Assembly (NCBI GenBank): GCA_963719515.1
Contig: CAVRCJ010000006.1
Location: 32,001-96,000, forward strand
DNA: 64,000 nt
Direction of reading: 5' to 3'
Source of the DNA: an uncultured cyanobacterium
Lineage (GTDB): Bacteria > Cyanobacteriota > Cyanobacteriia > CAKZMO01
Part shown: positions 1 to 64,000 of the stretch, in pieces
Layout of the letters: each line of letters starts with the position of its first letter
How positions within the stretch are numbered: position 1 is the first letter of the stretch
The notes under the pieces: generated by a model
Databases searched by the model: none
The model's input: the letters and a program-made list of their open reading frames with translations, nothing else
Told to the model about the DNA's origin: nothing
Program-made: the position numbers and the translations under genes

Positions 1-3000
1 CTCGCGCAGGATGTCGTCTTTGTGGGAGTAGCTGTAGAACAGGCGCAGGGTGTCTTGGCGCTCTAGCTTTGTCTTGGGCTTGCGGCTGCCTTCGATGTCG
101 ACGCCGTTGAGCAGATCTGGGACGCTCAGCTCAAGCAGCTCGCCATCAATAACCTCTTAAAGGCGCTACGCCCGTTTTCTTCTCGGACCAAGAGGTCTTT
201 GTAGCTCATGTTTTGGACGGACGGCCAGGAACAGGGACGAGCTTCTAGCGGCTTGAATTTGAAGCTGCTGTGGATGCGATCGAAGTCATAGCGGATGATG
301 GCGAGCAGGCGGCGACGACTGGCGATGGGGCCATCCACGCTGATGGAGACGCAGCGATCGGCGCGATCGGCTTTGACTAGGGCGCGGTTGCCCTCGAAGT
401 TTAAGATGACGCCGGTGCGCCAGCGCAGCTGGTGCTCGCTGAGAACGTGGGTGCGGACGATGAAGCGGGGCAGTAGGCCCTCGGGGAGGATGGGGTATTC
501 GTAGCGGAAGTTGAGGCATTCGGCGAGGTTAAACTCTTCCGCTGCTTTGGGCTGCTGCTTGTCGAGCAGGTCGGGGATGAGGTAGCGCTGCTCGTCTTCG
601 GCGAAGCGGAAGCACAGCTCGAATTTGCGCATTAGCTCTAGCAGGAAGCCGTAGCGTTCAGAAGGATAGTTCTTTGGATCTAGGATATCGACCAGGTTTG
701 ATTCCCTGAGTTCTCCTTTGGTCTCTGCTACGTTCGGAGCGTTGAGTAGGGCGTAGATGCCGTTAGTGACCCAGTGGGGATTGAGGACGTGGGTGTCGCG
801 GAGGCGGAGATCTTCTTTGTAGTTGAGGGCGATGCCCAGGCTGTGGAGGCTGACGGCGAGGGAGTCTTGAGCGCTGGAGTCGGTTTCTTCGTTCTCTTGG
901 CAGATCTCGCGATAGCGCTCGAAGGAAATATAGTTGTCGTCCATGCCGGACAGCCGCTCTTTGATGGTGAGCCAGCTTGCGGGGAAGGGGGTGCGTAGAT
1001 ATTCGAGGCGATCGGTTTCGCGCTTGATGGCGGCTTGCAGCTGATTTAAGCCCGATGTTTCGGCTTTACAGTCGGTGATGATGAACTCGCGGATGTTGGG
1101 AAACTTTTGCTGTAGCGCTCTGCGATTGACGTCGAAGGGGTGCTCGCTGAATTTGTTGAGGACGACAATGACGGGGGAGTCTGCCCCGAAGCTTTGAATC
1201 AGCTCCAGCCAGTAGTCGGCGTCTTCGTCTTCGTGACCCTGGCGACCGTTGAGCACCACGAGGTAGAGGCTGCGCTCGGTGAGAAAAAACTGGTGGGTGG
1301 AGTGCATGATTTCCTGACCGCCGAAGTCCCAGACGTGGAGGGTGATGTTTTCGCTGTCGTTGAGGACGACGGGCCACTGGGTGATTTGGATGCCTTCGGT
1401 TTTCTTAGAGTCGGGGTCAAAGGTATTTGTGATGAAGCGATCGACAAGGGAGGTTTTGCCGACGTTGCCGAAGCCGACGAGAATAAGTTTGGCTTCATTA
1501 AGGGGAGTGCGATCGCTCTGTATGCGGAAGTAGTAGTTGAGGATATCCTGGGGGTTAGCGGGCGTTGCGCTCTCTTCGTTGACCTGCTCCCAAGTCGGTC
1601 CCAACACCTCGACAGAGAGTCCTAATTTCTCGTTTTCGTGCAGGTAAAGCTGTGAAAGATTGCTCAGCTGCCCCAACTCCTTCGGCAACGCTGTCAGTTG
1701 ATTTTGGTTGAGGGAAAGCTCTGAAAGATTGCTCAGCTGCCCCAACTCCTTCGGCAACGCTGTCAGTTGATTTTGGTTGAGGGAAAGCCGTGAAAGATTG
1801 CTCAGCTGCCCCAACTCCTTCGGCACCGCTGTCAGTTGATTTTGGGAGAGGGAAAGCCTGAAAGATTGCTCAGCTGCCCCAACTCCTTCGGCACCGCTGT
1901 CAGTTGATTTTGGGAGAGGGAAAGCCGTGAAAGATTGCTCAGCTGCCCCAGCTCCTTCGGCACCGCTGTCAGTTGGTTTTGGGTGAGGTAAAGCTCTGAA
2001 AGATTGCTCAGCTGCCCCAACTCCTTCGGCACCGCTGTCAGTTGATTTTGGGTGAGGTAAAGCTCTGAAAGATTGCTCAGCTGCCCCAACTCCTTCGGCA
2101 ACGCTGTCAGTTGATTTTGGGTGAGGTAAAGCTCTGAAAGATTGCTCAGCTGCCCCAACTCCTTCGGCAACGCTGTCAGTTGATTTTGGTGGAGGTAAAG
2201 CTCTGAAAGATTGCTCAGCTGCCCCAACTCCTTCGGCAACGCTGTCAGTTGATTTTGGGTGAGGGAAAGCCTGAAAGATTGCTCAGCTGCCCCAACTCCT
2301 TCGGCAACGCTGTCAGTTGATTTTGGTGGAGGTAAAGCCTGAAAGATTGCTCAGCTGCCCCAACTCCTTCGGCAACGCTGTCAGTTGATTTTGGTCGAGG
2401 GAAAGCCGTGAAAGATTGCTCAGCTGCCCCAACTCCTTCGGCAACGCTGTCAGTTGATTTTGGGCGAGGTAAAGCTCTGAAAGATTGCTCAGCTGCCCCA
2501 ACTCCTTCGGCAACGCTGTCAGTTGATTTTGGGTCGAGGAAAAGCACGTGAAAGATTGCTCAGCTGCCCCAACTCCTTCGGCAACGCTGTCAGTTGATTT
2601 TGGGAGAGGTCAAGCCCTGAAAGATTGCTCAGCTGCCCCAGCTCCTTCGGCAACGCTGTCAGTTGATTTTGGGAGAGGGAAAGCCCTGAAAGATTGCTCA
2701 GCTGCCCCAGCTCCTTCGGCAACGCTGTCAGCTCTAATTCAGAAAGGTCTAGCTTAGTCGCACCGTCTGAAATTGCCTGCCGGATTCGCCTTTTCGCTTC
2801 CGCAAAACCCTCGGCCTCATCAGCCTCTGTCCATTCCCCATCAGGCACGATCGCCCCCAGCTCCACCCCCAGCACCCGAGCGATCGCCTCAACGCTCGAT
2901 CGCCCCACCCGCTTCCCCCGCTCCGGGTGAAACAACCGACTCACCGTATCCGCACTCATCCCCGCCCGCTCCGCGATCGCTGCAAAGCTCAACCCAAGCT

Positions 3001-3064
3001 CCGCCTTCGCCGCCCGTAGCCGCTCCACTCCCTCCGGGCTGGCCAAAAAACCGCGCTTGCTCAT
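1..3064 (-). CDS. HTH-LRR-Roc-COR-TIR (Roco family) protein, broken by several 1-2 bp indels, C-terminus runs off the window
   Basis: Pieces 2519-3064 (XRE-like HTH + LRR), 2313-2513, 1832-2239 and 126-1826 (LRR; Roc P-loop GFGNVGKTS, WDFGGQE, VLNK; COR with LNPHWVT, PEGLLPRFIVR). Bases ~158->1 read in another frame give EVIDGELLELSVPDLLNGVDIEG...LRLFYSYSHKDDILRE, a typical TIR start. Confidence 0.9.
1654..2732. repeat. Tandem 69-bp LRR-coding repeat, 16 units (last partial)
   Basis: Units start (+ strand GAAAGATTGCTCAGCTGCCCC) at 1654, 1723, 1792, 1860, 1929, 1998, 2067, 2136, 2205, 2273, 2341, 2410, 2479, 2550, 2619, 2688; encodes LTA(L/V)PKELGQLSNLSxLxLxQNQ. Confidence 0.97.
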
Positions 3065-3157
3065 GAGTCGCCGTCATCCGTCAATTTTTCTCCAGCGTAG
3101 CCGAATCAGCACAGCGCTGTCCTGCTCAAACCCCAACCATTTACCCCCCAACCCCCA

Positions 3158-3474
3158 CCGCCAAGCTCAAACCCTCAACCGCCGAGTTCGGAACCTCAAC
3201 CGCCAAGCTCAAACTCTCAACCATCAAGCTCAGAGCCTCAATTGCCGAGTTCGGGGCCTCAATCGCCAAGTATCGGAACCTCAACCATCAAGCTCAAACC
3301 CTCAACTGCCAAGCTCAAACCCTTCAATTGCCGAGTTCGGAACCTCAACCATCAAGCTCAAACCCTCAACCATCAAGCTAAAACCCTCAATTGCCGAGTT
3401 CGGAGCCTCAATTGCCGAGTTCAGAACCTCAATTGCCGAGTTCAGAACCTCAACCACCAAGCTCAAATCTCGAC
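3158..3474. repeat. 21-bp tandem repeat array, about 15 units
   Basis: Units such as CCGCCAAGCTCAAACCCTCAA / TTGCCGAGTTCGGAACCTCAA; two units are 22 bp. Confidence 0.92.
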
Positions 3475-3512
3475 ATGACAAGCCCTTGGTCATTAAATTC
3501 AGTCACGCCACG

Positions 3513-3658
3513 ACGCCCGCAGACAAATCGCGGGCTGATTGAAGGCACCCACTAAAGTGGGTTAAAGCCATGTCCGCAAAGCGTTTCAGCGAGTGAAGTT
3601 TCTCCAGAGTCCACTTCAGTGGACGGCCCCCGGTAGTCCGCGATTTATCTGCGGACGT
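3513..3658. repeat. REPIN/MITE-like nested inverted repeat
   Basis: Arms 3513-3536 and 3635-3658 are 21/24 reverse-complementary; inner hairpins CCCACTAAAGTGGG and GTCCACTTCAGTGGAC; right arm overlaps a GTAG tetranucleotide. Confidence 0.7.
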
Positions 3659-3748
3659 TTGCTGCGAACGTTTGCTGCGGACTGCGGACGTTTGCTGCGG
3701 ACTGCAGACGTTTGCTGCGGGCTGCGGACGTTTGCTGCGGACGTTTGC
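3649..3748. repeat. 13-bp/7-bp tandem repeat (CTGCGGACGTTTG / CTGCGGA)
   Basis: Direct reading; derived from the right end of the preceding inverted repeat. Confidence 0.85.
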
Positions 3749-3757
3749 AAAGCGCCT

Positions 3758-3842
3758 GTAGGGCATGGCTGCGCTAAGACATCAGAAAACCCAACAAAAC
3801 GACTGCTATTGTTGGGTTTCACTGCGTTCACCCCCACCCTAC
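3758..3842. repeat. GTAG-type REP doublet (left copy degenerate)
   Basis: Starts GTAGGG, ends CCCTAC; internal AAACCCAACAA ... TTGTTGGGTTT inverted pair. Confidence 0.6.
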
Positions 3843-4151
3843 CTAACCCCAATTTTGAGCCCTGACGAAGGGCGAGTAACGATCGCCGCCGTCATTGAGC
3901 GATCGCCGTCGCTGCTGGCAAGAGGGGCAACCCCTTCACTGGCGACTCAACCGCGCATTCCCCCCCACCGGGCGAAAAAGGGGCAACAAGCGCAGCAGCC
4001 ATAGTCCAGCCTCAAACTCAGATTTCCAGAGACCCAGGCTACAGGCGTAGGGGTGTTTATGGTGTTAATGTGGCGCAATGTATTGTAAGTCAGCCCATCT
4101 CAACCTTGGGTGCTGCACTAGGCCGACTCACCTACCCCCAACCTCTACAGC

Positions 4152-5885
4152 ATGCAATTGACCCACGGCTTACACTTTCGGAATATTCGGGGAGACCTGT
4201 TTGGGGGCCTCACTGCAGCCATCGTGGCGCTTCCCCTAGCCCTCGCGTTCGGCGTTGCTTCAGGGGCGGGGGCGATCGCGGGGCTGTATGGGGCCGTCTT
4301 CACGGGGTTCTTCGCGGCCCTGTTTGGCGGGACGCCGTCCCAGGTCTCCGGGCCGACGGGTCCTATGACGGTAGTGATGGCGACGGTGTTTAGCAAACTA
4401 ATCGCCGACGATCCCGAAAACGGCATCGCCATGGCGTTCACCGCCGTCATGCTGGCTGGCCTGTTTCAAATCCTGTTTGGGGTGATGCGCCTGGGCCGCT
4501 TCATTACCCTAATGCCCTACCCCGTGATCTCGGGCTTCATGTCCGGCATTGGGGTGATTATTATTGTCTTACAGCTGGCCCCGCTAATTGGATATCCCGC
4601 TCAGAGCAGCGTCGTCGAAGGGCTGCGGCAGCTGCCGGTCTATCTATCTGCGCCCCACCTCATCGCCACCGGGCTGGGTCTTTTGACGTTGGCCATCGTG
4701 TTTTTGTGGCCCAAAAAACTAGAGCGGCTGGTGCCCTCGCCGCTGGTGGCGCTTATCCTCTGCACCGCCCTCTCAATTTTATTTTTTTCCAACAGTGACC
4801 TAGCCCGCATCGGCGATATTCCCCAAGGACTACCAAAGCTGCAGTGGCCCCGGCTCAACCTCAATCAGCTGCAAAATGTCTTGGGGTACGGGGTGATGCT
4901 GGCGACGCTGGGCGCGATTGACTCGCTGCTGACCTCCCTCGTCGCCGACAACATCACCCGAACGCAGCACGACTCAGAAAAAGAGCTAGTCGGTCAAGGC
5001 ATCGGCAACCTCTTGTCCGGTCTGTTTGGGGGGCTGCCGGGGGCGGGGGCAACGATGCGCACCGTCATCAACGTGCAGGCGGGAGGACGTACGCCGCTGT
5101 CGGGCATGACCCACGCGCTGATTTTGCTCTGCATTGTGCTGTGGGCCGGTGACATCACGGCTCAAATCCCCCACGCCGTCCTCGCCGGAATTTTGATCAA
5201 GGTCGGCGTCAAAATTGTGGACTGGAACTTTCTGTGGCGCATCTGCAGAGTCTCTCTGCGGGCCTCTCTGGTGGCCTACGGCGTCCTGCTGCTGACGGTG
5301 TTTGTCGACTTGATTACCGCCGTGGCCGTAGGCGCTTTTGTCGCCAACATGCTCACCATTCAGCGGCTGACCACCATTCAAATCGGAAAAATTCGGGCGC
5401 TCACCCATCCCGACGACGATCCCGATATCGGCCTGTCCCCCGAAGAGAAGCAGCTGCTGAGCCAAGGCCAAGAGCAGATTTTGCTGATTCAGATGAGCGG
5501 CCCTATCAGCTACGGGGCCGCCAGAACCCTGTCGTTTCACATGGGGCAGTCGTACAAGATTCTCGTTTTGGACGTCACTGATGTTCCGCTGATGGGAATC
5601 ACGGCATCGCTGCTGATTGAAACCGAAGTCAAAATGGTGCGCGGCAGGCGGCAGGGAGATGTCTTTATTGTGGGCGCTAAGGGGCAGGTGCTCAAGCGGC
5701 TACAGCAGTTCAAGATAGACAGGGTTCTGTCGTCGTCAAACTTTGCGCCGACCTGTCACGAGGCGCTGCAGATGGCGCTGGCGCGGCTCGATACCGACGC
5801 GGCCACTGGCCAAGCCGAACAGAGTCCCTCTCAGGTGGAACAAGCCCCCAGATCGCGCCCGGCTCACCCCTCACGCAAACCCTAG
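4152..5885 (+). CDS. bicA: SulP/SLC26 family anion transporter, BicA-like bicarbonate transporter with STAS domain
   Basis: GDLFGGLTAAIVALPLALAFGVASG, SGPTGPMTVV, GAGATMRTVIN motifs; could be a BicA paralogue. Confidence 0.8.
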   Translation: MQLTHGLHFRNIRGDLFGGLTAAIVALPLALAFGVASGAGAIAGLYGAVFTGFFAALFGGTPSQVSGPTGPMTVVMATVFSKLIADDPENGIAMAFTAVMLAGLFQILFGVMRLGRFITLMPYPVISGFMSGIGVIIIVLQLAPLIGYPAQSSVVEGLRQLPVYLSAPHLIATGLGLLTLAIVFLWPKKLERLVPSPLVALILCTALSILFFSNSDLARIGDIPQGLPKLQWPRLNLNQLQNVLGYGVMLATLGAIDSLLTSLVADNITRTQHDSEKELVGQGIGNLLSGLFGGLPGAGATMRTVINVQAGGRTPLSGMTHALILLCIVLWAGDITAQIPHAVLAGILIKVGVKIVDWNFLWRICRVSLRASLVAYGVLLLTVFVDLITAVAVGAFVANMLTIQRLTTIQIGKIRALTHPDDDPDIGLSPEEKQLLSQGQEQILLIQMSGPISYGAARTLSFHMGQSYKILVLDVTDVPLMGITASLLIETEVKMVRGRRQGDVFIVGAKGQVLKRLQQFKIDRVLSSSNFAPTCHEALQMALARLDTDAATGQAEQSPSQVEQAPRSRPAHPSRKP

Positions 5886-6787
5886 CCCCCCGTCAGGGTC
5901 AAGGGCCGGTCTTGGGGTGCCGCTTTCGGCACCTGGCCGGACTGCGATCGCTCCCCAGGAGCCACCATCAGCCGGATCACCGTCAGCTCCGGCGGGCACC
6001 ACAGCCGGCCCGGTGGGTAGGTTCCCAGGCCTCGGTTCACGTAAAGCATATTTTCCCCCACCCGGTGTAACCCCTGCGCCCATTCCCAATGCTTCACCAC
6101 CTTGTGGCAGTCTCGGCGCATGTAGGGCACCCAGCGGCGCAGCCACTTAGGCGTCCGGTTGCGCAACTGTTGGTACCACTGAGGGAATGGCCCTATCCAC
6201 GGCAGCACAATTTGCCCACCGTGGGTATGGCCCGACAGCTGCAGGTCAACCCGATACGGCTTCAGGGGGACGGCGCTGTCGGGGTTGTGAGAGAGGACCA
6301 AACGAGGGGTCCCCGCAGGGACTGTGTCAAGCACATCGGCGCGAAACTCCCGCGACCAGTAGTCCGCCAACCCTACCAGAGCCAGCCCCTTGCCCCAGGG
6401 GTAGCACACTTGGTTCCACAGCACCGGAATGCCCACAGCCTCAAACGCTTGGGTAACGGTGGACCGCGTGTGGGGGTAGTAGATGTCGTGGTTGCCCAAA
6501 ATCGCGTAGACGCCGGTCTTTGCTTCTAAATGCTGGAGATGCTGAGCGAGCGGCCCGGCGGGAGCCGGGTCATTGGTGATGTGGTCGCCTGTGAGCACCA
6601 CTAGGTCGGGCGCGTAGCGGTTGCTGAGGGCGATCGCCTCGGTGAGCAGGTCCGTAGACAGGCGAACGCCGTCGTAATGCAGGTCGGAAAGCTGGGTAAT
6701 GGTGAGCCCGCTTAGGTGGCTGGGCAATCCTTTGATAGAGACGGTTAGGGTCTCGACGCTGAGCGACCCCGATAGCCATCGATGCAT
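5882..6787 (-). CDS. Calcineurin-like metallophosphoesterase (YkuE-like)
   Basis: SDLH, LTGD, LGNHD, LSHNPD, SGHTHGGQ motifs; ATG start at 6787 preferred. Confidence 0.9.
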   Translation of the reverse strand: MHRWLSGSLSVETLTVSIKGLPSHLSGLTITQLSDLHYDGVRLSTDLLTEAIALSNRYAPDLVVLTGDHITNDPAPAGPLAQHLQHLEAKTGVYAILGNHDIYYPHTRSTVTQAFEAVGIPVLWNQVCYPWGKGLALVGLADYWSREFRADVLDTVPAGTPRLVLSHNPDSAVPLKPYRVDLQLSGHTHGGQIVLPWIGPFPQWYQQLRNRTPKWLRRWVPYMRRDCHKVVKHWEWAQGLHRVGENMLYVNRGLGTYPPGRLWCPPELTVIRLMVAPGERSQSGQVPKAAPQDRPLTLTGG

Positions 6788-6852
6788 AACGCTACTCCAA
6801 AACGCAGTTGCTGAGGGCCAAAAACAGCCAAAGTTTACTCTAATTATCCTAT

Positions 6853-7113
6853 CTATTCCTCCGGCATTGCCTCCTCCGAAGCGGCAGCAGTGGGGGGGCG
6901 ATCGCTGCTCCAGGCCCACCAGGGCGCACCACATTCGCAGTGATAAAACTCTTGCCACTTGCGCTGCCGATCAAAGGTATAGACGGGCGATCGCCGATTG
7001 AGCCAGACCGCCGTTGCTTTCTGAGACGGGGCAGCGCATTGGGGGCAGCAAAACGTCCGGGCATGAATTGCCTCTTGAGTCCAATCGGGCGGCGTTGGCG
7101 CAAATGCGTCCAT
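6853..7113 (-). CDS. Small Cys-rich (Zn-ribbon-like) hypothetical protein
   Basis: ATG start; CCPQC and CECG pairs; co-oriented with the phosphoesterase. Confidence 0.75.
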   Translation of the reverse strand: MDAFAPTPPDWTQEAIHARTFCCPQCAAPSQKATAVWLNRRSPVYTFDRQRKWQEFYHCECGAPWWAWSSDRPPTAAASEEAMPEE

Positions 7114-7369
7114 GAGTTACTCTGGTTTACTTCGTGTAGCTGATTTATTGGGGCGACTTGGTAGCGCTAGATGGCGTCGGACATCGTGCTTATTTTAGCG
7201 ACTTCTCGCGGTTTCCATAAAAATTAACAACAACAGTCGCTAGGTCGTCACGTCAGCGATCGCGTTAGCGATTAGTATGGGGGCGGGTCTTCGGGCGCTT
7301 TAGCTTGTCTAGACGTCGGCCTAAGTCGTTAAGTTAGACCTGGCCCGGTTGAATTAGGCAAAGTGTGGT

Positions 7370-9037
7370 ATGGATATTTTCGGTCTGCCACTTCTCAACA
7401 TTATTTCTCTTCTAGGCATATTCGGGCTGTGCGCCATTGCCTGGATTTTTTCTGAGAACCGGCGGCTGAAATATTTTCCCTGGCGAGTGGTGATCGGCGG
7501 CATTATTCTGCAGCTGCTTTTAGGGGCGCTGGTGTTTGTGGTGCCGGGGGCCAGGGACGCCCTGCAGGTTTTTAGCAACTTGCTCAACGGCGTCTTTGAC
7601 GCGGCGGATGTGGGGGCCCGCTTTGTGTTTGGCTCCAACATTGTGCCGGTGCCGGGGGAAACCCCTGCGGTAGACCTGGGCTATGTGTTTGCCTTTCGCG
7701 CCCTGCCGACGGTGATCTTTTTTGCGGGGCTGATGGCGCTGCTCTACAACCTCGGCGTCATTCAGATCGTCACCGACTTTTTCGCTAAGATTTTTTACTC
7801 CACCATGCGCCTCAGCGGCGCTGAATCCCTCAGCGGGGCGGCTAACATCTTTGTGGGCATTGAGGCCGCCATCGTGGTGAAGCCCTTCCTGGCCAAAATG
7901 ACCCGCAGCGAGCTGTGCGCCATCCTATCCTGCTGCTTTGGCACCTCAGCCTCCTCGGTGCTGGCCATCTACGTCAGCTTTCTGCGGCCCGTCTTCCCCA
8001 ACATCCTGGCTCACCTGGTGTCCGCCTCCATCATCGGCATTCCCGCCTGCTTTGTGCTCTCCAAAATTCTGGTGCCCGAGACCGGCGTGCCTCTCACCGC
8101 CGGCGGCATCCCTCGGGAAGAAGACCTGCGGGACTTCACGGCGGACGGCACTCCAGAGTCGCCTCAAACCGTGATGGGGGAGCCAATGATTAAGCAAAGC
8201 CCCATGGATGCGGCGATCGCGGGGGCGCTAGACGGGGTGCGCATGGCGGTGGGCATTGCCGCCGTGCTGATTCTCATTTTGGGGTTGGTGGCCCTGATCA
8301 ACCAGATCTTCGACGGTCTTGCTGCCGTCCCCGGCCCGGTGGGAACGACCTTCCAATACGTCACCCTGCAAAACATCATGGGGGCGCTGTTTTTGCCCTT
8401 CACGGTGCTGACGGGCGTCAGCCTAGACTGGCCCGAGCTGTGGCAGGCCTCCGTACTCATCGGGCGTCGCCTGTTTGAAACCGCCATTCCCTCTTACCAG
8501 GCCCTGGGAGTGTTGGGGGCAGAGGGGGCCGTCAGCGATCGCACTATCTTGATTGTCAGCTACGCCTTATCGGGGTTTGCCCATCTAGCATCCGTCGGCA
8601 TCTTTGTGGGCGGCACCGCTGCGCTGATTCCCTCCCGCCGCCGCGACATCGCCGAGATGGGCTGGAAAGCGCTGTTTGTCGGCACCCTGGCGACGCTAAT
8701 GATCTCCTGCGTGGCGGGGGTGTTCGACGATGGGTCGCCGGGCGTCTTGGGTCGCCCGGCCTCAGCTCCGCCCGCCATCACCGAGCCCGCCCCCGCCGAG
8801 CTAGAGGAAACGGTGCCGCCCCAGGAGGTAGAGCCCGAAATTAACACCTTGCCGGAAGACGCATCGGAAGACGCACCGGAGCAGACAGAAGCGTCCGAGA
8901 ACGAGCTAGCCGCTCCTCCAGCTTCAGAAGATCCGGCGACAGATGACCTCCCCGCTATCGACGAGACTCCGGCGGTGGATGAATTTCCGGCGGCCCCGGT
9001 AGATAACGACCCAGCAGACAGCGCCCCGGTAAACTGA
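7370..9037 (+). CDS. NupC/CNT family nucleoside transporter with acidic Pro-rich tail
   Basis: FAFRALPTVIFF, GAESLSGAANIFVG, YALSGFAH motifs. Confidence 0.9.
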   Translation: MDIFGLPLLNIISLLGIFGLCAIAWIFSENRRLKYFPWRVVIGGIILQLLLGALVFVVPGARDALQVFSNLLNGVFDAADVGARFVFGSNIVPVPGETPAVDLGYVFAFRALPTVIFFAGLMALLYNLGVIQIVTDFFAKIFYSTMRLSGAESLSGAANIFVGIEAAIVVKPFLAKMTRSELCAILSCCFGTSASSVLAIYVSFLRPVFPNILAHLVSASIIGIPACFVLSKILVPETGVPLTAGGIPREEDLRDFTADGTPESPQTVMGEPMIKQSPMDAAIAGALDGVRMAVGIAAVLILILGLVALINQIFDGLAAVPGPVGTTFQYVTLQNIMGALFLPFTVLTGVSLDWPELWQASVLIGRRLFETAIPSYQALGVLGAEGAVSDRTILIVSYALSGFAHLASVGIFVGGTAALIPSRRRDIAEMGWKALFVGTLATLMISCVAGVFDDGSPGVLGRPASAPPAITEPAPAELEETVPPQEVEPEINTLPEDASEDAPEQTEASENELAAPPASEDPATDDLPAIDETPAVDEFPAAPVDNDPADSAPVN

Positions 9038-9136
9038 GCGCTTTTCACAGGTAGAGCTACGCCAAATGTGGCAAGATCAAAACTCTACCCTTCTCAAGGG
9101 GTAGCTGCGTTTGTCCGTCACGTTTAGGCACCCGCT

Positions 9137-9541
9137 ATGACCTCTAATCTTCCTCTCGATGCCCCTTTCCAGCGGCTGCGGACGCTCCGAACCCTGCTGC
9201 TGCGGCTGCACAAAGCCCTCCTCAACTGGGAACGGGTGACCTACGAGCGAGAGCACGGCCGCATCAAAAACAACGGCGAGTTTTTTCGCTTGGTGGTGGG
9301 CCATGAGTGGTTTAAGTGGCTGCGCCCCATGTCTCAGTTCATCGTACGCATTGACGGAGCCCTGAGCACCAAAGAGCCCGCCACCTTGAGCGAGGTGAAT
9401 GAGATTTTGGGAGACGCGCGATCGCTCCTGCGCGTCAACGAAGCGGGCAGCGAATCTGAACAGCGCTACTATGAGGCGATTCAGCATAGTCCCGACATCG
9501 CCTTTATGCATGCTGAGGTGTCGCAGCTGTTGAACAAGTAG
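9137..9541 (+). CDS. Hypothetical helical protein
   Basis: 134-aa ORF filling the gap, 13 bp before the ghrA-like gene; LHKALL...YEREHG...WLRP. Confidence 0.75.
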   Translation: MTSNLPLDAPFQRLRTLRTLLLRLHKALLNWERVTYEREHGRIKNNGEFFRLVVGHEWFKWLRPMSQFIVRIDGALSTKEPATLSEVNEILGDARSLLRVNEAGSESEQRYYEAIQHSPDIAFMHAEVSQLLNK

Positions 9542-9554
9542 CGTTTGGAAAGGT

Positions 9555-10484
9555 ATGGCGATCGCGATTATCTGTCCCAGCAGAGACACCGGCCCCTGGG
9601 TGGCGGCCATCAAAGAGATTGACCCAGACTTGGAGGTACTGGTGTGGCCCGATGATTCCCCCAGGGAAAACGTTACATTTGCGCTGTGCTGGCAGCAGCC
9701 ACAAAGCGTTTTGAGCGAGTATCCCAATCTGCGCTGCCTGTCCTCTATGGGGGCCGGGGTCGATCACCTGATCTCTGACGCTGCGCTGCCGCCGCGCCTG
9801 CCGATCGTTAGGCTTGTGGACCCGCTCCTGGCGCAGTCAATGTTTGAGTACGTCTGCGCCGCAGTCATGTACTATTTCCGGGAGTTTGACGGCTATCAGG
9901 CTCAGCAGCGGCAGCGGCGCTGGCATCAGACTGCTTCGAAACCAGCCGTCGCAACGACCGTTGGCGTTATGGGTTTAGGGCAGCTGGGCGGGTTCGTGGC
10001 GGGGCGGCTCTCGGGCCTAGGGTTTAACGTGGTGGGCTGGTCGCGCTCTGCAAAATCTATTGACGGGGTGGAAACCTACGCCGGGGAGGCGCAGCAGGGA
10101 GAGTTCTTATCCCGCGCCGAGATTTTGGTCTGCCTGCTGCCGCTCACGCCTGAAACCGCCGGAATACTGAATAGAGATCTCTTTGGGCAGCTGCCCCAGG
10201 GCGCTTGTCTGGTGAATGTTGCGAGGGGGGAGCATTTGGTAGAAGGCGATCTGCTCGCCGCGCTGGGCGAGGGGCACTTGCGAGGGGCCTGCCTAGATGT
10301 GTTTCAGCAAGAGCCTCTGCCCCAAGACCATCCCTTCTGGGTCCACGAGAAAATCATGGTGACGCCACATTGCTCAAGTATCACAGAACCCAGATCAGTA
10401 GCCCCGCAGGTGGTGGAAAATTACCGGCGATCGCAGCAGGGTCAGCCGTTGCTCAATCAAGTCTCGACAGAGAGGGGATATTAG
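9555..10484 (+). CDS. ghrA: Glyoxylate/hydroxypyruvate reductase A-like 2-hydroxyacid dehydrogenase
   Basis: GAGVDH, GVMGLGQLG, NVARG, LDVF..EPL, TPH. Confidence 0.85.
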   Translation: MAIAIICPSRDTGPWVAAIKEIDPDLEVLVWPDDSPRENVTFALCWQQPQSVLSEYPNLRCLSSMGAGVDHLISDAALPPRLPIVRLVDPLLAQSMFEYVCAAVMYYFREFDGYQAQQRQRRWHQTASKPAVATTVGVMGLGQLGGFVAGRLSGLGFNVVGWSRSAKSIDGVETYAGEAQQGEFLSRAEILVCLLPLTPETAGILNRDLFGQLPQGACLVNVARGEHLVEGDLLAALGEGHLRGACLDVFQQEPLPQDHPFWVHEKIMVTPHCSSITEPRSVAPQVVENYRRSQQGQPLLNQVSTERGY

Positions 10485-10700
10485 GCGGCCCTTCGCTGGG
10501 ATCTCCCAGAAAATCGATGTGAGCCCCAGGTCCGCTCTGCCGGTGGCCTACGCCGCAGCATAAAACGTTCGGTTTGGATTTTAGCGACAATCCCTTAGAA
10601 TTTAAGTCTTTCGCAACGGCTGGCGTTCAAGCTGACTCCAAACTCATTTGGCTCACCTTGGCCACAGCTCCATTCACCCAACTCAACGAAGCAACTCTCC

Positions 10701-11933
10701 ATGGCAACTATCAACGACAACTACCTCAAACTCAAAGCAGGCTATCTCTTCCCCGAAATCGCCCGACGGGTCAAAACCTTCGTGGCCGACCACCCCGACG
10801 CTGACATCATCAAGCTGGGCATTGGCGACGTCACAGAGCCCCTGCCCGACGCCTGCCGCCAGGCCATGAAAGCCGCCGTAGACGACATGGGCGATCGCGA
10901 CAGCTTCCACGGCTACGGGCCAGAGCAGGGCTACGGCTGGCTGCGGGAGGCGATCGCCGCTACCGATTTCCAGGCGCGGGGCTGTGAGGTAGACGCCTCT
11001 GAGGTGTTTGTCTCAGATGGGGCCAAGTGCGACAGCGGCAACATCCTCGATATTTTTGGCCACGACAACGCGATCGCGGTAACCGACCCCGTCTACCCCG
11101 TCTACGTGGACACCAACGTGATGGCGGGCAACACCGGCCCCGCCGACGAGAGCGGCAAGTATGAGGGGCTGGTCTACCTGCCGATGACGGCAGACAACGG
11201 CTTCACCCCGGCGCTGCCGTCCCAAAAGGTAGACATGATCTACCTCTGTTTCCCCAACAACCCCACCGGGGCCACGGTCACCAAAGCCGAGCTAAAGCAG
11301 TGGGTGGACTACGCCCTAGAGCACCAGTCCCTGATTTTGTTTGACGCCGCCTACGAGGCGTTTATCACCGACCCCGAGCTGCCCCATTCTATCTACGAAA
11401 TCGAGGGGGCACGGGACTGCGCCATTGAGTTCCGCTCGTTTTCTAAGAACGCAGGGTTTACCGGCACCCGCTGTGCCTATACGGTGGTGCCCAAGGGGCT
11501 GACTGGTAAAGCCTCAGACGGCAGTGATGTAGAGCTGCACCGGCTGTGGAATCGCCGGCAGTCCACTAAGTTCAACGGCGTGTCTTACATCGTGCAGCGG
11601 GGGGCTGAGGCCGTCTACTCGGAAGCGGGTCAGCGTCAGATTAAGGAGCTGATCGCCTTTTACCTGGAGAACGCTCGTTTGGTGCGGGAGGCATTGACCA
11701 AAATCGGCATCGACGTCTACGGCGGCGTGAATGCGCCCTATGTGTGGGTGAAGACGCCCGGCGGCCTGACGAGCTGGGATTTCTTTGATAAGCTGCTGCA
11801 GGCCTGCAACGTGGTGGGAACGCCGGGTTCAGGGTTTGGGGCCGCCGGTGAAGGGTATTTCCGCATTTCGGCGTTCAACAGCCGCAAGAATGTGGAGGAG
11901 GCAATGGCGCGGATTGCGAAGACCTTTGGCTAA
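10701..11933 (+). CDS. dapL: LL-diaminopimelate aminotransferase
   Basis: [34 protein letters not shown]. Confidence 0.97.
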
Positions 11934-12073
11934 GGCTTTGTTTGGCTAAGGCTTTGCTCAATTTCAAATAGGGGGGGCATGCTGGTATCGCTGGCGAAAT
12001 GTTTCGTAATGGCATTTGGCGTCCTGCAGGCCCCCTCCGCCAGCGGTATCAATGCTGAGGGAAGAGAACCAGA

Positions 12074-12139
12074 CTCTTCTCTCCCGTTCGCGCAGCGTGG
12101 CCGGAGGCCGTAGTTGGGAGAGGAGTTGGGGGTGAGGGC
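12074..12139. repeat. REP-like palindromic element
   Basis: CTCTTCTCTCCC ... GGGAGAGGAG stem followed by GGGGGTGAGGGC; resembles dispersed cyanobacterial repeats. Confidence 0.45.
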
Positions 12140-12206
12140 CTTCGATGCGCTAAACAGATACCACGGCGATGCCGCGATCGCGTCGTCATGAATATCTTTT
12201 GAAAAA

Positions 12207-12278
<72 letters not shown>

Positions 12279-12373
12279 GTATCAATAGGGCTCTCTATAA
12301 TACCCCGTATCTTAATTCTAGGATAGAGCATACGGCTGTATTGACTGCGCGATAGGGCCTCAAACCAGCCGCA

Positions 12374-13357
12374 CTACGCGGGCACCTTTCCCGCTAGGCG
12401 ATCGCGCCACTCCCCAACCCGCTGTGCCAGCCGTCCCGTCAGCCAGCCATCGTACTGCGGATAGACCGGCAGCCTGGGCTGCAGCCGCCAGCCCGTCTTC
12501 TGCAGCAAGGCCCACGATTGATGGCGGTGCAGGTAGTCTGGGTTCACCTCATCTTTAGGAACAATTCCCCCCAAGTCTCGCGCTCCCGCTTCCAGGCAGG
12601 CAAGCAGCGCCGAGGGGGATACGAGGTTGGGCGGCACCTGAATGATGACGTCACTGGGCAAAATCTCGGCGGCGATCGCCACGGCCCGCTGCAGCTGCTC
12701 GCCCGCCAGGGTAACGCCGTTCCAAGGCTGCTGATGGCCAACGCTGTGGGGCTGCAAAATCACCTCCTGCACATGGCCCCACCGCTCGTGGGTCTGGGCG
12801 ATCGCTCTCAGGGAGTCGCGCCAGTCGGCCTCCGTCTCCCCTAGCCCTAGCAGCAGCCCCGTGGTGAACGGAATCTGCAGCTCTCCGGCCCACCGCAGCT
12901 GCTGCAGCCGCAGCTCGGGAAATTTGCTGGGGGCGTACTGATGCACCGTCTGCATGAGCTGGGGAGTGACCTGCTCCACCATCAGCCCCATAGAGACGTT
13001 CACCGCCTTGAGCTGAGCCATCTCCTCATAGAGCAGCGGGCCGGCGTTGGTGTGGGGCAAAAAGCCTCGGTCTAGCGCCAGATTACAGAGGTCGTAGATG
13101 CGCTGAAACCAGGCCTGTCGACGGGCGCTGGAAGGATGAACCTCACCGCTCAAAATCAGGATCTCGCTGGTTTCCGGAGGGAGCTGACTGAGGCGATCGC
13201 GGGCCTCCCCCAAAGCCAGCCACTCGTCGTCACCGGGGTCAACGCGAAAGTTGCAGTAGGCGCAGCGGTTGAAACACTCGTAGGTGGGAACCAACGTGTA
13301 GGCCGGACTGTAGGTCACCACTCGATCGGCGCGAGGGGTGCTCGGTAGATGATCCAT
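12374..13357 (-). CDS. cofG: FO synthase subunit CofG (radical SAM)
   Basis: TYSPAYTLVPTYECFNRCAYCNF, LPHTNAG, PFTTGLLLG, QVPPNL. Confidence 0.93.
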   Translation of the reverse strand: MDHLPSTPRADRVVTYSPAYTLVPTYECFNRCAYCNFRVDPGDDEWLALGEARDRLSQLPPETSEILILSGEVHPSSARRQAWFQRIYDLCNLALDRGFLPHTNAGPLLYEEMAQLKAVNVSMGLMVEQVTPQLMQTVHQYAPSKFPELRLQQLRWAGELQIPFTTGLLLGLGETEADWRDSLRAIAQTHERWGHVQEVILQPHSVGHQQPWNGVTLAGEQLQRAVAIAAEILPSDVIIQVPPNLVSPSALLACLEAGARDLGGIVPKDEVNPDYLHRHQSWALLQKTGWRLQPRLPVYPQYDGWLTGRLAQRVGEWRDRLAGKVPA

Positions 13358-13361
13358 CGCT

Positions 13362-13754
13362 TTAGCGCTGGGTAATTTTAATGGAAGAGAAAGTCGTATC
13401 TAGAGATTTGGCACCGCCTTTTTCTACCTGGCGCAGCAGCTGACCAAACTGCACCCACACCAGCGCTCCACCCAAGACGGTGATGGGCGCGGCGATGCTG
13501 TAGGCCACCTTAGGCGAAAAGGAAAACAGCTGCACGGTTGAGGCTAGAAATACGCAGATGCCGATGCAGGCGGCAAGAAACGGGATAAACAAGTTAAAGT
13601 TTTGCACCTCGGTCAGGCTTTGGGTGGCCCGGCTGCGGGACCACTGTTGTACACTTTGCTTCACGGTGGCCCCGAACGCTATCGCCGAGGTGATACCAGT
13701 AAGGAGCCCAGCCGCTAGGAGCACGTACGGAACGTTGTAAAAATTTTCTAACAC
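13362..13754 (-). CDS. Small membrane protein, 3 TM
   Basis: Hydrophobic segments; 4 bp from cofG start. Confidence 0.75.
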   Translation of the reverse strand: MLENFYNVPYVLLAAGLLTGITSAIAFGATVKQSVQQWSRSRATQSLTEVQNFNLFIPFLAACIGICVFLASTVQLFSFSPKVAYSIAAPITVLGGALVWVQFGQLLRQVEKGGAKSLDTTFSSIKITQR

Positions 13755-14048
13755 GGGCTATCTCGGCAAATCCACGCTCTTATTATTCAGGGTTTTGGGT
13801 GAGTACGGCAAGCCCAGAAACTAGAAGGCGGCGGTTTTAGAACATAAAACCGCTGACGATTCGAGCGAAATAGACAGGTCAGCCCCATGCCCCGCCAATA
13901 CCACCGCCGTATTAAGAAATAAGATCAAACGCCCTTCAGATATCTTTAATGAGCAGATTCCCGAAGCACAGGCTCTGTTTGAGGCGATTATCGGCAATAA
14001 CTCTCAGGATTCTGCGACGCGTCTGTATTTGAAGCGATGTCAGCAGCA

Positions 14049-15662
14049 TTAGCGCTGCTGGCGCATCGGCAGCGTGATCCGGCATTCGGTGCCCTGGCCT
14101 GGCGTGGAAGCGTACTCAAGAGTACCGTTGTGGCTGTGAATAATTTGGTGACTGATGGACAGCCCCAAGCCCGTCCCTTTTCCGGCAGGCTTGGTTGTAA
14201 AGAAAGGATCGAATAGGCGCGACTTCACGTCGCTTGCCAGCCCCGGCCCGTTGTCAATTATGCGGATGGTGATGGTCTGATCATCGCAGGCGGTTATGAT
14301 TCGAATCTGGCCGGTAGTCTCGCTCACCCAGTGACGCGGTTCCGCGCGGACCCTGGCATCGTAGCCTGGCGTCGTGGGATAGCTTGGTGCGGTGGGTCTG
14401 CGCCGCTGGTACTGTTCTTCTAGCGCTTCGACGGCATTGACCAAGATATTCATAAACACCTGATTGATTTGCCCCGCGCGGCACTCCACTAGGGGAAGAT
14501 CACCGTACTGTTTCTCTAGCCGAATCGCAGGGCCATGGATGTTGGCCCGCAGTCGGTGCTGAAGAATTAGCAGGGTATTATCGAGCCCCTCATGTAAGTC
14601 GATAGCCTTTGGAATATCTTCGTCTGTGCGGACAAATCGCTGCAGCGACAGCACAATATCCCGGATGCGTTCGGCCCCAAGCCGCACAGAGGCCATGGTC
14701 TTAGGCAAGTCTTTGATCAAGAAATCCAGCTCGGCTTCATCCCCCAACTGCGACACCTCCTTTTCAAAGCTCTCTGGGCAGCAGTCTCGATACCGCCCCA
14801 CTAGGGCTAACAGGTAACGGCTGTAGTCGTCTAAGTAGGTGAGATTCCCATAAATGAAATTAACTGGATTGTTGATTTCGTGAGCAACCCCCGCCACAAG
14901 TTGACCCAAGCTGGACATTTTTTCGCTCTGAACCAGCTGGGTTTGAGCCGCTTTGAGGTGATCTAGGGCATTTGCCAGATCTTGCGCCTGCTGTCGGCTC
15001 CGGTTTATAAGGTCCGCCTGCTGAAGGGCAACGTCTAGGTGCGCCGCGATGTACTGCGCGAGCTCGATGTCCTGGAGCTTCCACTGACGGGGGCGATCGC
15101 ACTGATGGATGCACAGCAGTCCCCACAAATAGCCTTCTTGAAGCAAAGGAACCACGAGATTAGCTCTGACGTGAAACTGCGCCAGGATATCAATGTGGCA
15201 CGCCTGCAGGCCAGCGTTGTAGATATCGGGAAGCGCCTGAATTTGCCCCCGCTGGTAGTATTCTGCAAATTTACTGCCAAAGCAGCGATCTTCTATGACA
15301 ACATCGCGGGTTGAGGGGAGGCCCGCCTCAGCAGACTCTGCCACAAACTCTCCTAGATCCCAGTCTGAATGGGGGTGGAAGCGATAGATGCCGACCCGGG
15401 ATGCGGCGAGCAGCTGCCGCATCTCAGCGGCGGCGGTTTGAAAGACCTCGTCTAAATCTGAGCAGTGGTGAATTGTCGTAATCACCCGAAAAAGCGCTTT
15501 CTGCTGCTCGGCCTGATGTTTGATCTGCTGTAGCGGTTCAGAGTCTAGCGGCACCTCAACGTCCATCTCTTCGGCAATAGACGGAACTAAGACTTTAAGC
15601 GCCTCAAAAGTAGCCTCGTCACGGCAAAGGCTCCGAATTTGATTGAGGCGATCGCGGTGCAT
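14049..15662 (-). CDS. Cyanobacteriochrome GAF sensor histidine kinase (DXCF type)
   Basis: GAF with EDRCF and ACH; H-box AHEINNP, NQVFMN, DNGPG, GTGLGL; ATG at 15662 preferred. Confidence 0.88.
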   Translation of the reverse strand: MHRDRLNQIRSLCRDEATFEALKVLVPSIAEEMDVEVPLDSEPLQQIKHQAEQQKALFRVITTIHHCSDLDEVFQTAAAEMRQLLAASRVGIYRFHPHSDWDLGEFVAESAEAGLPSTRDVVIEDRCFGSKFAEYYQRGQIQALPDIYNAGLQACHIDILAQFHVRANLVVPLLQEGYLWGLLCIHQCDRPRQWKLQDIELAQYIAAHLDVALQQADLINRSRQQAQDLANALDHLKAAQTQLVQSEKMSSLGQLVAGVAHEINNPVNFIYGNLTYLDDYSRYLLALVGRYRDCCPESFEKEVSQLGDEAELDFLIKDLPKTMASVRLGAERIRDIVLSLQRFVRTDEDIPKAIDLHEGLDNTLLILQHRLRANIHGPAIRLEKQYGDLPLVECRAGQINQVFMNILVNAVEALEEQYQRRRPTAPSYPTTPGYDARVRAEPRHWVSETTGQIRIITACDDQTITIRIIDNGPGLASDVKSRLFDPFFTTKPAGKGTGLGLSISHQIIHSHNGTLEYASTPGQGTECRITLPMRQQR

Positions 15663-16136
15663 ACGGAATTGGGTCCTTACTGTATCTCGTCGTGATAGGC
15701 ATTGAAAAGCGCCAATCTTACGCAGACTTGACAAACTTGACAGCCTTCATGTAAAGCTTTAGAGTGAAGCTGTAATACGCTGTATTTGAAGTAAGTTACG
15801 TCAAAAACCTCTTCAGAGCAGGGGTTTGAGTTTAGAGGGATTTCTACGATGTGGAGTTTGGTGGATGTCGGACGTCACATAGCGCTCCGTCGTACCACAG
15901 CCTCTCACTACAGACGGGTACAGCAGATTAGAAGAAGGTAGCCCTGTGCCTCAAAGCGCCATGCCTGATTGAAGGGTAATCAGCCCTGAGAGCCTAGAAA
16001 ACGAGGGCCTTTCGAGGGCCGCCGTCAAGGTCGGACCTCCCAACGGCCATAGGGCAAGGTCATGCAGTGCTTCACTCAACCTTGAGGCTGATGGTCCGTA
16101 GGCTCAGGTGCACGCCTGTGTCAAAGCTGACTCATC

Positions 16137-18221
16137 TTATCGTATTGGATCGGGCAAAGCTCCGATTCGATCACTTTCTTCACTCGCAGCCCCAATTTGC
16201 CACTGCCAGTCAGCGATCGCCTCGCGGGCCTCGACGTAGACGCTAGAGTCCTGCGGCACTAAAGCAGCCGCTTCAATGGCGCTGCTCAATTGCCCTTCGT
16301 AGGCTCGTTCGTAGGCCAAGTCCAGAATATTATTGCTCCAGCGCTCAAACAAGACTTGGGCTTGGTCGTAGTCGGCGTCTCGACGCTGAACCAGTCGTAA
16401 GTGGGCTATAGCCTCACTGTAGGAGGAAGCCTGGCTAGGCTTGATGATCGCCTCAGCGGAAGCCACCAGGCTTCGCTGCCCAGGGCGCCCCCCCTGACTG
16501 AGCTGCTGTTGCCACTGCTGAATCCGCTCCTGTGCCCTAGGGTAGACCGCTGCAACGGTAGGGGGAATGAGCTGGGCGGCACCGATGGCGTCGACGTAGT
16601 TCCCCACTTGGGCTCTGGCCTCGGCTAGGTCCACGACGGTGTTTCCCCAGCGCTGGATGTAAGACTGGGCCTCGTCATAGAGGGGCTGTCCGGGCTGAAT
16701 TCGCCCGGCGATGGCGATCGCTCGCGCAAAGTCGGAGGCCTGATTGACCGGGGTTTCCTCACGCTCCTGGTTGAGGGAAGCGATCGCCTGAGCCAAAATT
16801 TCGGCATTGACCTGCAGGGTGTCCTCGTCTGCAGGGCGAACCCCAGCGCCGCTTTGAGCGGCCTGCCGGAGCGCGGCGTAGTCTCGGTCTTGCTTGGCGG
16901 GAGGCACTGTATCGAGCCACGCTAGGGCGTCGTCAAACTGCTCCCCTTCGATAGCGGCCCGAGCAGCGGTCAGGGCGGCTGACGTGACCTCGTCGGAGGT
17001 TTCCACCTTGGCGGCATTATCGTCTGCCGGTCTCGGGCGGGCGGCGCTGAAGAGAGCCGTTCGGTTACGCACCACCACGCCGAGAATCAGCAGCGATAGG
17101 AGCCCAATTCCCCAAATGCCTATCCGCCGCCAGAATACCTGGTCAGCGTCGAGGGGACGAGGGGGCGAGGGGGTGGTGGTGGCCTGCGGAATGGGCGCGG
17201 GCGACGTGGGAATAGAGGGGTTGGGCGGTGCGGCAAGCGCGGGGGAGGAGGGGGCTAGGGTGCTTGGGCGGGCTGTACTGAGGTCGGTGAGGGAAGGGGA
17301 TGGCGCTGTCTCTGGACCTAGATAGATGTCCTCTAGAGCTGCTGGATTTACCCTTGCTGGGTCCGGCGCTGCTGGGTCCGCTTCCCGATACCCCGCTTCC
17401 TCTAGGGGATAGGCCCCCTCTTCAGGCACAGGAAAAGGGTTCTCAAGAGGCTTACCCGGTACGATTAGCTGGTAGCGCATGTCGTCTGGGACAAACGCCG
17501 CCGGGTTCTGCAGAGGCCGCCAGTGGTGCTCGCTCAACCGAGGGAGGCGATCGCCCAAGTCGAGGGCAAGCTGAGCGACGGTGATGCAGCTCTGGTGCAG
17601 ACTTTCTATCAGGGCGGCGGTAAACAGCCCCTGGCGCAGCGCCAAGGTTTCGTGGGGGCTTTGGTCAGGCCGACAGCTGAGGATAACCGTGACCCCGTGC
17701 TGCTCGGCAAGCGCCAAAGCAGATTTTCCCAGCACGGCGTCGGAAGATAGCCCTAAGCGCTTGAGGTCGAGCAGCAGTAGAGGACGGGGAGCCTTTCCCA
17801 AGGTTTCCAGCAGCGGACCTAGGGCTATAGCGGTTGAGGGCTTTTCCGGGTTGCTGTCCGCTGCCAAGAGATAGTCTTCTCCAGCGTCATGGAACCCGTA
17901 GCCGCTAAAGGCAAACCAGATCACGTCGTCTGTGGGGATCTGCGGATCGGTTTGCTGAGCGCTAGCGGCTTGCACCACGTCGGCCACCGCTTGATCTATG
18001 GCCGCTTTGGTGATTCCATCTCCTACATTCGAGGCGTCGCCGGAGGTGCTGTCGGACTTGAGGGCCGCTTTAGTAAGCAGATGACACTGGGCTTGGGGAA
18101 ATTCGGCATCGTCTACGCAATAGCGATAGAGTACAGCGGCGTCTCGCTCCGCGTACATTAGCGGCTGCTCAAGATACAAGTATTGATTGATGCCGACCGC
18201 GATCGCCCAGTACTGTGTCAT
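16137..18221 (-). CDS. Inactive caspase-like (peptidase C14/p20) membrane protein
   Basis: WAIAVGINQY...LMYAERDA; FSGYG and LDLKR replace the His/Cys dyad; Pro-rich linker, TM helix, repeated helical C-terminus. Confidence 0.8.
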   Translation of the reverse strand: MTQYWAIAVGINQYLYLEQPLMYAERDAAVLYRYCVDDAEFPQAQCHLLTKAALKSDSTSGDASNVGDGITKAAIDQAVADVVQAASAQQTDPQIPTDDVIWFAFSGYGFHDAGEDYLLAADSNPEKPSTAIALGPLLETLGKAPRPLLLLDLKRLGLSSDAVLGKSALALAEQHGVTVILSCRPDQSPHETLALRQGLFTAALIESLHQSCITVAQLALDLGDRLPRLSEHHWRPLQNPAAFVPDDMRYQLIVPGKPLENPFPVPEEGAYPLEEAGYREADPAAPDPARVNPAALEDIYLGPETAPSPSLTDLSTARPSTLAPSSPALAAPPNPSIPTSPAPIPQATTTPSPPRPLDADQVFWRRIGIWGIGLLSLLILGVVVRNRTALFSAARPRPADDNAAKVETSDEVTSAALTAARAAIEGEQFDDALAWLDTVPPAKQDRDYAALRQAAQSGAGVRPADEDTLQVNAEILAQAIASLNQEREETPVNQASDFARAIAIAGRIQPGQPLYDEAQSYIQRWGNTVVDLAEARAQVGNYVDAIGAAQLIPPTVAAVYPRAQERIQQWQQQLSQGGRPGQRSLVASAEAIIKPSQASSYSEAIAHLRLVQRRDADYDQAQVLFERWSNNILDLAYERAYEGQLSSAIEAAALVPQDSSVYVEAREAIADWQWQIGAASEESDRIGALPDPIR

Positions 18222-18537
18222 GCCTATCACTTTGACCTATATACGACGGCCCATGCTGTCCTACTGCTTCGGTCTACCCTACGGGATAGTGGCTACACAA
18301 ACGCATCACTACTCTCAGTGGCGACTGATCGATGTTTCACAATAACGCAATTCGTGCGGAAGCTACAAGGGGCCATTAGCTCATGGGAAGCTAAATGAGT
18401 TGAGCGCCGCGCGAGCCAATGGACATCACCATAAAGTTGCCACAAGACTGTTGTCATAAGGTCTGTATGATAAGTCGTCACAGCACAGAGATTCCGTACT
18501 AATATGGGGCAGATAATAGACCCTTGCCTTGCCGCCC

Positions 18538-19962
18538 ATGTACGACAAAATCACGCCGCCCTCTGAAGGAACGCCCATCCAGTTTATAGAGGGTACGCCT
18601 CAGGTTCCCGATACCCCCATCGTGCCCTTCATTCGCGGGGACGGGACGGGCGTCGACATCTGGCCGGCGACCCAGCGGGTGATCGACGATGCGGTGAAGG
18701 CGGCTTACGGCGACAAGCGGAAAATCACCTGGTTCAAGGTCTACGCCGGGGATGAAGCTTGTGAGGTCTACGGCGAGTACCAGTACCTGCCCGAGGACAC
18801 CCTGACCGCCATCCGCGAATACGGCATCGCCATCAAAGGCCCGCTGACGACCCCCGTTGGCGGCGGTATCCGCTCCCTCAACGTGGCCCTCCGGCAGATC
18901 AACGACCTCTACGCCTGCGTCCGTCCCTGCAAATACTACGCCGGTACCCCTTCTCCCCACCGCAATCCTCAGAAGCTAGACGTCATCGTCTACCGGGAGA
19001 ACACTGAGGACATTTACCTGGGGATTGAGTGGAAGCAGGGCAGCGAGCAGGGCGATCGCCTCATCAAGCTGCTCAACACCGATCTTATTCCCGCGACGCC
19101 AGAGCACGGTAACAAGCAAATTCCCCTTGACTCAGGCATCGGCATCAAGCCCATCAGCAAGAGTGGGTCCCAGCGCCTGGTGCGGCGGGCGATTCAACAT
19201 GCGCTGCGGCTGCCGCCCAACAAGCAAATGGTGACCTTGGTCCATAAGGGCAACATCATGAAGTATACCGAAGGGGCATTTCGCGACTGGGGCTATGAGC
19301 TCGCCACCGAGGAATTTCGCAACGAGTGCGTCACGGAGCTAGAGTCTTGGGTGCTCAGTAACGCTGACGCTAATCCGGACCTGACGGTGGAGGAGAATGC
19401 CCGCCGGGTAGAGCCGGGTTACGATTCGCTGACGCCGGAGAAAAAAGCGCAGGCCTGCGAGCAGGTGAAGTCGATTTTAGAATCTATTGGCGATACCCAC
19501 GGTGAGGGTCAGTGGAAAACCAAGATCATGGTGAATGACCGCATTGCCGACAGCATCTTCCAGCAGATTCAGACCCGCCCAGACGAATACTCTATTTTGG
19601 CGACGATGAACCTCAACGGCGACTACCTGTCTGACGCAGCGGCAGCGATTGTTGGTGGGCTAGGGATGGGGCCAGGAGCCAACATCGGCGATCGCTGTGC
19701 GGTGTTTGAAGCCACCCACGGCACTGCCCCCAAGCACGCAGGCCTAGACCGCATCAATCCGGGGTCGCTGATTTTGTCGGCGGCGATGATGCTGGAGTTT
19801 ATGGGCTGGCAGGAGGCCGCCGATCTGATTAAGACAGGGGTGAGCGGGGCGATCGCGAATCAGGAGGTGACCTACGATTTGGCCCGCCTGATGGAGCCGC
19901 CCGTAGAGCCGCTGAAATGCTCGGAGTTTGCGACGGCGATCGTTCAGCACTTTAAAGCGTGA
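18538..19962 (+). CDS. icd: NADP-dependent isocitrate dehydrogenase
   Basis: [42 protein letters not shown]. Confidence 0.98.
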
Positions 19963-20064
19963 CTACTTTCGTGGATGCTTTGGAGGCTCAAACAAAGTCC
20001 GTGCCGCCCTATTAGCATGGGGGAACCATCCTCTACACTCGGGGAAGGAAAGAGGGATAAGCCA

Positions 20065-20814
20065 ATGTCCAAATTCATGTTTATTACCGACCTCGACAAT
20101 ACGTTGGTCGGAGATAAGGCCGCATTGAGCGAGCTCAACCGGCTGCTCTCTCAACATCGAGAGCAGCACGGTACCCTAGTCGTCTACTCCACAGGGCGAT
20201 CGCCTACCCTATACCGGCAGCTGCGGCAAGAGCAGGAGATGATCGAGCCAGACTTTACCGTGCTCGCTGTGGGGACCTTAATCTACCCTGGAACCAGCGA
20301 CGAGCCCGACGCCGAGTGGGCGAGCATTCTGTCGGACGGCTGGGACCGAGACGCCGTCATGGCAACGACGGCCCACTTTTCTGACCTAGCGCCTCAGCCC
20401 GCTTCAGAGCAGACCTCCCACAAAGCCAGCTATTTTCTTCAGCCCGGTGTAGCGGATGAGCTGCTGCCCAGCTTACGAAAAGCAATAGCCCAAAAGGGTC
20501 TAGACGTTCAGCTGGTGTACAGCAGTCAGCAGGACCTAGATATTTTGCCCAAGCGCGGCAACAAAGGCGCCGCCGTCGCCTTTTTGCAGCAGCGCCTCGA
20601 TATGCCCCAGGAGCGCACCGTCGTCTGCGGTGACTCGGGCAACGATTTGTCGATGTTCCAGGCGGCGAACGCCAAAGGGATTATTGTAGGTAACGCCCGC
20701 GACGAGCTGCGGGAGTGGCACCAGCGCGAGGCCTCCTCCGACATCTATTTGGCCCAGGCCCATTGCGCAGGCGGTATTCTAGAAGGCCTAAAGCACTTCG
20801 GTTTTCTAGCGTAA
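20065..20814 (+). CDS. spp: Sucrose-phosphate phosphatase (HAD)
   Basis: TDLDNTLVGD, STGRS, CGDSGND; GGA-rich RBS before ATG 20065. Confidence 0.9.
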   Translation: MSKFMFITDLDNTLVGDKAALSELNRLLSQHREQHGTLVVYSTGRSPTLYRQLRQEQEMIEPDFTVLAVGTLIYPGTSDEPDAEWASILSDGWDRDAVMATTAHFSDLAPQPASEQTSHKASYFLQPGVADELLPSLRKAIAQKGLDVQLVYSSQQDLDILPKRGNKGAAVAFLQQRLDMPQERTVVCGDSGNDLSMFQAANAKGIIVGNARDELREWHQREASSDIYLAQAHCAGGILEGLKHFGFLA

Positions 20815-20820
20815 ACAGCG

Positions 20821-21447
20821 ATGCTCAGCTACCTCCGGGGAACTCTCATCAGTATTCAAAAAGTCGGCAGCGGACGCGTTCTCCTCGTGCTAGAGGTCAA
20901 CCGCGTTGGCTACGAGCTGCAAATTTTGCCCCGCATGGTGGGAGAGCTGCCTGAAATTGGGGAAGAGGCACAGATTCACACCCACCAGCAGGTCCGCGAA
21001 GACCAGATGCTGCTCTACGGCTTTAGCTCCGCCGCCCAGCGGGATCTATTTCGCCAGCTGGTCGCCGTTAGCGGCATCGGCCCTCAGCTGGCTGTGGCCC
21101 TGCTAGACACCTTTGCCCTCACGGACCTGGTGCAGGCGATCGTCGGCGGCAAGACGCGGCTGCTGGCCAAAACGCCGGGGGTCGGCCCAAAAACCGCCGA
21201 GCGCATTTCCCTGGAGCTAAAAACTAAGCTGGCGGAGTGGCGCGAGCAGGCAGGCATCGTCGCTGTCCCTGACGCCGCCCCAGTGGCTTCGGTGCAGGAA
21301 GATGTGGAAATGACATTGCTGGCTCTGGGCTACTCTCCAGGGGAAATCGCCCGCGCCCTGCAGGCGGTCGGTCAGTCCACAGCGCTCTCCAAAACAGCCG
21401 ACGCCGGGGAGTGGATTCGAGAGGCGATCGCTTGGCTGAGTCATTAG
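20821..21447 (+). CDS. ruvA: Holliday junction branch migration protein RuvA
   Basis: VREDQMLLYGF, VSGIGP, PGVGPKTAERI. Confidence 0.97.
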   Translation: MLSYLRGTLISIQKVGSGRVLLVLEVNRVGYELQILPRMVGELPEIGEEAQIHTHQQVREDQMLLYGFSSAAQRDLFRQLVAVSGIGPQLAVALLDTFALTDLVQAIVGGKTRLLAKTPGVGPKTAERISLELKTKLAEWREQAGIVAVPDAAPVASVQEDVEMTLLALGYSPGEIARALQAVGQSTALSKTADAGEWIREAIAWLSH

Positions 21448-21545
21448 CAGAAGGCTATGGTAAGATTGTAGGCCTGACCATTCACAGACTTGATGGTCAA
21501 ATTGATGACCATACATGACCTAGCGCAAGAAAGTAGCTCAAATCC

Positions 21546-21815
21546 ATGGCACTTGTTCAAGAGAAAAAGCAGGAACTGATCAACGAATATCAGATTCACG
21601 AGACTGACACAGGGTCAGCTGATGTTCAAGTGGCGATGCTTACGGAGCGAATCAACCTCCTTAGCGCTCACCTGAAGACAAACAAAAAGGATTTTTCCTC
21701 TCGTCGAGGTCTCCTTAAAATGATCGGTCAACGCAAGCGGCTGCTCAGCTACATCCTGAAGCAAGACCAGCAGCGCTACCGAGATCTGATCGCCAAGCTT
21801 GGCATTCGCGGATAG
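21546..21815 (+). CDS. rpsO: 30S ribosomal protein S15
   Basis: [13 protein letters not shown]...[16 protein letters not shown]. Confidence 0.99.
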
Positions 21816-21862
21816 ACAGCCCGTCCCGACATAGACAGCAGGATAAGTTAGGTGCATGACCT

Positions 21863-22456
21863 ATGGCTAGCCCCTCCAACTCTGACGATCGCTCTAAAGC
21901 CCGTTCGTCGAAGGCGCGTTTGCCGTTTGAGCCCAAAAGCCGGAAGAAGTCTGGGCCAGCGGTAGAGCCGGACGCTCCCGTCAAGGGAGACGGCGACAAC
22001 AGCGTCAAGGCTAGCGACAAGCGAGCTAACGCCAAAGCGGCCAAAGTGCAGGCGGCCAAGGAAAAGCTAACCAAAATGAAAATGCTGTCTGAGCAGCAGC
22101 GCCGACAGGGTGGCCGCGGCGCGAACAAAGGTGGCATTCCTGAGGTGGTGACTCAGCGCATGGTAAAGCGCATGGCCCTTTTGGCCGGAACGCCGATGCT
22201 GCTGGGGGTGGCGACTTTTTTCGTCAGCTACTACATCGTCAGCCGCGACCTGCTTCAACTGCCCACAGTCGCCGTCTTGCTCGTTAGCCTAGGCTTCTTC
22301 GGTCTCAGCGTCTTGGGGCTGAGCTATGGCGCTCTATCCGCCTCGTGGGAAGAAACGAGCGAAGCGGGTAGCTTTTGGGGCTGGCAAGAATTTCGCCTCA
22401 ATTTTGGCCGCATGCGGGGCTCGTGGAAGGACGCCAAAGAGGCTAGAAATTCGTAG
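21863..22456 (+). CDS. pam68: PAM68 family (DUF3464) PSII assembly protein
   Basis: LPFEP, IPEVVTQRM, GLSYGALSASWE; position after rpsO. Confidence 0.9.
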   Translation: MASPSNSDDRSKARSSKARLPFEPKSRKKSGPAVEPDAPVKGDGDNSVKASDKRANAKAAKVQAAKEKLTKMKMLSEQQRRQGGRGANKGGIPEVVTQRMVKRMALLAGTPMLLGVATFFVSYYIVSRDLLQLPTVAVLLVSLGFFGLSVLGLSYGALSASWEETSEAGSFWGWQEFRLNFGRMRGSWKDAKEARNS

Positions 22457-22505
22457 GGCACAGGTAAATTAGGCCCATCAGCAGACGATGTAAGGAGACA
22501 CCATC

Positions 22506-23561
22506 ATGATTGTGGTAATGAAGGCCGGAGCCCCTGAATTGGAGGTGCAGCGCCTGTCGGATGAGTTTGAGGGTCGAGGGCTGACGCCTGAAAAGATTGT
22601 GGGTAAGCACAAGACCGTTATTGGCCTTGTGGGCGATACCGTTGACCTAGATCCGCTTCAGCTTCAGGAACTGAGCTCCTGGATCGAGCAGGTGCTGCGC
22701 GTTGAGAAACCCTTTAAGCGGGCGAGCCGAGAATACCGCCACGGCGAGGCTAGCGACGTGCTCGTGGGCACCCCTAGCGGCATGGTGGCCTTTGGTGAGA
22801 ATCAGCCTCTCGTTTTGGTGGCGGGCCCCTGCTCTGTAGAAAATGAGGACATGATTGTTGAGACGGCGCGGCGCGTTAAGGCGGCGGGCGCTCAGTTTTT
22901 GCGCGGTGGAGCCTACAAGCCCCGCACTTCTCCCTATGCATTCCAGGGGCATGGCGAGAGCGCGCTGCATCTTTTGTCCGCTGCCCGAGAGGCTAGCGGA
23001 CTGGGGATCATCACAGAGGTGATGGACACCGCTGACGTCGAGAAGATTGCTGAAGTTGCGGACGTGCTGCAGGTGGGTGCGCGCAACATGCAAAACTTTG
23101 CTTTGCTTAAAAAGGTAGGCGCTCAGGACAAGCCCGTGCTCCTAAAGCGGGGCATGTCGGCCACTATCAGCGAATGGCTGATGGCCTCTGAGTACATTTT
23201 GGCGGCGGGTAACCCCAACGTGATTCTTTGCGAGCGAGGCATTCGCACCTTCGATCGCACCTACACCCGCAACACCCTCGACCTTTCTGTAGTGCCGGTG
23301 CTGCGATCGCTCACCCATCTTCCCATCATGATTGACCCTAGCCACGGCACGGGCTGGGCTAGCTACGTCCCCGATATGGCCGCTGCCGCTGTTGCGGTGG
23401 GGGCAGACTCTCTGATGATCGAAGTTCATCCCAACCCGCCCAAGGCCCTATCAGATGGGGCTCAGTCCCTGACGCCGGAGCAGTTCTCTCAGCTGGTAGA
23501 GCGGCTCTCAGTCGTGGGCAAGGCTGTGGGACGCTGGCCTCTCACCCCAGCCGTCACGTAA
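22506..23561 (+). CDS. aroF: DAHP synthase (class I-beta)
   Basis: [31 protein letters not shown]. Confidence 0.95.
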
Positions 23562-24996
23562 GCTTGGACTGATCGGCGATCGCGTCCTGCGATGCTGCCG
23601 GATCGGCAGGGCTAGCGGCTCCCTCGGGGCGCTGATTGGGGGAATCGAGCCGCTGCAGTTTGCCCACCTGCTGTCCCAAACTCCGCAAGATATGGGAGAG
23701 GTCGGCCAGCACCTCCATCGAGGGATCAGAGCCGTCAGGCGATGCCGCCATCCGATTCTTCAACTCGCTCACTCTGAGCTGCACCTGCTTCGCTGCGTCG
23801 ATGGCCTCCTGCCCTAAGCGCGTCATTTGCTGGCGCTGGTAAAGCTTGAGCGTCGCGCCCTGCAAAACCTGCAGCATCGCGTTCTCGCCCTGCTGGCTGG
23901 TCGTTATGCGAACGCGTAGAAGCACCGTTGATTCTCCATAGGTGTACTCCAGCTCAGCGAAGCTAGTACGTTTGACCAAGGCCATGGGGAGCTGCATCAT
24001 CTGCTTCAGTTCATTCAGCACGCCCTGGAGCTGATCTTTGGAAATTGGGTCAATTGCCGACCGCAGCACCCCACTATCGCTCCAAAGGATGCGACCTCGG
24101 TCGGCCTGGGGCTCAAAGTAAAGGCGACTGATATTTCCCACTAGCACACGGCCCAAAAGCTCAGGCAGCAGATGGCGCGGGGCCAGCTCGGCAAGTCGCT
24201 CGAACGGCAGCTCTGGGCGTCGAATATCGAGCGCTAGCGCAGGGGGCGTATGCACTTGAACTGTAGGCTGATTCTCCTGAGCGCTGTCGTCACCTGAGGC
24301 TGGCGGTAGCTGTGGGTCACTGAGGGCAGATATGGGGTTTCCAGGCCTGTTTTTGAGATGAATTTCTGAGGGTAGGTAAGCTTCGTCTAGAGTCTCAGGG
24401 CTATCGACGACGTAGGTTTCTTGCTCTGGCCTTGGGGCAGGTCGCTTACCTTTGCGGCGGCGATCGCGCTTACGACTTGGGTCGGGTGCGGCATCGATGG
24501 GCTGAGCTGCGGCTGCAGCTGACTCTGAACCGGCAGGCTCAACCGCTTCAGGGCTAAAGATTTTAGGGTGGGACTGCGGCACGGGAGACGCTGCGGGCGC
24601 TGAGGTTTTTAGAGCCACGGGTGAGGCCGCGTCCGCGGCGCGCTTCGGCTGGGGTTGAAGACGCGCGCTCGCAGCATCGGCGGCATGGTGCTTTAGGTAA
24701 GCCGACAGCGCCACCTGCAGAACCGTCGAAGAAATAGACTGCTTGACGAGTGAGTAATTTAGGTAAGCAATGATACGTCGAGCGTATTCATAGGCCGCAG
24801 TATCACCGACAAAAACCATGCCCAAGTGCAGGTGTCTGCCCTTCAAAAAGAGAGGAAGTATCTGATGGTGTAGGCATATCTCAACAGGAAGCACGCTCTC
24901 GATCAGCGTAAACATCTGCTCGATGTTTACGCGCTCAGCCATCTCTTTATTAGAGAACTCTGGATAGAGACGCTTCACTAGCTGTTGGTAATCCAT
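23554..24996 (-). CDS. Protein with GspE/PilB N-terminal-like domains but no ATPase
   Basis: LPVEICLHHQILPL...LHLGMV, later ISRLYFE...RILW; no Walker A; start uncertain. Confidence 0.6.
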   Translation of the reverse strand: MDYQQLVKRLYPEFSNKEMAERVNIEQMFTLIESVLPVEICLHHQILPLFLKGRHLHLGMVFVGDTAAYEYARRIIAYLNYSLVKQSISSTVLQVALSAYLKHHAADAASARLQPQPKRAADAASPVALKTSAPAASPVPQSHPKIFSPEAVEPAGSESAAAAAQPIDAAPDPSRKRDRRRKGKRPAPRPEQETYVVDSPETLDEAYLPSEIHLKNRPGNPISALSDPQLPPASGDDSAQENQPTVQVHTPPALALDIRRPELPFERLAELAPRHLLPELLGRVLVGNISRLYFEPQADRGRILWSDSGVLRSAIDPISKDQLQGVLNELKQMMQLPMALVKRTSFAELEYTYGESTVLLRVRITTSQQGENAMLQVLQGATLKLYQRQQMTRLGQEAIDAAKQVQLRVSELKNRMAASPDGSDPSMEVLADLSHILRSLGQQVGKLQRLDSPNQRPEGAASPADPAASQDAIADQSKLT

Positions 24997-25248
24997 AGCC
25001 CTATCGGCCCACAGTAATCGATCATCCAAGCAGGATATGCAAAGGCTAACACATCAATCCCTATGGGGCTGACGTCCTTATGCTATGCCTGATCCTGCAG
25101 GCTTAAAGGCTTGAAATCCGGATTTTAGGCCCGAAACGCGGGTCCAAAAGTGTGGGCTCCAAAAGTGCGGGCTCTAGAAGCCTAACTCCTCAGAAAGGCT
25201 AACCTAGTGCCCTAGCCCCAACCTATGCCAGACTCCGAATCGATAGAC

Positions 25249-26370
25249 CTAGCTGCTTCGCACCTCTTGAGCGGCCAAATAAAGCTTGTGCCAATCGCCC
25301 AACACTTGCGCGACCGGTAGGCCGTGCTTTTTGGCGATCGCCTCAAAGGTCTTTCCCGCCTTGATATCTTCTACCAGTAGACGCTGATACGCTGTCAGCT
25401 CGTTCCAGAACTGCTGCCACTGATCGGGCAAGAGACCCAAGCTATGTTCCTGAAGCGAGGTGCCCAACCAAGCGGTGACCAGGTCAGATTTACGCTTTGT
25501 GCAAAACACCTTAACAGCGTGATAACTGACCTTCTCTCGCAGCCGGTAAACCTGTTTGATTGGCATCTGCATCTGCTGGGCGATCGAGTCCTGGGTGTAA
25601 CCCTGTAGATGAAGCCCAAGCCACGTCACCGCCTCATCTCCCAGCGCCTCCTCAAGGTAGCTCTCAAACTCCTCCTTGACGCTACGGCGCAGGGTTTGCT
25701 GCTCCTGCCAAAATTTGTTGTCTTGATACTGAGCGAGCGCTTCATCATCCAGCAAACTGATAGGGCTCTCGCTGTCACCGAGAGTTTGCTCTTCAGAAAT
25801 CAGCCGAATTGTATCTCGGCTGGGCACCTGCGTCATGCCGCCCCGCTGGGAGCGTCGTAAGTAGTTGACAAACCGGTAAACCAGTAGCGGCTGGTTGCGA
25901 ATGGGCCTCAGGCAGTACTCCTCAATGCTCGTCAAGATTAGAGCGTTGCGAAGCCGTCGGTCTGAGGTGCAGCGAGAAATAAATCGAAGCTGCTGCTGGA
26001 TGTGGCGATCGCTCTGAAGCATCTCCTGAATCACCTCCTGAATCACCTCCATCGGGCTGCGGCGGCGATCCCGCGACAGGGCTATCCAGGTCCGCACCTT
26101 GTTGCGCACCACAGATATACTGTTGAGACGCTTAATCAGCTGATGATACGCGCGGTGAGGACTTCCAAGGTAGCGCCTGCACAAAATGCGGTAACGATAT
26201 TCCATGGCCTGCTGCAGCACCCGCAGGTGCTCACCGGACGATCGCTCAACTTGATCTAGGCTCTCCCCCAGGAGCCAAGTCACGATGCTATCGCGATCCT
26301 GCTGGGACCAATCCGGCAGCTCCATCTGCAGCCGCGATTGCCATTGGTGCCTTAGGTCTTCAACTGCCAT
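25249..26370 (-). CDS. HetZ-related protein (sigma-like HTH)
   Basis: SIVTWLLG, YRYRIL..RYLG, EEYCLRPIRNQPLLVYRFVNY, C-terminal HTHs. Confidence 0.8.
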   Translation of the reverse strand: MAVEDLRHQWQSRLQMELPDWSQQDRDSIVTWLLGESLDQVERSSGEHLRVLQQAMEYRYRILCRRYLGSPHRAYHQLIKRLNSISVVRNKVRTWIALSRDRRRSPMEVIQEVIQEMLQSDRHIQQQLRFISRCTSDRRLRNALILTSIEEYCLRPIRNQPLLVYRFVNYLRRSQRGGMTQVPSRDTIRLISEEQTLGDSESPISLLDDEALAQYQDNKFWQEQQTLRRSVKEEFESYLEEALGDEAVTWLGLHLQGYTQDSIAQQMQMPIKQVYRLREKVSYHAVKVFCTKRKSDLVTAWLGTSLQEHSLGLLPDQWQQFWNELTAYQRLLVEDIKAGKTFEAIAKKHGLPVAQVLGDWHKLYLAAQEVRSS

Positions 26371-27458
26371 TATCAACCTGCTACAGCCTTATAAGTTACT
26401 AGGTGCAGCCTGCACGTCAAAAAATTTTCAAAAGGAAACGAATCGGTACAACAAAGACTATTTAAGGTCTATCAAACGCAGAACAGGCTACTAAACTTTG
26501 GTGAAGTATATTTAAGAATAGCCCAAATTCCGTACCCCTCAGCGCTGAATTTACCGCGTGCTGAAAGTTGTAGTCCATCAGCACTCATTCACCTAGACGT
26601 CGACATATACAGCAGCGTCAAGATGTAGCATCCTGTAGCCAGTTGTTCCAAAACTGCGAAACTGACCCCTCTAGCTCCCTTAACCTTTTCAGATGCTCCT
26701 AGAATTTCAAGTGATCTTCGTCACTTACTATCAATACTGCCTAGCTCATTCAGCCTGAAGTCGTGTATCTTTTTACGTGACATCCTCCCGACGCTGACAG
26801 CAAGCTGTACAGCGCGGGCTTCCTCAGTGACTCCCAGCTATTGCCGAGACATATCCTGAGATAGGTTTATACTCCGCCTGATGCCCCACGGCAGAGTTTT
26901 GAATTTTCATCTCCGCGAGGGAGGATACGCACTATGTGTCGCAGATACATTTGCAAACTGAGGAACGGGTGACTTGCAGCTTTCGTCTACGGGCCCGTCA
27001 CACTCTTTGCGGGGTGTATCACCTTGCTATCTCTATCATACCAACTGCTAGCCTCAGCGCTGAGCGCACTATCCGCTGTGCATCATTTTGCGGGCGCACT
27101 TCGGCTAGCGCGACTCTCATCCCGACGCTCACCCTGACGGGTAGAGCACGGGGCTTCTCGTCTAGTCGCTAAAAATGTGACTTTCTGACCGTCACAGCGC
27201 ATCGAGTGAGTTTCGGCGCAATGATGGATTAAAGCTAAGACTGGGCAAATTGATCGAATCGGTATATCGGCAGACTAACTTGTACAGCCGTTTGCAGTAA
27301 TCTGTATAATTATGTCATCATGAGCTTTCTATGGGCTCTGTTGGGCTTTGTGCAGCGTCCGTCAGGGTGATGATAGTTACCAGTTAGGCAGTAAACAAGT
27401 TGCACAAGCTGATTGCCAACCATCCAGGGTGTTTTCTAATCAGAGAGAGGAGTGCATT

Positions 27459-27743
27459 ATGTTTCAGACACCTCAACAGGCTCTAAAGCCTAACCCGTTT
27501 ACAACTCATCGCGATCCAGAAACGGGACGATGGATTGTTGTGTTAACTGACGCGGCTCGTCTGAGCCAGGATTGCTCATCGGTATCGCAATCATCGGTTT
27601 CACAATCGTCGACGTCACAGTATTGCAACACCGCCACCGCCCGACTTTCCAGAAAATCAGCTTTATTTAGTTCTCAGCTTCGTCCCGTTTCTGCAGGATC
27701 CACCCACAGTATCAGAGCAGCCTCAGCGGTCCCCTCATCGTGA
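27459..27743 (+). CDS. Small hypothetical protein (NPFTTHRDPETGRW motif)
   Basis: GAGGAG RBS before ATG 27459; TATAAT at 27305-27310 upstream. Confidence 0.6.
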   Translation: MFQTPQQALKPNPFTTHRDPETGRWIVVLTDAARLSQDCSSVSQSSVSQSSTSQYCNTATARLSRKSALFSSQLRPVSAGSTHSIRAASAVPSS

Positions 27744-28300
27744 TACAGCTTCCCTCCATCCCCAGCGACGTCTCCTTCAACGCTTCAATCAAGCTGACTG
27801 GGCAGCTGCTTGAGTCTGTTCGAGCAGCTGCCCAGTCACTCCCTCAATCAGCAGATGAGGCAGCTATAGCGCAGACAGTTGCTGACCTGGTTCAGAGTAA
27901 GCAAGGCGGCCGGGGCTTTTTTGTGGTCTATCTGACGGGTGAGCACCCCCTAGATCACCCGCCTCACCCGGCGGTGGTGGAAGGGCTTCGGCAAGCGCCT
28001 GAGCAAACAACAGACTTGCTCACTAAAAATCTGGCCATGTCCACCGCCATGGTGGTGGCTCACCGCCGCCAAGGTAACTCTGAGATGGCTCAGCAGTCAG
28101 AGCAGGTGCGATCGCGATCGCTAGAGCTAATTGAAGCACTGCGTTTACCCTCACTGACCGAAGCGCTGACGCAGCTGCGCGACAGCGCCGCCTCCAGCGA
28201 CGGCAGCTTCGAAGCATTTTTGACCCGATGGGGCTACGACGATGAGCAGCGGCAGCACATTGAAAAATCCGCTGACGAAGCGCTAAAGCGGCTCAGTTAG
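27740..28300 (+). CDS. Conserved hypothetical protein
   Basis: GGRGFFVVYLT, KNLAMSTAM, RWGYDDEQ; 4-bp overlap with previous ORF. Confidence 0.8.
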   Translation: MIQLPSIPSDVSFNASIKLTGQLLESVRAAAQSLPQSADEAAIAQTVADLVQSKQGGRGFFVVYLTGEHPLDHPPHPAVVEGLRQAPEQTTDLLTKNLAMSTAMVVAHRRQGNSEMAQQSEQVRSRSLELIEALRLPSLTEALTQLRDSAASSDGSFEAFLTRWGYDDEQRQHIEKSADEALKRLS

Positions 28301-28507
28301 CTCAGTCCTTCGCTCTAGGTATCAGACAAACCGGTCAAAGGGCAAGTCAGTAGCTTTAAAGAACTCACCTAGTTTTGTCGAGTAGCGTTACCGAAACTTA
28401 ACGAGAAACCCACAGTGCTGAGCCATGATAGAGGACAGCAGCGTGGCCTAGTGCGTTTCTTGGCGAGCGGCGCTGCGAGCCGTACTAAATGAGACGAGGA
28501 GCACTGA

Positions 28508-29140
28508 GTGGCACGATTTTCCGCAGATTTACACCGCTACTTCTTTGAGGAGCCGCCCACTGACAAAATTCGGCTCGACCATATCTTAGAGCTGGCGGGC
28601 GAGCGCACCTTTGGTTTTTTACTGGTGCTGCTGGCGCTGCCCTCCGCGCTACCGGTTCCGGCCCCGGGCTACTCAATCCCGTTTGGCATTCTCATTGTGC
28701 TACTGGCCCTACAGTTTGCCGTGGGCCGGCCCGAGCCCTGGTTCCCTCGCGGCTTGCGGCAGCGGTCCATTGGCCTCAAGCAAACCCAGCGCATTCTCTC
28801 GGCGGGGTTGCCTTGGCTAAAGCGGCTGGAGTCTCTTTCCAAACCTCGCATGGCCTATATCTGCACGAGCCCCCTGTGGCGAGCCGTGCTCGGAGTCGCG
28901 ATCGCCCTCATGGGAATCTCGATGATGATCCCACTACCGCTGACCAATACTTTTCCCGCCATCGGCGTGTTTATTGTCGGCTTTAGCCTCATCGAAGACG
29001 ACGGCCTAGTGGGTCTAGCCGGGCTCACCACCTGCGTCATCGCCGGGGCTGTTTCTACGGCGCTGGTTACCGCTTACTTCGTCGGCGGCCTCAAGCTGGT
29101 GGAGGTCGTCATCGATCAGATTCGCGGCGTCGCGCCGTAG
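28508..29140 (+). CDS. exoD: Exopolysaccharide synthesis protein ExoD
   Basis: FGFLLVLLALPSALP, PLPLTNTFPA, EDDG. Confidence 0.9.
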   Translation: MARFSADLHRYFFEEPPTDKIRLDHILELAGERTFGFLLVLLALPSALPVPAPGYSIPFGILIVLLALQFAVGRPEPWFPRGLRQRSIGLKQTQRILSAGLPWLKRLESLSKPRMAYICTSPLWRAVLGVAIALMGISMMIPLPLTNTFPAIGVFIVGFSLIEDDGLVGLAGLTTCVIAGAVSTALVTAYFVGGLKLVEVVIDQIRGVAP

Positions 29141-30217
29141 TCAAGCGGTTACAGACTCAGGCTTGGCAAAAATCATCCGCCCAGCAGACGTTTGCAGCGC
29201 TCCGGTGACCACCACCGACAAATCGTCTCCTAAGTAGCCGCTGCCCTCTTCTACTACCACCATAGTGCCATCGTCCAGATAGCCAACCCCTTGAGCAGGC
29301 TCTTTCCCCTGCTTCAAAATTCGTAGGTTGAGGCTGTCTCCGGGTAGGTAGTTGGGCCGTAGTGACTGGGCCAAATCATTGATGTTGAGGACGGTCACCT
29401 GCTGAAGGCTAGCGACCTTGTTGAGGTTATAGTCTGTGGTCAGCAGCATGCCGCTGATCTCCTGACCGAAGCGCACCAGCTTAGCATCTACGGTAGGGAT
29501 ATCGTCATAGTCTACTGGGTGAATGGAGATGCGATCGGGATAGTTGGCCTGCATCTCTTGCAGGACGTCCAGCCCTCGCCGCCCGCGAACGCGCTTTTGG
29601 TCGTTCGATGCATCAGCGACCTGCTGCAGCTCTTGAAGCACAAACTGGGGCACCAGCAGCTGACCCTCTAAAAAACCGGTGGTCAATAGGTCGTTGATGC
29701 GACCATCAATAATGCTGCTGGTGTCCAGAATTTTAGCGGAGGAGGCCTTAAGCGTTCCTTCAGCCACCAGCAAGGTTTCAACGCTATTAGGGTTGATTAA
29801 CCGCAGGAGCGTGCGACCATGAATGTCAGCCAAACTCATGCCGGAAACCGAAAACAGGACGCTGCCTAGGATAGCAGCTAGGGGTTTGATGAATGCGAAG
29901 TCTTCTGAAATCGGCAGCAGGAACAGCGGCGCGAGCAGCAGGTTGGCAATGAGCAGCCCGAGAATAAGCCCTACAGCTCGACTCAAGAGCATGTCCACTG
30001 GCATATCGCGCAGTCCCTTCTGCAGCCGACGGTAGGTTGTCTGGGCGGCGAGCCCTACCACAGTGCCGATCAAGGCTCCAAATGCTGCCAAGACGGTGCT
30101 TAGTCCCTCAATGCTGCTGACCTGGGCCAGAGCATCGGTAGGCAGCAGATCGACGCTGTAGTAGCCGATCCCACCGCCTGCGAGTACAAATGCCAATACG
30201 ATGATGATGTCGATCAT
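29141..30217 (-). CDS. Membrane PIN/TRAM domain protein (YacL-like)
   Basis: LDTSSIIDGR, RGRRGLD, GVGYLDDGTMVVVE, QTSAGRMIF. Confidence 0.92.
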   Translation of the reverse strand: MIDIIIVLAFVLAGGGIGYYSVDLLPTDALAQVSSIEGLSTVLAAFGALIGTVVGLAAQTTYRRLQKGLRDMPVDMLLSRAVGLILGLLIANLLLAPLFLLPISEDFAFIKPLAAILGSVLFSVSGMSLADIHGRTLLRLINPNSVETLLVAEGTLKASSAKILDTSSIIDGRINDLLTTGFLEGQLLVPQFVLQELQQVADASNDQKRVRGRRGLDVLQEMQANYPDRISIHPVDYDDIPTVDAKLVRFGQEISGMLLTTDYNLNKVASLQQVTVLNINDLAQSLRPNYLPGDSLNLRILKQGKEPAQGVGYLDDGTMVVVEEGSGYLGDDLSVVVTGALQTSAGRMIFAKPESVTA

Positions 30218-30637
30218 GATTGCGTCCCAACCAGGGAAATAGAGAAAGTATGAAGTATCTGTAGGGGATCTATGGGGTATGGATAAAGCCAGTATGGCGT
30301 GAAATGCTGTCAAAGCGGAAGACCTTTTGACGCTGCGCTGTACGGTCCTACGCCCGCAGTCTCAACCCGAATTATTTCGGATAGAGTTGCCTCGAGAAGC
30401 AGCTCTGCTCCCTAATCTAGACAAGGTCTATTTATGGCCCTACTTCCCATTATCGGAAACGCTACCCTAATCGGCAGATAATTTAAAGCTATTGACTGAA
30501 TTGCCGAGTAGGGACATCTCTACCAGTGCCTCCTCGTCCTCGCGGCGATCGCAGCTGCTTCTTTAAAATGCGCCGCTGAAAACGCAGAGAGGGCGATTGT
30601 GGCTGTAGTCGCTTAGCGTTGACGAGCGCCTAGCGCA

Positions 30638-32425
30638 CTAGTGCAGATCTGCGGCCTTTAAAAGATCACGCCGAGAGCGACTCAGCCGCCGTAGCCAAAA
30701 CCCGCCGAGCACAGCTATCACTAAAGACACCCACCCCGTCAACGGCTGCAGCAGTAAAAAACCGCCTAGGGCAAACATGCTGCCAAACAGCAGCAGTATC
30801 CCCGCCACCACGCACCAAAGGCTATTGGCAAGCGACTGGGCCGGGGGGAGCCCCGTCTGCTGCTGCTGCAATCGCCACCCCGGCCCGGGGGGCTGAATGC
30901 GCCGGTAGAAAGCGTTCAATATCTCCGGAGATTCTGGGGGCGTCGCCAGCATCACCCCAATCCAAATTATCGCTGTGAGCAGGGAAGTTACCATTAGCCG
31001 CCAGCCAAAGTCCTCAATTTGCACTACGGGCACCACGCTGGTAGCCAGGCCAATCACAAACCCCGTCACCATGGCGGCTAGCTCCGCCGCTGCATTGATT
31101 CGCCACCATAGCCACCGCAAAATCAGCACTAGCCCTGGCCCGGTGCCGATAGCAATGACTAAACGGAACACAGTGCCCACATCTTGGGCAAAGAAAGCGG
31201 CGCTCGCCCCTATCAGAGTCACCCCGACCGAGGCTAAGCGTCCCGCCATCACAAGCTCTGCTTGAGAGGCCTCCGGACGAAAGAAGCGGGCATAGAGGTC
31301 GTTAGTTATGTATGACGCCCCCCAATTGATCAGCGTCGACACCGTACTCATAAACGCTGCCACCAGGGAAGCGACTACGATCCCCAGCAGCACTGGCGGT
31401 AAAAATTCTCGCATCAGCATGGGGTAGCCCAGCTCCCGGTCCGCCAAATCAGGGTAGATCACCACCGCCGCCAGAGCCACCACTACCCAGGGCCAGGTGC
31501 GCACCACGTAATGCAGTCCGTTAAATAGCCATGCCGCCTGCTCTGCCTCAGCTTCTGTCTTCGCCGCCGCCAGCCGCTGCACAAATTCTCCCCCCCCATC
31601 GCTGCGGCGAAAGGCCCACCACTGTACGAACACATAGGCGAAGAAAGTGCTGACGCTGATGCCTGCCGTTTGGCTCCAGGCGAGCCAGGGGACGTCGCCA
31701 GTGACCTGCAGCGGAAAAAAGGCCAAAATATCGAACTCGGTCGTTGCCTGGGCCTGCTCGACTAGGGGAGCTATGCCTCCCACATGATTTACCGCAATTA
31801 CCGCAACGGCGATCGCCCCGATCAGCGCTAGTCCAAACTGCAAAAAGTCGGTAGTCACGACACCCCACAGCCCCGAAAAGCCGGAGTACAGCAGCACCAG
31901 CAGACTGACAGCAATCACGCTTAGCACCTTGCCATTCTCTCCTGGGTTCAGCCCCAAGCTTTGCCACAGCTCGAGGGCGTCCACGACTTTCACCATGGCC
32001 AACATGGCATAGCCAATGCCGATACAGTTAATAGGGACAGCAAACAAAAAGGCCTTTGTTGCCCGCAGCGTCGCCGCCGGACGTCCCCCATAGCGAATCT
32101 CAGTTAGCTCAGCGTCGGTGACGATTTCGGAGCGCCGCCAGGGGCGGGCAAATAGGTACACCATCACCACGTGGCCCACACCAAAGCTCCACCACTCCCA
32201 GTTACCGGTAATGCCGCGGGTTCCGACAACGCCTGCGATGTAGAGCGGCGTGTCGATGGAGAAAGTCGTAGCCGCCATGCTCGTACCTGCCAGCCACCAC
32301 GGGAGCTGCCGACCTGAAACGAAGAAGTCGGCTAGGCTCCCAGAAGCCCGGCGAGAGAGATAAAGTCCTAGGACGAGGGTAGCGACGAGGTAGGCTAAGA
32401 CAATTAGCCAGTCGATTAGCTGCAT
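30638..32425 (-). CDS. Sodium:solute symporter family protein
   Basis: FFVSGRQLPWWLAGTSMAATTF, AAFMST; many TM helices. Confidence 0.92.
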   Translation of the reverse strand: MQLIDWLIVLAYLVATLVLGLYLSRRASGSLADFFVSGRQLPWWLAGTSMAATTFSIDTPLYIAGVVGTRGITGNWEWWSFGVGHVVMVYLFARPWRRSEIVTDAELTEIRYGGRPAATLRATKAFLFAVPINCIGIGYAMLAMVKVVDALELWQSLGLNPGENGKVLSVIAVSLLVLLYSGFSGLWGVVTTDFLQFGLALIGAIAVAVIAVNHVGGIAPLVEQAQATTEFDILAFFPLQVTGDVPWLAWSQTAGISVSTFFAYVFVQWWAFRRSDGGGEFVQRLAAAKTEAEAEQAAWLFNGLHYVVRTWPWVVVALAAVVIYPDLADRELGYPMLMREFLPPVLLGIVVASLVAAFMSTVSTLINWGASYITNDLYARFFRPEASQAELVMAGRLASVGVTLIGASAAFFAQDVGTVFRLVIAIGTGPGLVLILRWLWWRINAAAELAAMVTGFVIGLATSVVPVVQIEDFGWRLMVTSLLTAIIWIGVMLATPPESPEILNAFYRRIQPPGPGWRLQQQQTGLPPAQSLANSLWCVVAGILLLFGSMFALGGFLLLQPLTGWVSLVIAVLGGFWLRRLSRSRRDLLKAADLH

Positions 32426-32485
32426 AGCGCTCCAGACAGAACACGTGAGGTGGAATGTCTGGAGTCTATCGTGCTGCGGCCCCCG

Positions 32486-33094
32486 CTAGACGATGTAGTC
32501 GCGCCACACGCCAATTAGCCGGCCCTGCACCGACACCTGATCGGCAGGCTTTTTGATCGGCTCGTACTTAGGATTTGCGGGAGCGAGGGTGATCTCCATG
32601 CGATTACGGTAGAAGTACTTGAGGGTATTCCCCTCGCCTTCTACCCGCGCCGCGACGATGGTGCCATTCTTGAGGCGATCGGCCTCTTGAACGGGCCGCA
32701 TGATCACGATATCGCCAGGGGCGATCATGGCCCCAATCATGCTGTCGCCGTTGACCCGCAGGGCGTAGTCCTTGGGGCGCAGCTGGATGCCGGAGAGGTC
32801 GAGCCTCTCTTCCGCATCGGTGCAGGGTTCAATCAGTCCCCCCGCAGCGATTTCCCCATAGATGGGCAGGCCATTGTGGACGGATTCGGCCAGGCGGATA
32901 GTGCGGGCGCGGCCTTCAGTCCAGGCGATGTAGCCTTTAGTGCGCAGATGATCTAGCCGACTTTGAATGGGGGCTGGAGATTTGAGTCCCATGGCCCGCA
33001 TCATTTGACGGATAGAGGGGGAATGCTGGTTTTCGCGGATGTAGGCGACTAGCCAGTCATAAAGCTCTTGTTGAGCGGGAGTGAGAGGTTCCAT
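32486..33094 (-). CDS. lexA: SOS repressor LexA
   Basis: N-terminal wHTH PSIRQM; IAAG cleavage site, GDSM Ser, TLK Lys. Confidence 0.96.
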   Translation of the reverse strand: MEPLTPAQQELYDWLVAYIRENQHSPSIRQMMRAMGLKSPAPIQSRLDHLRTKGYIAWTEGRARTIRLAESVHNGLPIYGEIAAGGLIEPCTDAEERLDLSGIQLRPKDYALRVNGDSMIGAMIAPGDIVIMRPVQEADRLKNGTIVAARVEGEGNTLKYFYRNRMEITLAPANPKYEPIKKPADQVSVQGRLIGVWRDYIV

Positions 33095-33118
33095 ATGGTT
33101 TGCCTATTCTTCTACCTC

Positions 33119-33132
33119 AGAACAGTTGTACC
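33119..33132 (-). promoter_or_regulatory. Cyanobacterial LexA box (autoregulation)
   Basis: GGTACAACTGTTCT on the minus strand matches RGTACNNNDGTWCB, about 25 bp upstream of lexA. Confidence 0.8.
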
Positions 33133-33227
33133 ACCTTGGGGACGCGGTGTCCAGGTATTTGGGGGTGGATTTATAGAAATTTTGTTCTGTTGGACTGGAG
33201 GCAGCGCGGGGTGGGCTTTTAGGGCAG

Positions 33228-33914
33228 CTAGCGCTTCTGTGAGACAGACTGGTGCTGCTGCTTAACCCAGCTAAACCATTCGTCTAGCCCCGTCCCCTCC
33301 TTGGTCGATACGGGCAGAACAGGGACATTGGGGTTGACCTGGCGGACGTTGGCCTCGATTTGGGCGAGGTCGGCATCAAGGTAGGGGGCAAGGTCAACTT
33401 TGGTCACTAGCAGACAGTCCGCCTCGCGAAACATAATTGGGTACTTGAGGGGCTTATCTTCCCCTTCGGTAAGGCTCAACAGCGCCACTTTAGCATGCTC
33501 CCCCACCTCAAATTCGGCGGGGCATACCAGGTTACCCACATTCTCCACCAGCACCAAATCAAGCGCGTGGGGATCGTGCTGCGTTTCCAGAGTGCGAATC
33601 CCCCCGGCCACCATCTGCGAATCGAGGTGGCAAGCTCGCCCTGTATTGATGGCGACCACCGGCACCCCATACTGCCGCAGGCGATCGGCATCCAGTTCGG
33701 TGGTCATATCTCCCTCAATGACGGCGATCGCCAACTCTGGGGTTAGCGCTGCTAGGGTACGCTCTAGCAGCGCCGTTTTGCCTGCGCCAGGGCTGCTCAT
33801 CAGGTTGAGACAGGTGATGCCCCAGCGGTCGAAGTGACTGCGGTTGTGGTCGGCCCCAGCTTGGTTGGCGTGGAGCAAGTCAAGCTCTAGGGCTGCGGAG
33901 AAAGTTTGGTGCAT
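33228..33914 (-). CDS. ghaB: HypB-type Ni-insertion GTPase, guanidine hydrolase accessory
   Basis: [23 protein letters not shown]; in operon with gdmH. Confidence 0.88.
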
Positions 33915-33920
33915 AGGGCG

Positions 33921-34298
33921 TCAATCAGAATAATTGGAGGCGATGTTCGGCCCAGCGTATTCTACGCGATCGATCTTCAGCTCTCGGCCGGAGCGAATAT
34001 CGTCCAAGGGAGAGCCGCAGGTGGGGCAAGCGTACTGTAGACCGATAGTCGGGCGGTATTCGGCGCGGCAGCCGCGGCAAAAGGCCACCAGCGGCGTCTC
34101 GCGAATGACTAACTCGGCCTGGTCTAGGAAGGTCCCTTTGGTTTGATGGGTGAAGGCAAACTGCAGGCTGGCTGGCTCAACGCAGGTGAACTGCCCCACA
34201 ACAAGATGCACCTGAGAGACCTGGGGCTGACCGGGCTGCGCCTGCCACCAGTCTTTAAGGGTGACAATCAGCGCTCGGGTCATGTCGGTTTCGTGCAT
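33921..34298 (-). CDS. ghaA: HypA-type Ni chaperone, guanidine hydrolase accessory
   Basis: MHE start, two CxxC, SGREL. Confidence 0.88.
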   Translation of the reverse strand: MHETDMTRALIVTLKDWWQAQPGQPQVSQVHLVVGQFTCVEPASLQFAFTHQTKGTFLDQAELVIRETPLVAFCRGCRAEYRPTIGLQYACPTCGSPLDDIRSGRELKIDRVEYAGPNIASNYSD

Positions 34299-34307
34299 GG
34301 CTGGGGT

Positions 34308-35493
34308 CTAGCTCCAGGCCTCATCGACAGCCATGTTCGCCTCGTCAGTGATGTAGGCGGGCTTTTCCCGGCGCGGGAGCTGCCCGGAGAGCACCAGGTG
34401 AGCCATACTGTCGCAGATAACGCGGGTGGCCATCAGCGCCGTGATGTCGCTGACGTCGTAGGGGGGGGACACCTCCACCACTTCAATGCCGCAGACTGGG
34501 GCGCGCTGCACGATTTTACCCAGCAGCATCAGCGCCTCCCGAGGCAGTAGTCCACCCGGCTCAGGCCAACCCGTCCCCGGCACAAAGCCCGCGTCAATGC
34601 AGTCGATGTCGAAGCTAATCCACACGCAGTCGGTGCCGTCGAGGGCTCGCTCTAGGGCAAAGTCAGCGGCAGCATCCATGCCCATTTCGATGATGTCGGT
34701 GACCGTGAGAATATTCGTTGAGCGCTCCCGGCATACCTTGACCCCTTGGCGAGGCACCTGCCAGCCGCCAATGCCCAACTGCACCAGGTTTTTGGCGGGG
34801 GCGTTGGCCATGTTGGTGGCGTGGAACCAGGGGCAGGTGTGCATGCGCTCGTCTAGGTCGGTTTCCTGAGTGTCCACATGGCGATCGAAGTGGATGATGC
34901 CGACTTTCTTGTCGCCGAGGTGGCGGCATACCCCCCGCACTGTGGGGAAGCCGATGGAGTGGTCGCCTCCTAGCACGATAGGCAATGCCCCCGACTGAAA
35001 AATATGAGCAATGCCCTTGGAAATTTGGTCGAAGGATTTTTCGTTGTTGGCCGGAATCGTGAAGATATCCCCCACGTCGCACAGGGTAATCTGCTCCCGC
35101 AGGTCAACGCCAAACTCAAAGTTGTAGGGGGTATAGAGAGCGGAAATTTTGCGGATGCCCTGAGGGCCAAAGCGGGTGCCGGGGCGGTAGGTGGTGCCGG
35201 AGTCGTGGGGAACGCCGACGATGGCCACGTCGTAGTTGCCCACCTGGCGCACGTCTTCGATGTAAGGGGCTTTGAGGAAGGTGTTGATACCTGCGTAGTG
35301 GGGCAGCTCGCCGCGAGAAAAGGTAGGAATGGTGCGATCGCGAATGCTGGCGGCGGCCTCTAGACCGTACTCTAGACCCTGGGACACCTCCTGCTGCCAC
35401 CCTGTCATCGGGAGGCTTGGTTTCACGCTCTAAAGCGCTTTGAGCTTCTTCGCCCTGGGGCCGCTGAAAAGTTGAATCTTCCGGTGGGGTCAT
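34308..35493 (-). CDS. gdmH: Ni-dependent guanidine hydrolase (ureohydrolase/agmatinase family), +1 frameshift near 35415
   Basis: GGDHS, HFDRHVD, HTCPW, SFDIDCID, GTGWPEPGG; closely resembles Synechocystis Sll1077; N-terminus MTPPEDS...ERETK is in another frame from ATG 35493. Confidence 0.92.
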
Positions 35494-35649
35494 GCCTGAA
35501 CCTCTGCGATGCCTTGCAACTGCTCACTATAGAAGCGCAGCCACCTGGGGTCAAGCCCGATTCTCAGTGAACAGTGACGGCGCAGCGTTGAAAAATCAGC
35601 CGAAACAAACCTTTGTGATTGACAAGTTTTGTTCATTCGTAACGCTTCC

Positions 35650-35663
35650 GTAACAGATGCTAC
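35650..35663. promoter_or_regulatory. NtcA binding site
   Basis: GTAACAGATGCTAC = GTA-N8-TAC between divergent N-assimilation operons. Confidence 0.75.
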
Positions 35664-35784
35664 TTTTTGTTGGCCTAGGGCTTGCTTCTATAGAGAGACC
35701 TAGAGGTGTTTGGCAGACAAATCTTGGCCTTCTTGTGCCGACTTTTGCGCCAAGGCGATCGCCATCCAAACTGAATATTTTATG

Positions 35785-35903
35785 ATTCCCTAGGGTTCCG
35801 GTTCAGATGCTGCTGAACGGCTGGTCCGAGAGGGGAAGCCAAACCGTCCACTGTCTCTAGCCGTGTGGCGATTCGGTACACGGCGGGATAAAAGCCCGGG
35901 AGG
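35785..35903 (+). ncRNA. Guanidine-I (ykkC-yxkD) riboswitch
   Basis: CTAGGGTTCCG...GGCTGGTCCGAGAG...ACACGGCGGGATAAAAGCCCGGGAGG consensus; context of guanidine genes. Confidence 0.93.
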
Positions 35904-35934
35904 TTCGCGTTTGTTGCCGATCTCCTGGGCTTTT
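35891..35934 (+). terminator. Riboswitch expression-platform terminator
   Basis: AAAGCCCGGGAG pairs with CTCCTGGGCTTT(T); overlaps the aptamer 3' end (ON-switch layout). Confidence 0.8.
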
Positions 35935-36035
35935 GGCGTAGCATCGCGTGACCCACCACCTAACGATAGACCGCCTGACGATAGACCAATAGAGCCCTTA
36001 CCCAAAGCGCATACGAAACAGTTTTCTTAGAGCAT

Positions 36036-37091
36036 ATGAAACGCCGTTCCCTACTTTCACTCACCCTCGCATTCGTCTGCACCTTCCTTGTTGCCGTAGG
36101 CTGCGGACAGCCGCCAGCCTCTGACTCAGACGCCGATACATCAACTGCCGACGCTACCGCTCCCGCAGAAGTTAGCGGTGAACCCATAAAAATGGGTTAC
36201 AGCAGCTGGGCAGGCTGGTGGCCCTGGAAAATTGCTGAAGAGCAGGGTTTCTTTGAGCAAAACGGAGCCAACGTTGAGCTGATTTGGTTCGATGGCTATT
36301 TGTCTTCCATGGAAGCTCTAGCCGCCGGTCAGCTCGATGCCAACTGCCAGACGCTCAATGACACCATCTCCTTTGCGGCTGACGCCGTTAACGGCGAGGT
36401 TGGGGTGCTGGTAAACGACAACTCTGACGGCAACGACAAGGTAATCGTTGCCGAAGATATCAACAGCGTTGCAGACCTAGAGGGCAGGACCGTGGCCCTA
36501 GAAGAGGGGGTCGTAGGAGACTTTTTGCTCTCTCTAGCTTTAGAAGAAGCCGGGATGAGTCGGGACGCTGTCGAAATTAAAAATCTGGAGACGGGCGCGG
36601 CAGCGACGGCTTTTGCGGCGGGCCAAACCGACGCCTTTGCGGGCTGGGTTCCTTTTTGGGAAACCGCCCTGACGCGGGAGGGAAGCAAAGAGCTGGCGAG
36701 TTCTGCCGAGTTTCCGGGCGCTATCCCCGACCTGCTGGTTGTGACCCAGACCCTGATTGACGAGCGGCCCGACCAGGTTCAGGCTTTAGTCGACACTTGG
36801 TTTGACGTCCGAGACTTTATGGCCGAGAGCGCTGAAGAGGCCAACGCAATCATGGCGAAGCGGGCTAGCGTGGACGATGCTGACTTCGAGACCTATCTCG
36901 AAGGGACCCGCTTCTTCACGATTGACGAGAATCTGGAGGCTTTTGAAGGGGGTGACGACATGACTGCTATGCCTTTTGCCGCCAAAGAAATGGCCGACTT
37001 TATGGTGGAAGTGGGCTTTATTCCCGAGGCGCCCGATCTCGAAGCGGTGCTAGACAACCAGTTTGTTCAGGCCTACGCCGACGCGCAGTAG
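36036..37091 (+). CDS. ABC transporter substrate-binding lipoprotein (NitT/TauT family), probable guanidine binding
   Basis: Lipobox AVGC, YSSWAGWWPW, NDNSDGND; directly under the riboswitch. Confidence 0.88.
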   Translation: MKRRSLLSLTLAFVCTFLVAVGCGQPPASDSDADTSTADATAPAEVSGEPIKMGYSSWAGWWPWKIAEEQGFFEQNGANVELIWFDGYLSSMEALAAGQLDANCQTLNDTISFAADAVNGEVGVLVNDNSDGNDKVIVAEDINSVADLEGRTVALEEGVVGDFLLSLALEEAGMSRDAVEIKNLETGAAATAFAAGQTDAFAGWVPFWETALTREGSKELASSAEFPGAIPDLLVVTQTLIDERPDQVQALVDTWFDVRDFMAESAEEANAIMAKRASVDDADFETYLEGTRFFTIDENLEAFEGGDDMTAMPFAAKEMADFMVEVGFIPEAPDLEAVLDNQFVQAYADAQ

Positions 37092-37195
37092 AGCCACCTT
37101 TATTCGCGCGCTGCCCTCCCTACTGCGCTCACCCTTGTAGGCAGAGTAGCTGCCCTCTCCCTGAGACTGTCTGTTGATGTTGCCCCAGGCTCGCT

Positions 37196-38035
37196 ATGCT
37201 CACCGCCCGCCCTGCCGACGCTCCGGCGTCTGAACCCAAGAGCCTCCCCCCCGCCGTCTTTTGGCGGCTACGGGAAGACATTCCTGCTCGTCTCAGCGCT
37301 CTTTTGGCAGGGCTGTCAGTGCTGATACCCCTCGCGGCCTGGTGGCTCGTAGCCGCGTCAGGCTTCGTGGAAGAGAAATTTCTCCCCTCGCCCATTACCA
37401 TAGCCCGAGCGTTAGCAGAACTGTGGCGTGACGGCTTCTTGGTGGGCGATACGCTGGCGAGTTTTCTGCGGGTGTCGGCGGGGTTCCTGCTGGCGGCGGC
37501 AGTGTCGGCTCCTCTTGGAATCTCTATGGGGTCTTTTGCCAGCGTGCGATCGCTGTTTGAACCTATTATTGGCGTTGTGCGCTACATGCCTGCCCCCGCC
37601 TTCATCCCTCTGTTGATCATTTACTTAGGGCTGGGGGAAGCGCCAAAAATAGCGCTGATTTTCATCGGCACGGTGTTTTTCAACACGCTGATGATTATGG
37701 ACGCGGTGAAGTTTGTCCCCAAGGAGCTCCTAGAGACTGCCTATACCTTGGGAGGGGCAAGGCGGCAGGTATTGCTTCAGGTGATTACCCCCTACGTTTT
37801 GCCCAGCGTCATTGATGCGTTTCGCATCAACCTGGCCGCATCTTGGAACCTGGTCGTGGTGGCGGAACTTGTGGCGGCAGAGACAGGTTTGGGGAAGCGG
37901 ATTTTGATTGCCCAGAAGTTTTTCCAGACGGATGAGATTTTCGCCTGCTTGCTTGTTCTGGGACTCATCGGGTTTTTGATGGATCTGTCGCTGCGGGTGC
38001 TAGGGCGAATAACCTGCCGATGGGCGATGGATTAA
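37196..38035 (+). CDS. ABC transporter permease (NitT/TauT)
   Basis: RYMPAPAFIPL, ELLETAYTLG, VVAEL. Confidence 0.92.
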   Translation: MLTARPADAPASEPKSLPPAVFWRLREDIPARLSALLAGLSVLIPLAAWWLVAASGFVEEKFLPSPITIARALAELWRDGFLVGDTLASFLRVSAGFLLAAAVSAPLGISMGSFASVRSLFEPIIGVVRYMPAPAFIPLLIIYLGLGEAPKIALIFIGTVFFNTLMIMDAVKFVPKELLETAYTLGGARRQVLLQVITPYVLPSVIDAFRINLAASWNLVVVAELVAAETGLGKRILIAQKFFQTDEIFACLLVLGLIGFLMDLSLRVLGRITCRWAMD

Positions 38036-38057
38036 TCTGCAGTATGAGGCAATTGCT

Positions 38058-38849
38058 ATGCATTTGGAAGTCAACCACCTCTCTAAGCAGTTTGATACCC
38101 GTCAGGGGCCGCTGGTTGCCTTAGAGGACGTCAACCTCCATGTAGAAACGGGAGAGTTTGTCTGCGTCGTCGGAGCCTCGGGCTCTGGCAAGTCTACGCT
38201 GCTGCGCCTCGTCGCCGGGCTGGACGCCCCAAGCTCAGGAGAGGTTGTAGTCGATGGCTATCCGGTCACCGGACCGGGCGCAGATCGGGGCATGGTGTTT
38301 CAAAGCTATACCCTCTACCCCTGGATGAGCGTACAAAAGAACATCGAGTTTGGGCTAAAGCTGCAGGGGGTGAACAGCCCAGAGCGGCGAGACGCCGCGC
38401 GGTATTTTCTGCAAATGGTGGGGCTAGAGCACTTTTCTCAGGCGTTGCCCAAAGCGCTTTCGGGAGGTATGAAGCAGCGGGTGGCGATCGCCCGGGCGCT
38501 GGCCTCGCGGCCTAGAATCTTGCTGATGGATGAGCCGTTCGGAGCGCTGGACGTGCAGACGAAGGAATCGATGCAGCAGTTTATGCGAGAGCTGTGGCAG
38601 AGCACGGAAACTAGCGTTCTGATGATTACCCACGACGTAGAAGAGGCGGTATTTTTGTCGCAGCGGGTGTATGTGCTGGCGGCCCATCCAGGAACGGTGC
38701 AGGCGGAGGTACGAATTGACTTACCGGCTGAGCGGACCTATCAGATCAAGTCGATGCAGGCGTTTCAAAGCTACCGGGAGGACATTATGGCGCTGCTGCG
38801 GGGGCAAAGGCTGGTAAAAGATGCCGAGGTTGCTTCGCAGGGGCCGTGA
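38058..38849 (+). CDS. ABC transporter ATP-binding protein
   Basis: GASGSGKST, LSGGMKQR, LLMDEPF. Confidence 0.95.
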   Translation: MHLEVNHLSKQFDTRQGPLVALEDVNLHVETGEFVCVVGASGSGKSTLLRLVAGLDAPSSGEVVVDGYPVTGPGADRGMVFQSYTLYPWMSVQKNIEFGLKLQGVNSPERRDAARYFLQMVGLEHFSQALPKALSGGMKQRVAIARALASRPRILLMDEPFGALDVQTKESMQQFMRELWQSTETSVLMITHDVEEAVFLSQRVYVLAAHPGTVQAEVRIDLPAERTYQIKSMQAFQSYREDIMALLRGQRLVKDAEVASQGP

Positions 38850-38851
38850 GG

Positions 38852-39649
38852 TTAAGGCGATCGCTGGGCCAGCCGCTCGGCGGTGCGCAAAATCTTGGCC
38901 GCCAGCATTGCCGCCCCGAAGCCATTGTCGATGTTCACGACCCCTAGCCCCGTTGCGCAAGAGTTGAGCATCGTCAGCAGGGGCGTCAGCCCATTGAACT
39001 GGGTGCCGTAGCCAACGCTGGTGGGCACCGCCACCACGGGGCAGGCCGCCAGACCCGTTACTACGCTGGGCAGCGCCCCCTCCATCCCGGCCACCACAAT
39101 TAGCACGTCCGCCTCGGTAATCAGGTGTCGATGGGCCAGCAGCCGGTGGATTCCGGAGACGCCCACGTCCCAAAGGCGCTGGGTCTGAAATCCACATAGG
39201 TCGGCGGTCACAGCGGCTTCCTCGGCGACGGGCAGGTCGGAAGTGCCGGCAGAGATGAGGGTAATGGTGCCGGGGTAGCGGGGGGCGATCGCGTCGGCCT
39301 TTGAGGGCTGATTATGAACAACCGCACAGATGCGCGCTTCGGGATAGTAGCGTAGCCCCGGCAGCTCTGGGGCAATCTGCTCGTAGACCTGGGGCTCAAT
39401 CCGGGTCGCCATGACTACCGGCTGGTCCTCCTGGAGGGCCTGGATGATTTTTACGAGCTGCTCCGGCGTCTTGCCCGGTCCCCACACCACCTCCGGAAAT
39501 CCGGTGCGCAAGGCGCGGTGGTGGTCTACTTGGGCGAAGTCCCCCACGGGCTCCACGTCGAAGTGCTTAAGCTTAGCCAGCGCCTGCTCAGGGGACACCT
39601 GCCCCTGAGCCACGCTGTGAAGAATTGCCTGAAGCTGATCGGGCTGCAA
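38852..39649 (-). CDS. larB: LarB/CpmA family (nickel-pincer cofactor carboxylase-like)
   Basis: SAGTSDLPVAEEA, DVGVSGIHRL, AGMEGALPSV, VNIDNGFGA. Confidence 0.9.
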   Translation of the reverse strand: MQPDQLQAILHSVAQGQVSPEQALAKLKHFDVEPVGDFAQVDHHRALRTGFPEVVWGPGKTPEQLVKIIQALQEDQPVVMATRIEPQVYEQIAPELPGLRYYPEARICAVVHNQPSKADAIAPRYPGTITLISAGTSDLPVAEEAAVTADLCGFQTQRLWDVGVSGIHRLLAHRHLITEADVLIVVAGMEGALPSVVTGLAACPVVAVPTSVGYGTQFNGLTPLLTMLNSCATGLGVVNIDNGFGAAMLAAKILRTAERLAQRSP

Positions 39650-39697
39650 AACCTATTCCTGTCCTACGATTCACCACTTCTAGGGTAGAGCAAAACG

Positions 39698-41488
39698 CTA
39701 TTGCTCGGTCAGCCTCAGCGACTCCAGGTTCCACAGCGCCCCGCCAAGGGCAGAGTACTGCACATTTTCCACCTGGTTACGCACGGCCCCCAGAGATAGG
39801 GGATTGACTAAGTAGATGTAGGGTAAATATTCCTGGGTCAGGCGCTGCGTTTCTGCGTAGAGCGCTTTCCGCTTTTCTTCGTCTAGCTCCTGCGCCGCTT
39901 GAATATAAAGATCGCTAATTTCACCCTCCCAGTCATATATCTTGCGACCGTCAACGGGGGGCTGTCCCGGCAGGGCGGCCTGGTTAAAGATATGCATGCT
40001 GCCGTCAGTCCGCCAGACGTTAGCGCCGCTGTTGGGCTCCACGCCACCGCTAAGACCCAAGATAAAGCACTCCCAATCCAAGGTATTGGTGAGCTTATCC
40101 ACTAGCGTATTAAAAGCGATGGGCTGAAAGTCCACCTGAATGCCAATATCCAGCAGATCTCGCTTCACCTGCGCCCCGATCGCCTCTCGGATTTTGTTGC
40201 CTGCGTTGGTAATCAGGGTGAAGCGGACAGCATTGCCGTCCTTATCCTGCAGCGCCCCGCCGGCATCGTACTCAAACCCAGCAGTTGTGAGGAGTTCACG
40301 GGCGGTCTCTGCGCTGTAGTCGTAGGTCTCTAATCCGTCGCCGGGCGGCAGGTAGTAGGGGCTTTGCACCGATATGGGTGAGGTCTGGGGCTCTCCTAAT
40401 CCCTGAAAAATATTGTTGATCATCGTGTCGCGGTCGATGGCGTAGGCGATCGCCTGACGAAAGGCCGGATCCGTAAACCAGGCGGACTTGATAGGATCCA
40501 CCAGCGGCTTACCGTCGCGACTGCCCACGTTCAGGTTGAAGGAAATAAAGTTGGTGCCCGGACGGGGGCCGTCTTCGTGAATTTCGAAACCGCCTCGGTC
40601 CTCCTCGCGCTTCAGCAGGGCAAAATTCTCAGGGGGGACCGAAATCACGTCTAGTCCTCCAGAGCGAAACTGCAGCAGCGAGGCGTCTGTAGACTCCACA
40701 ATTTGCAGCACAAAACGCTCGATGTAGGGCTGGGGTTCTTCCTCTGTCCCCTTCCAGTAATGGGGATTGCGCTCAAAAATTACCCGCTGTCCGGGAGCAT
40801 AACTCACCATCCGGTAGGGACCATTGCCGATAATTTTCTTGGGGTCAGTGTCCGTCCCCCAAACTGAGATAAAGCGAGGGTTGCCGTCCATATCCATCTC
40901 GCTGACCGCCTCCCCCAGTACATGCTGGGGCAAAATCGTGATTCCCCCCGCGTAGCGCAAGAACGGCGCAAACGGCTGGGGAACAACAAACTCAACTCGG
41001 CGTTCGTCTAGCTTGTTGACGGTGGGAAACAAACCTTCGTCCCCAATCCGCAAAATATCGCTCTCGCCGCTAGGGATGGCGGGGTTGAAGTAAATGTCGT
41101 TGTAGGTAAAGACAACATCGTCCACGGTAAAGGGCTCTCCGTCCGACCACAGCAGCCCCTCCCGCAGCGTAAAGACAATACGCTTTTGGTCCTCAGAAAC
41201 CTCAACCGACTCGGCCACCGCCAGCTCTAGCTCCCCGGTAATACCATTCTCCTGCAGCAGCCCCTCATACAGCAGGCCAAACACAGCGGTGACTTCTTGG
41301 CTCATGACGGGGTTGAAGGTCTTGGGGTCGCTGATTTCGCTGATCACCAAGGGGGAAATCTGCGCGGCCTCTGTCTTGTACCAGCTCATCTGGCAGCTGC
41401 CCATAGCGATCGCTAGAGCGAAGCCCAGGGCGGCACAAAACCACCGATAGAGTCGTGATTTCAGCTGTCGAGTCGAGACGGGAGGCAT
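39698..41488 (-). CDS. Peptide/nickel ABC transporter substrate-binding protein (family 5)
   Basis: SDPKTFNP, WSDGEPFTVDDVVFT, GNGPY, FRQAIAYAIDR. Confidence 0.9.
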   Translation of the reverse strand: MPPVSTRQLKSRLYRWFCAALGFALAIAMGSCQMSWYKTEAAQISPLVISEISDPKTFNPVMSQEVTAVFGLLYEGLLQENGITGELELAVAESVEVSEDQKRIVFTLREGLLWSDGEPFTVDDVVFTYNDIYFNPAIPSGESDILRIGDEGLFPTVNKLDERRVEFVVPQPFAPFLRYAGGITILPQHVLGEAVSEMDMDGNPRFISVWGTDTDPKKIIGNGPYRMVSYAPGQRVIFERNPHYWKGTEEEPQPYIERFVLQIVESTDASLLQFRSGGLDVISVPPENFALLKREEDRGGFEIHEDGPRPGTNFISFNLNVGSRDGKPLVDPIKSAWFTDPAFRQAIAYAIDRDTMINNIFQGLGEPQTSPISVQSPYYLPPGDGLETYDYSAETARELLTTAGFEYDAGGALQDKDGNAVRFTLITNAGNKIREAIGAQVKRDLLDIGIQVDFQPIAFNTLVDKLTNTLDWECFILGLSGGVEPNSGANVWRTDGSMHIFNQAALPGQPPVDGRKIYDWEGEISDLYIQAAQELDEEKRKALYAETQRLTQEYLPYIYLVNPLSLGAVRNQVENVQYSALGGALWNLESLRLTEQ

Positions 41489-41677
41489 GGTGTCGTTTCT
41501 CTAAAAGACAACCAGCGGACTAATCCTCTACGCTCTACGCCCAATTGCCAAATTCTTTTGACAAACGAAGACGAATGAGCAGGTTTGAACTATGCTGGGG
41601 CTTAGATTCTAGCGTGAGCATATCGCTGGAATATGTCAATTCTGTGACAAGTAATCTGTGACAGGTCTGCGGCTAGC

Positions 41678-42526
41678 ATGAGGTCCAACGTGAATCAACC
41701 GACCACCCCCCAAAACACCTCGCAGCTAGGGGCCTCAACTGCCTCTTCCTCGGCTCATTCAGACCTGGTCTCAGAGCTTCAGACGACTCGGCATCAGCTG
41801 AAATCAGTCAGTCAACAGAACCAACAGCTGATACAGCAAAATCAGCAGCTGCGCGTTGAGATTGAGCGCATCATGGCCAGCGCTCTAAATCTACACCATA
41901 TTGTCTATTCTGAGCAGCCCGCGGCCCCTCCCCCATCTTCCACGCCCAGCTCCAGTCCCGACAACGAGGGGGCCAAGCATAGTGCTCCTACAGTATCTGA
42001 GTCTCAGCGGCAGGCTGACGGCGACGCAGATGTCCCGGCCTTCGATGTCAGTACGCCTGACCCTATCGCGCCCAACGCCAGCGTTCCTAAGGCCGACGCG
42101 GCAGAGGCTCATGCGACAGAGGCCAGCGCGACCGATATGTTCGCTGAACTTGATCGCCTTCTTGCTGACGACTTGCTCCCCCCATCTGGCCTTCAGTCTG
42201 GCCTCCAGCCTGGCCCTCAACCTAGTCCTCAATTCGCTCCTCAGCCGGTATCTCGGGACGATGACGAAAGCCTAAAAGCGGCCCTCAGCCACGTTAATGC
42301 CCGTCCCCGCGCCAGTGCTGCGACAGGGCCTCCCAAACCGTCCTTGTTTAAGCCGCCTCATCTGCGCCAGACCGTAGCCGTTCCCCCGTCTCCTCCCACC
42401 GCAAAGGGCGCTCCTCGCAGGCCTAATCTCTGGTTAATTCTGGCGGTCGTGGCCGTGATGCTGAGCTGCTTTGGCGCAGGATTTTTGCTTACTCTGCCGC
42501 TACTGCAGCAGTCTTCGGATCGTTAG
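41678..42526 (+). CDS. Hypothetical coiled-coil protein with C-terminal TM anchor
   Basis: Gln-rich coiled coil, Pro-rich linker, hydrophobic C-terminus. Confidence 0.75.
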   Translation: MRSNVNQPTTPQNTSQLGASTASSSAHSDLVSELQTTRHQLKSVSQQNQQLIQQNQQLRVEIERIMASALNLHHIVYSEQPAAPPPSSTPSSSPDNEGAKHSAPTVSESQRQADGDADVPAFDVSTPDPIAPNASVPKADAAEAHATEASATDMFAELDRLLADDLLPPSGLQSGLQPGPQPSPQFAPQPVSRDDDESLKAALSHVNARPRASAATGPPKPSLFKPPHLRQTVAVPPSPPTAKGAPRRPNLWLILAVVAVMLSCFGAGFLLTLPLLQQSSDR

Positions 42527-42536
42527 ATGCTAGCGT

Positions 42537-42995
42537 CTAACCCCACCGCTCGCATTCCTGCTGCGTAATCTGGTGCCGGTAGCGAAACATATCTTCGAGC
42601 CGGGTCTTAATAAAATCCCCCATCATCCAGGCTGAAACGGGCTGCCCAGGCAGGACAAAGGCGATCGCATCGGTGAGGCGCGTCTTGCCGTCCTCCGCGT
42701 CAAACTGATGCCGATGCACCCAGCGCTCCAGCGGCCCATCAACCTGCTCATCAATAAACAGACGATGAGGATCGCAGGCGGTGTGACGCGCCAGCCAGCG
42801 CACCGGCAGGGGGCCGAGCCAAATTCTAAACTCAGTCTCAGCGCCGACTCCTAAGCCGCCTTCCCGCCGCTTGATCTCAACCGGCTGCCAAGGCGGCGTC
42901 AAAATCTCAAGGATGTCTGACCGCTCGTGGAATTGCCAGACGATATCAACTGGCGCATTGATGACAGTGGAGCGTTGAAAATGTAGCTGCATCAT
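42537..42995 (-). CDS. SRPBCC family protein
   Basis: LTPPW, WLARH, FIDEQVDGP, WVHRHQF. Confidence 0.88.
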   Translation of the reverse strand: MMQLHFQRSTVINAPVDIVWQFHERSDILEILTPPWQPVEIKRREGGLGVGAETEFRIWLGPLPVRWLARHTACDPHRLFIDEQVDGPLERWVHRHQFDAEDGKTRLTDAIAFVLPGQPVSAWMMGDFIKTRLEDMFRYRHQITQQECERWG

Positions 42996-43181
42996 CGGGC
43001 AGGTAAACTCCAGTGAGGAATCGATCAGCGATCGCCAGACTGCTTTCATTCTAAAGGTACTGTCTAGATATGATTAGGGCCCCTGGGCTAGGAAGGATAA
43101 ATAAAGGCAGCCGGATTAGAGCGGTTAGATTAGACTTCAGGCATGATGGAGTTGAACAGACCTGGGATGAAGAGGTAGGGT

Positions 43182-44825
43182 ATGCCCAAGCGGATAGCAG
43201 CACGCTTTATTTGGCTAGCGGCAGGTGTGACAGCGGCGATCGCAGCCCCAATGATGACGCCGATGGTGACGCCAGTGATGGCGCTGCTTAACTCAGTGGG
43301 AGAGGCAGGTATCGACGCCCTGCGTCTCCACCAAGACCCGCTCAACATCACCGGGGCAAAGATTGCCATCGGTCAGGTTGAGATTGGCCGCCCCGCTCAA
43401 TATCGGCTCGATAAGCTTCCCCAGCAAAACCCAGTGGTGCGCGTAGACCGAGTCTTTAGGCAAGACGACTCCATTGGCGCGGGTGAGCTGGTCGACGGCC
43501 ACGCCACCAACGTCGCCAGCGTCATGATCAGCCAGGATAAGCAGCTGACCGGGGTCGCCCCCAATGCCAGACTCTACTCCTCAGCGGTGGGGGTACAGCG
43601 CGCCGGCGCTCAGCCGGAGGAATGCCTCGCGGCACAAACCGTCGCGCAGCAAAATGGCCAAGACGTGCGGGCCATCAACTTTAGCTTCGGTGAACCTCTC
43701 GCCAGCGACCCTCGACCGGAGGCCATGCTAGACGGCAACGCGCTACTGACCCAGTGCATCGACTGGTCTTCTAACGAGCATGGGGTGCTGTACGTAATTG
43801 CCGGAAACCAGGGCCGTGGGGGAATTCCCATCCCCACCGATCTGTTCAACGGGCTTACCGTCGCCAACTCAATTCAGGTTGACGGCAGGTTCACCAAAAT
43901 TGATTTTTCCAGCCTCAGCAGCGAACCGGAGATGATTGTCGGGCGACGGGAAGAGCTAGAGAGTAACGTCGGCCCCCGCCGCTCTGTGAGCTTGGTAGCG
44001 CCTGGCAGCAACTTGCGCATGGTTAACCCCGACGGCAGCACCATCCGCGCCACCGGCACCAGTTTTGCGGCCCCCCACGTCACCGCCACCGTGGCCCTAC
44101 TGCAGGAATACGGCGATCGCCAGCTGCAGCAAAGGCGATCCGACTGGAGCCTCGACTCTCGCAATCCCCAAGTCACCAAGGTCGTGATGCTCAACGCCGC
44201 CGATAAGCTCGAAGACGACGGCTCGGGGCAATATCTCGGCATGAGCCGCACGCTGCTCACCCACCGCAACCAAACCTGGCTCGATTCTGACGCCTATACG
44301 GACAATACCCGGCCCCTCAGCGCCGACTTGGGCACTGGCCACCTCAACGCCTACAGGGCCTATGAACAGTTTAGCGGCGGTCAGCACGGCCCAGAGGGTC
44401 CGGTACCGGCTCAAGGTTGGGACTACCGCAGCGTTGCTGACGATGGTGAAGGACCGACATACCGCGACTATGTGATCGAGGGGCCGCTGCAGGCGGGCAG
44501 CTTTGTGTCTATTACACTGGCTTGGAGCCGCAAGGTTACCCTCAATGACCTCGATGAGAGTGGTCAGTATGAGCCAGGGGAGTCTTTCGAGGACCACGGC
44601 CTCAACGACCTCAATTTATATCTTCTCCCTGAGGACGAAGACGACACCGACGACAGCGTTTGGCAGTCCGTCAGCGCTGTCGACAGCGTCGAGCATATTT
44701 TTCAGCAGATTCCGGAAACGGGGCGCTACAAGATTCGCGTGGAGTATGAAGACCAGGTCAATGACGCTGTGCAGCCTTATGGTTTGGCCTGGTGGGCCGT
44801 TTCGGAGCGAGGCGATACGCCGTAA
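43182..44825 (+). CDS. Secreted S8 (subtilisin-like) serine peptidase
   Basis: Signal peptide; GHATNVA, AGN, GTSFAAPHV; first triad position reads QVEIG. Confidence 0.88.
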   Translation: MPKRIAARFIWLAAGVTAAIAAPMMTPMVTPVMALLNSVGEAGIDALRLHQDPLNITGAKIAIGQVEIGRPAQYRLDKLPQQNPVVRVDRVFRQDDSIGAGELVDGHATNVASVMISQDKQLTGVAPNARLYSSAVGVQRAGAQPEECLAAQTVAQQNGQDVRAINFSFGEPLASDPRPEAMLDGNALLTQCIDWSSNEHGVLYVIAGNQGRGGIPIPTDLFNGLTVANSIQVDGRFTKIDFSSLSSEPEMIVGRREELESNVGPRRSVSLVAPGSNLRMVNPDGSTIRATGTSFAAPHVTATVALLQEYGDRQLQQRRSDWSLDSRNPQVTKVVMLNAADKLEDDGSGQYLGMSRTLLTHRNQTWLDSDAYTDNTRPLSADLGTGHLNAYRAYEQFSGGQHGPEGPVPAQGWDYRSVADDGEGPTYRDYVIEGPLQAGSFVSITLAWSRKVTLNDLDESGQYEPGESFEDHGLNDLNLYLLPEDEDDTDDSVWQSVSAVDSVEHIFQQIPETGRYKIRVEYEDQVNDAVQPYGLAWWAVSERGDTP

Positions 44826-44939
44826 AGATCTCCGTCGCGAGACTCAAACGGAGTATGGGTTTATAAAAATAATGCAAAGAGTCGTCGGGTCACCCCCGAT
44901 CTGAACCTATGCTGGGCAAATACTAACTTTTGTATAGCT

Positions 44940-45240
44940 ATGTCTCGGCTGCCTGACGTTGCTAACCCCCACCGCAAGCTGTATCCCAGCGACCTCAGCG
45001 ATGCTGAGTGGGCGATACTCCGGCCTCTGCTACCAACGCCCAAGCAGATCGGTCACCCGGTGGAAGTTGACTTCCGAGAAATTCTCAACGGCGTTTTCTA
45101 CGTACAGCGCACGGGATGCCAGTGGGAGATGCTGCCCCACGACCTACCGCCTCACAGCACGGTTTACCTCTACTTTCAAAAGTGGCGGCGTAAAGGCGTA
45201 TGGCACGCCATCCACGACGCGGTGCGCGAACAGCTTCGCT
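44940..45240 (+). mobile_element. IS5-family transposase remnant (N-terminal domain only)
   Basis: YPSDLSDAEW, REILNGVFY..RTGCQW..LPHDLP..STVY.YF..W; no DDE part follows; ORF drifts to a stop at 45353. Confidence 0.85.
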
Positions 45241-45397
45241 TGATTGCACCGATGGAGGCTGATAGCCCATCAAACCTCAGTCAGTCCCAGGTGCGGATCG
45301 CTCTCCAGGCTGTGGCTAGGCGACTAAAGGGAATTAGTGAGATGTTTTCTTAGAGACCAATAGGCCTAGTCGCACAGCCACTCCCATAAGAAATTTC

Positions 45398-45455
45398 TAT
45401 TGTTAAGATTTACTTTACAAATCAGATTATTGTTAAGATTTACTTTATAAATCAG
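45398..45455. repeat. 28-bp direct repeat, 30-bp period
   Basis: TATTGTTAAGATTTACTTTA(C/T)AAATCAG twice, 27/28 identical. Confidence 0.9.
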
Positions 45456-45589
45456 TTTCTAGCTCTTACAGACTGTTAAAGACCGCCTAATTTCCTAAGG
45501 CAGTACTGCTCTACAGACCAGAGACCTTGTCTCTCGAAGCAAGGCAATTTGACAAAGCTCTTTTTATACGCAGCTCGCATCGATTATTT

Positions 45590-46678
45590 ATGGCACAGTT
45601 CCCCATTGGCATTGGTATCGTCGGGACCGGATTTGGACAGAAGATCCACATCCCTGGATTTCAGGCCCATCCTAAAACCCAGCTTATAGCGGTTTACCAC
45701 CGGGATTTGGATACCGCTAGGGCGATCGCCGCTGAACACGATATTCCGCAGGCCTACCGGACCGTAGATGAGCTTGCCAATGACCCAAAAGTTCATGCCG
45801 TCAGTATTTCCACACCGCCGTTCCTACATTATGAGATGGCCCGCACCGTCATCAACAGCGGCAAGCACCTGATGCTGGAAAAGCCCACTGCGCTGTCGCT
45901 GAAAGAGGCTGAAGATCTGCAGACTTTAGCGGAGGTAAAGGGCGTTGTGACTTGCTTAGATTTCGAGTTTCGCTACGTCCCCGCCTGGCAACGGCTAGCC
46001 GAGCTGCTAGAAGAGGGGTTTGTTGGCCGCCCTCGTTTAGTCAAAATCGACTGGCTCGTGCCGGGCCGCGCTAGCCCAGAGCGGGCCTGGAACTGGTACT
46101 CCCAAAAAGACCTAGGGGGCGGCGTCTTAGGGGCTGTGGGCTCCCATGCCCTCGACTACGTGACCTGGCTCTTTGGCCCGATCAAGCGCCTGTGCGCTCA
46201 GCTGAGCACAGGCGTGACCCAGCGGCCTGACCCCAAGACAGAAACCCTAAAACCCGTCGATAGCGACGATACCTGTCAGATGATGCTAGAGCTGGAGGAC
46301 GGCACCCCCGTTCACGCCGTGTTTAGCGCCGCTACCTACGGCGGTCGGGGACATTGGATAGAGATCTACGGCGATCGCGGTACGGTGATCTTGGGCAGCG
46401 ACAACCTCAAAGACTACGTTCACGGCTTTCGCCTGTGGGCAGGAGAAGCAGGGCAGCCCCTGCAAGAAATCGAGATTCCATCGCGGCTGCGGTTTGGCCA
46501 TGTCTATCCTGATGGGCGGTTGGCCCCCTTTATTCGGGTTGTCGATCACTGGATAAACGACATTGCCCAGGGCCGCAGCACTCCGCCATCTTTAGCGGAA
46601 GGGGTCTACGCTCAAAAGCTTATGGACTTGGTTCACCAGTCCAACCAAAGCCGAGTTTGGGTTGAGGTAGACCCCTAG
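45590..46678 (+). CDS. Gfo/Idh/MocA family oxidoreductase
   Basis: GIVGTGFG, EKP, GGGVLGAVGSH. Confidence 0.92.
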   Translation: MAQFPIGIGIVGTGFGQKIHIPGFQAHPKTQLIAVYHRDLDTARAIAAEHDIPQAYRTVDELANDPKVHAVSISTPPFLHYEMARTVINSGKHLMLEKPTALSLKEAEDLQTLAEVKGVVTCLDFEFRYVPAWQRLAELLEEGFVGRPRLVKIDWLVPGRASPERAWNWYSQKDLGGGVLGAVGSHALDYVTWLFGPIKRLCAQLSTGVTQRPDPKTETLKPVDSDDTCQMMLELEDGTPVHAVFSAATYGGRGHWIEIYGDRGTVILGSDNLKDYVHGFRLWAGEAGQPLQEIEIPSRLRFGHVYPDGRLAPFIRVVDHWINDIAQGRSTPPSLAEGVYAQKLMDLVHQSNQSRVWVEVDP

Positions 46679-46944
46679 CCTGAGCGGATGGGCCGCTAGG
46701 TCATTCATTCGTCGGGCTTAATTTAAGCTCAGCTTTTAGCGATTCGGCAGCTTGAAGTTACGTTAAATTGCCACAAAAGTCTTTGTGCGCTCTCGCGGCA
46801 GCTTAATATTTCTTACAGATTTCGTTTTATTAAGCCCACGAATGCGGTAGGGTTACCTGATATAGGCACAGCCGCTAAAAGAATCCGCCAGCGAGGTAGA
46901 CTCGACAGCGGTTGGCAGTGTCAGGTAGTTCACTAGCACAGGCA

Positions 46945-49110
46945 ATGACGATTCAAGTTTGGCCCGGCTCGGCGATTAAACTCGGTGCAACATGGGATGG
47001 TAAAGGCGTAAATTTTGCGCTGTTTTCTGAAAACGCGACCTGGGTTGAACTGTGCTTATTCAATGAAGCTGGTCAGGAGATGCGGATTCCGCTGCCTGAG
47101 GAGTACAATTTTGTCTGGCACGGCTACATCCCTGACCTTGAGCCTGGTCAGGAATATGGCTTTCGGGTCCATGGACCTCATGCGCCCAAAGATGGGCACC
47201 GCTTCAATCGCCACAAGCTTCTCATCGATCCTTATGCCAAGGCGCTGTCGGGAGATGTCCGCCACGGTGATCCCCTCTACGGCCATGATCCCGAACATCC
47301 CAAGGCCGATCTCTCCTTTTCAGATACCGACAGCGTCGACCTGATGCCTAAATGTGTCGTCGTAGATGAAACCTTTGACTGGGAAGGCGATCGCCTCCTG
47401 CGCCACCCTTGGGAAGAGACCATCATTTACGAGGTGCATGTCAAGGGCTTTACCCAGCAGCATCCCGACATTCCCTCCGAGCAGCAGGGCACCTATGCGG
47501 GTCTGGCCCACCCCGCCGCCATCAAACACCTGACAGATTTAGGTGTCACCGCCGTCGAGCTGCTGCCGGTGCATCATTTTCATACCTACCCCGGTCACCT
47601 AGCGGAAGCGGGGCTGCGCAACTATTGGGGCTACGACTCCCTTAATTTCTTTGCCCCCTACGACGGCTACAGCGCTGACCGCACCCCGGGCGGTCAGGTG
47701 CAGGAGTTCAAGCAGATGGTGAAGGCGCTTCACGCCGCCGGAATCGAGGTAATTTTGGACGTAGTGTATAACCACACGGGGGAGGGCAGTCACCTGGGGC
47801 CGACTCTGACGCTCAAGGGCATCGACAACGCCACCTACTACCGACTGGTGGAAGACGATCCGCGCTACTACATGGACTTTACCGGCTGCGGCAACTCCCT
47901 CAACGTCCGCCATCCCCAGGTGCTGAAGCTGATTATGGACAGCCTGCGCTACTGGGTGCTGCACATGCATGTAGACGGCTTCCGGTTTGACCTGGCGTCA
48001 GCTCTGGCCCGCGAGCTGTTTGAAGTGGATAGTCTGGCCGCCTTCTTCGACATCATCCATCAAGATCCGGTGCTCTCCACCGTCAAGCTAATCGCCGAGC
48101 CCTGGGATCTGGGGGATGGTGGCTATCAGGTGGGGCGCTTCCCGCTGCTGTGGTCCGAGTGGAACGGCAAGTACCGCGACACCATCCGCGACTTTTGGCG
48201 CGGCGAAGGGGCTACCCTGGCGGAGTTCGCCTATCGGTTTACGGGCAGCTCTGACCTCTATGCGGGTAACGGACGCCGCCCCCACGCCAGCATCAACTTC
48301 ATCACGGCCCACGATGGCTTTCCCCTGCGGGACCTGGTGAGCTACAACGAAAAGCACAATGAAGCCAACCACGAAGGTAACCGAGATGGGGAGAGCCATA
48401 ACAGCTCTTGGAACTGCGGGGCCGAAGGGGAAACCGACGACCCCAAGATCTTGGCCCTGCGGCTACAGCAGCAGCGAAATTTCCTGGTGACCCTGATGCT
48501 CTCCCAGGGCGTACCCATGATGCTGGGGGGTGACGAGATTGGCCGCAGCCAAGGGGGGAACAACAACTGCTATTGCCAAGACAGCCCGCTCTCTTGGTTC
48601 GACTGGAATCTGGCCCAAGGCAACCAAGACCTGCTCACCTTCACCCAGGAACTCATCAGCCTGAGACAGCAGCACCCCGTCTTTCGCCGCCGTCACTGGT
48701 TCCAGGGCCGAGCTATTCACGGGTCAAGCGTGGAGGATATCGGCTGGTTTAACCCAGACGGTAGCGACATGGACGAAGACCAGTGGCGCGACTACTCCCT
48801 AAACTCCATCATGATTTTTCTCAATGGGGGCCAAATTCCGTCCCGGACCAAGGACGGTCAGCCCATCCAAGACGACAGCTTTCTGCTGCTGTTCAACGAT
48901 TTCTATGAGCCGGTGGAGTTTGAGTTCCCCGAGCGGCTGCTGCCGCTGTGCTGGCAGACCATCATCGACACCACCGAACCCCAGTTCTTGATTGCGGGCA
49001 GCTGCTACGACGGCGATCGCCCCATCGAGATTAAAGCGCGATCGCTCCAGGTGCTGCAGTGCCCCCAATCGCTGCCGTCTGGGTTGAACCAGGGCGATAC
49101 ACAACGTTAG
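46945..49110 (+). CDS. glgX: Glycogen debranching enzyme (isoamylase)
   Basis: NYWGY, DVVYNH, DGFRFDLA, IAEPWD, TAHDG. Confidence 0.97.
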   Translation: MTIQVWPGSAIKLGATWDGKGVNFALFSENATWVELCLFNEAGQEMRIPLPEEYNFVWHGYIPDLEPGQEYGFRVHGPHAPKDGHRFNRHKLLIDPYAKALSGDVRHGDPLYGHDPEHPKADLSFSDTDSVDLMPKCVVVDETFDWEGDRLLRHPWEETIIYEVHVKGFTQQHPDIPSEQQGTYAGLAHPAAIKHLTDLGVTAVELLPVHHFHTYPGHLAEAGLRNYWGYDSLNFFAPYDGYSADRTPGGQVQEFKQMVKALHAAGIEVILDVVYNHTGEGSHLGPTLTLKGIDNATYYRLVEDDPRYYMDFTGCGNSLNVRHPQVLKLIMDSLRYWVLHMHVDGFRFDLASALARELFEVDSLAAFFDIIHQDPVLSTVKLIAEPWDLGDGGYQVGRFPLLWSEWNGKYRDTIRDFWRGEGATLAEFAYRFTGSSDLYAGNGRRPHASINFITAHDGFPLRDLVSYNEKHNEANHEGNRDGESHNSSWNCGAEGETDDPKILALRLQQQRNFLVTLMLSQGVPMMLGGDEIGRSQGGNNNCYCQDSPLSWFDWNLAQGNQDLLTFTQELISLRQQHPVFRRRHWFQGRAIHGSSVEDIGWFNPDGSDMDEDQWRDYSLNSIMIFLNGGQIPSRTKDGQPIQDDSFLLLFNDFYEPVEFEFPERLLPLCWQTIIDTTEPQFLIAGSCYDGDRPIEIKARSLQVLQCPQSLPSGLNQGDTQR

Positions 49111-49308
49111 CTTTTGTAATAAGGCTACACAATAGCCCAAATCCCTTCACGGTTGGGCGATCGCTCCTCTCTCGCACCCTAAGCGCATCTCCAAAGAGCG
49201 GGTTGCCGTGGAACATCCTGTACCCATTGGTGTAATATCTATGGCCTTACCGAATTTCAACATTCCGTAGGGGCTCGGTACCCCCAGGCCCTCATCCGTG
49301 CCCCCTAA

Positions 49309-50304
<996 letters not shown>

Positions 50305-50307
<3 letters not shown>

Positions 50308-50329
50308 AAAACCCAGCCTGGGCTGGGTT
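50305..50329 (-). terminator. Intrinsic terminator with U-tract on the minus strand
   Basis: Minus strand AACCCAGC-CCAG-GCTGGGTTTTTT. Confidence 0.7.
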
Positions 50330-50693
50330 GGTGAGAGATACGCTGTCAAGATACCAAGGAAAGCTAGCAACACTGGAGTCGCTGCTCAGCAGCTGTCACA
50401 TACGTGAGCCCACAGATAAGGAGGGCGGATAATCATATTGGGTTACATATAAGCGGGCTAGACATGCTGTTTCACTCAGCCCACTTATAAAGTAGCTTTC
50501 CCGCCTTTAAGCGAGAATAAATCCCATATGAAGTTTGGACAAAGATCTTTTGCCCCAAATCATTTCGTTTACCGCGGCACTCAGGGCTGCGGCACTGGCG
50601 TAATGCAAGCCTATAGCTGCATGTATAAAATAATGTACCCCATACGTATAAAATCGTACACCTGTCTAAAGAAAGATACACATCACAGCAGAC

Positions 50694-51608
50694 ATGTTGC
50701 CCTGCAATCGTCCTGATCCGCTACGCAAAGGCGATCGCCTCTACGTAGTCGCCCCCAGCGGTGTGCTGCAGGAGCGACGGGCCTTTGAGCAGGGTGTCGA
50801 CCTGTGGCGCTCTCAGGGCTACGAGGTTAAGCTTTCTCCAGGCTACGAGCGAGGCTGGGGCTATCTAGCCGGTAGCGATCGCCACCGACGCAGCCAGCTA
50901 CAGCAGGCAATATCCGATCCCAGCTGTCGCGGCATTCTCTGCGCGCGGGGAGGCTACGGGGGAACGCGGCTGTTGGAGGACTGGCGTTGGACCACAGAGC
51001 AGCCCTTACAACGCCCTTGGCTAATCGGCTTCTCAGATATCACAAGCTTGCTGTGGAGCTTGGCTTGTCAAGGGGAATACGGCGGAGGAGCAGGGCTACA
51101 TGGCCCCCTGCTCACCACCCTGGCGCAAGAGCCTGACTGGTCTATGCAGCGTTTATTTGACTGGGTGGCGGGGCGTCCGGTGTCCCCTTTAGAGGGGGAA
51201 GGCTGGGGGGGAGGGGTCATGCAGGGGCCACTGCTGCCTGCCAATTTGACGGTAGCAACCTACCTCCTCAGCACCCCCCATCAGCCTGACCTTACTGGGG
51301 CGATCCTCGCGTTAGAAGATATTGCAGAAGCCCCCTACCGGCTCGACCGCATGCTCACCTACTGGCGGATGACCGGTGCCTTGCAAGAAGTAGGAGGAAT
51401 TGCCTTGGGGCGCTTCAGCCGCTGCGATCCGCCTGGAGAGCGGCCCAGCCTCACGGTGGACGAGGTGCTGCGCGATCGCCTGGGAGATTTGGGCATTCCG
51501 ATAGTGTCAGGGCTGCCTTTTGGCCATGATGGGGCCAACGCAGCCCTACCCGTCGGGGTACAGGCCCGTCTCGACGGCGATCGCGGTGTGCTAGAAGTGC
51601 TGGCCTAG
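50694..51608 (+). CDS. ldcA: LD-carboxypeptidase (S66)
   Basis: ARGGYG, GFSDIT, LEDIAE.PY, PFGH. Confidence 0.9.
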   Translation: MLPCNRPDPLRKGDRLYVVAPSGVLQERRAFEQGVDLWRSQGYEVKLSPGYERGWGYLAGSDRHRRSQLQQAISDPSCRGILCARGGYGGTRLLEDWRWTTEQPLQRPWLIGFSDITSLLWSLACQGEYGGGAGLHGPLLTTLAQEPDWSMQRLFDWVAGRPVSPLEGEGWGGGVMQGPLLPANLTVATYLLSTPHQPDLTGAILALEDIAEAPYRLDRMLTYWRMTGALQEVGGIALGRFSRCDPPGERPSLTVDEVLRDRLGDLGIPIVSGLPFGHDGANAALPVGVQARLDGDRGVLEVLA

Positions 51609-51686
51609 CTAAGACCGGGCGATCGCATTCCCAACGCATGATTCAATAGGAGAAACCGCTTAACGACCGCCTTATTAGAATTCCTT

Positions 51687-52244
51687 ATGACCACCGGACA
51701 AGAGCCCGCAGAACTCCTTCAAAATCGCCTTTTTTACCAAGGCCGAAAGTTTAATTACGAAGTCAATCGACTGCGATTGCCCAACGGTGTAGAAGGAGAA
51801 TGGGAATGTATTCGCCATCCCGGCGGCGCTGTTGCGGTACCTCTCACCGCCGACGGTCAACTTGTGCTCGTGCGCCAGTATCGCTTCGCTGTCCAAGGGC
51901 GGTTGCTAGAGTTTCCCGCCGGGACAGTGGAAGTAGGCGAGACACCCGCCACCACAGTGAAGCGAGAAATTCAAGAAGAGACAGGATACCGCGCCCATAG
52001 GTGGCAGCCTCTAGGACAGTTCTATCTCGCACCGGGATATTCTGACGAGATTATCTATGCCTTTCTCGCCCAGGATTTGGAAAAGCTGAAGGTTCCGCCT
52101 GCCGGCGATGACGACGAAGATATTGAAGTGGTTCACATGACGCCTCGGGCCCTAGAGGACGCTATTCGCGAGGGTATCCCCGTGGACGCTAAATCAATCG
52201 CTTGCCTGATGATGGTCCGGAGCCTTTTAGACTCCGATCTATGA
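51687..52244 (+). CDS. NUDIX hydrolase (ADP-ribose pyrophosphatase-like)
   Basis: EFPAG...REIQEETG Nudix box; HPG. Confidence 0.92.
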   Translation: MTTGQEPAELLQNRLFYQGRKFNYEVNRLRLPNGVEGEWECIRHPGGAVAVPLTADGQLVLVRQYRFAVQGRLLEFPAGTVEVGETPATTVKREIQEETGYRAHRWQPLGQFYLAPGYSDEIIYAFLAQDLEKLKVPPAGDDDEDIEVVHMTPRALEDAIREGIPVDAKSIACLMMVRSLLDSDL

Positions 52245-52252
52245 CGTAAGCT

Positions 52253-54424
52253 CTAAACTCTCTCCGGAAAGCTGGGGATAGTTTCCGGCGGAGAATACTG
52301 GTAGTACTGATAGGTCTTGTCGTTGGTCAACTTCGAGCCGTTTGCTACCATACCAACAATAGGAATTTTAGCGGTATAGAGTTCGCCAAAAGCAGATTCT
52401 AGTTCTGAGAACTTCGCTTGACCTAGCCCTGCTGTCAACAGGACTCCTTGAGTTTTGGCCGCCACGATCAAAGCATCGGCAAACCCGAGAATAGGAGGGG
52501 TGTCGAAGATGACCATATCGAATTCTTTATAGACGCGCTTGAAGAATTCGTCCATGCGCGGAGTCGATAGAGTTCTACTTGGGTTTGGCGGAACTGGTCC
52601 CGAGGTGATGATAAATAAGTTCTCATCTGTGTAGGAGCGGACTAAAATATCCTCTAGCTCAAACTCGCCCGTGGCGTAGCTCGACAAACCCTTATCATTT
52701 GAAAGATTACAGAATTTGTGTAAGGTAGGTCGCCTCAAATCGGCATCCACGAGTAGGGTTCGCTGTCCCATCGACGCAATGGTGTGAGCGAGGTAAAAGC
52801 TGACGGTGCTCTTCCCAGAATTTGGGGTGGCGGAGCCAACGGTCAGCGCCTTAATAGAATTGTCTGGGTTACTGAGGTGAATATTGGTCGACAGTATCCG
52901 AAACGCTTCTGAGAAAGGCTGTGGAAGCGTATTTTGACTGTGACCGTTGCTGCCTAGGGAATGGCCATTAAGCCCATTTGTAGTCGAGTAAGCTGCGGAT
53001 AAGACCGGAAGTGGACCGTCACCCAACATCGGATTGTGGGGAATATCGCCAAGAATTGGAATGTTCGAGACTTCTTTAAGCTCTTTGACCGTATGAATTT
53101 TGCCGCTCATACGATCAATCAAGATTGCGGCCCCCGACCCTAAAATCAATCCTAGGAAAGTTCCTATGACCAGATTATTCTTCGGGTTGGCGAGAGCTGC
53201 TTTTGGATCCGTTGGTGGCGTTAGAATTTCCCACGGAACCTGTCGTTGAGCCGCATCGATTCGTAGCGCTTCGCGCTTGATCAAAAATTGATTTAGATTA
53301 TTGGTTGCAATCTCTAGGTCTCGCTGAATGTCGTTATACTGACGAGCTGCTGTAGACAGGCGTTTAATGCGCTCGTTCAGAACCCCGATATTTTTGCTTA
53401 GAGCCTGCTCCCGGTCGTTTAGCTCACGAATGCGGCTTGCCACCTCTTCTTGGACGCGAAAGCCTTCTCGCTCAAGCAGCGGCTCGAGGTTTTCCCGACG
53501 GTCTTCAATCACCCCGATTTCGGGGGTCCCTTCTAAATACAGCGACAGCTCGCCAGCTAGCTCACTATCGACTGCTAGAAGCTGGTTAATAAGCGCCTGA
53601 TAGCGATCGCTCTGCGAGAGTGCAGATGTTGCGGCCAGCTCTGGGCCCTGGGCGAGCTCCTGCCTCAAATTCTGATAGAGCTTCTCAGTTTGCTCTATCT
53701 CCACTCTAAGGTTGAGCTGCTCGTTAGTGAACGCGGCAGCCTGCTGTGTAATTTGCTCGCCTTCGAGAACTGGATCGATGAGGTTGTACTTCTGACGCAG
53801 ACTCTCTAAGTTTGCTTCTAGCTGGTCGACCTGCGCTTTAACAAAGGGCAGCTGCTCATCAACAAAGTCGATGCCCCGAGAAATGTCGTTCTGTCGGTCT
53901 TCCAGGCTATATCTCAAGTAAGCCGTTGAGACAAACTCCAAAACGTCAGCCACTTCACTTGATGTATCACCCTGATATTCAACGGTCAGAACTTTACCCG
54001 TATCGTTGGGTGAGATCTTCAAGCCGCGAATGACCTTCGCGTAGGTAATATTGGGGTAAATCCTCTGAAGCTCTTCAACAATAGGCTCCATAAGTCGAGG
54101 GCTTTTCAGAATCTTTACCTGTGTTTCATCAACCGTAATGCTAACGACGTCAGACTGATTGCTAAGGGCCTCTGGACTCAGAGTAGAGATAATTTCAGTT
54201 TCTAGCGTGACTGGCGGTGTAAGTAGCTCAAAACCGGCCTGGTAGGTCGGCGTATCTGTCACGGCTTTGAGAACAGCTGCGGAAGCCGTTAGGGCTGTTA
54301 TCCCAACAATCCACAATACCTGACGCCTCAGGGATGCGGCTAATAGATCTAGCCTGAGACCTCCTTCCTGGTCTTGCTCTTGAGGAAGCACTCCTGCTGC
54401 CGGTAAGTTAAGTTCAGATGCCAT
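52253..54424 (-). CDS. wzc: Polysaccharide co-polymerase / tyrosine kinase (Wzc/GumC)
   Basis: Two TM + coiled coil; SATPNSGKST, DADLRRP, DTPP, YQYYQY tail. Confidence 0.92.
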   Translation of the reverse strand: MASELNLPAAGVLPQEQDQEGGLRLDLLAASLRRQVLWIVGITALTASAAVLKAVTDTPTYQAGFELLTPPVTLETEIISTLSPEALSNQSDVVSITVDETQVKILKSPRLMEPIVEELQRIYPNITYAKVIRGLKISPNDTGKVLTVEYQGDTSSEVADVLEFVSTAYLRYSLEDRQNDISRGIDFVDEQLPFVKAQVDQLEANLESLRQKYNLIDPVLEGEQITQQAAAFTNEQLNLRVEIEQTEKLYQNLRQELAQGPELAATSALSQSDRYQALINQLLAVDSELAGELSLYLEGTPEIGVIEDRRENLEPLLEREGFRVQEEVASRIRELNDREQALSKNIGVLNERIKRLSTAARQYNDIQRDLEIATNNLNQFLIKREALRIDAAQRQVPWEILTPPTDPKAALANPKNNLVIGTFLGLILGSGAAILIDRMSGKIHTVKELKEVSNIPILGDIPHNPMLGDGPLPVLSAAYSTTNGLNGHSLGSNGHSQNTLPQPFSEAFRILSTNIHLSNPDNSIKALTVGSATPNSGKSTVSFYLAHTIASMGQRTLLVDADLRRPTLHKFCNLSNDKGLSSYATGEFELEDILVRSYTDENLFIITSGPVPPNPSRTLSTPRMDEFFKRVYKEFDMVIFDTPPILGFADALIVAAKTQGVLLTAGLGQAKFSELESAFGELYTAKIPIVGMVANGSKLTNDKTYQYYQYSPPETIPSFPERV

Positions 54425-54500
54425 TCAGATTTCCTTAATGCCTACTAGACTGCCACAAAATCTACGGGTCTTACCCACGGTACTAATCTAATACAGGCTG

Positions 54501-55943
54501 CTAGTCAAAGACTCTAAATAACTGACTGGGCAAGGTGAATATCGATAAAGCTCGGCTTAATGGTGTCAAAACACCATCAAGAGCATCCCCAATACTAGCT
54601 GTTGCCGAGCGCTTGACTACGATAACGTCGTTGTTTCGTAGAAGCGGGTTCATTGCTTCGTCAATACCCTCGCTAAAGTCAATGCTGATGGAGCGCTGGG
54701 TTGCTGTACCATCCAAGTTTAACCGAATCAGCTCGACTTGCCCTCGCCTCGCTCGATTGTTGAATCCTCCGGCTGCGAGTAGTCCTTGACTGAGCGGTGT
54801 GTTGGGCGGCACTTCCACAACACCGGGTTGATCGACTTCCCCCACCACGTTGACTCTAATCGTATCTGGAGAAAAGCTGGCTGCCGCGATTTCGGACAGT
54901 TCTTCGGTCAGCACTTCACTTGCTTTGGGAACGAAAACCGTATCTCCCTCCTGCAGAGTGATATCTTCGATGAGGTCACCTTCCTTCAAAAGCTGCCAAA
55001 GGTTTACGCCGATTGTCTGTTCTCCGCCGTTGCGCGTTCTGCGATAGACCGCGATCTGCCGAATATTTGCCTCAGGCTTGATCCCGCCAGCAACCTGAAT
55101 AGCCCGAGTTACGGTCGGCGGCAGACCTGCCGCGCCTGCTCCACCGGGTATACCTGCATCTCCAGTACGAGCGGTGCCCGTAACGGTATAAGGCCCTGGC
55201 CGAAAAACTTCACCTACGACCGCAATGTTAAGAGGCCGGCTTTCGGCTGCTGCAAAGCTGGACGCCGCAATCTGAGCCGATTCTTGCGCGTCAAAGCCGT
55301 CTCGCGTCGGAACGAAAATAGTGTCCCCATCCCTCAGCATTATGTTTTGTTGGAGATTGCCGGTTGTGAGAAACTGCCAAAGATTGGCGGTAATCACTTG
55401 ACCATCTGGGCCTACAGAGCGCTGAACAGTAATCTGGCGTAGGTTCGCAGACTGGGTAACGCCGCCTGCAGCCTCTAGAGCCCCAACCAAAGAAGGGAAC
55501 TGATTGCCTTCTCGCTGTATGGTGTATGCTCCTGGGCTAAACACCTCACCGGCCACAGCGATTCTCAGAGCTCTAGGGTTGGTCAGAAGAACAGTAATGA
55601 TTGGTCGGCGCAGTCTTGACGCGTAGGCCTGCGAAATCGCAGCTTCGGCTTGCTCAATCGTGAGTCCGGCAACGTATACTTGACCAACGGCGGGTAAGCT
55701 GAGCGTACCGCTAGCCAAAACTTCATAGCTGCCACTGTAGTCTGGAATTCGGAAGACGTTGATTTGAAGCTGATCGCCCGCTCCTAAAATGTAATTGCCC
55801 GGCGGCTGACGCGTCGCTGCAGAGTTGTCAGAGCTTCCCGTAGGAAGTGGTGCCGACGACTGAGCTAGTGCAATCGGCTGGGGCAAGCTCGATAGCAGAA
55901 GCAGCGATGTTAGGCAAAACTGAGCGCAACGATTCAGTGTCAT
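54501..55943 (-). CDS. wza: Polysaccharide export protein with SLBB domains (Wza/OPX)
   Basis: YILGAGDQL, repeated VxGEV..PG SLBB units. Confidence 0.92.
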   Translation of the reverse strand: MTLNRCAQFCLTSLLLLSSLPQPIALAQSSAPLPTGSSDNSAATRQPPGNYILGAGDQLQINVFRIPDYSGSYEVLASGTLSLPAVGQVYVAGLTIEQAEAAISQAYASRLRRPIITVLLTNPRALRIAVAGEVFSPGAYTIQREGNQFPSLVGALEAAGGVTQSANLRQITVQRSVGPDGQVITANLWQFLTTGNLQQNIMLRDGDTIFVPTRDGFDAQESAQIAASSFAAAESRPLNIAVVGEVFRPGPYTVTGTARTGDAGIPGGAGAAGLPPTVTRAIQVAGGIKPEANIRQIAVYRRTRNGGEQTIGVNLWQLLKEGDLIEDITLQEGDTVFVPKASEVLTEELSEIAAASFSPDTIRVNVVGEVDQPGVVEVPPNTPLSQGLLAAGGFNNRARRGQVELIRLNLDGTATQRSISIDFSEGIDEAMNPLLRNNDVIVVKRSATASIGDALDGVLTPLSRALSIFTLPSQLFRVFD

Positions 55944-56084
55944 AGCAGTAAGGTGAGGCGGACTGTCTAAATCAATATCTTCTCAAGGATGGGGTCTACA
56001 TCCGGCTCTATTTTGACTTCGAAGAGCAAACTTGATGATTATGTTAGTCTACTTGTTCTATTCCACACGGCTAGTTACTGTAGA

Positions 56085-56870
56085 CTACCCTCTCGATGAA
56101 CTGTGCGATCGCCGCTGTTGCACAGACCGCTGCATAATCTGCTGAAGCGCCAACCACATAAAAGGCGGAATGGTTTGAAAATATCGTTTCCACAACCTTT
56201 TAGGTTCTTGCTTGAGTCTGTATAACCATTCCAGCCCCCCGTATCGTACCCACTTGGGAGCCCATTTTTGCACTCCAGCATAGACTGGAAATACTGCTCC
56301 AACGCCAACCATGACCGACTGCACATCACCCTTATGCTTCATCATCCAGTATTCTTGCTTAGGGCAGCCCAAAGAAACAAAAGTCAGGCCCGCACCGCTG
56401 CGGTTGATGCGCTCGATCAGCTCAGCATCCTCCGTATCGGTTAGGGGGCGAAACGGCGGCGACTCAGTGCCTGCGAGCTCAAGCCCTGGAAATTCTTGCT
56501 TAAGCTTGCCCTCCATTTTCTCTAGAACGTCTGGGGTGGAGCCTAGGAGATAGAGTGAAACGTTCTCTCTTTCGCAGCGCTCACAGACCGCCAAGAATAT
56601 GTCCATACCCGCCACCCGCTCTTGATCTCGTACTCCAAGAGCTTTCATAACCCATACGATGGGCATGCCGTCAGGAGTATTTATGTCTGATGTCTCAAGG
56701 ATTCGACGTAGGGCTGGATTCCAGTGGGATTCCATCACCATGTGAACGTTGGTGACACAGACCACTCGACTAGAGTTTTGCTGAGCCCACGAAAGCATTG
56801 ACGCGATTTGCTCTTTAAAGGGAAGCGCCGTTACGGGTGTACGCACAACGTCGATTTGGGGTAAATTCAT
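56085..56870 (-). CDS. WecB/TagA/CpsF glycosyltransferase
   Basis: PDGMPIVW, SLGCPKQE, GLEWLYRL.QEPKRLWKRY. Confidence 0.93.
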   Translation of the reverse strand: MNLPQIDVVRTPVTALPFKEQIASMLSWAQQNSSRVVCVTNVHMVMESHWNPALRRILETSDINTPDGMPIVWVMKALGVRDQERVAGMDIFLAVCERCERENVSLYLLGSTPDVLEKMEGKLKQEFPGLELAGTESPPFRPLTDTEDAELIERINRSGAGLTFVSLGCPKQEYWMMKHKGDVQSVMVGVGAVFPVYAGVQKWAPKWVRYGGLEWLYRLKQEPKRLWKRYFQTIPPFMWLALQQIMQRSVQQRRSHSSSRG

Positions 56871-57799
56871 AAGTACAAAGTTAAGTTGATTCTTCTATTG
56901 GGAGGATGGCTTCTGCAGAGTATAGCTAAGCAATTGTGCCTGATTTCGTATTGGCCGTAGCTATCAATTGATGGAGACGTTGAGATGATGCAGCATCCCA
57001 TTGATCTGTATATTGCCTTCAAGTAAGCCGCCCTTACGAAAAGCTCTCGTAATAAAATTCCGTAAAGAGTAAAGGAGATATGAAATAGCTTTAGATAGCA
57101 TCGCTAGAGGGGAAGAAATAGAGCACTTCCCGAGCGACTTTACCCGCACGCCTAGCACGCTTGTGACTTTCGAGAGGAAGCGTAGAGCACCAAAACAGGG
57201 GAGAAGAAGGTATGTCTCATAGCTCAGTATAGCCTCCGTAATAGTTTTTCCGTAAGGAATACTACAGGGGTTCACGAAAAATTTATAATTTACTTCACGA
57301 GTTCTACATGCGCTAATGTAGCGGAAGTAATTTACAATGGCCGCACATCCCTTGCGCGACATGGGTTCAGCATGAGATACTCAGCTACACTATCCGTTGA
57401 AAAATAAGGCTAAGCTACAGCTTGGCATCTATTGACACCTTCCTAATTTTCATTTGCCTTCTAAAGTTTCACTAAAGCTTTACCAAATGTTAAGGTCCGG
57501 AGTGAGTAGCTGCAGATTTGATGAGCTAGCATGGCGGAAGGTTATCTCAGCGCACAGGAACTGAAGCCAGGCAATTGTATAGAGAACATAGACAACATGT
57601 TGGACAGCTTCTAGCTTCAACGTTTTGGCAGCAGCTGAAATACGCGGTTTATCAATACAAATTATAGGTACTATCTGACGAACTTTCGCGCACAAAACTT
57701 TAGTCGGGCGCGTAAGACTTGAATGTAATAGGTTTTTTTAGTATACCCTCTTGAGCGCTGAATGCGATCGACCTGAGTTTTGTTATTGTTATTACCTAT

Positions 57800-59614
57800 A
57801 TGCTCAAACAACTATCAAAATTTTTCTATATTGTCTCCGAAACAAGAAGAAAGCTCCTTTTGCTTTTACTGATGGCAGCTCTAACATCAGTTTTGGAGGC
57901 ATTTGGTGTGGGTTTGATCGGTCCATTCATCGCAATAGCCTCAAACCCTAGCTCAATCGGTGATATTCCAATTCTGAATTCAGTCTATGCAACGCTTGGA
58001 TTTAGATCTTACGAAGACTTTGTCGTTGCACTAGGGCTGTTTACGATTGCAGCTTTCTGTGTCAAGTCAGTTGCATATGTCGTTACAAACGCCTACGTAT
58101 TTAAAGTTACCTTTGGCCAGAAGAAAGCACTGGTATCGCGGATGATGAGTGCTTACTTGTCAGCTCCCTATGTATTCTTCTTGAAGAAGAATACTTCTAG
58201 CATTGTCCAAAAAATATCGATTGAAACGACGACTTTCTCGCAAGACTACATGATGTCGCTTCTGATGGCAGTGGTCAACTTTATCACTATTATCCTCTTG
58301 CTAGGACTGCTTGCCAAAACCAATCCGGTTTTCTTAATGGGGATTCTGGGAGTCATTCTGCTTATTTTGATAGCCTTTCAGCTTTTGAGTTCTCGATTCA
58401 AGCGCTGGGGTCGTATGAGGACTGAAGCGGATCAGAATATGATTCGCTCTGTAAACCACAGTCTGGGAGGTCTTAAAGAGACGCGCGTTATCGGTTGCGA
58501 ATCTTATTTCGAAGAGCAAATCTTAGCCTATGGAAACCAGTGGGCTAGAGCGGTGACTCTCTTCCGAAGCTCCAAAATGGTGTTTCCGGTCATCGTACAG
58601 ACTAGTTTGATTGTGACCGTCATTGGATATATATGCGGATCTTTGGTTTTCGCAGATCAAGGGCTAGAGAGTATAACATCCGTCATGGCAGTCTTTGTAG
58701 CAGCGTCGTTAAGATTGGTTCCGTCGGTTAATCAATTTGTAAATTCAATTGGAAGCCTCGTCAACTCTAGTCACATCCTGGACATCATATATCTAGACTT
58801 AAAGGAAATAGAAAGTCTGAATAGCATTAAAAACAGCCAATACAAAGATGATTTATCGCAGGCTCTTGAAGAAAATCCGTCCTTTAAATCAAACTCAGAT
58901 GCCAATCTAAATTTTAGGAAGAGTGTTGAGCTTCAAAACGTATCTTACAAGTATCCCAGTTCATCCGAGCCCGCAGTCAAAGACATTTCTTTGAGCATAA
59001 AGAAAGGTGAGTCGGTTGCACTGATTGGCAAATCTGGAGCAGGGAAGACAACCCTAGTAGACATCATCTTGGGTTTGCTTAAACCCCAAGACGGCGATAT
59101 CCGCGTTGATGGCGTCTCTGTTTACTCAGACTTGCGCTCTTGGCAAGGTCTTGTTGGCTACATTCCTCAATCCATCTTTTTAATGGATGACACAATTGAG
59201 CGCAACATCGCCTTTGGCGTCCCTGACCATCTAATTGAGCACGAGAAACTTCACAAGGCGATAGAATCGGCTCAACTCAATGATTTGATAGAGAGCTTAC
59301 CGGATGGCATAAGTTCTCAGATGGGAGAGCGTGGCATTCGACTCTCTGGAGGGCAGCGCCAGCGTATCGGTATCGCTCGTGCTTTATATCACGAAAGAGA
59401 AATTTTAGTGCTCGACGAAGCAACTGCAGCTCTCGACAATGAGACAGAGAGGTTGGTGACCGAATCAATAAATGCTTTGGCAGGGAAAAAAACGCTGATT
59501 ATTATCGCTCATCGTCTTTCGACTATTAAACAGTGCGATCGCGTTTTTGAGCTCGGGAATGGAAAACTTATAAATTCTGGCACTTATAGCGAAGTTGTTA
59601 AGAATACCGTCTAA
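57800..59614 (+). CDS. ABC exporter (TM + ATPase, HepA/PglK-like)
   Basis: GKSGAGKTT, LSGGQRQR, LDEATAALD. Confidence 0.92.
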   Translation: MLKQLSKFFYIVSETRRKLLLLLLMAALTSVLEAFGVGLIGPFIAIASNPSSIGDIPILNSVYATLGFRSYEDFVVALGLFTIAAFCVKSVAYVVTNAYVFKVTFGQKKALVSRMMSAYLSAPYVFFLKKNTSSIVQKISIETTTFSQDYMMSLLMAVVNFITIILLLGLLAKTNPVFLMGILGVILLILIAFQLLSSRFKRWGRMRTEADQNMIRSVNHSLGGLKETRVIGCESYFEEQILAYGNQWARAVTLFRSSKMVFPVIVQTSLIVTVIGYICGSLVFADQGLESITSVMAVFVAASLRLVPSVNQFVNSIGSLVNSSHILDIIYLDLKEIESLNSIKNSQYKDDLSQALEENPSFKSNSDANLNFRKSVELQNVSYKYPSSSEPAVKDISLSIKKGESVALIGKSGAGKTTLVDIILGLLKPQDGDIRVDGVSVYSDLRSWQGLVGYIPQSIFLMDDTIERNIAFGVPDHLIEHEKLHKAIESAQLNDLIESLPDGISSQMGERGIRLSGGQRQRIGIARALYHEREILVLDEATAALDNETERLVTESINALAGKKTLIIIAHRLSTIKQCDRVFELGNGKLINSGTYSEVVKNTV

Positions 59615-59659
59615 TTCTGAGCTTATGGAAATCTTTATGTCTTCTGGGAGTTGAACTAT

Positions 59660-60553
59660 ATGGTAATGCCAAACTTTATCATAATTGGCGCTGCTAAAGC
59701 TGGAACAAGCTCACTCCACTATTATCTTAGACAGCACCCTCAAATATTCATGCCCTTCTTAAAAGAGACAAACTTTTTTGCTTTGGAAGGAGAAGAGCTC
59801 AACTTCAAAAATCCTGATCAAGCTATCAATCAAAATTCGATAACAACTATAGAAGATTACCAGAAACTATTCGAGAGCGCAGCGCATGAAACCGCCATTG
59901 GAGAAGCATCGCCGCTATACTTTTATTCTAAGAAAGCCGCAAAGGCAATCAAACATTATATCCCAGACGCGAAGCTGATTCTAATTCTTCGAAATCCTAT
60001 AGATAGAGCCTTTTCTTGCTATACTCATTTGCTTCGTGAGGGTTACGAAACACTTTCTTTTGAGGATAGTTTGCTCATAGAGGATCAGAGAATTAATGAA
60101 AACTGGGCACATCTTTGGCATTATACCAAAGGCGGATTTTACTATGACCAGCTCAAGGCGTATTACGATCTTTTTGAGGAAGACAAAATCGGAATATTTC
60201 TTTTTGAGGATTTTTGCAAGAGTTCCATCACAGTTCTGAGCGATATTTTCGATTTCTTAGGTGTGGATGATACGCATAAACTTGACCTAACCAAGCAAAA
60301 TGTTTCTGGAATGCCTAAAAGCATGATTCTTCAAAAGTTTTTCACCAGAAAAAATTTTGCAAGATCAGCTTTGCAAACAATTATTCCTAATAAGATTCGA
60401 AGTAATGCTGCTCAAAATATAAAGAAGTGGAACTTGGGCAAAAAGCCAACTTTGGCATCGGAAACAAGAGATTCTCTTAAGGAAGTGTATAAAGAAGATA
60501 TTTTGAAGCTTCAAGGCCTTGCTAATAGAGATTTTTCGAGCTGGCTTAATTAA
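59660..60553 (+). CDS. Sulfotransferase
   Basis: PAPS motifs GAAKAGTSSL and LRNPIDRAFS. Confidence 0.92.
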   Translation: MVMPNFIIIGAAKAGTSSLHYYLRQHPQIFMPFLKETNFFALEGEELNFKNPDQAINQNSITTIEDYQKLFESAAHETAIGEASPLYFYSKKAAKAIKHYIPDAKLILILRNPIDRAFSCYTHLLREGYETLSFEDSLLIEDQRINENWAHLWHYTKGGFYYDQLKAYYDLFEEDKIGIFLFEDFCKSSITVLSDIFDFLGVDDTHKLDLTKQNVSGMPKSMILQKFFTRKNFARSALQTIIPNKIRSNAAQNIKKWNLGKKPTLASETRDSLKEVYKEDILKLQGLANRDFSSWLN

Positions 60554-61216
60554 ATGTATGAGCTTAAGCAAGTTTTATACTCTTCGGAAAATTGGGCTCG
60601 GAGTTTTACAGGAAAGTCTTACTGATTACGTTTTGCTGAGCGCGCCAATATGTTTACCTTCATCAAACTTGAGAGGGATTAGTTCGAAAGAAGTTGTTTT
60701 GAAGATGGTGAACATTTAATTAGATATTTCCAATCAACTTAGGAAAATATTTAGCGCGTGATCGAACTAGAATCTTAATTCAGTAGAAAAAAGTATCATT
60801 AGAATTCAGAAAATTATGGCGATTTTGAACCCGTAAAAAAATGTATACTTCCAACCTTTTTTCGTCAAAGCCCTTGCTTGACACCCTGTCCGAAAGAACT
60901 AAAGGAAAACTGCTTTCCTTTTTAAGAATGACGTTCTTAGTCTTTAAGGATTGATAGACAGAGATTTGTTTCATTGGCTCTCGATATAGATCAACCGATT
61001 ATTGACGGCGTTAGTTTTATGAAAATAGGTAAAAGCTTGTTGCCGCAACGGTGCTTTTCTGTTTGTGTACGTCTTCTACTACTACTTTTCCTCAGCCGGT
61101 TGACCGAGCACTATAAAAGCTGTTTGTTTAGCTTTCGAGAAGAATCTCTAGTAGAAAATAAAGCTAATTGCATTAAATATCCGCAGAATTAGCGGTTTTA
61201 CTATAAAGGAATTAAG

Positions 61217-62101
61217 ATGCTTACATCAATACAAAAAAAATATGAACTTATCCGCTTAGCCGAACCAAAAACTATCCTCAGACGCTTATATGTGAAGCTA
61301 AATAGCGATTGGGAAGGGGAAGGCGGTTTTATAAAAAGGCTAATTGTCAATCACGACTTTCGCTTTATATACTGCCCAATATATAAGAATGCCTCCACAA
61401 GTATGATGGCCGCTTTGCTTGAACTATCAAAGACAAAAGCGATAGGAGAAGGACAGTTCTCGTCAGATGTATCTGTTCGCTCCTATATAAATTTGAACTA
61501 CAGTCTTGCCAATTATACAAAATTACAGGCGAAAGAGATTCTTGATAGCGACTACTTTAAGTTTACTATCGTCAGAAACCCTTGGGCTCGTCTAGTATCG
61601 ACTTATTCTAACTACTTTATTCGACTGCCTGCTGAGAAGAAAGTAATTTCAAAAATTGCGCAGAATGCTTCCAAGCACATTTACGGAGAGCATTTGTCTG
61701 CAGAGAAAAGCGACTCGATTACATTTGAGCAATACGTAGATTATGTTGTTTCAAAAAGCGACTCTCAGCTCGATCCACACAGCGGCTCTCAAAGCCAGTA
61801 TTTAGCTGGAATTCAATATGATTATGTAGCAAAATTGGAGACCCTAAAAGCTGATATAGAGTACATCAAGGAAAAGCTAAATCTTCCAATTACCATGGAG
61901 AAATTCAATAAAACATCTTATAAAAAATATATAAAATCTGACCCGCTAAGCGAAGATTATTCTACGCTTACTCCTAAGCAGCTTAGAAATTTGGAGAGTA
62001 AAATTCCTGCTTATCAACAGTTTTACACTTCGGAATTGGTTGAAGCAGTTAGGAACAGATATAATGACGACGTTACTCTCTTCAGCTACTCTTTTGAGTA
62101 A
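61217..62101 (+). CDS. Sulfotransferase family 2 (carbohydrate sulfotransferase-like)
   Basis: YCPIYKNASTS, FTIVRNPWARLVS.Y, Y..D..LFSY. Confidence 0.88.
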   Translation: MLTSIQKKYELIRLAEPKTILRRLYVKLNSDWEGEGGFIKRLIVNHDFRFIYCPIYKNASTSMMAALLELSKTKAIGEGQFSSDVSVRSYINLNYSLANYTKLQAKEILDSDYFKFTIVRNPWARLVSTYSNYFIRLPAEKKVISKIAQNASKHIYGEHLSAEKSDSITFEQYVDYVVSKSDSQLDPHSGSQSQYLAGIQYDYVAKLETLKADIEYIKEKLNLPITMEKFNKTSYKKYIKSDPLSEDYSTLTPKQLRNLESKIPAYQQFYTSELVEAVRNRYNDDVTLFSYSFE

Positions 62102-62213
62102 GTTCTATCGCTTGTCAGGAACTGTAGCCTAATAACTTCAAGCGGATACTACAAATACGTTTTGAAACATTTTAAATCAGCGGAAACAACTCAAGATTAA
62201 AGAGCAAGCAACA

Positions 62214-63284
62214 ATGCCAAGCAGTTGTAGAGTCCCCTGTTTCGTCAGTATCGTTATCAACAATTTTAACTACGATCGCTTTCTCTCTCAAGCGATTGAC
62301 AGTGCGTTGAACCAAACTAGTTCCTGCATTGAGGTTATTGTCGTAGATGACTGCTCCACAGATGACTCCCGAAAGATCATAGAGAGCTATGGCGATCGCA
62401 TTATTCCGGTTCTGCATCAAACCAACGGCAAACAGGGTGCCGCCTTCAACAGCGGCTTTGCGAAAAGCCAAGGAGATATTGTTCTATTCCTAGACGCTGA
62501 CGACTACCTTTACCCTCACGCAGTTGAACATATTGTCGCCGCCTGGACCCCAGAACTGTCTAAAGTTCACTTTCGTCTAGACGTCGTCAATGCTGATGGT
62601 GAACCTCGTGGATTCTCCTACCCACAGGGTGGCACCCTAGACACTGGAGACATCAGTCGATCTGTTCTGACCGTAGGAACCTACACCGGCGTACCGACAA
62701 GCGGCAATGCTCTGAGCCGCAAAATGCTTGAGCAGGTCATGCCAATTCCCCAGGAGTTCAATACAACTTCCGATGACTATCTCTCAGTGCTGATGCCGCT
62801 CTACGGAAAAGTTGCTGCCGTAGAAACGCCGCTTGGGTCATATCGCATTCATACCAGTAATCAATGGGCAATGTCGAACGTGACAAGCGATCGCTTTCAT
62901 CGCTTTATCCGTCATGATATCCAGCGCTGCGAACTTCTAAAGGTGAAGGGTCGTCAGCTTGGCTATACAGTCCCCGACGATCTAGAGACGCGCTTTTTTG
63001 GTCGAATATGGTCCCGTCTCTCTTCACTCAAATTCGATCCAGAGCACCATCCCTTACCGGGGGATCGGCCGCTGGAGCTTGCTGCCGCTGGTATCAAAGC
63101 CGTCTGGCGGTATTCTGACCACACGCTAAAAAAGCGACTTGTTTTCACCCTATGGTTTTTGTGGGTAGGCATCATGCCATCTTTTTTGGCCAAGCCAGCT
63201 ATTGTCTGGTTATTTGCCCCCCAGCTGCGCCCTAAGCCGCTTCATTGGACCTTGGCAAAGCTGCGTACATTCACAAGCGCATAA
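62214..63284 (+). CDS. Glycosyltransferase family 2
   Basis: VSIVINNFNY, VDDCSTD, FLDADD. Confidence 0.93.
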   Translation: MPSSCRVPCFVSIVINNFNYDRFLSQAIDSALNQTSSCIEVIVVDDCSTDDSRKIIESYGDRIIPVLHQTNGKQGAAFNSGFAKSQGDIVLFLDADDYLYPHAVEHIVAAWTPELSKVHFRLDVVNADGEPRGFSYPQGGTLDTGDISRSVLTVGTYTGVPTSGNALSRKMLEQVMPIPQEFNTTSDDYLSVLMPLYGKVAAVETPLGSYRIHTSNQWAMSNVTSDRFHRFIRHDIQRCELLKVKGRQLGYTVPDDLETRFFGRIWSRLSSLKFDPEHHPLPGDRPLELAAAGIKAVWRYSDHTLKKRLVFTLWFLWVGIMPSFLAKPAIVWLFAPQLRPKPLHWTLAKLRTFTSA

Positions 63285-63359
63285 AATTTATAATTTAGCC
63301 ATTCTCTTCTAAACGTTATTGACAGCAGCCGTTGAATTGAACTACTACAAAAAATCACT

Positions 63360-64000
63360 ATGACTATCGCTTCCCAACCTTCTACACAAGAAAAGTTGTC
63401 TCAGCAAAGCGCAAATAAAACTATAAGAGTTTTATTTGTCAGCCATACCTACGTTGTGGGAATCAATCAAGGCAAGCTCAAGGCTATTGCTGAAGCCGGG
63501 GCCGAAGTAGGATTGCTCGTCCCTCAAATTTGGAACGCTCCTCAGTGGAACAAAGATCTTGAGATTGAAAAGCCCTACCCTCAGATAAAAATCTACACTT
63601 CTCCTGTTTGGTTTGGAGGCAGAGCGGGCGCTCATCTATACCCTCCTCAAGAGATCTTCAAAGCTATTCGAGATTTTCAACCTGACATCATTCAAGTTGA
63701 AGAAGAAGTTTTCTCGCTAGCCGCTTTTGAAGTTTGCTTTTGGGCAAGGTACTTCAAGATTCCAGTCGTACTCTTCGGTTGGGAAAATATGGATCGTCAG
63801 CTTGCACTTCCCCGTCGCTGGCTGCGTCAGTACGTATTTGATACCGTTCAAGGAATTCTGGCGGGCAATCATGAAGGCGCAGAACTCGTCAAGAAATGGG
63901 GATATGACAAGATTGTTGAAGTAATGCCTCAAATGGGCGTTGATACTGAGGTCTTCTCGCCGAGCTTAAGGAAGAACCAAAACCCCAACGTTCCACTCTG
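63360..64000 (+). CDS. Glycosyltransferase family 4, N-terminal part (runs off window)
   Basis: ATG 63360 open to the end: RVLFVSHTYVVGINQGK...FQPDIIQVEEE...FGWEN...PQMGVD; absent from the ORF track because it has no stop. Confidence 0.85.
   Translation, partial: MTIASQPSTQEKLSQQSANKTIRVLFVSHTYVVGINQGKLKAIAEAGAEVGLLVPQIWNAPQWNKDLEIEKPYPQIKIYTSPVWFGGRAGAHLYPPQEIFKAIRDFQPDIIQVEEEVFSLAAFEVCFWARYFKIPVVLFGWENMDRQLALPRRWLRQYVFDTVQGILAGNHEGAELVKKWGYDKIVEVMPQMGVDTEVFSPSLRKNQNPNVPL

Follow-up and report, generated by a model that had tools for sequence, protein, structure and literature searches.

A leucine-rich repeat array with near-identical units and variable strand codons in a cyanobacterial gene of the predicted counter-invader Roco family

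We report a leucine-rich repeat (LRR) array in a 64,000-nucleotide stretch of DNA from an uncultured cyanobacterium (hereafter the window), which forms the LRR domain of a solitary HTH-LRR-Roc-COR-TIR gene and in which, probably, recombination erases the differences among repeats while selection keeps new residues on the predicted ligand face. The domain order, the codon-level pattern of variation, the position of the variable residues on one face and the recurrence of the pattern in paralogues and relatives are matters of direct observation. Judged by its domain profiles, the gene is a member of the bacterial "AP-GTPase counter-invader" (Roco) family, and the array is likely to be the ligand-sensing part of a protein from a family predicted to act as immune receptors. 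Both the predicted receptor family and this kind of repeat evolution are known; the window array is an extreme example, broken as assembled. A first-pass annotation had proposed a candidate diversifying receptor, which agrees with a predicted immune-type receptor family but had missed both the identity of that family and the broken state of the assembled gene.

The gene lies on the minus strand and runs off the left edge of the window, with the following features in window coordinates (G000 denotes the genome and C6 the contig).

1..3064, continuing past the left window edge to about G000:C6:31595, minus strand: whole Roco gene HTH-LRR-Roc-COR-TIR, with its start ATG at 3064 and nine 1-bp frame breaks as assembled
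2855..3025, minus strand: N-terminal XRE/Cro-type helix-turn-helix (Pfam HTH_31, E 1e-9)
2733..2810, minus strand: helical N-cap and first divergent LRR strand, from the translation and relatives with a similar cap
1630..2732, minus strand: LRR array of half a unit, 15 full 69-bp units and a C-cap strand, with variable codons X1, X2 and X3
1149..1490, minus strand: Roc GTPase (PF08477, E 4e-30), with P-loop and DxxG motifs intact in the translation
564..983, minus strand: COR-A (PF16095, E 1e-40)
159..521, minus strand: COR-B (PF25497, E 9e-31), with 1-bp breaks near 242, 225 and 169 in the alignment to the C13 paralogue
1..39, continuing off-window to about C6:31600, minus strand: start of the TIR_2 effector (PF13676, E 7e-17, 62.5 bits against a cut-off of 28)

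The Roc and COR profiles all scored above cut-off, and TIR_2 follows COR across frame breaks in the window gene and in frame in two relatives (L031, L051). The TIR domain retains a glutamate at what we take to be the position of the catalytic residue. It also scores 183 bits against a PADLOC ThsB model, but the adjacent ThsA expected of Thoeris is absent, the genes next to the Roco gene being a P450 and a sulfate permease, with no defence-island context. NCBIfam matches to type III effectors and internalins were discarded as generic LRR similarity, all of them far under cut-off, and a promoter scan returned no site on the strand of the Roco gene.

Other features of the window were recorded along the way. 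Directly upstream of the gene, at positions 3150-3467, a repeat of 21 bp (3 x 7 bp) is present about 15 times, with two off-period indels. It resembles the cyanobacterial heptamer repeats, and relatives of it occur at C3:382226 and beside a Roco gene in G002 (L215). At 3513-3748 lies a REP-like region in which an imperfect inverted repeat of 48 bp (3513-3560 / 3611-3658) precedes tandem repeats of 13 and 20 bp; part of the region has a copy at C3:572002-572148. A 697-aa protein with an N-terminal caspase-like (Peptidase C14) domain is encoded at 16137-18230 on the minus strand, 13 kb from the Roco gene, and positions 52253-64000, low in GC (37-52%), hold a polysaccharide cluster whose genes include Wzc-like, export, ABC, sulfotransferase and glycosyltransferase members and which probably arrived by horizontal transfer.

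Tandem Repeats Finder detects the array at 1642-2731 with 15.8 copies, a 69-bp period and 95% match. The tandem array of the first-pass annotation is therefore real, except that the sixteenth variable strand of its count (QYH) sits in the diverged C-cap and does not belong to a full unit. Among the 11 in-frame units, 9 of 69 positions vary, six of them being bases 1 and 2 of the three X codons and the others an L/V site and two synonymous sites, just as had been described, although the units sharing the L/V change lie at about 1824-2032 and not at 1792-1998. In pairwise comparison of these 11 units the X codons show pN 0.45 and pS 0, and the scaffold pN 0.010 and pS 0.034. The conserved leucine codons of the units are CTT before X2 and CTC after it. 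The sixteen X triplets listed earlier fare less well: the frameshifts leave four of them (units 3, 6, 7 and 13) uncertain, their repairs not being unique. Units 6, 7 and 13 retain a two-base X1 remnant for which G, E or R are all possible sources, while unit 3 equals unit 5 except for two extra bases and a run-length shift, which makes its F doubtful; the secure triplets come from 11 units and only nine of them are distinct.

The first-pass annotation had also called the hypervariability codon-targeted, a reading for which the invariant third base of the X codons might be taken as evidence. Homogenisation at the level of the scaffold predicts the same outcome, given that just 1 of 20 scaffold third positions varies in the window array, and the invariance is hence no evidence of targeting by itself. 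The reading was rejected on comparison as well, because third positions do vary in 10 foreign homogenised arrays, where 21 extra alleles were counted at the third position versus 38 and 48 at the first and second.

When the longest in-frame stretch (137 aa) was modelled with AlphaFold from a 34-row alignment (pLDDT 96.6), the strand fell exactly on X1-L-X2-L-X3, and the model superposes on solved LRRs with a TM-score of about 0.95. X1-X3 thereby occupy positions i, i+2 and i+4 of the LRR beta-strand, all on one face, as had been expected; in LRR geometry the non-leucine strand residues point to the concave side.

The nine frame breaks comprise five in the array (single-base indels, two in unit 3 and one each in units 6, 7 and 13), three in COR-B and one in TIR near C6:31696. 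By way of background, a control that is blind to closely spaced compensating shifts found frame breaks in 4 of 146 genes (175 kb), which corresponds to 0.08 expected for the Roco gene. We lean modestly towards consensus errors over real decay. All five array indels fall within the variable zone of 17 bases, which by chance would have a probability of about 0.001-0.004, and it is in this zone that reads stemming from other units would conflict. The array with its five indels carries just one private scaffold substitution. Frame-breaking gaps occur in 8 of the 19 arrays of the assembly whose period is divisible by 3 (one of which is still open), and two contigs of the sequencing run labelled X1, about 98% identical, show 3 and 1 gaps over intervals that hold 3 and 1 breaks, a match at the level of intervals; of the array itself, the contigs from three small-share DNA runs give no usable view. 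Decay is favoured by the four breaks outside the repeats, in sequence whose closest copy is 82% identical, by Roc-COR departures at 10 conserved columns versus a median of 3 (range 0-10) in 26 relatives, and by the IS elements that interrupt related genes.

The genome holds six genes with Roc plus COR-A. The paralogues on C8, C4 (22-residue units) and C13 combine homogenised scaffolds with variable strand codons, each on a different scaffold, and the C8 and C4 arrays read open. The closest paralogue (G000:C13:101790-104830, L110) is also HTH-LRR-Roc-COR-TIR; it is 86% identical in Roc-COR, and single bases are missing at about three places in its N-cap and first LRRs. Another (G000:C1:166173-170300, L113) bears a 392-aa transposase-like ORF inside its LRR array, and a third (G000:C4:32293-36053, L112) has its C-terminal domain in another frame, where a same-genus homologue (L224) reads through. 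In a same-genus genome (L013:534-816, G002:C152) the HTH start of the family follows a recN-like gene and is cut by a transposase-like element. The genome looks rich in receptor-type repeats, with near-identical arrays of period 96-138 bp at C1:266092, C1:342688, C1:370818, C10:17554, C11:113576, C5:57946, C5:168626 and C17:115643, some of them TPR-like in translation and several with frame-breaking gaps.

Among the best 80 relatives in named genomes, Nodosilinea-, Halomicronema- and Leptolyngbya-type cyanobacteria rank on top. Crude patterns applied to the 75 that could be parsed, 10 of which are cut upstream of Roc by a contig end and 3 interrupted there by N gaps, found an HTH-like motif in 26 and a TIR-like motif in 61. 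Translations of four loci (L050, L092, L094, L105) show other N-termini, with extra sequence inserted between HTH and LRR or with TIR- and ATPase-like domains before or instead of the LRRs. No conserved gene neighbourhood, operon or defence island emerged across 13 loci inspected. Homologues adjoining the same neighbour gene carry 13, 9 and 8 LRR motifs (L039, L046, L047), and among 8 near-identical pairs of relatives, 3 show a difference in unit number (2, 9 and 2 units), with junction homologies of 74-102 bp that allow misassembly. The four same-genus genomes, in which most Roco matches lie at contig ends, yielded no orthologue with an intact array, an exact 30-nt search of metagenome contigs for sister-strain arrays gave 0 matches, and a plasmid search returned 69 records, 45 of them from Leptospira.

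The comparison set comprised 47 arrays, each with five or more 23-residue units in register. Within it the window array combines the lowest scaffold pS with the highest ratio of X pN to scaffold pS (12). Of 45 foreign arrays, 23 have a ratio above 1, among them all 10 whose scaffold pS is below 0.35, and the excess weakens in diverged arrays; all such ratios are descriptive only, since units are not independent. Foreign arrays from independent assemblies (L031, L099, L153, L204) have scaffolds that are about 95% identical, which means that the phenomenon also exists outside this assembly, even if its extreme degree may be particular to it. Taken with the three paralogues, the recurrence in other bacteria points to a family trait of which the window copy stands at the extreme.

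With regard to the origin of the variation, the first-pass annotation had suggested a search for donor cassettes and for a reverse transcriptase with a template repeat, and the genome, rated 100% complete in 21 contigs, yielded neither. Reverse transcriptase profiles (PF00078, TIGR04416) and the accessory Avd profile (PF22296) had 0 matches, the 69-bp unit matches only its own array and the C13 paralogue (about 85%), and blastn and tblastn find LRR copies in Roco genes only. In addition, the 16 adenines of each unit are invariant and two of the six variable X sites lack an A allele, so that adenines are not preferentially variable. These results exclude a diversity-generating retroelement (DGR), although DGRs too vary codon positions 1 and 2, and the missing donor cassettes led us to reject shuffling of the kind seen in lamprey VLRs or brown algae.

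The proposal that the scaffold is homogenised while binding residues are shuffled is supported in that the homogenised scaffold goes with a nonsynonymous excess at X, and recombination or recurrent change between X codons is seen as well. In a four-gamete test 16 of 36 site pairs were incompatible. Incompatible pairs 5-6 bases apart together with those at adjacent X3 bases indicate both fine-scale exchange and recurrent mutation, the latter being needed because recombination alone is insufficient for adjacent bases within X3. Two results run against a simple model: adjacent units do not resemble each other significantly more than distant units do (p 0.14), and synonymous sites beside the X codons show no elevated diversity (0.18 vs 0.24, with an elevation in 3 of 10 arrays), which makes the variants unlike old balanced alleles. 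The variation is likely to reflect concerted evolution combined with diversifying selection, as in fungal HET-E repeats.

Several known systems bear on this assignment. Kaur et al. (2021) described proteins combining LRR, AP-GTPase, COR and an effector as predicted counter-invader systems whose LRRs evolve rapidly and whose effectors fall into at least 24 types, one of which is TIR (PMC8195603). The window gene resembles these prokaryotic Roco systems in its LRR, Roc, COR and C-terminal TIR, its several paralogues per genome and its fast-evolving LRRs; section 15 of that study gives no codon-level repeat analysis (PMC8195603). Among its supplementary entries is a 1176-aa LRR+AP-GTPase+COR+TIR protein from Nodosilinea P-1105 that agrees with our relative L059 in strain and length. 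That entry omits the N-terminal HTH, and an HTH-LRR fusion did not turn up in the parts of the supplement covered (12 of 13 files, one of them incomplete), though the rest may list it (PMC8195603). The LRR-Roc-COR portion is homologous to the Chlorobium tepidum Roco (CtRoco; PDB 6HLU, 8R4B) and to the RocCOR entry 4WNR, with E-values of 4e-73 and 2e-90; the window gene differs by its additional HTH and the strong homogenisation of its LRR array. CtRoco is driven into the monomeric state by GTP, its LRR rotating by 135 degrees, and its open form is stabilised by a nanobody that sits in the curvature of the LRR (PMC11052575).

The closest parallel in repeat evolution is with fungal HNWD NLRs (het-e, het-d), which share near-identical repeats, few hypervariable binding-face codons, concerted evolution and trouble in assembling the repeats (PMC4986451, PMC12222747); the window repeats are likewise over 85% identical, with hypervariable binding-face codons. 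The fungal proteins differ in pairing a NACHT/STAND ATPase with WD40 repeats and in having a known ligand, HET-C, whereas the window gene pairs Roc-COR with LRRs and is no member of that group. Brown-algal LRR-ROCO genes have the Roco architecture and positively selected concave LRR residues, but in them every LRR has an exon of its own and introns hold spare copies, while the window gene has neither introns nor donors (PMC3341825, PMC11378527). DGRs share the variation at codon positions 1 and 2, a putative sensor and a multicellular bacterial host, and differ in that their target is a C-type lectin and not an LRR array lacking RT, Avd and template repeat (PMC10907252). A regime of concerted evolution and selection has been suggested for bacterial WD and TPR repeats (10.1101/2020.01.06.895854), and a Roc-COR-CHAT protease partners a bacterial gasdermin (10.1101/2021.06.07.447441). 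The terms LRR and Roc do not occur in a 2026 survey of bacterial STAND receptors (PMC13581612), and our literature search, which covered few subscription papers, found no codon-level study or functional test of bacterial Roco LRRs.

One further observation against a model of recombination plus selection is the leucine codon before X2, which is mostly the rare codon CTT, a reproducible nucleotide-level oddity that such a model does not predict unless units are exchanged between paralogues. CTT accounts for 84% of the leucines before X2 and 9% of other LRR leucines in 33 cyanobacterial loci, and for 69% and 10%, respectively, in 20 class-wide Roco loci picked independently by LRR profile, the site being the most biased codon of the unit in both locus sets. 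Of 87 loci, 60 have it as their majority codon, the Roc-COR of the same genes showing 10% CTT, and so do all six paralogues (11/11, 5/7, 11/13, 14/14, 3/3 and 3/5 parsed motifs), despite their 31-86% Roc-COR identity and a CTT share of 0-27% among their Roc-COR leucines; the signature appears in four of eight LRR loci with no Roc seen, and its excess over other LRR leucines is kept in 30 of 36 arrays with diverged scaffolds. Codon-pair bias was rejected as the cause, codon context predicting just 12-25%; before TAC, leucine is CTT in 17-18% of cases in ordinary genes and in 84% in LRR units. Together with the recurrent change at adjacent bases, these data speak for an account that we nonetheless regard as unlikely, in which cyanobacterial Roco sensors would be diversified by a dedicated, RT-independent DNA mechanism (a recombinase, a targeted mutator or guided gene conversion) that recognises or needs a short motif near the variable codons and alters bases 1 and 2 of X1-X3, or by strand segments exchanged within a genome-wide pool, in either case needing the frame G-CTT-NNY-CTY. 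Such a process has no candidate enzyme or conserved neighbour gene in our data, the repeats give no signal of mRNA structure (z +1.6), and near-identical gene pairs differ by whole units and not by demonstrated X-codon changes. The CTT signal is moreover weaker outside cyanobacteria (31% before X2 vs 14% at other LRR leucines in 21 other named genomes). Some Roc-COR leucine columns are equally uniform among close relatives (up to 0.97, mostly preferred codons) and other unit positions are also strongly biased in a clade- or set-specific manner, so that common descent, or a transfer of strand segments from locus to locus with hitchhiking, may be enough to account for the signature.

A slightly more doubtful account holds that the X residues tune binding to self or to a non-immune partner, or are merely tolerant surface positions, the protein being a signalling GTPase and not a defence receptor. 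Although this would fit the absence of defence context, the N-terminal HTH, the lack of a tested bacterial Roco in the literature search and the fact that the X residues belong to classes common in LRR strands generally, tolerance alone cannot account for the 12-fold excess of X pN over the synonymous rate within the same units, the TIR at the C-terminus is an effector typical of conflict systems, and the paralogues show rapid turnover, IS elements having inserted into the C1 copy and the same-genus HTH fragment. We give least credence to an assembly artefact, whereby polishing with reads placed on the wrong unit would have flattened the scaffold and scrambled the X codons. The clustering of the array indels and the gapped arrays described above would agree with it, and the four most homogeneous arrays at third positions, out of 53, all come from this assembly; yet the pattern recurs in the independent assemblies with nearly identical scaffolds, scaffold variants survive in the window array and the C8 and C4 arrays are open. 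An artefact may thus affect the degree of homogeneity and the order of units, but not the phenomenon.

Returning to homogenisation by recombination with selection on the ligand face, unequal crossing-over and short conversion tracts would change the number of units and recombine the X codons. By analogy with CtRoco, a foreign protein, probably from a phage, is predicted to bind the concave face; a ligand on this variable face would shift the dimer/monomer switch of Roc-COR and activate the TIR domain, which in turn might deplete NAD or signal, leading to cell death in a filament. More speculatively, the HTH may autoregulate the gene or bind DNA.

The bacterial receptors tested so far use sensors other than Roco LRRs, and a Roco sensor would place the nucleotide switch known from work on bacterial LRRK2 homologues in a physiological context. 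A sensor with its specificity reduced to three residues per identical repeat would be unusually easy to test. Should the CTT signature reflect a diversifier acting at the DNA level, it would constitute a new route to receptor diversity in bacteria, and one dependent on the G-CTT-NNY-CTY frame would amount to bacterial, VLR-like, antibody-style LRR repertoires coupled to a GTPase switch and a TIR effector.
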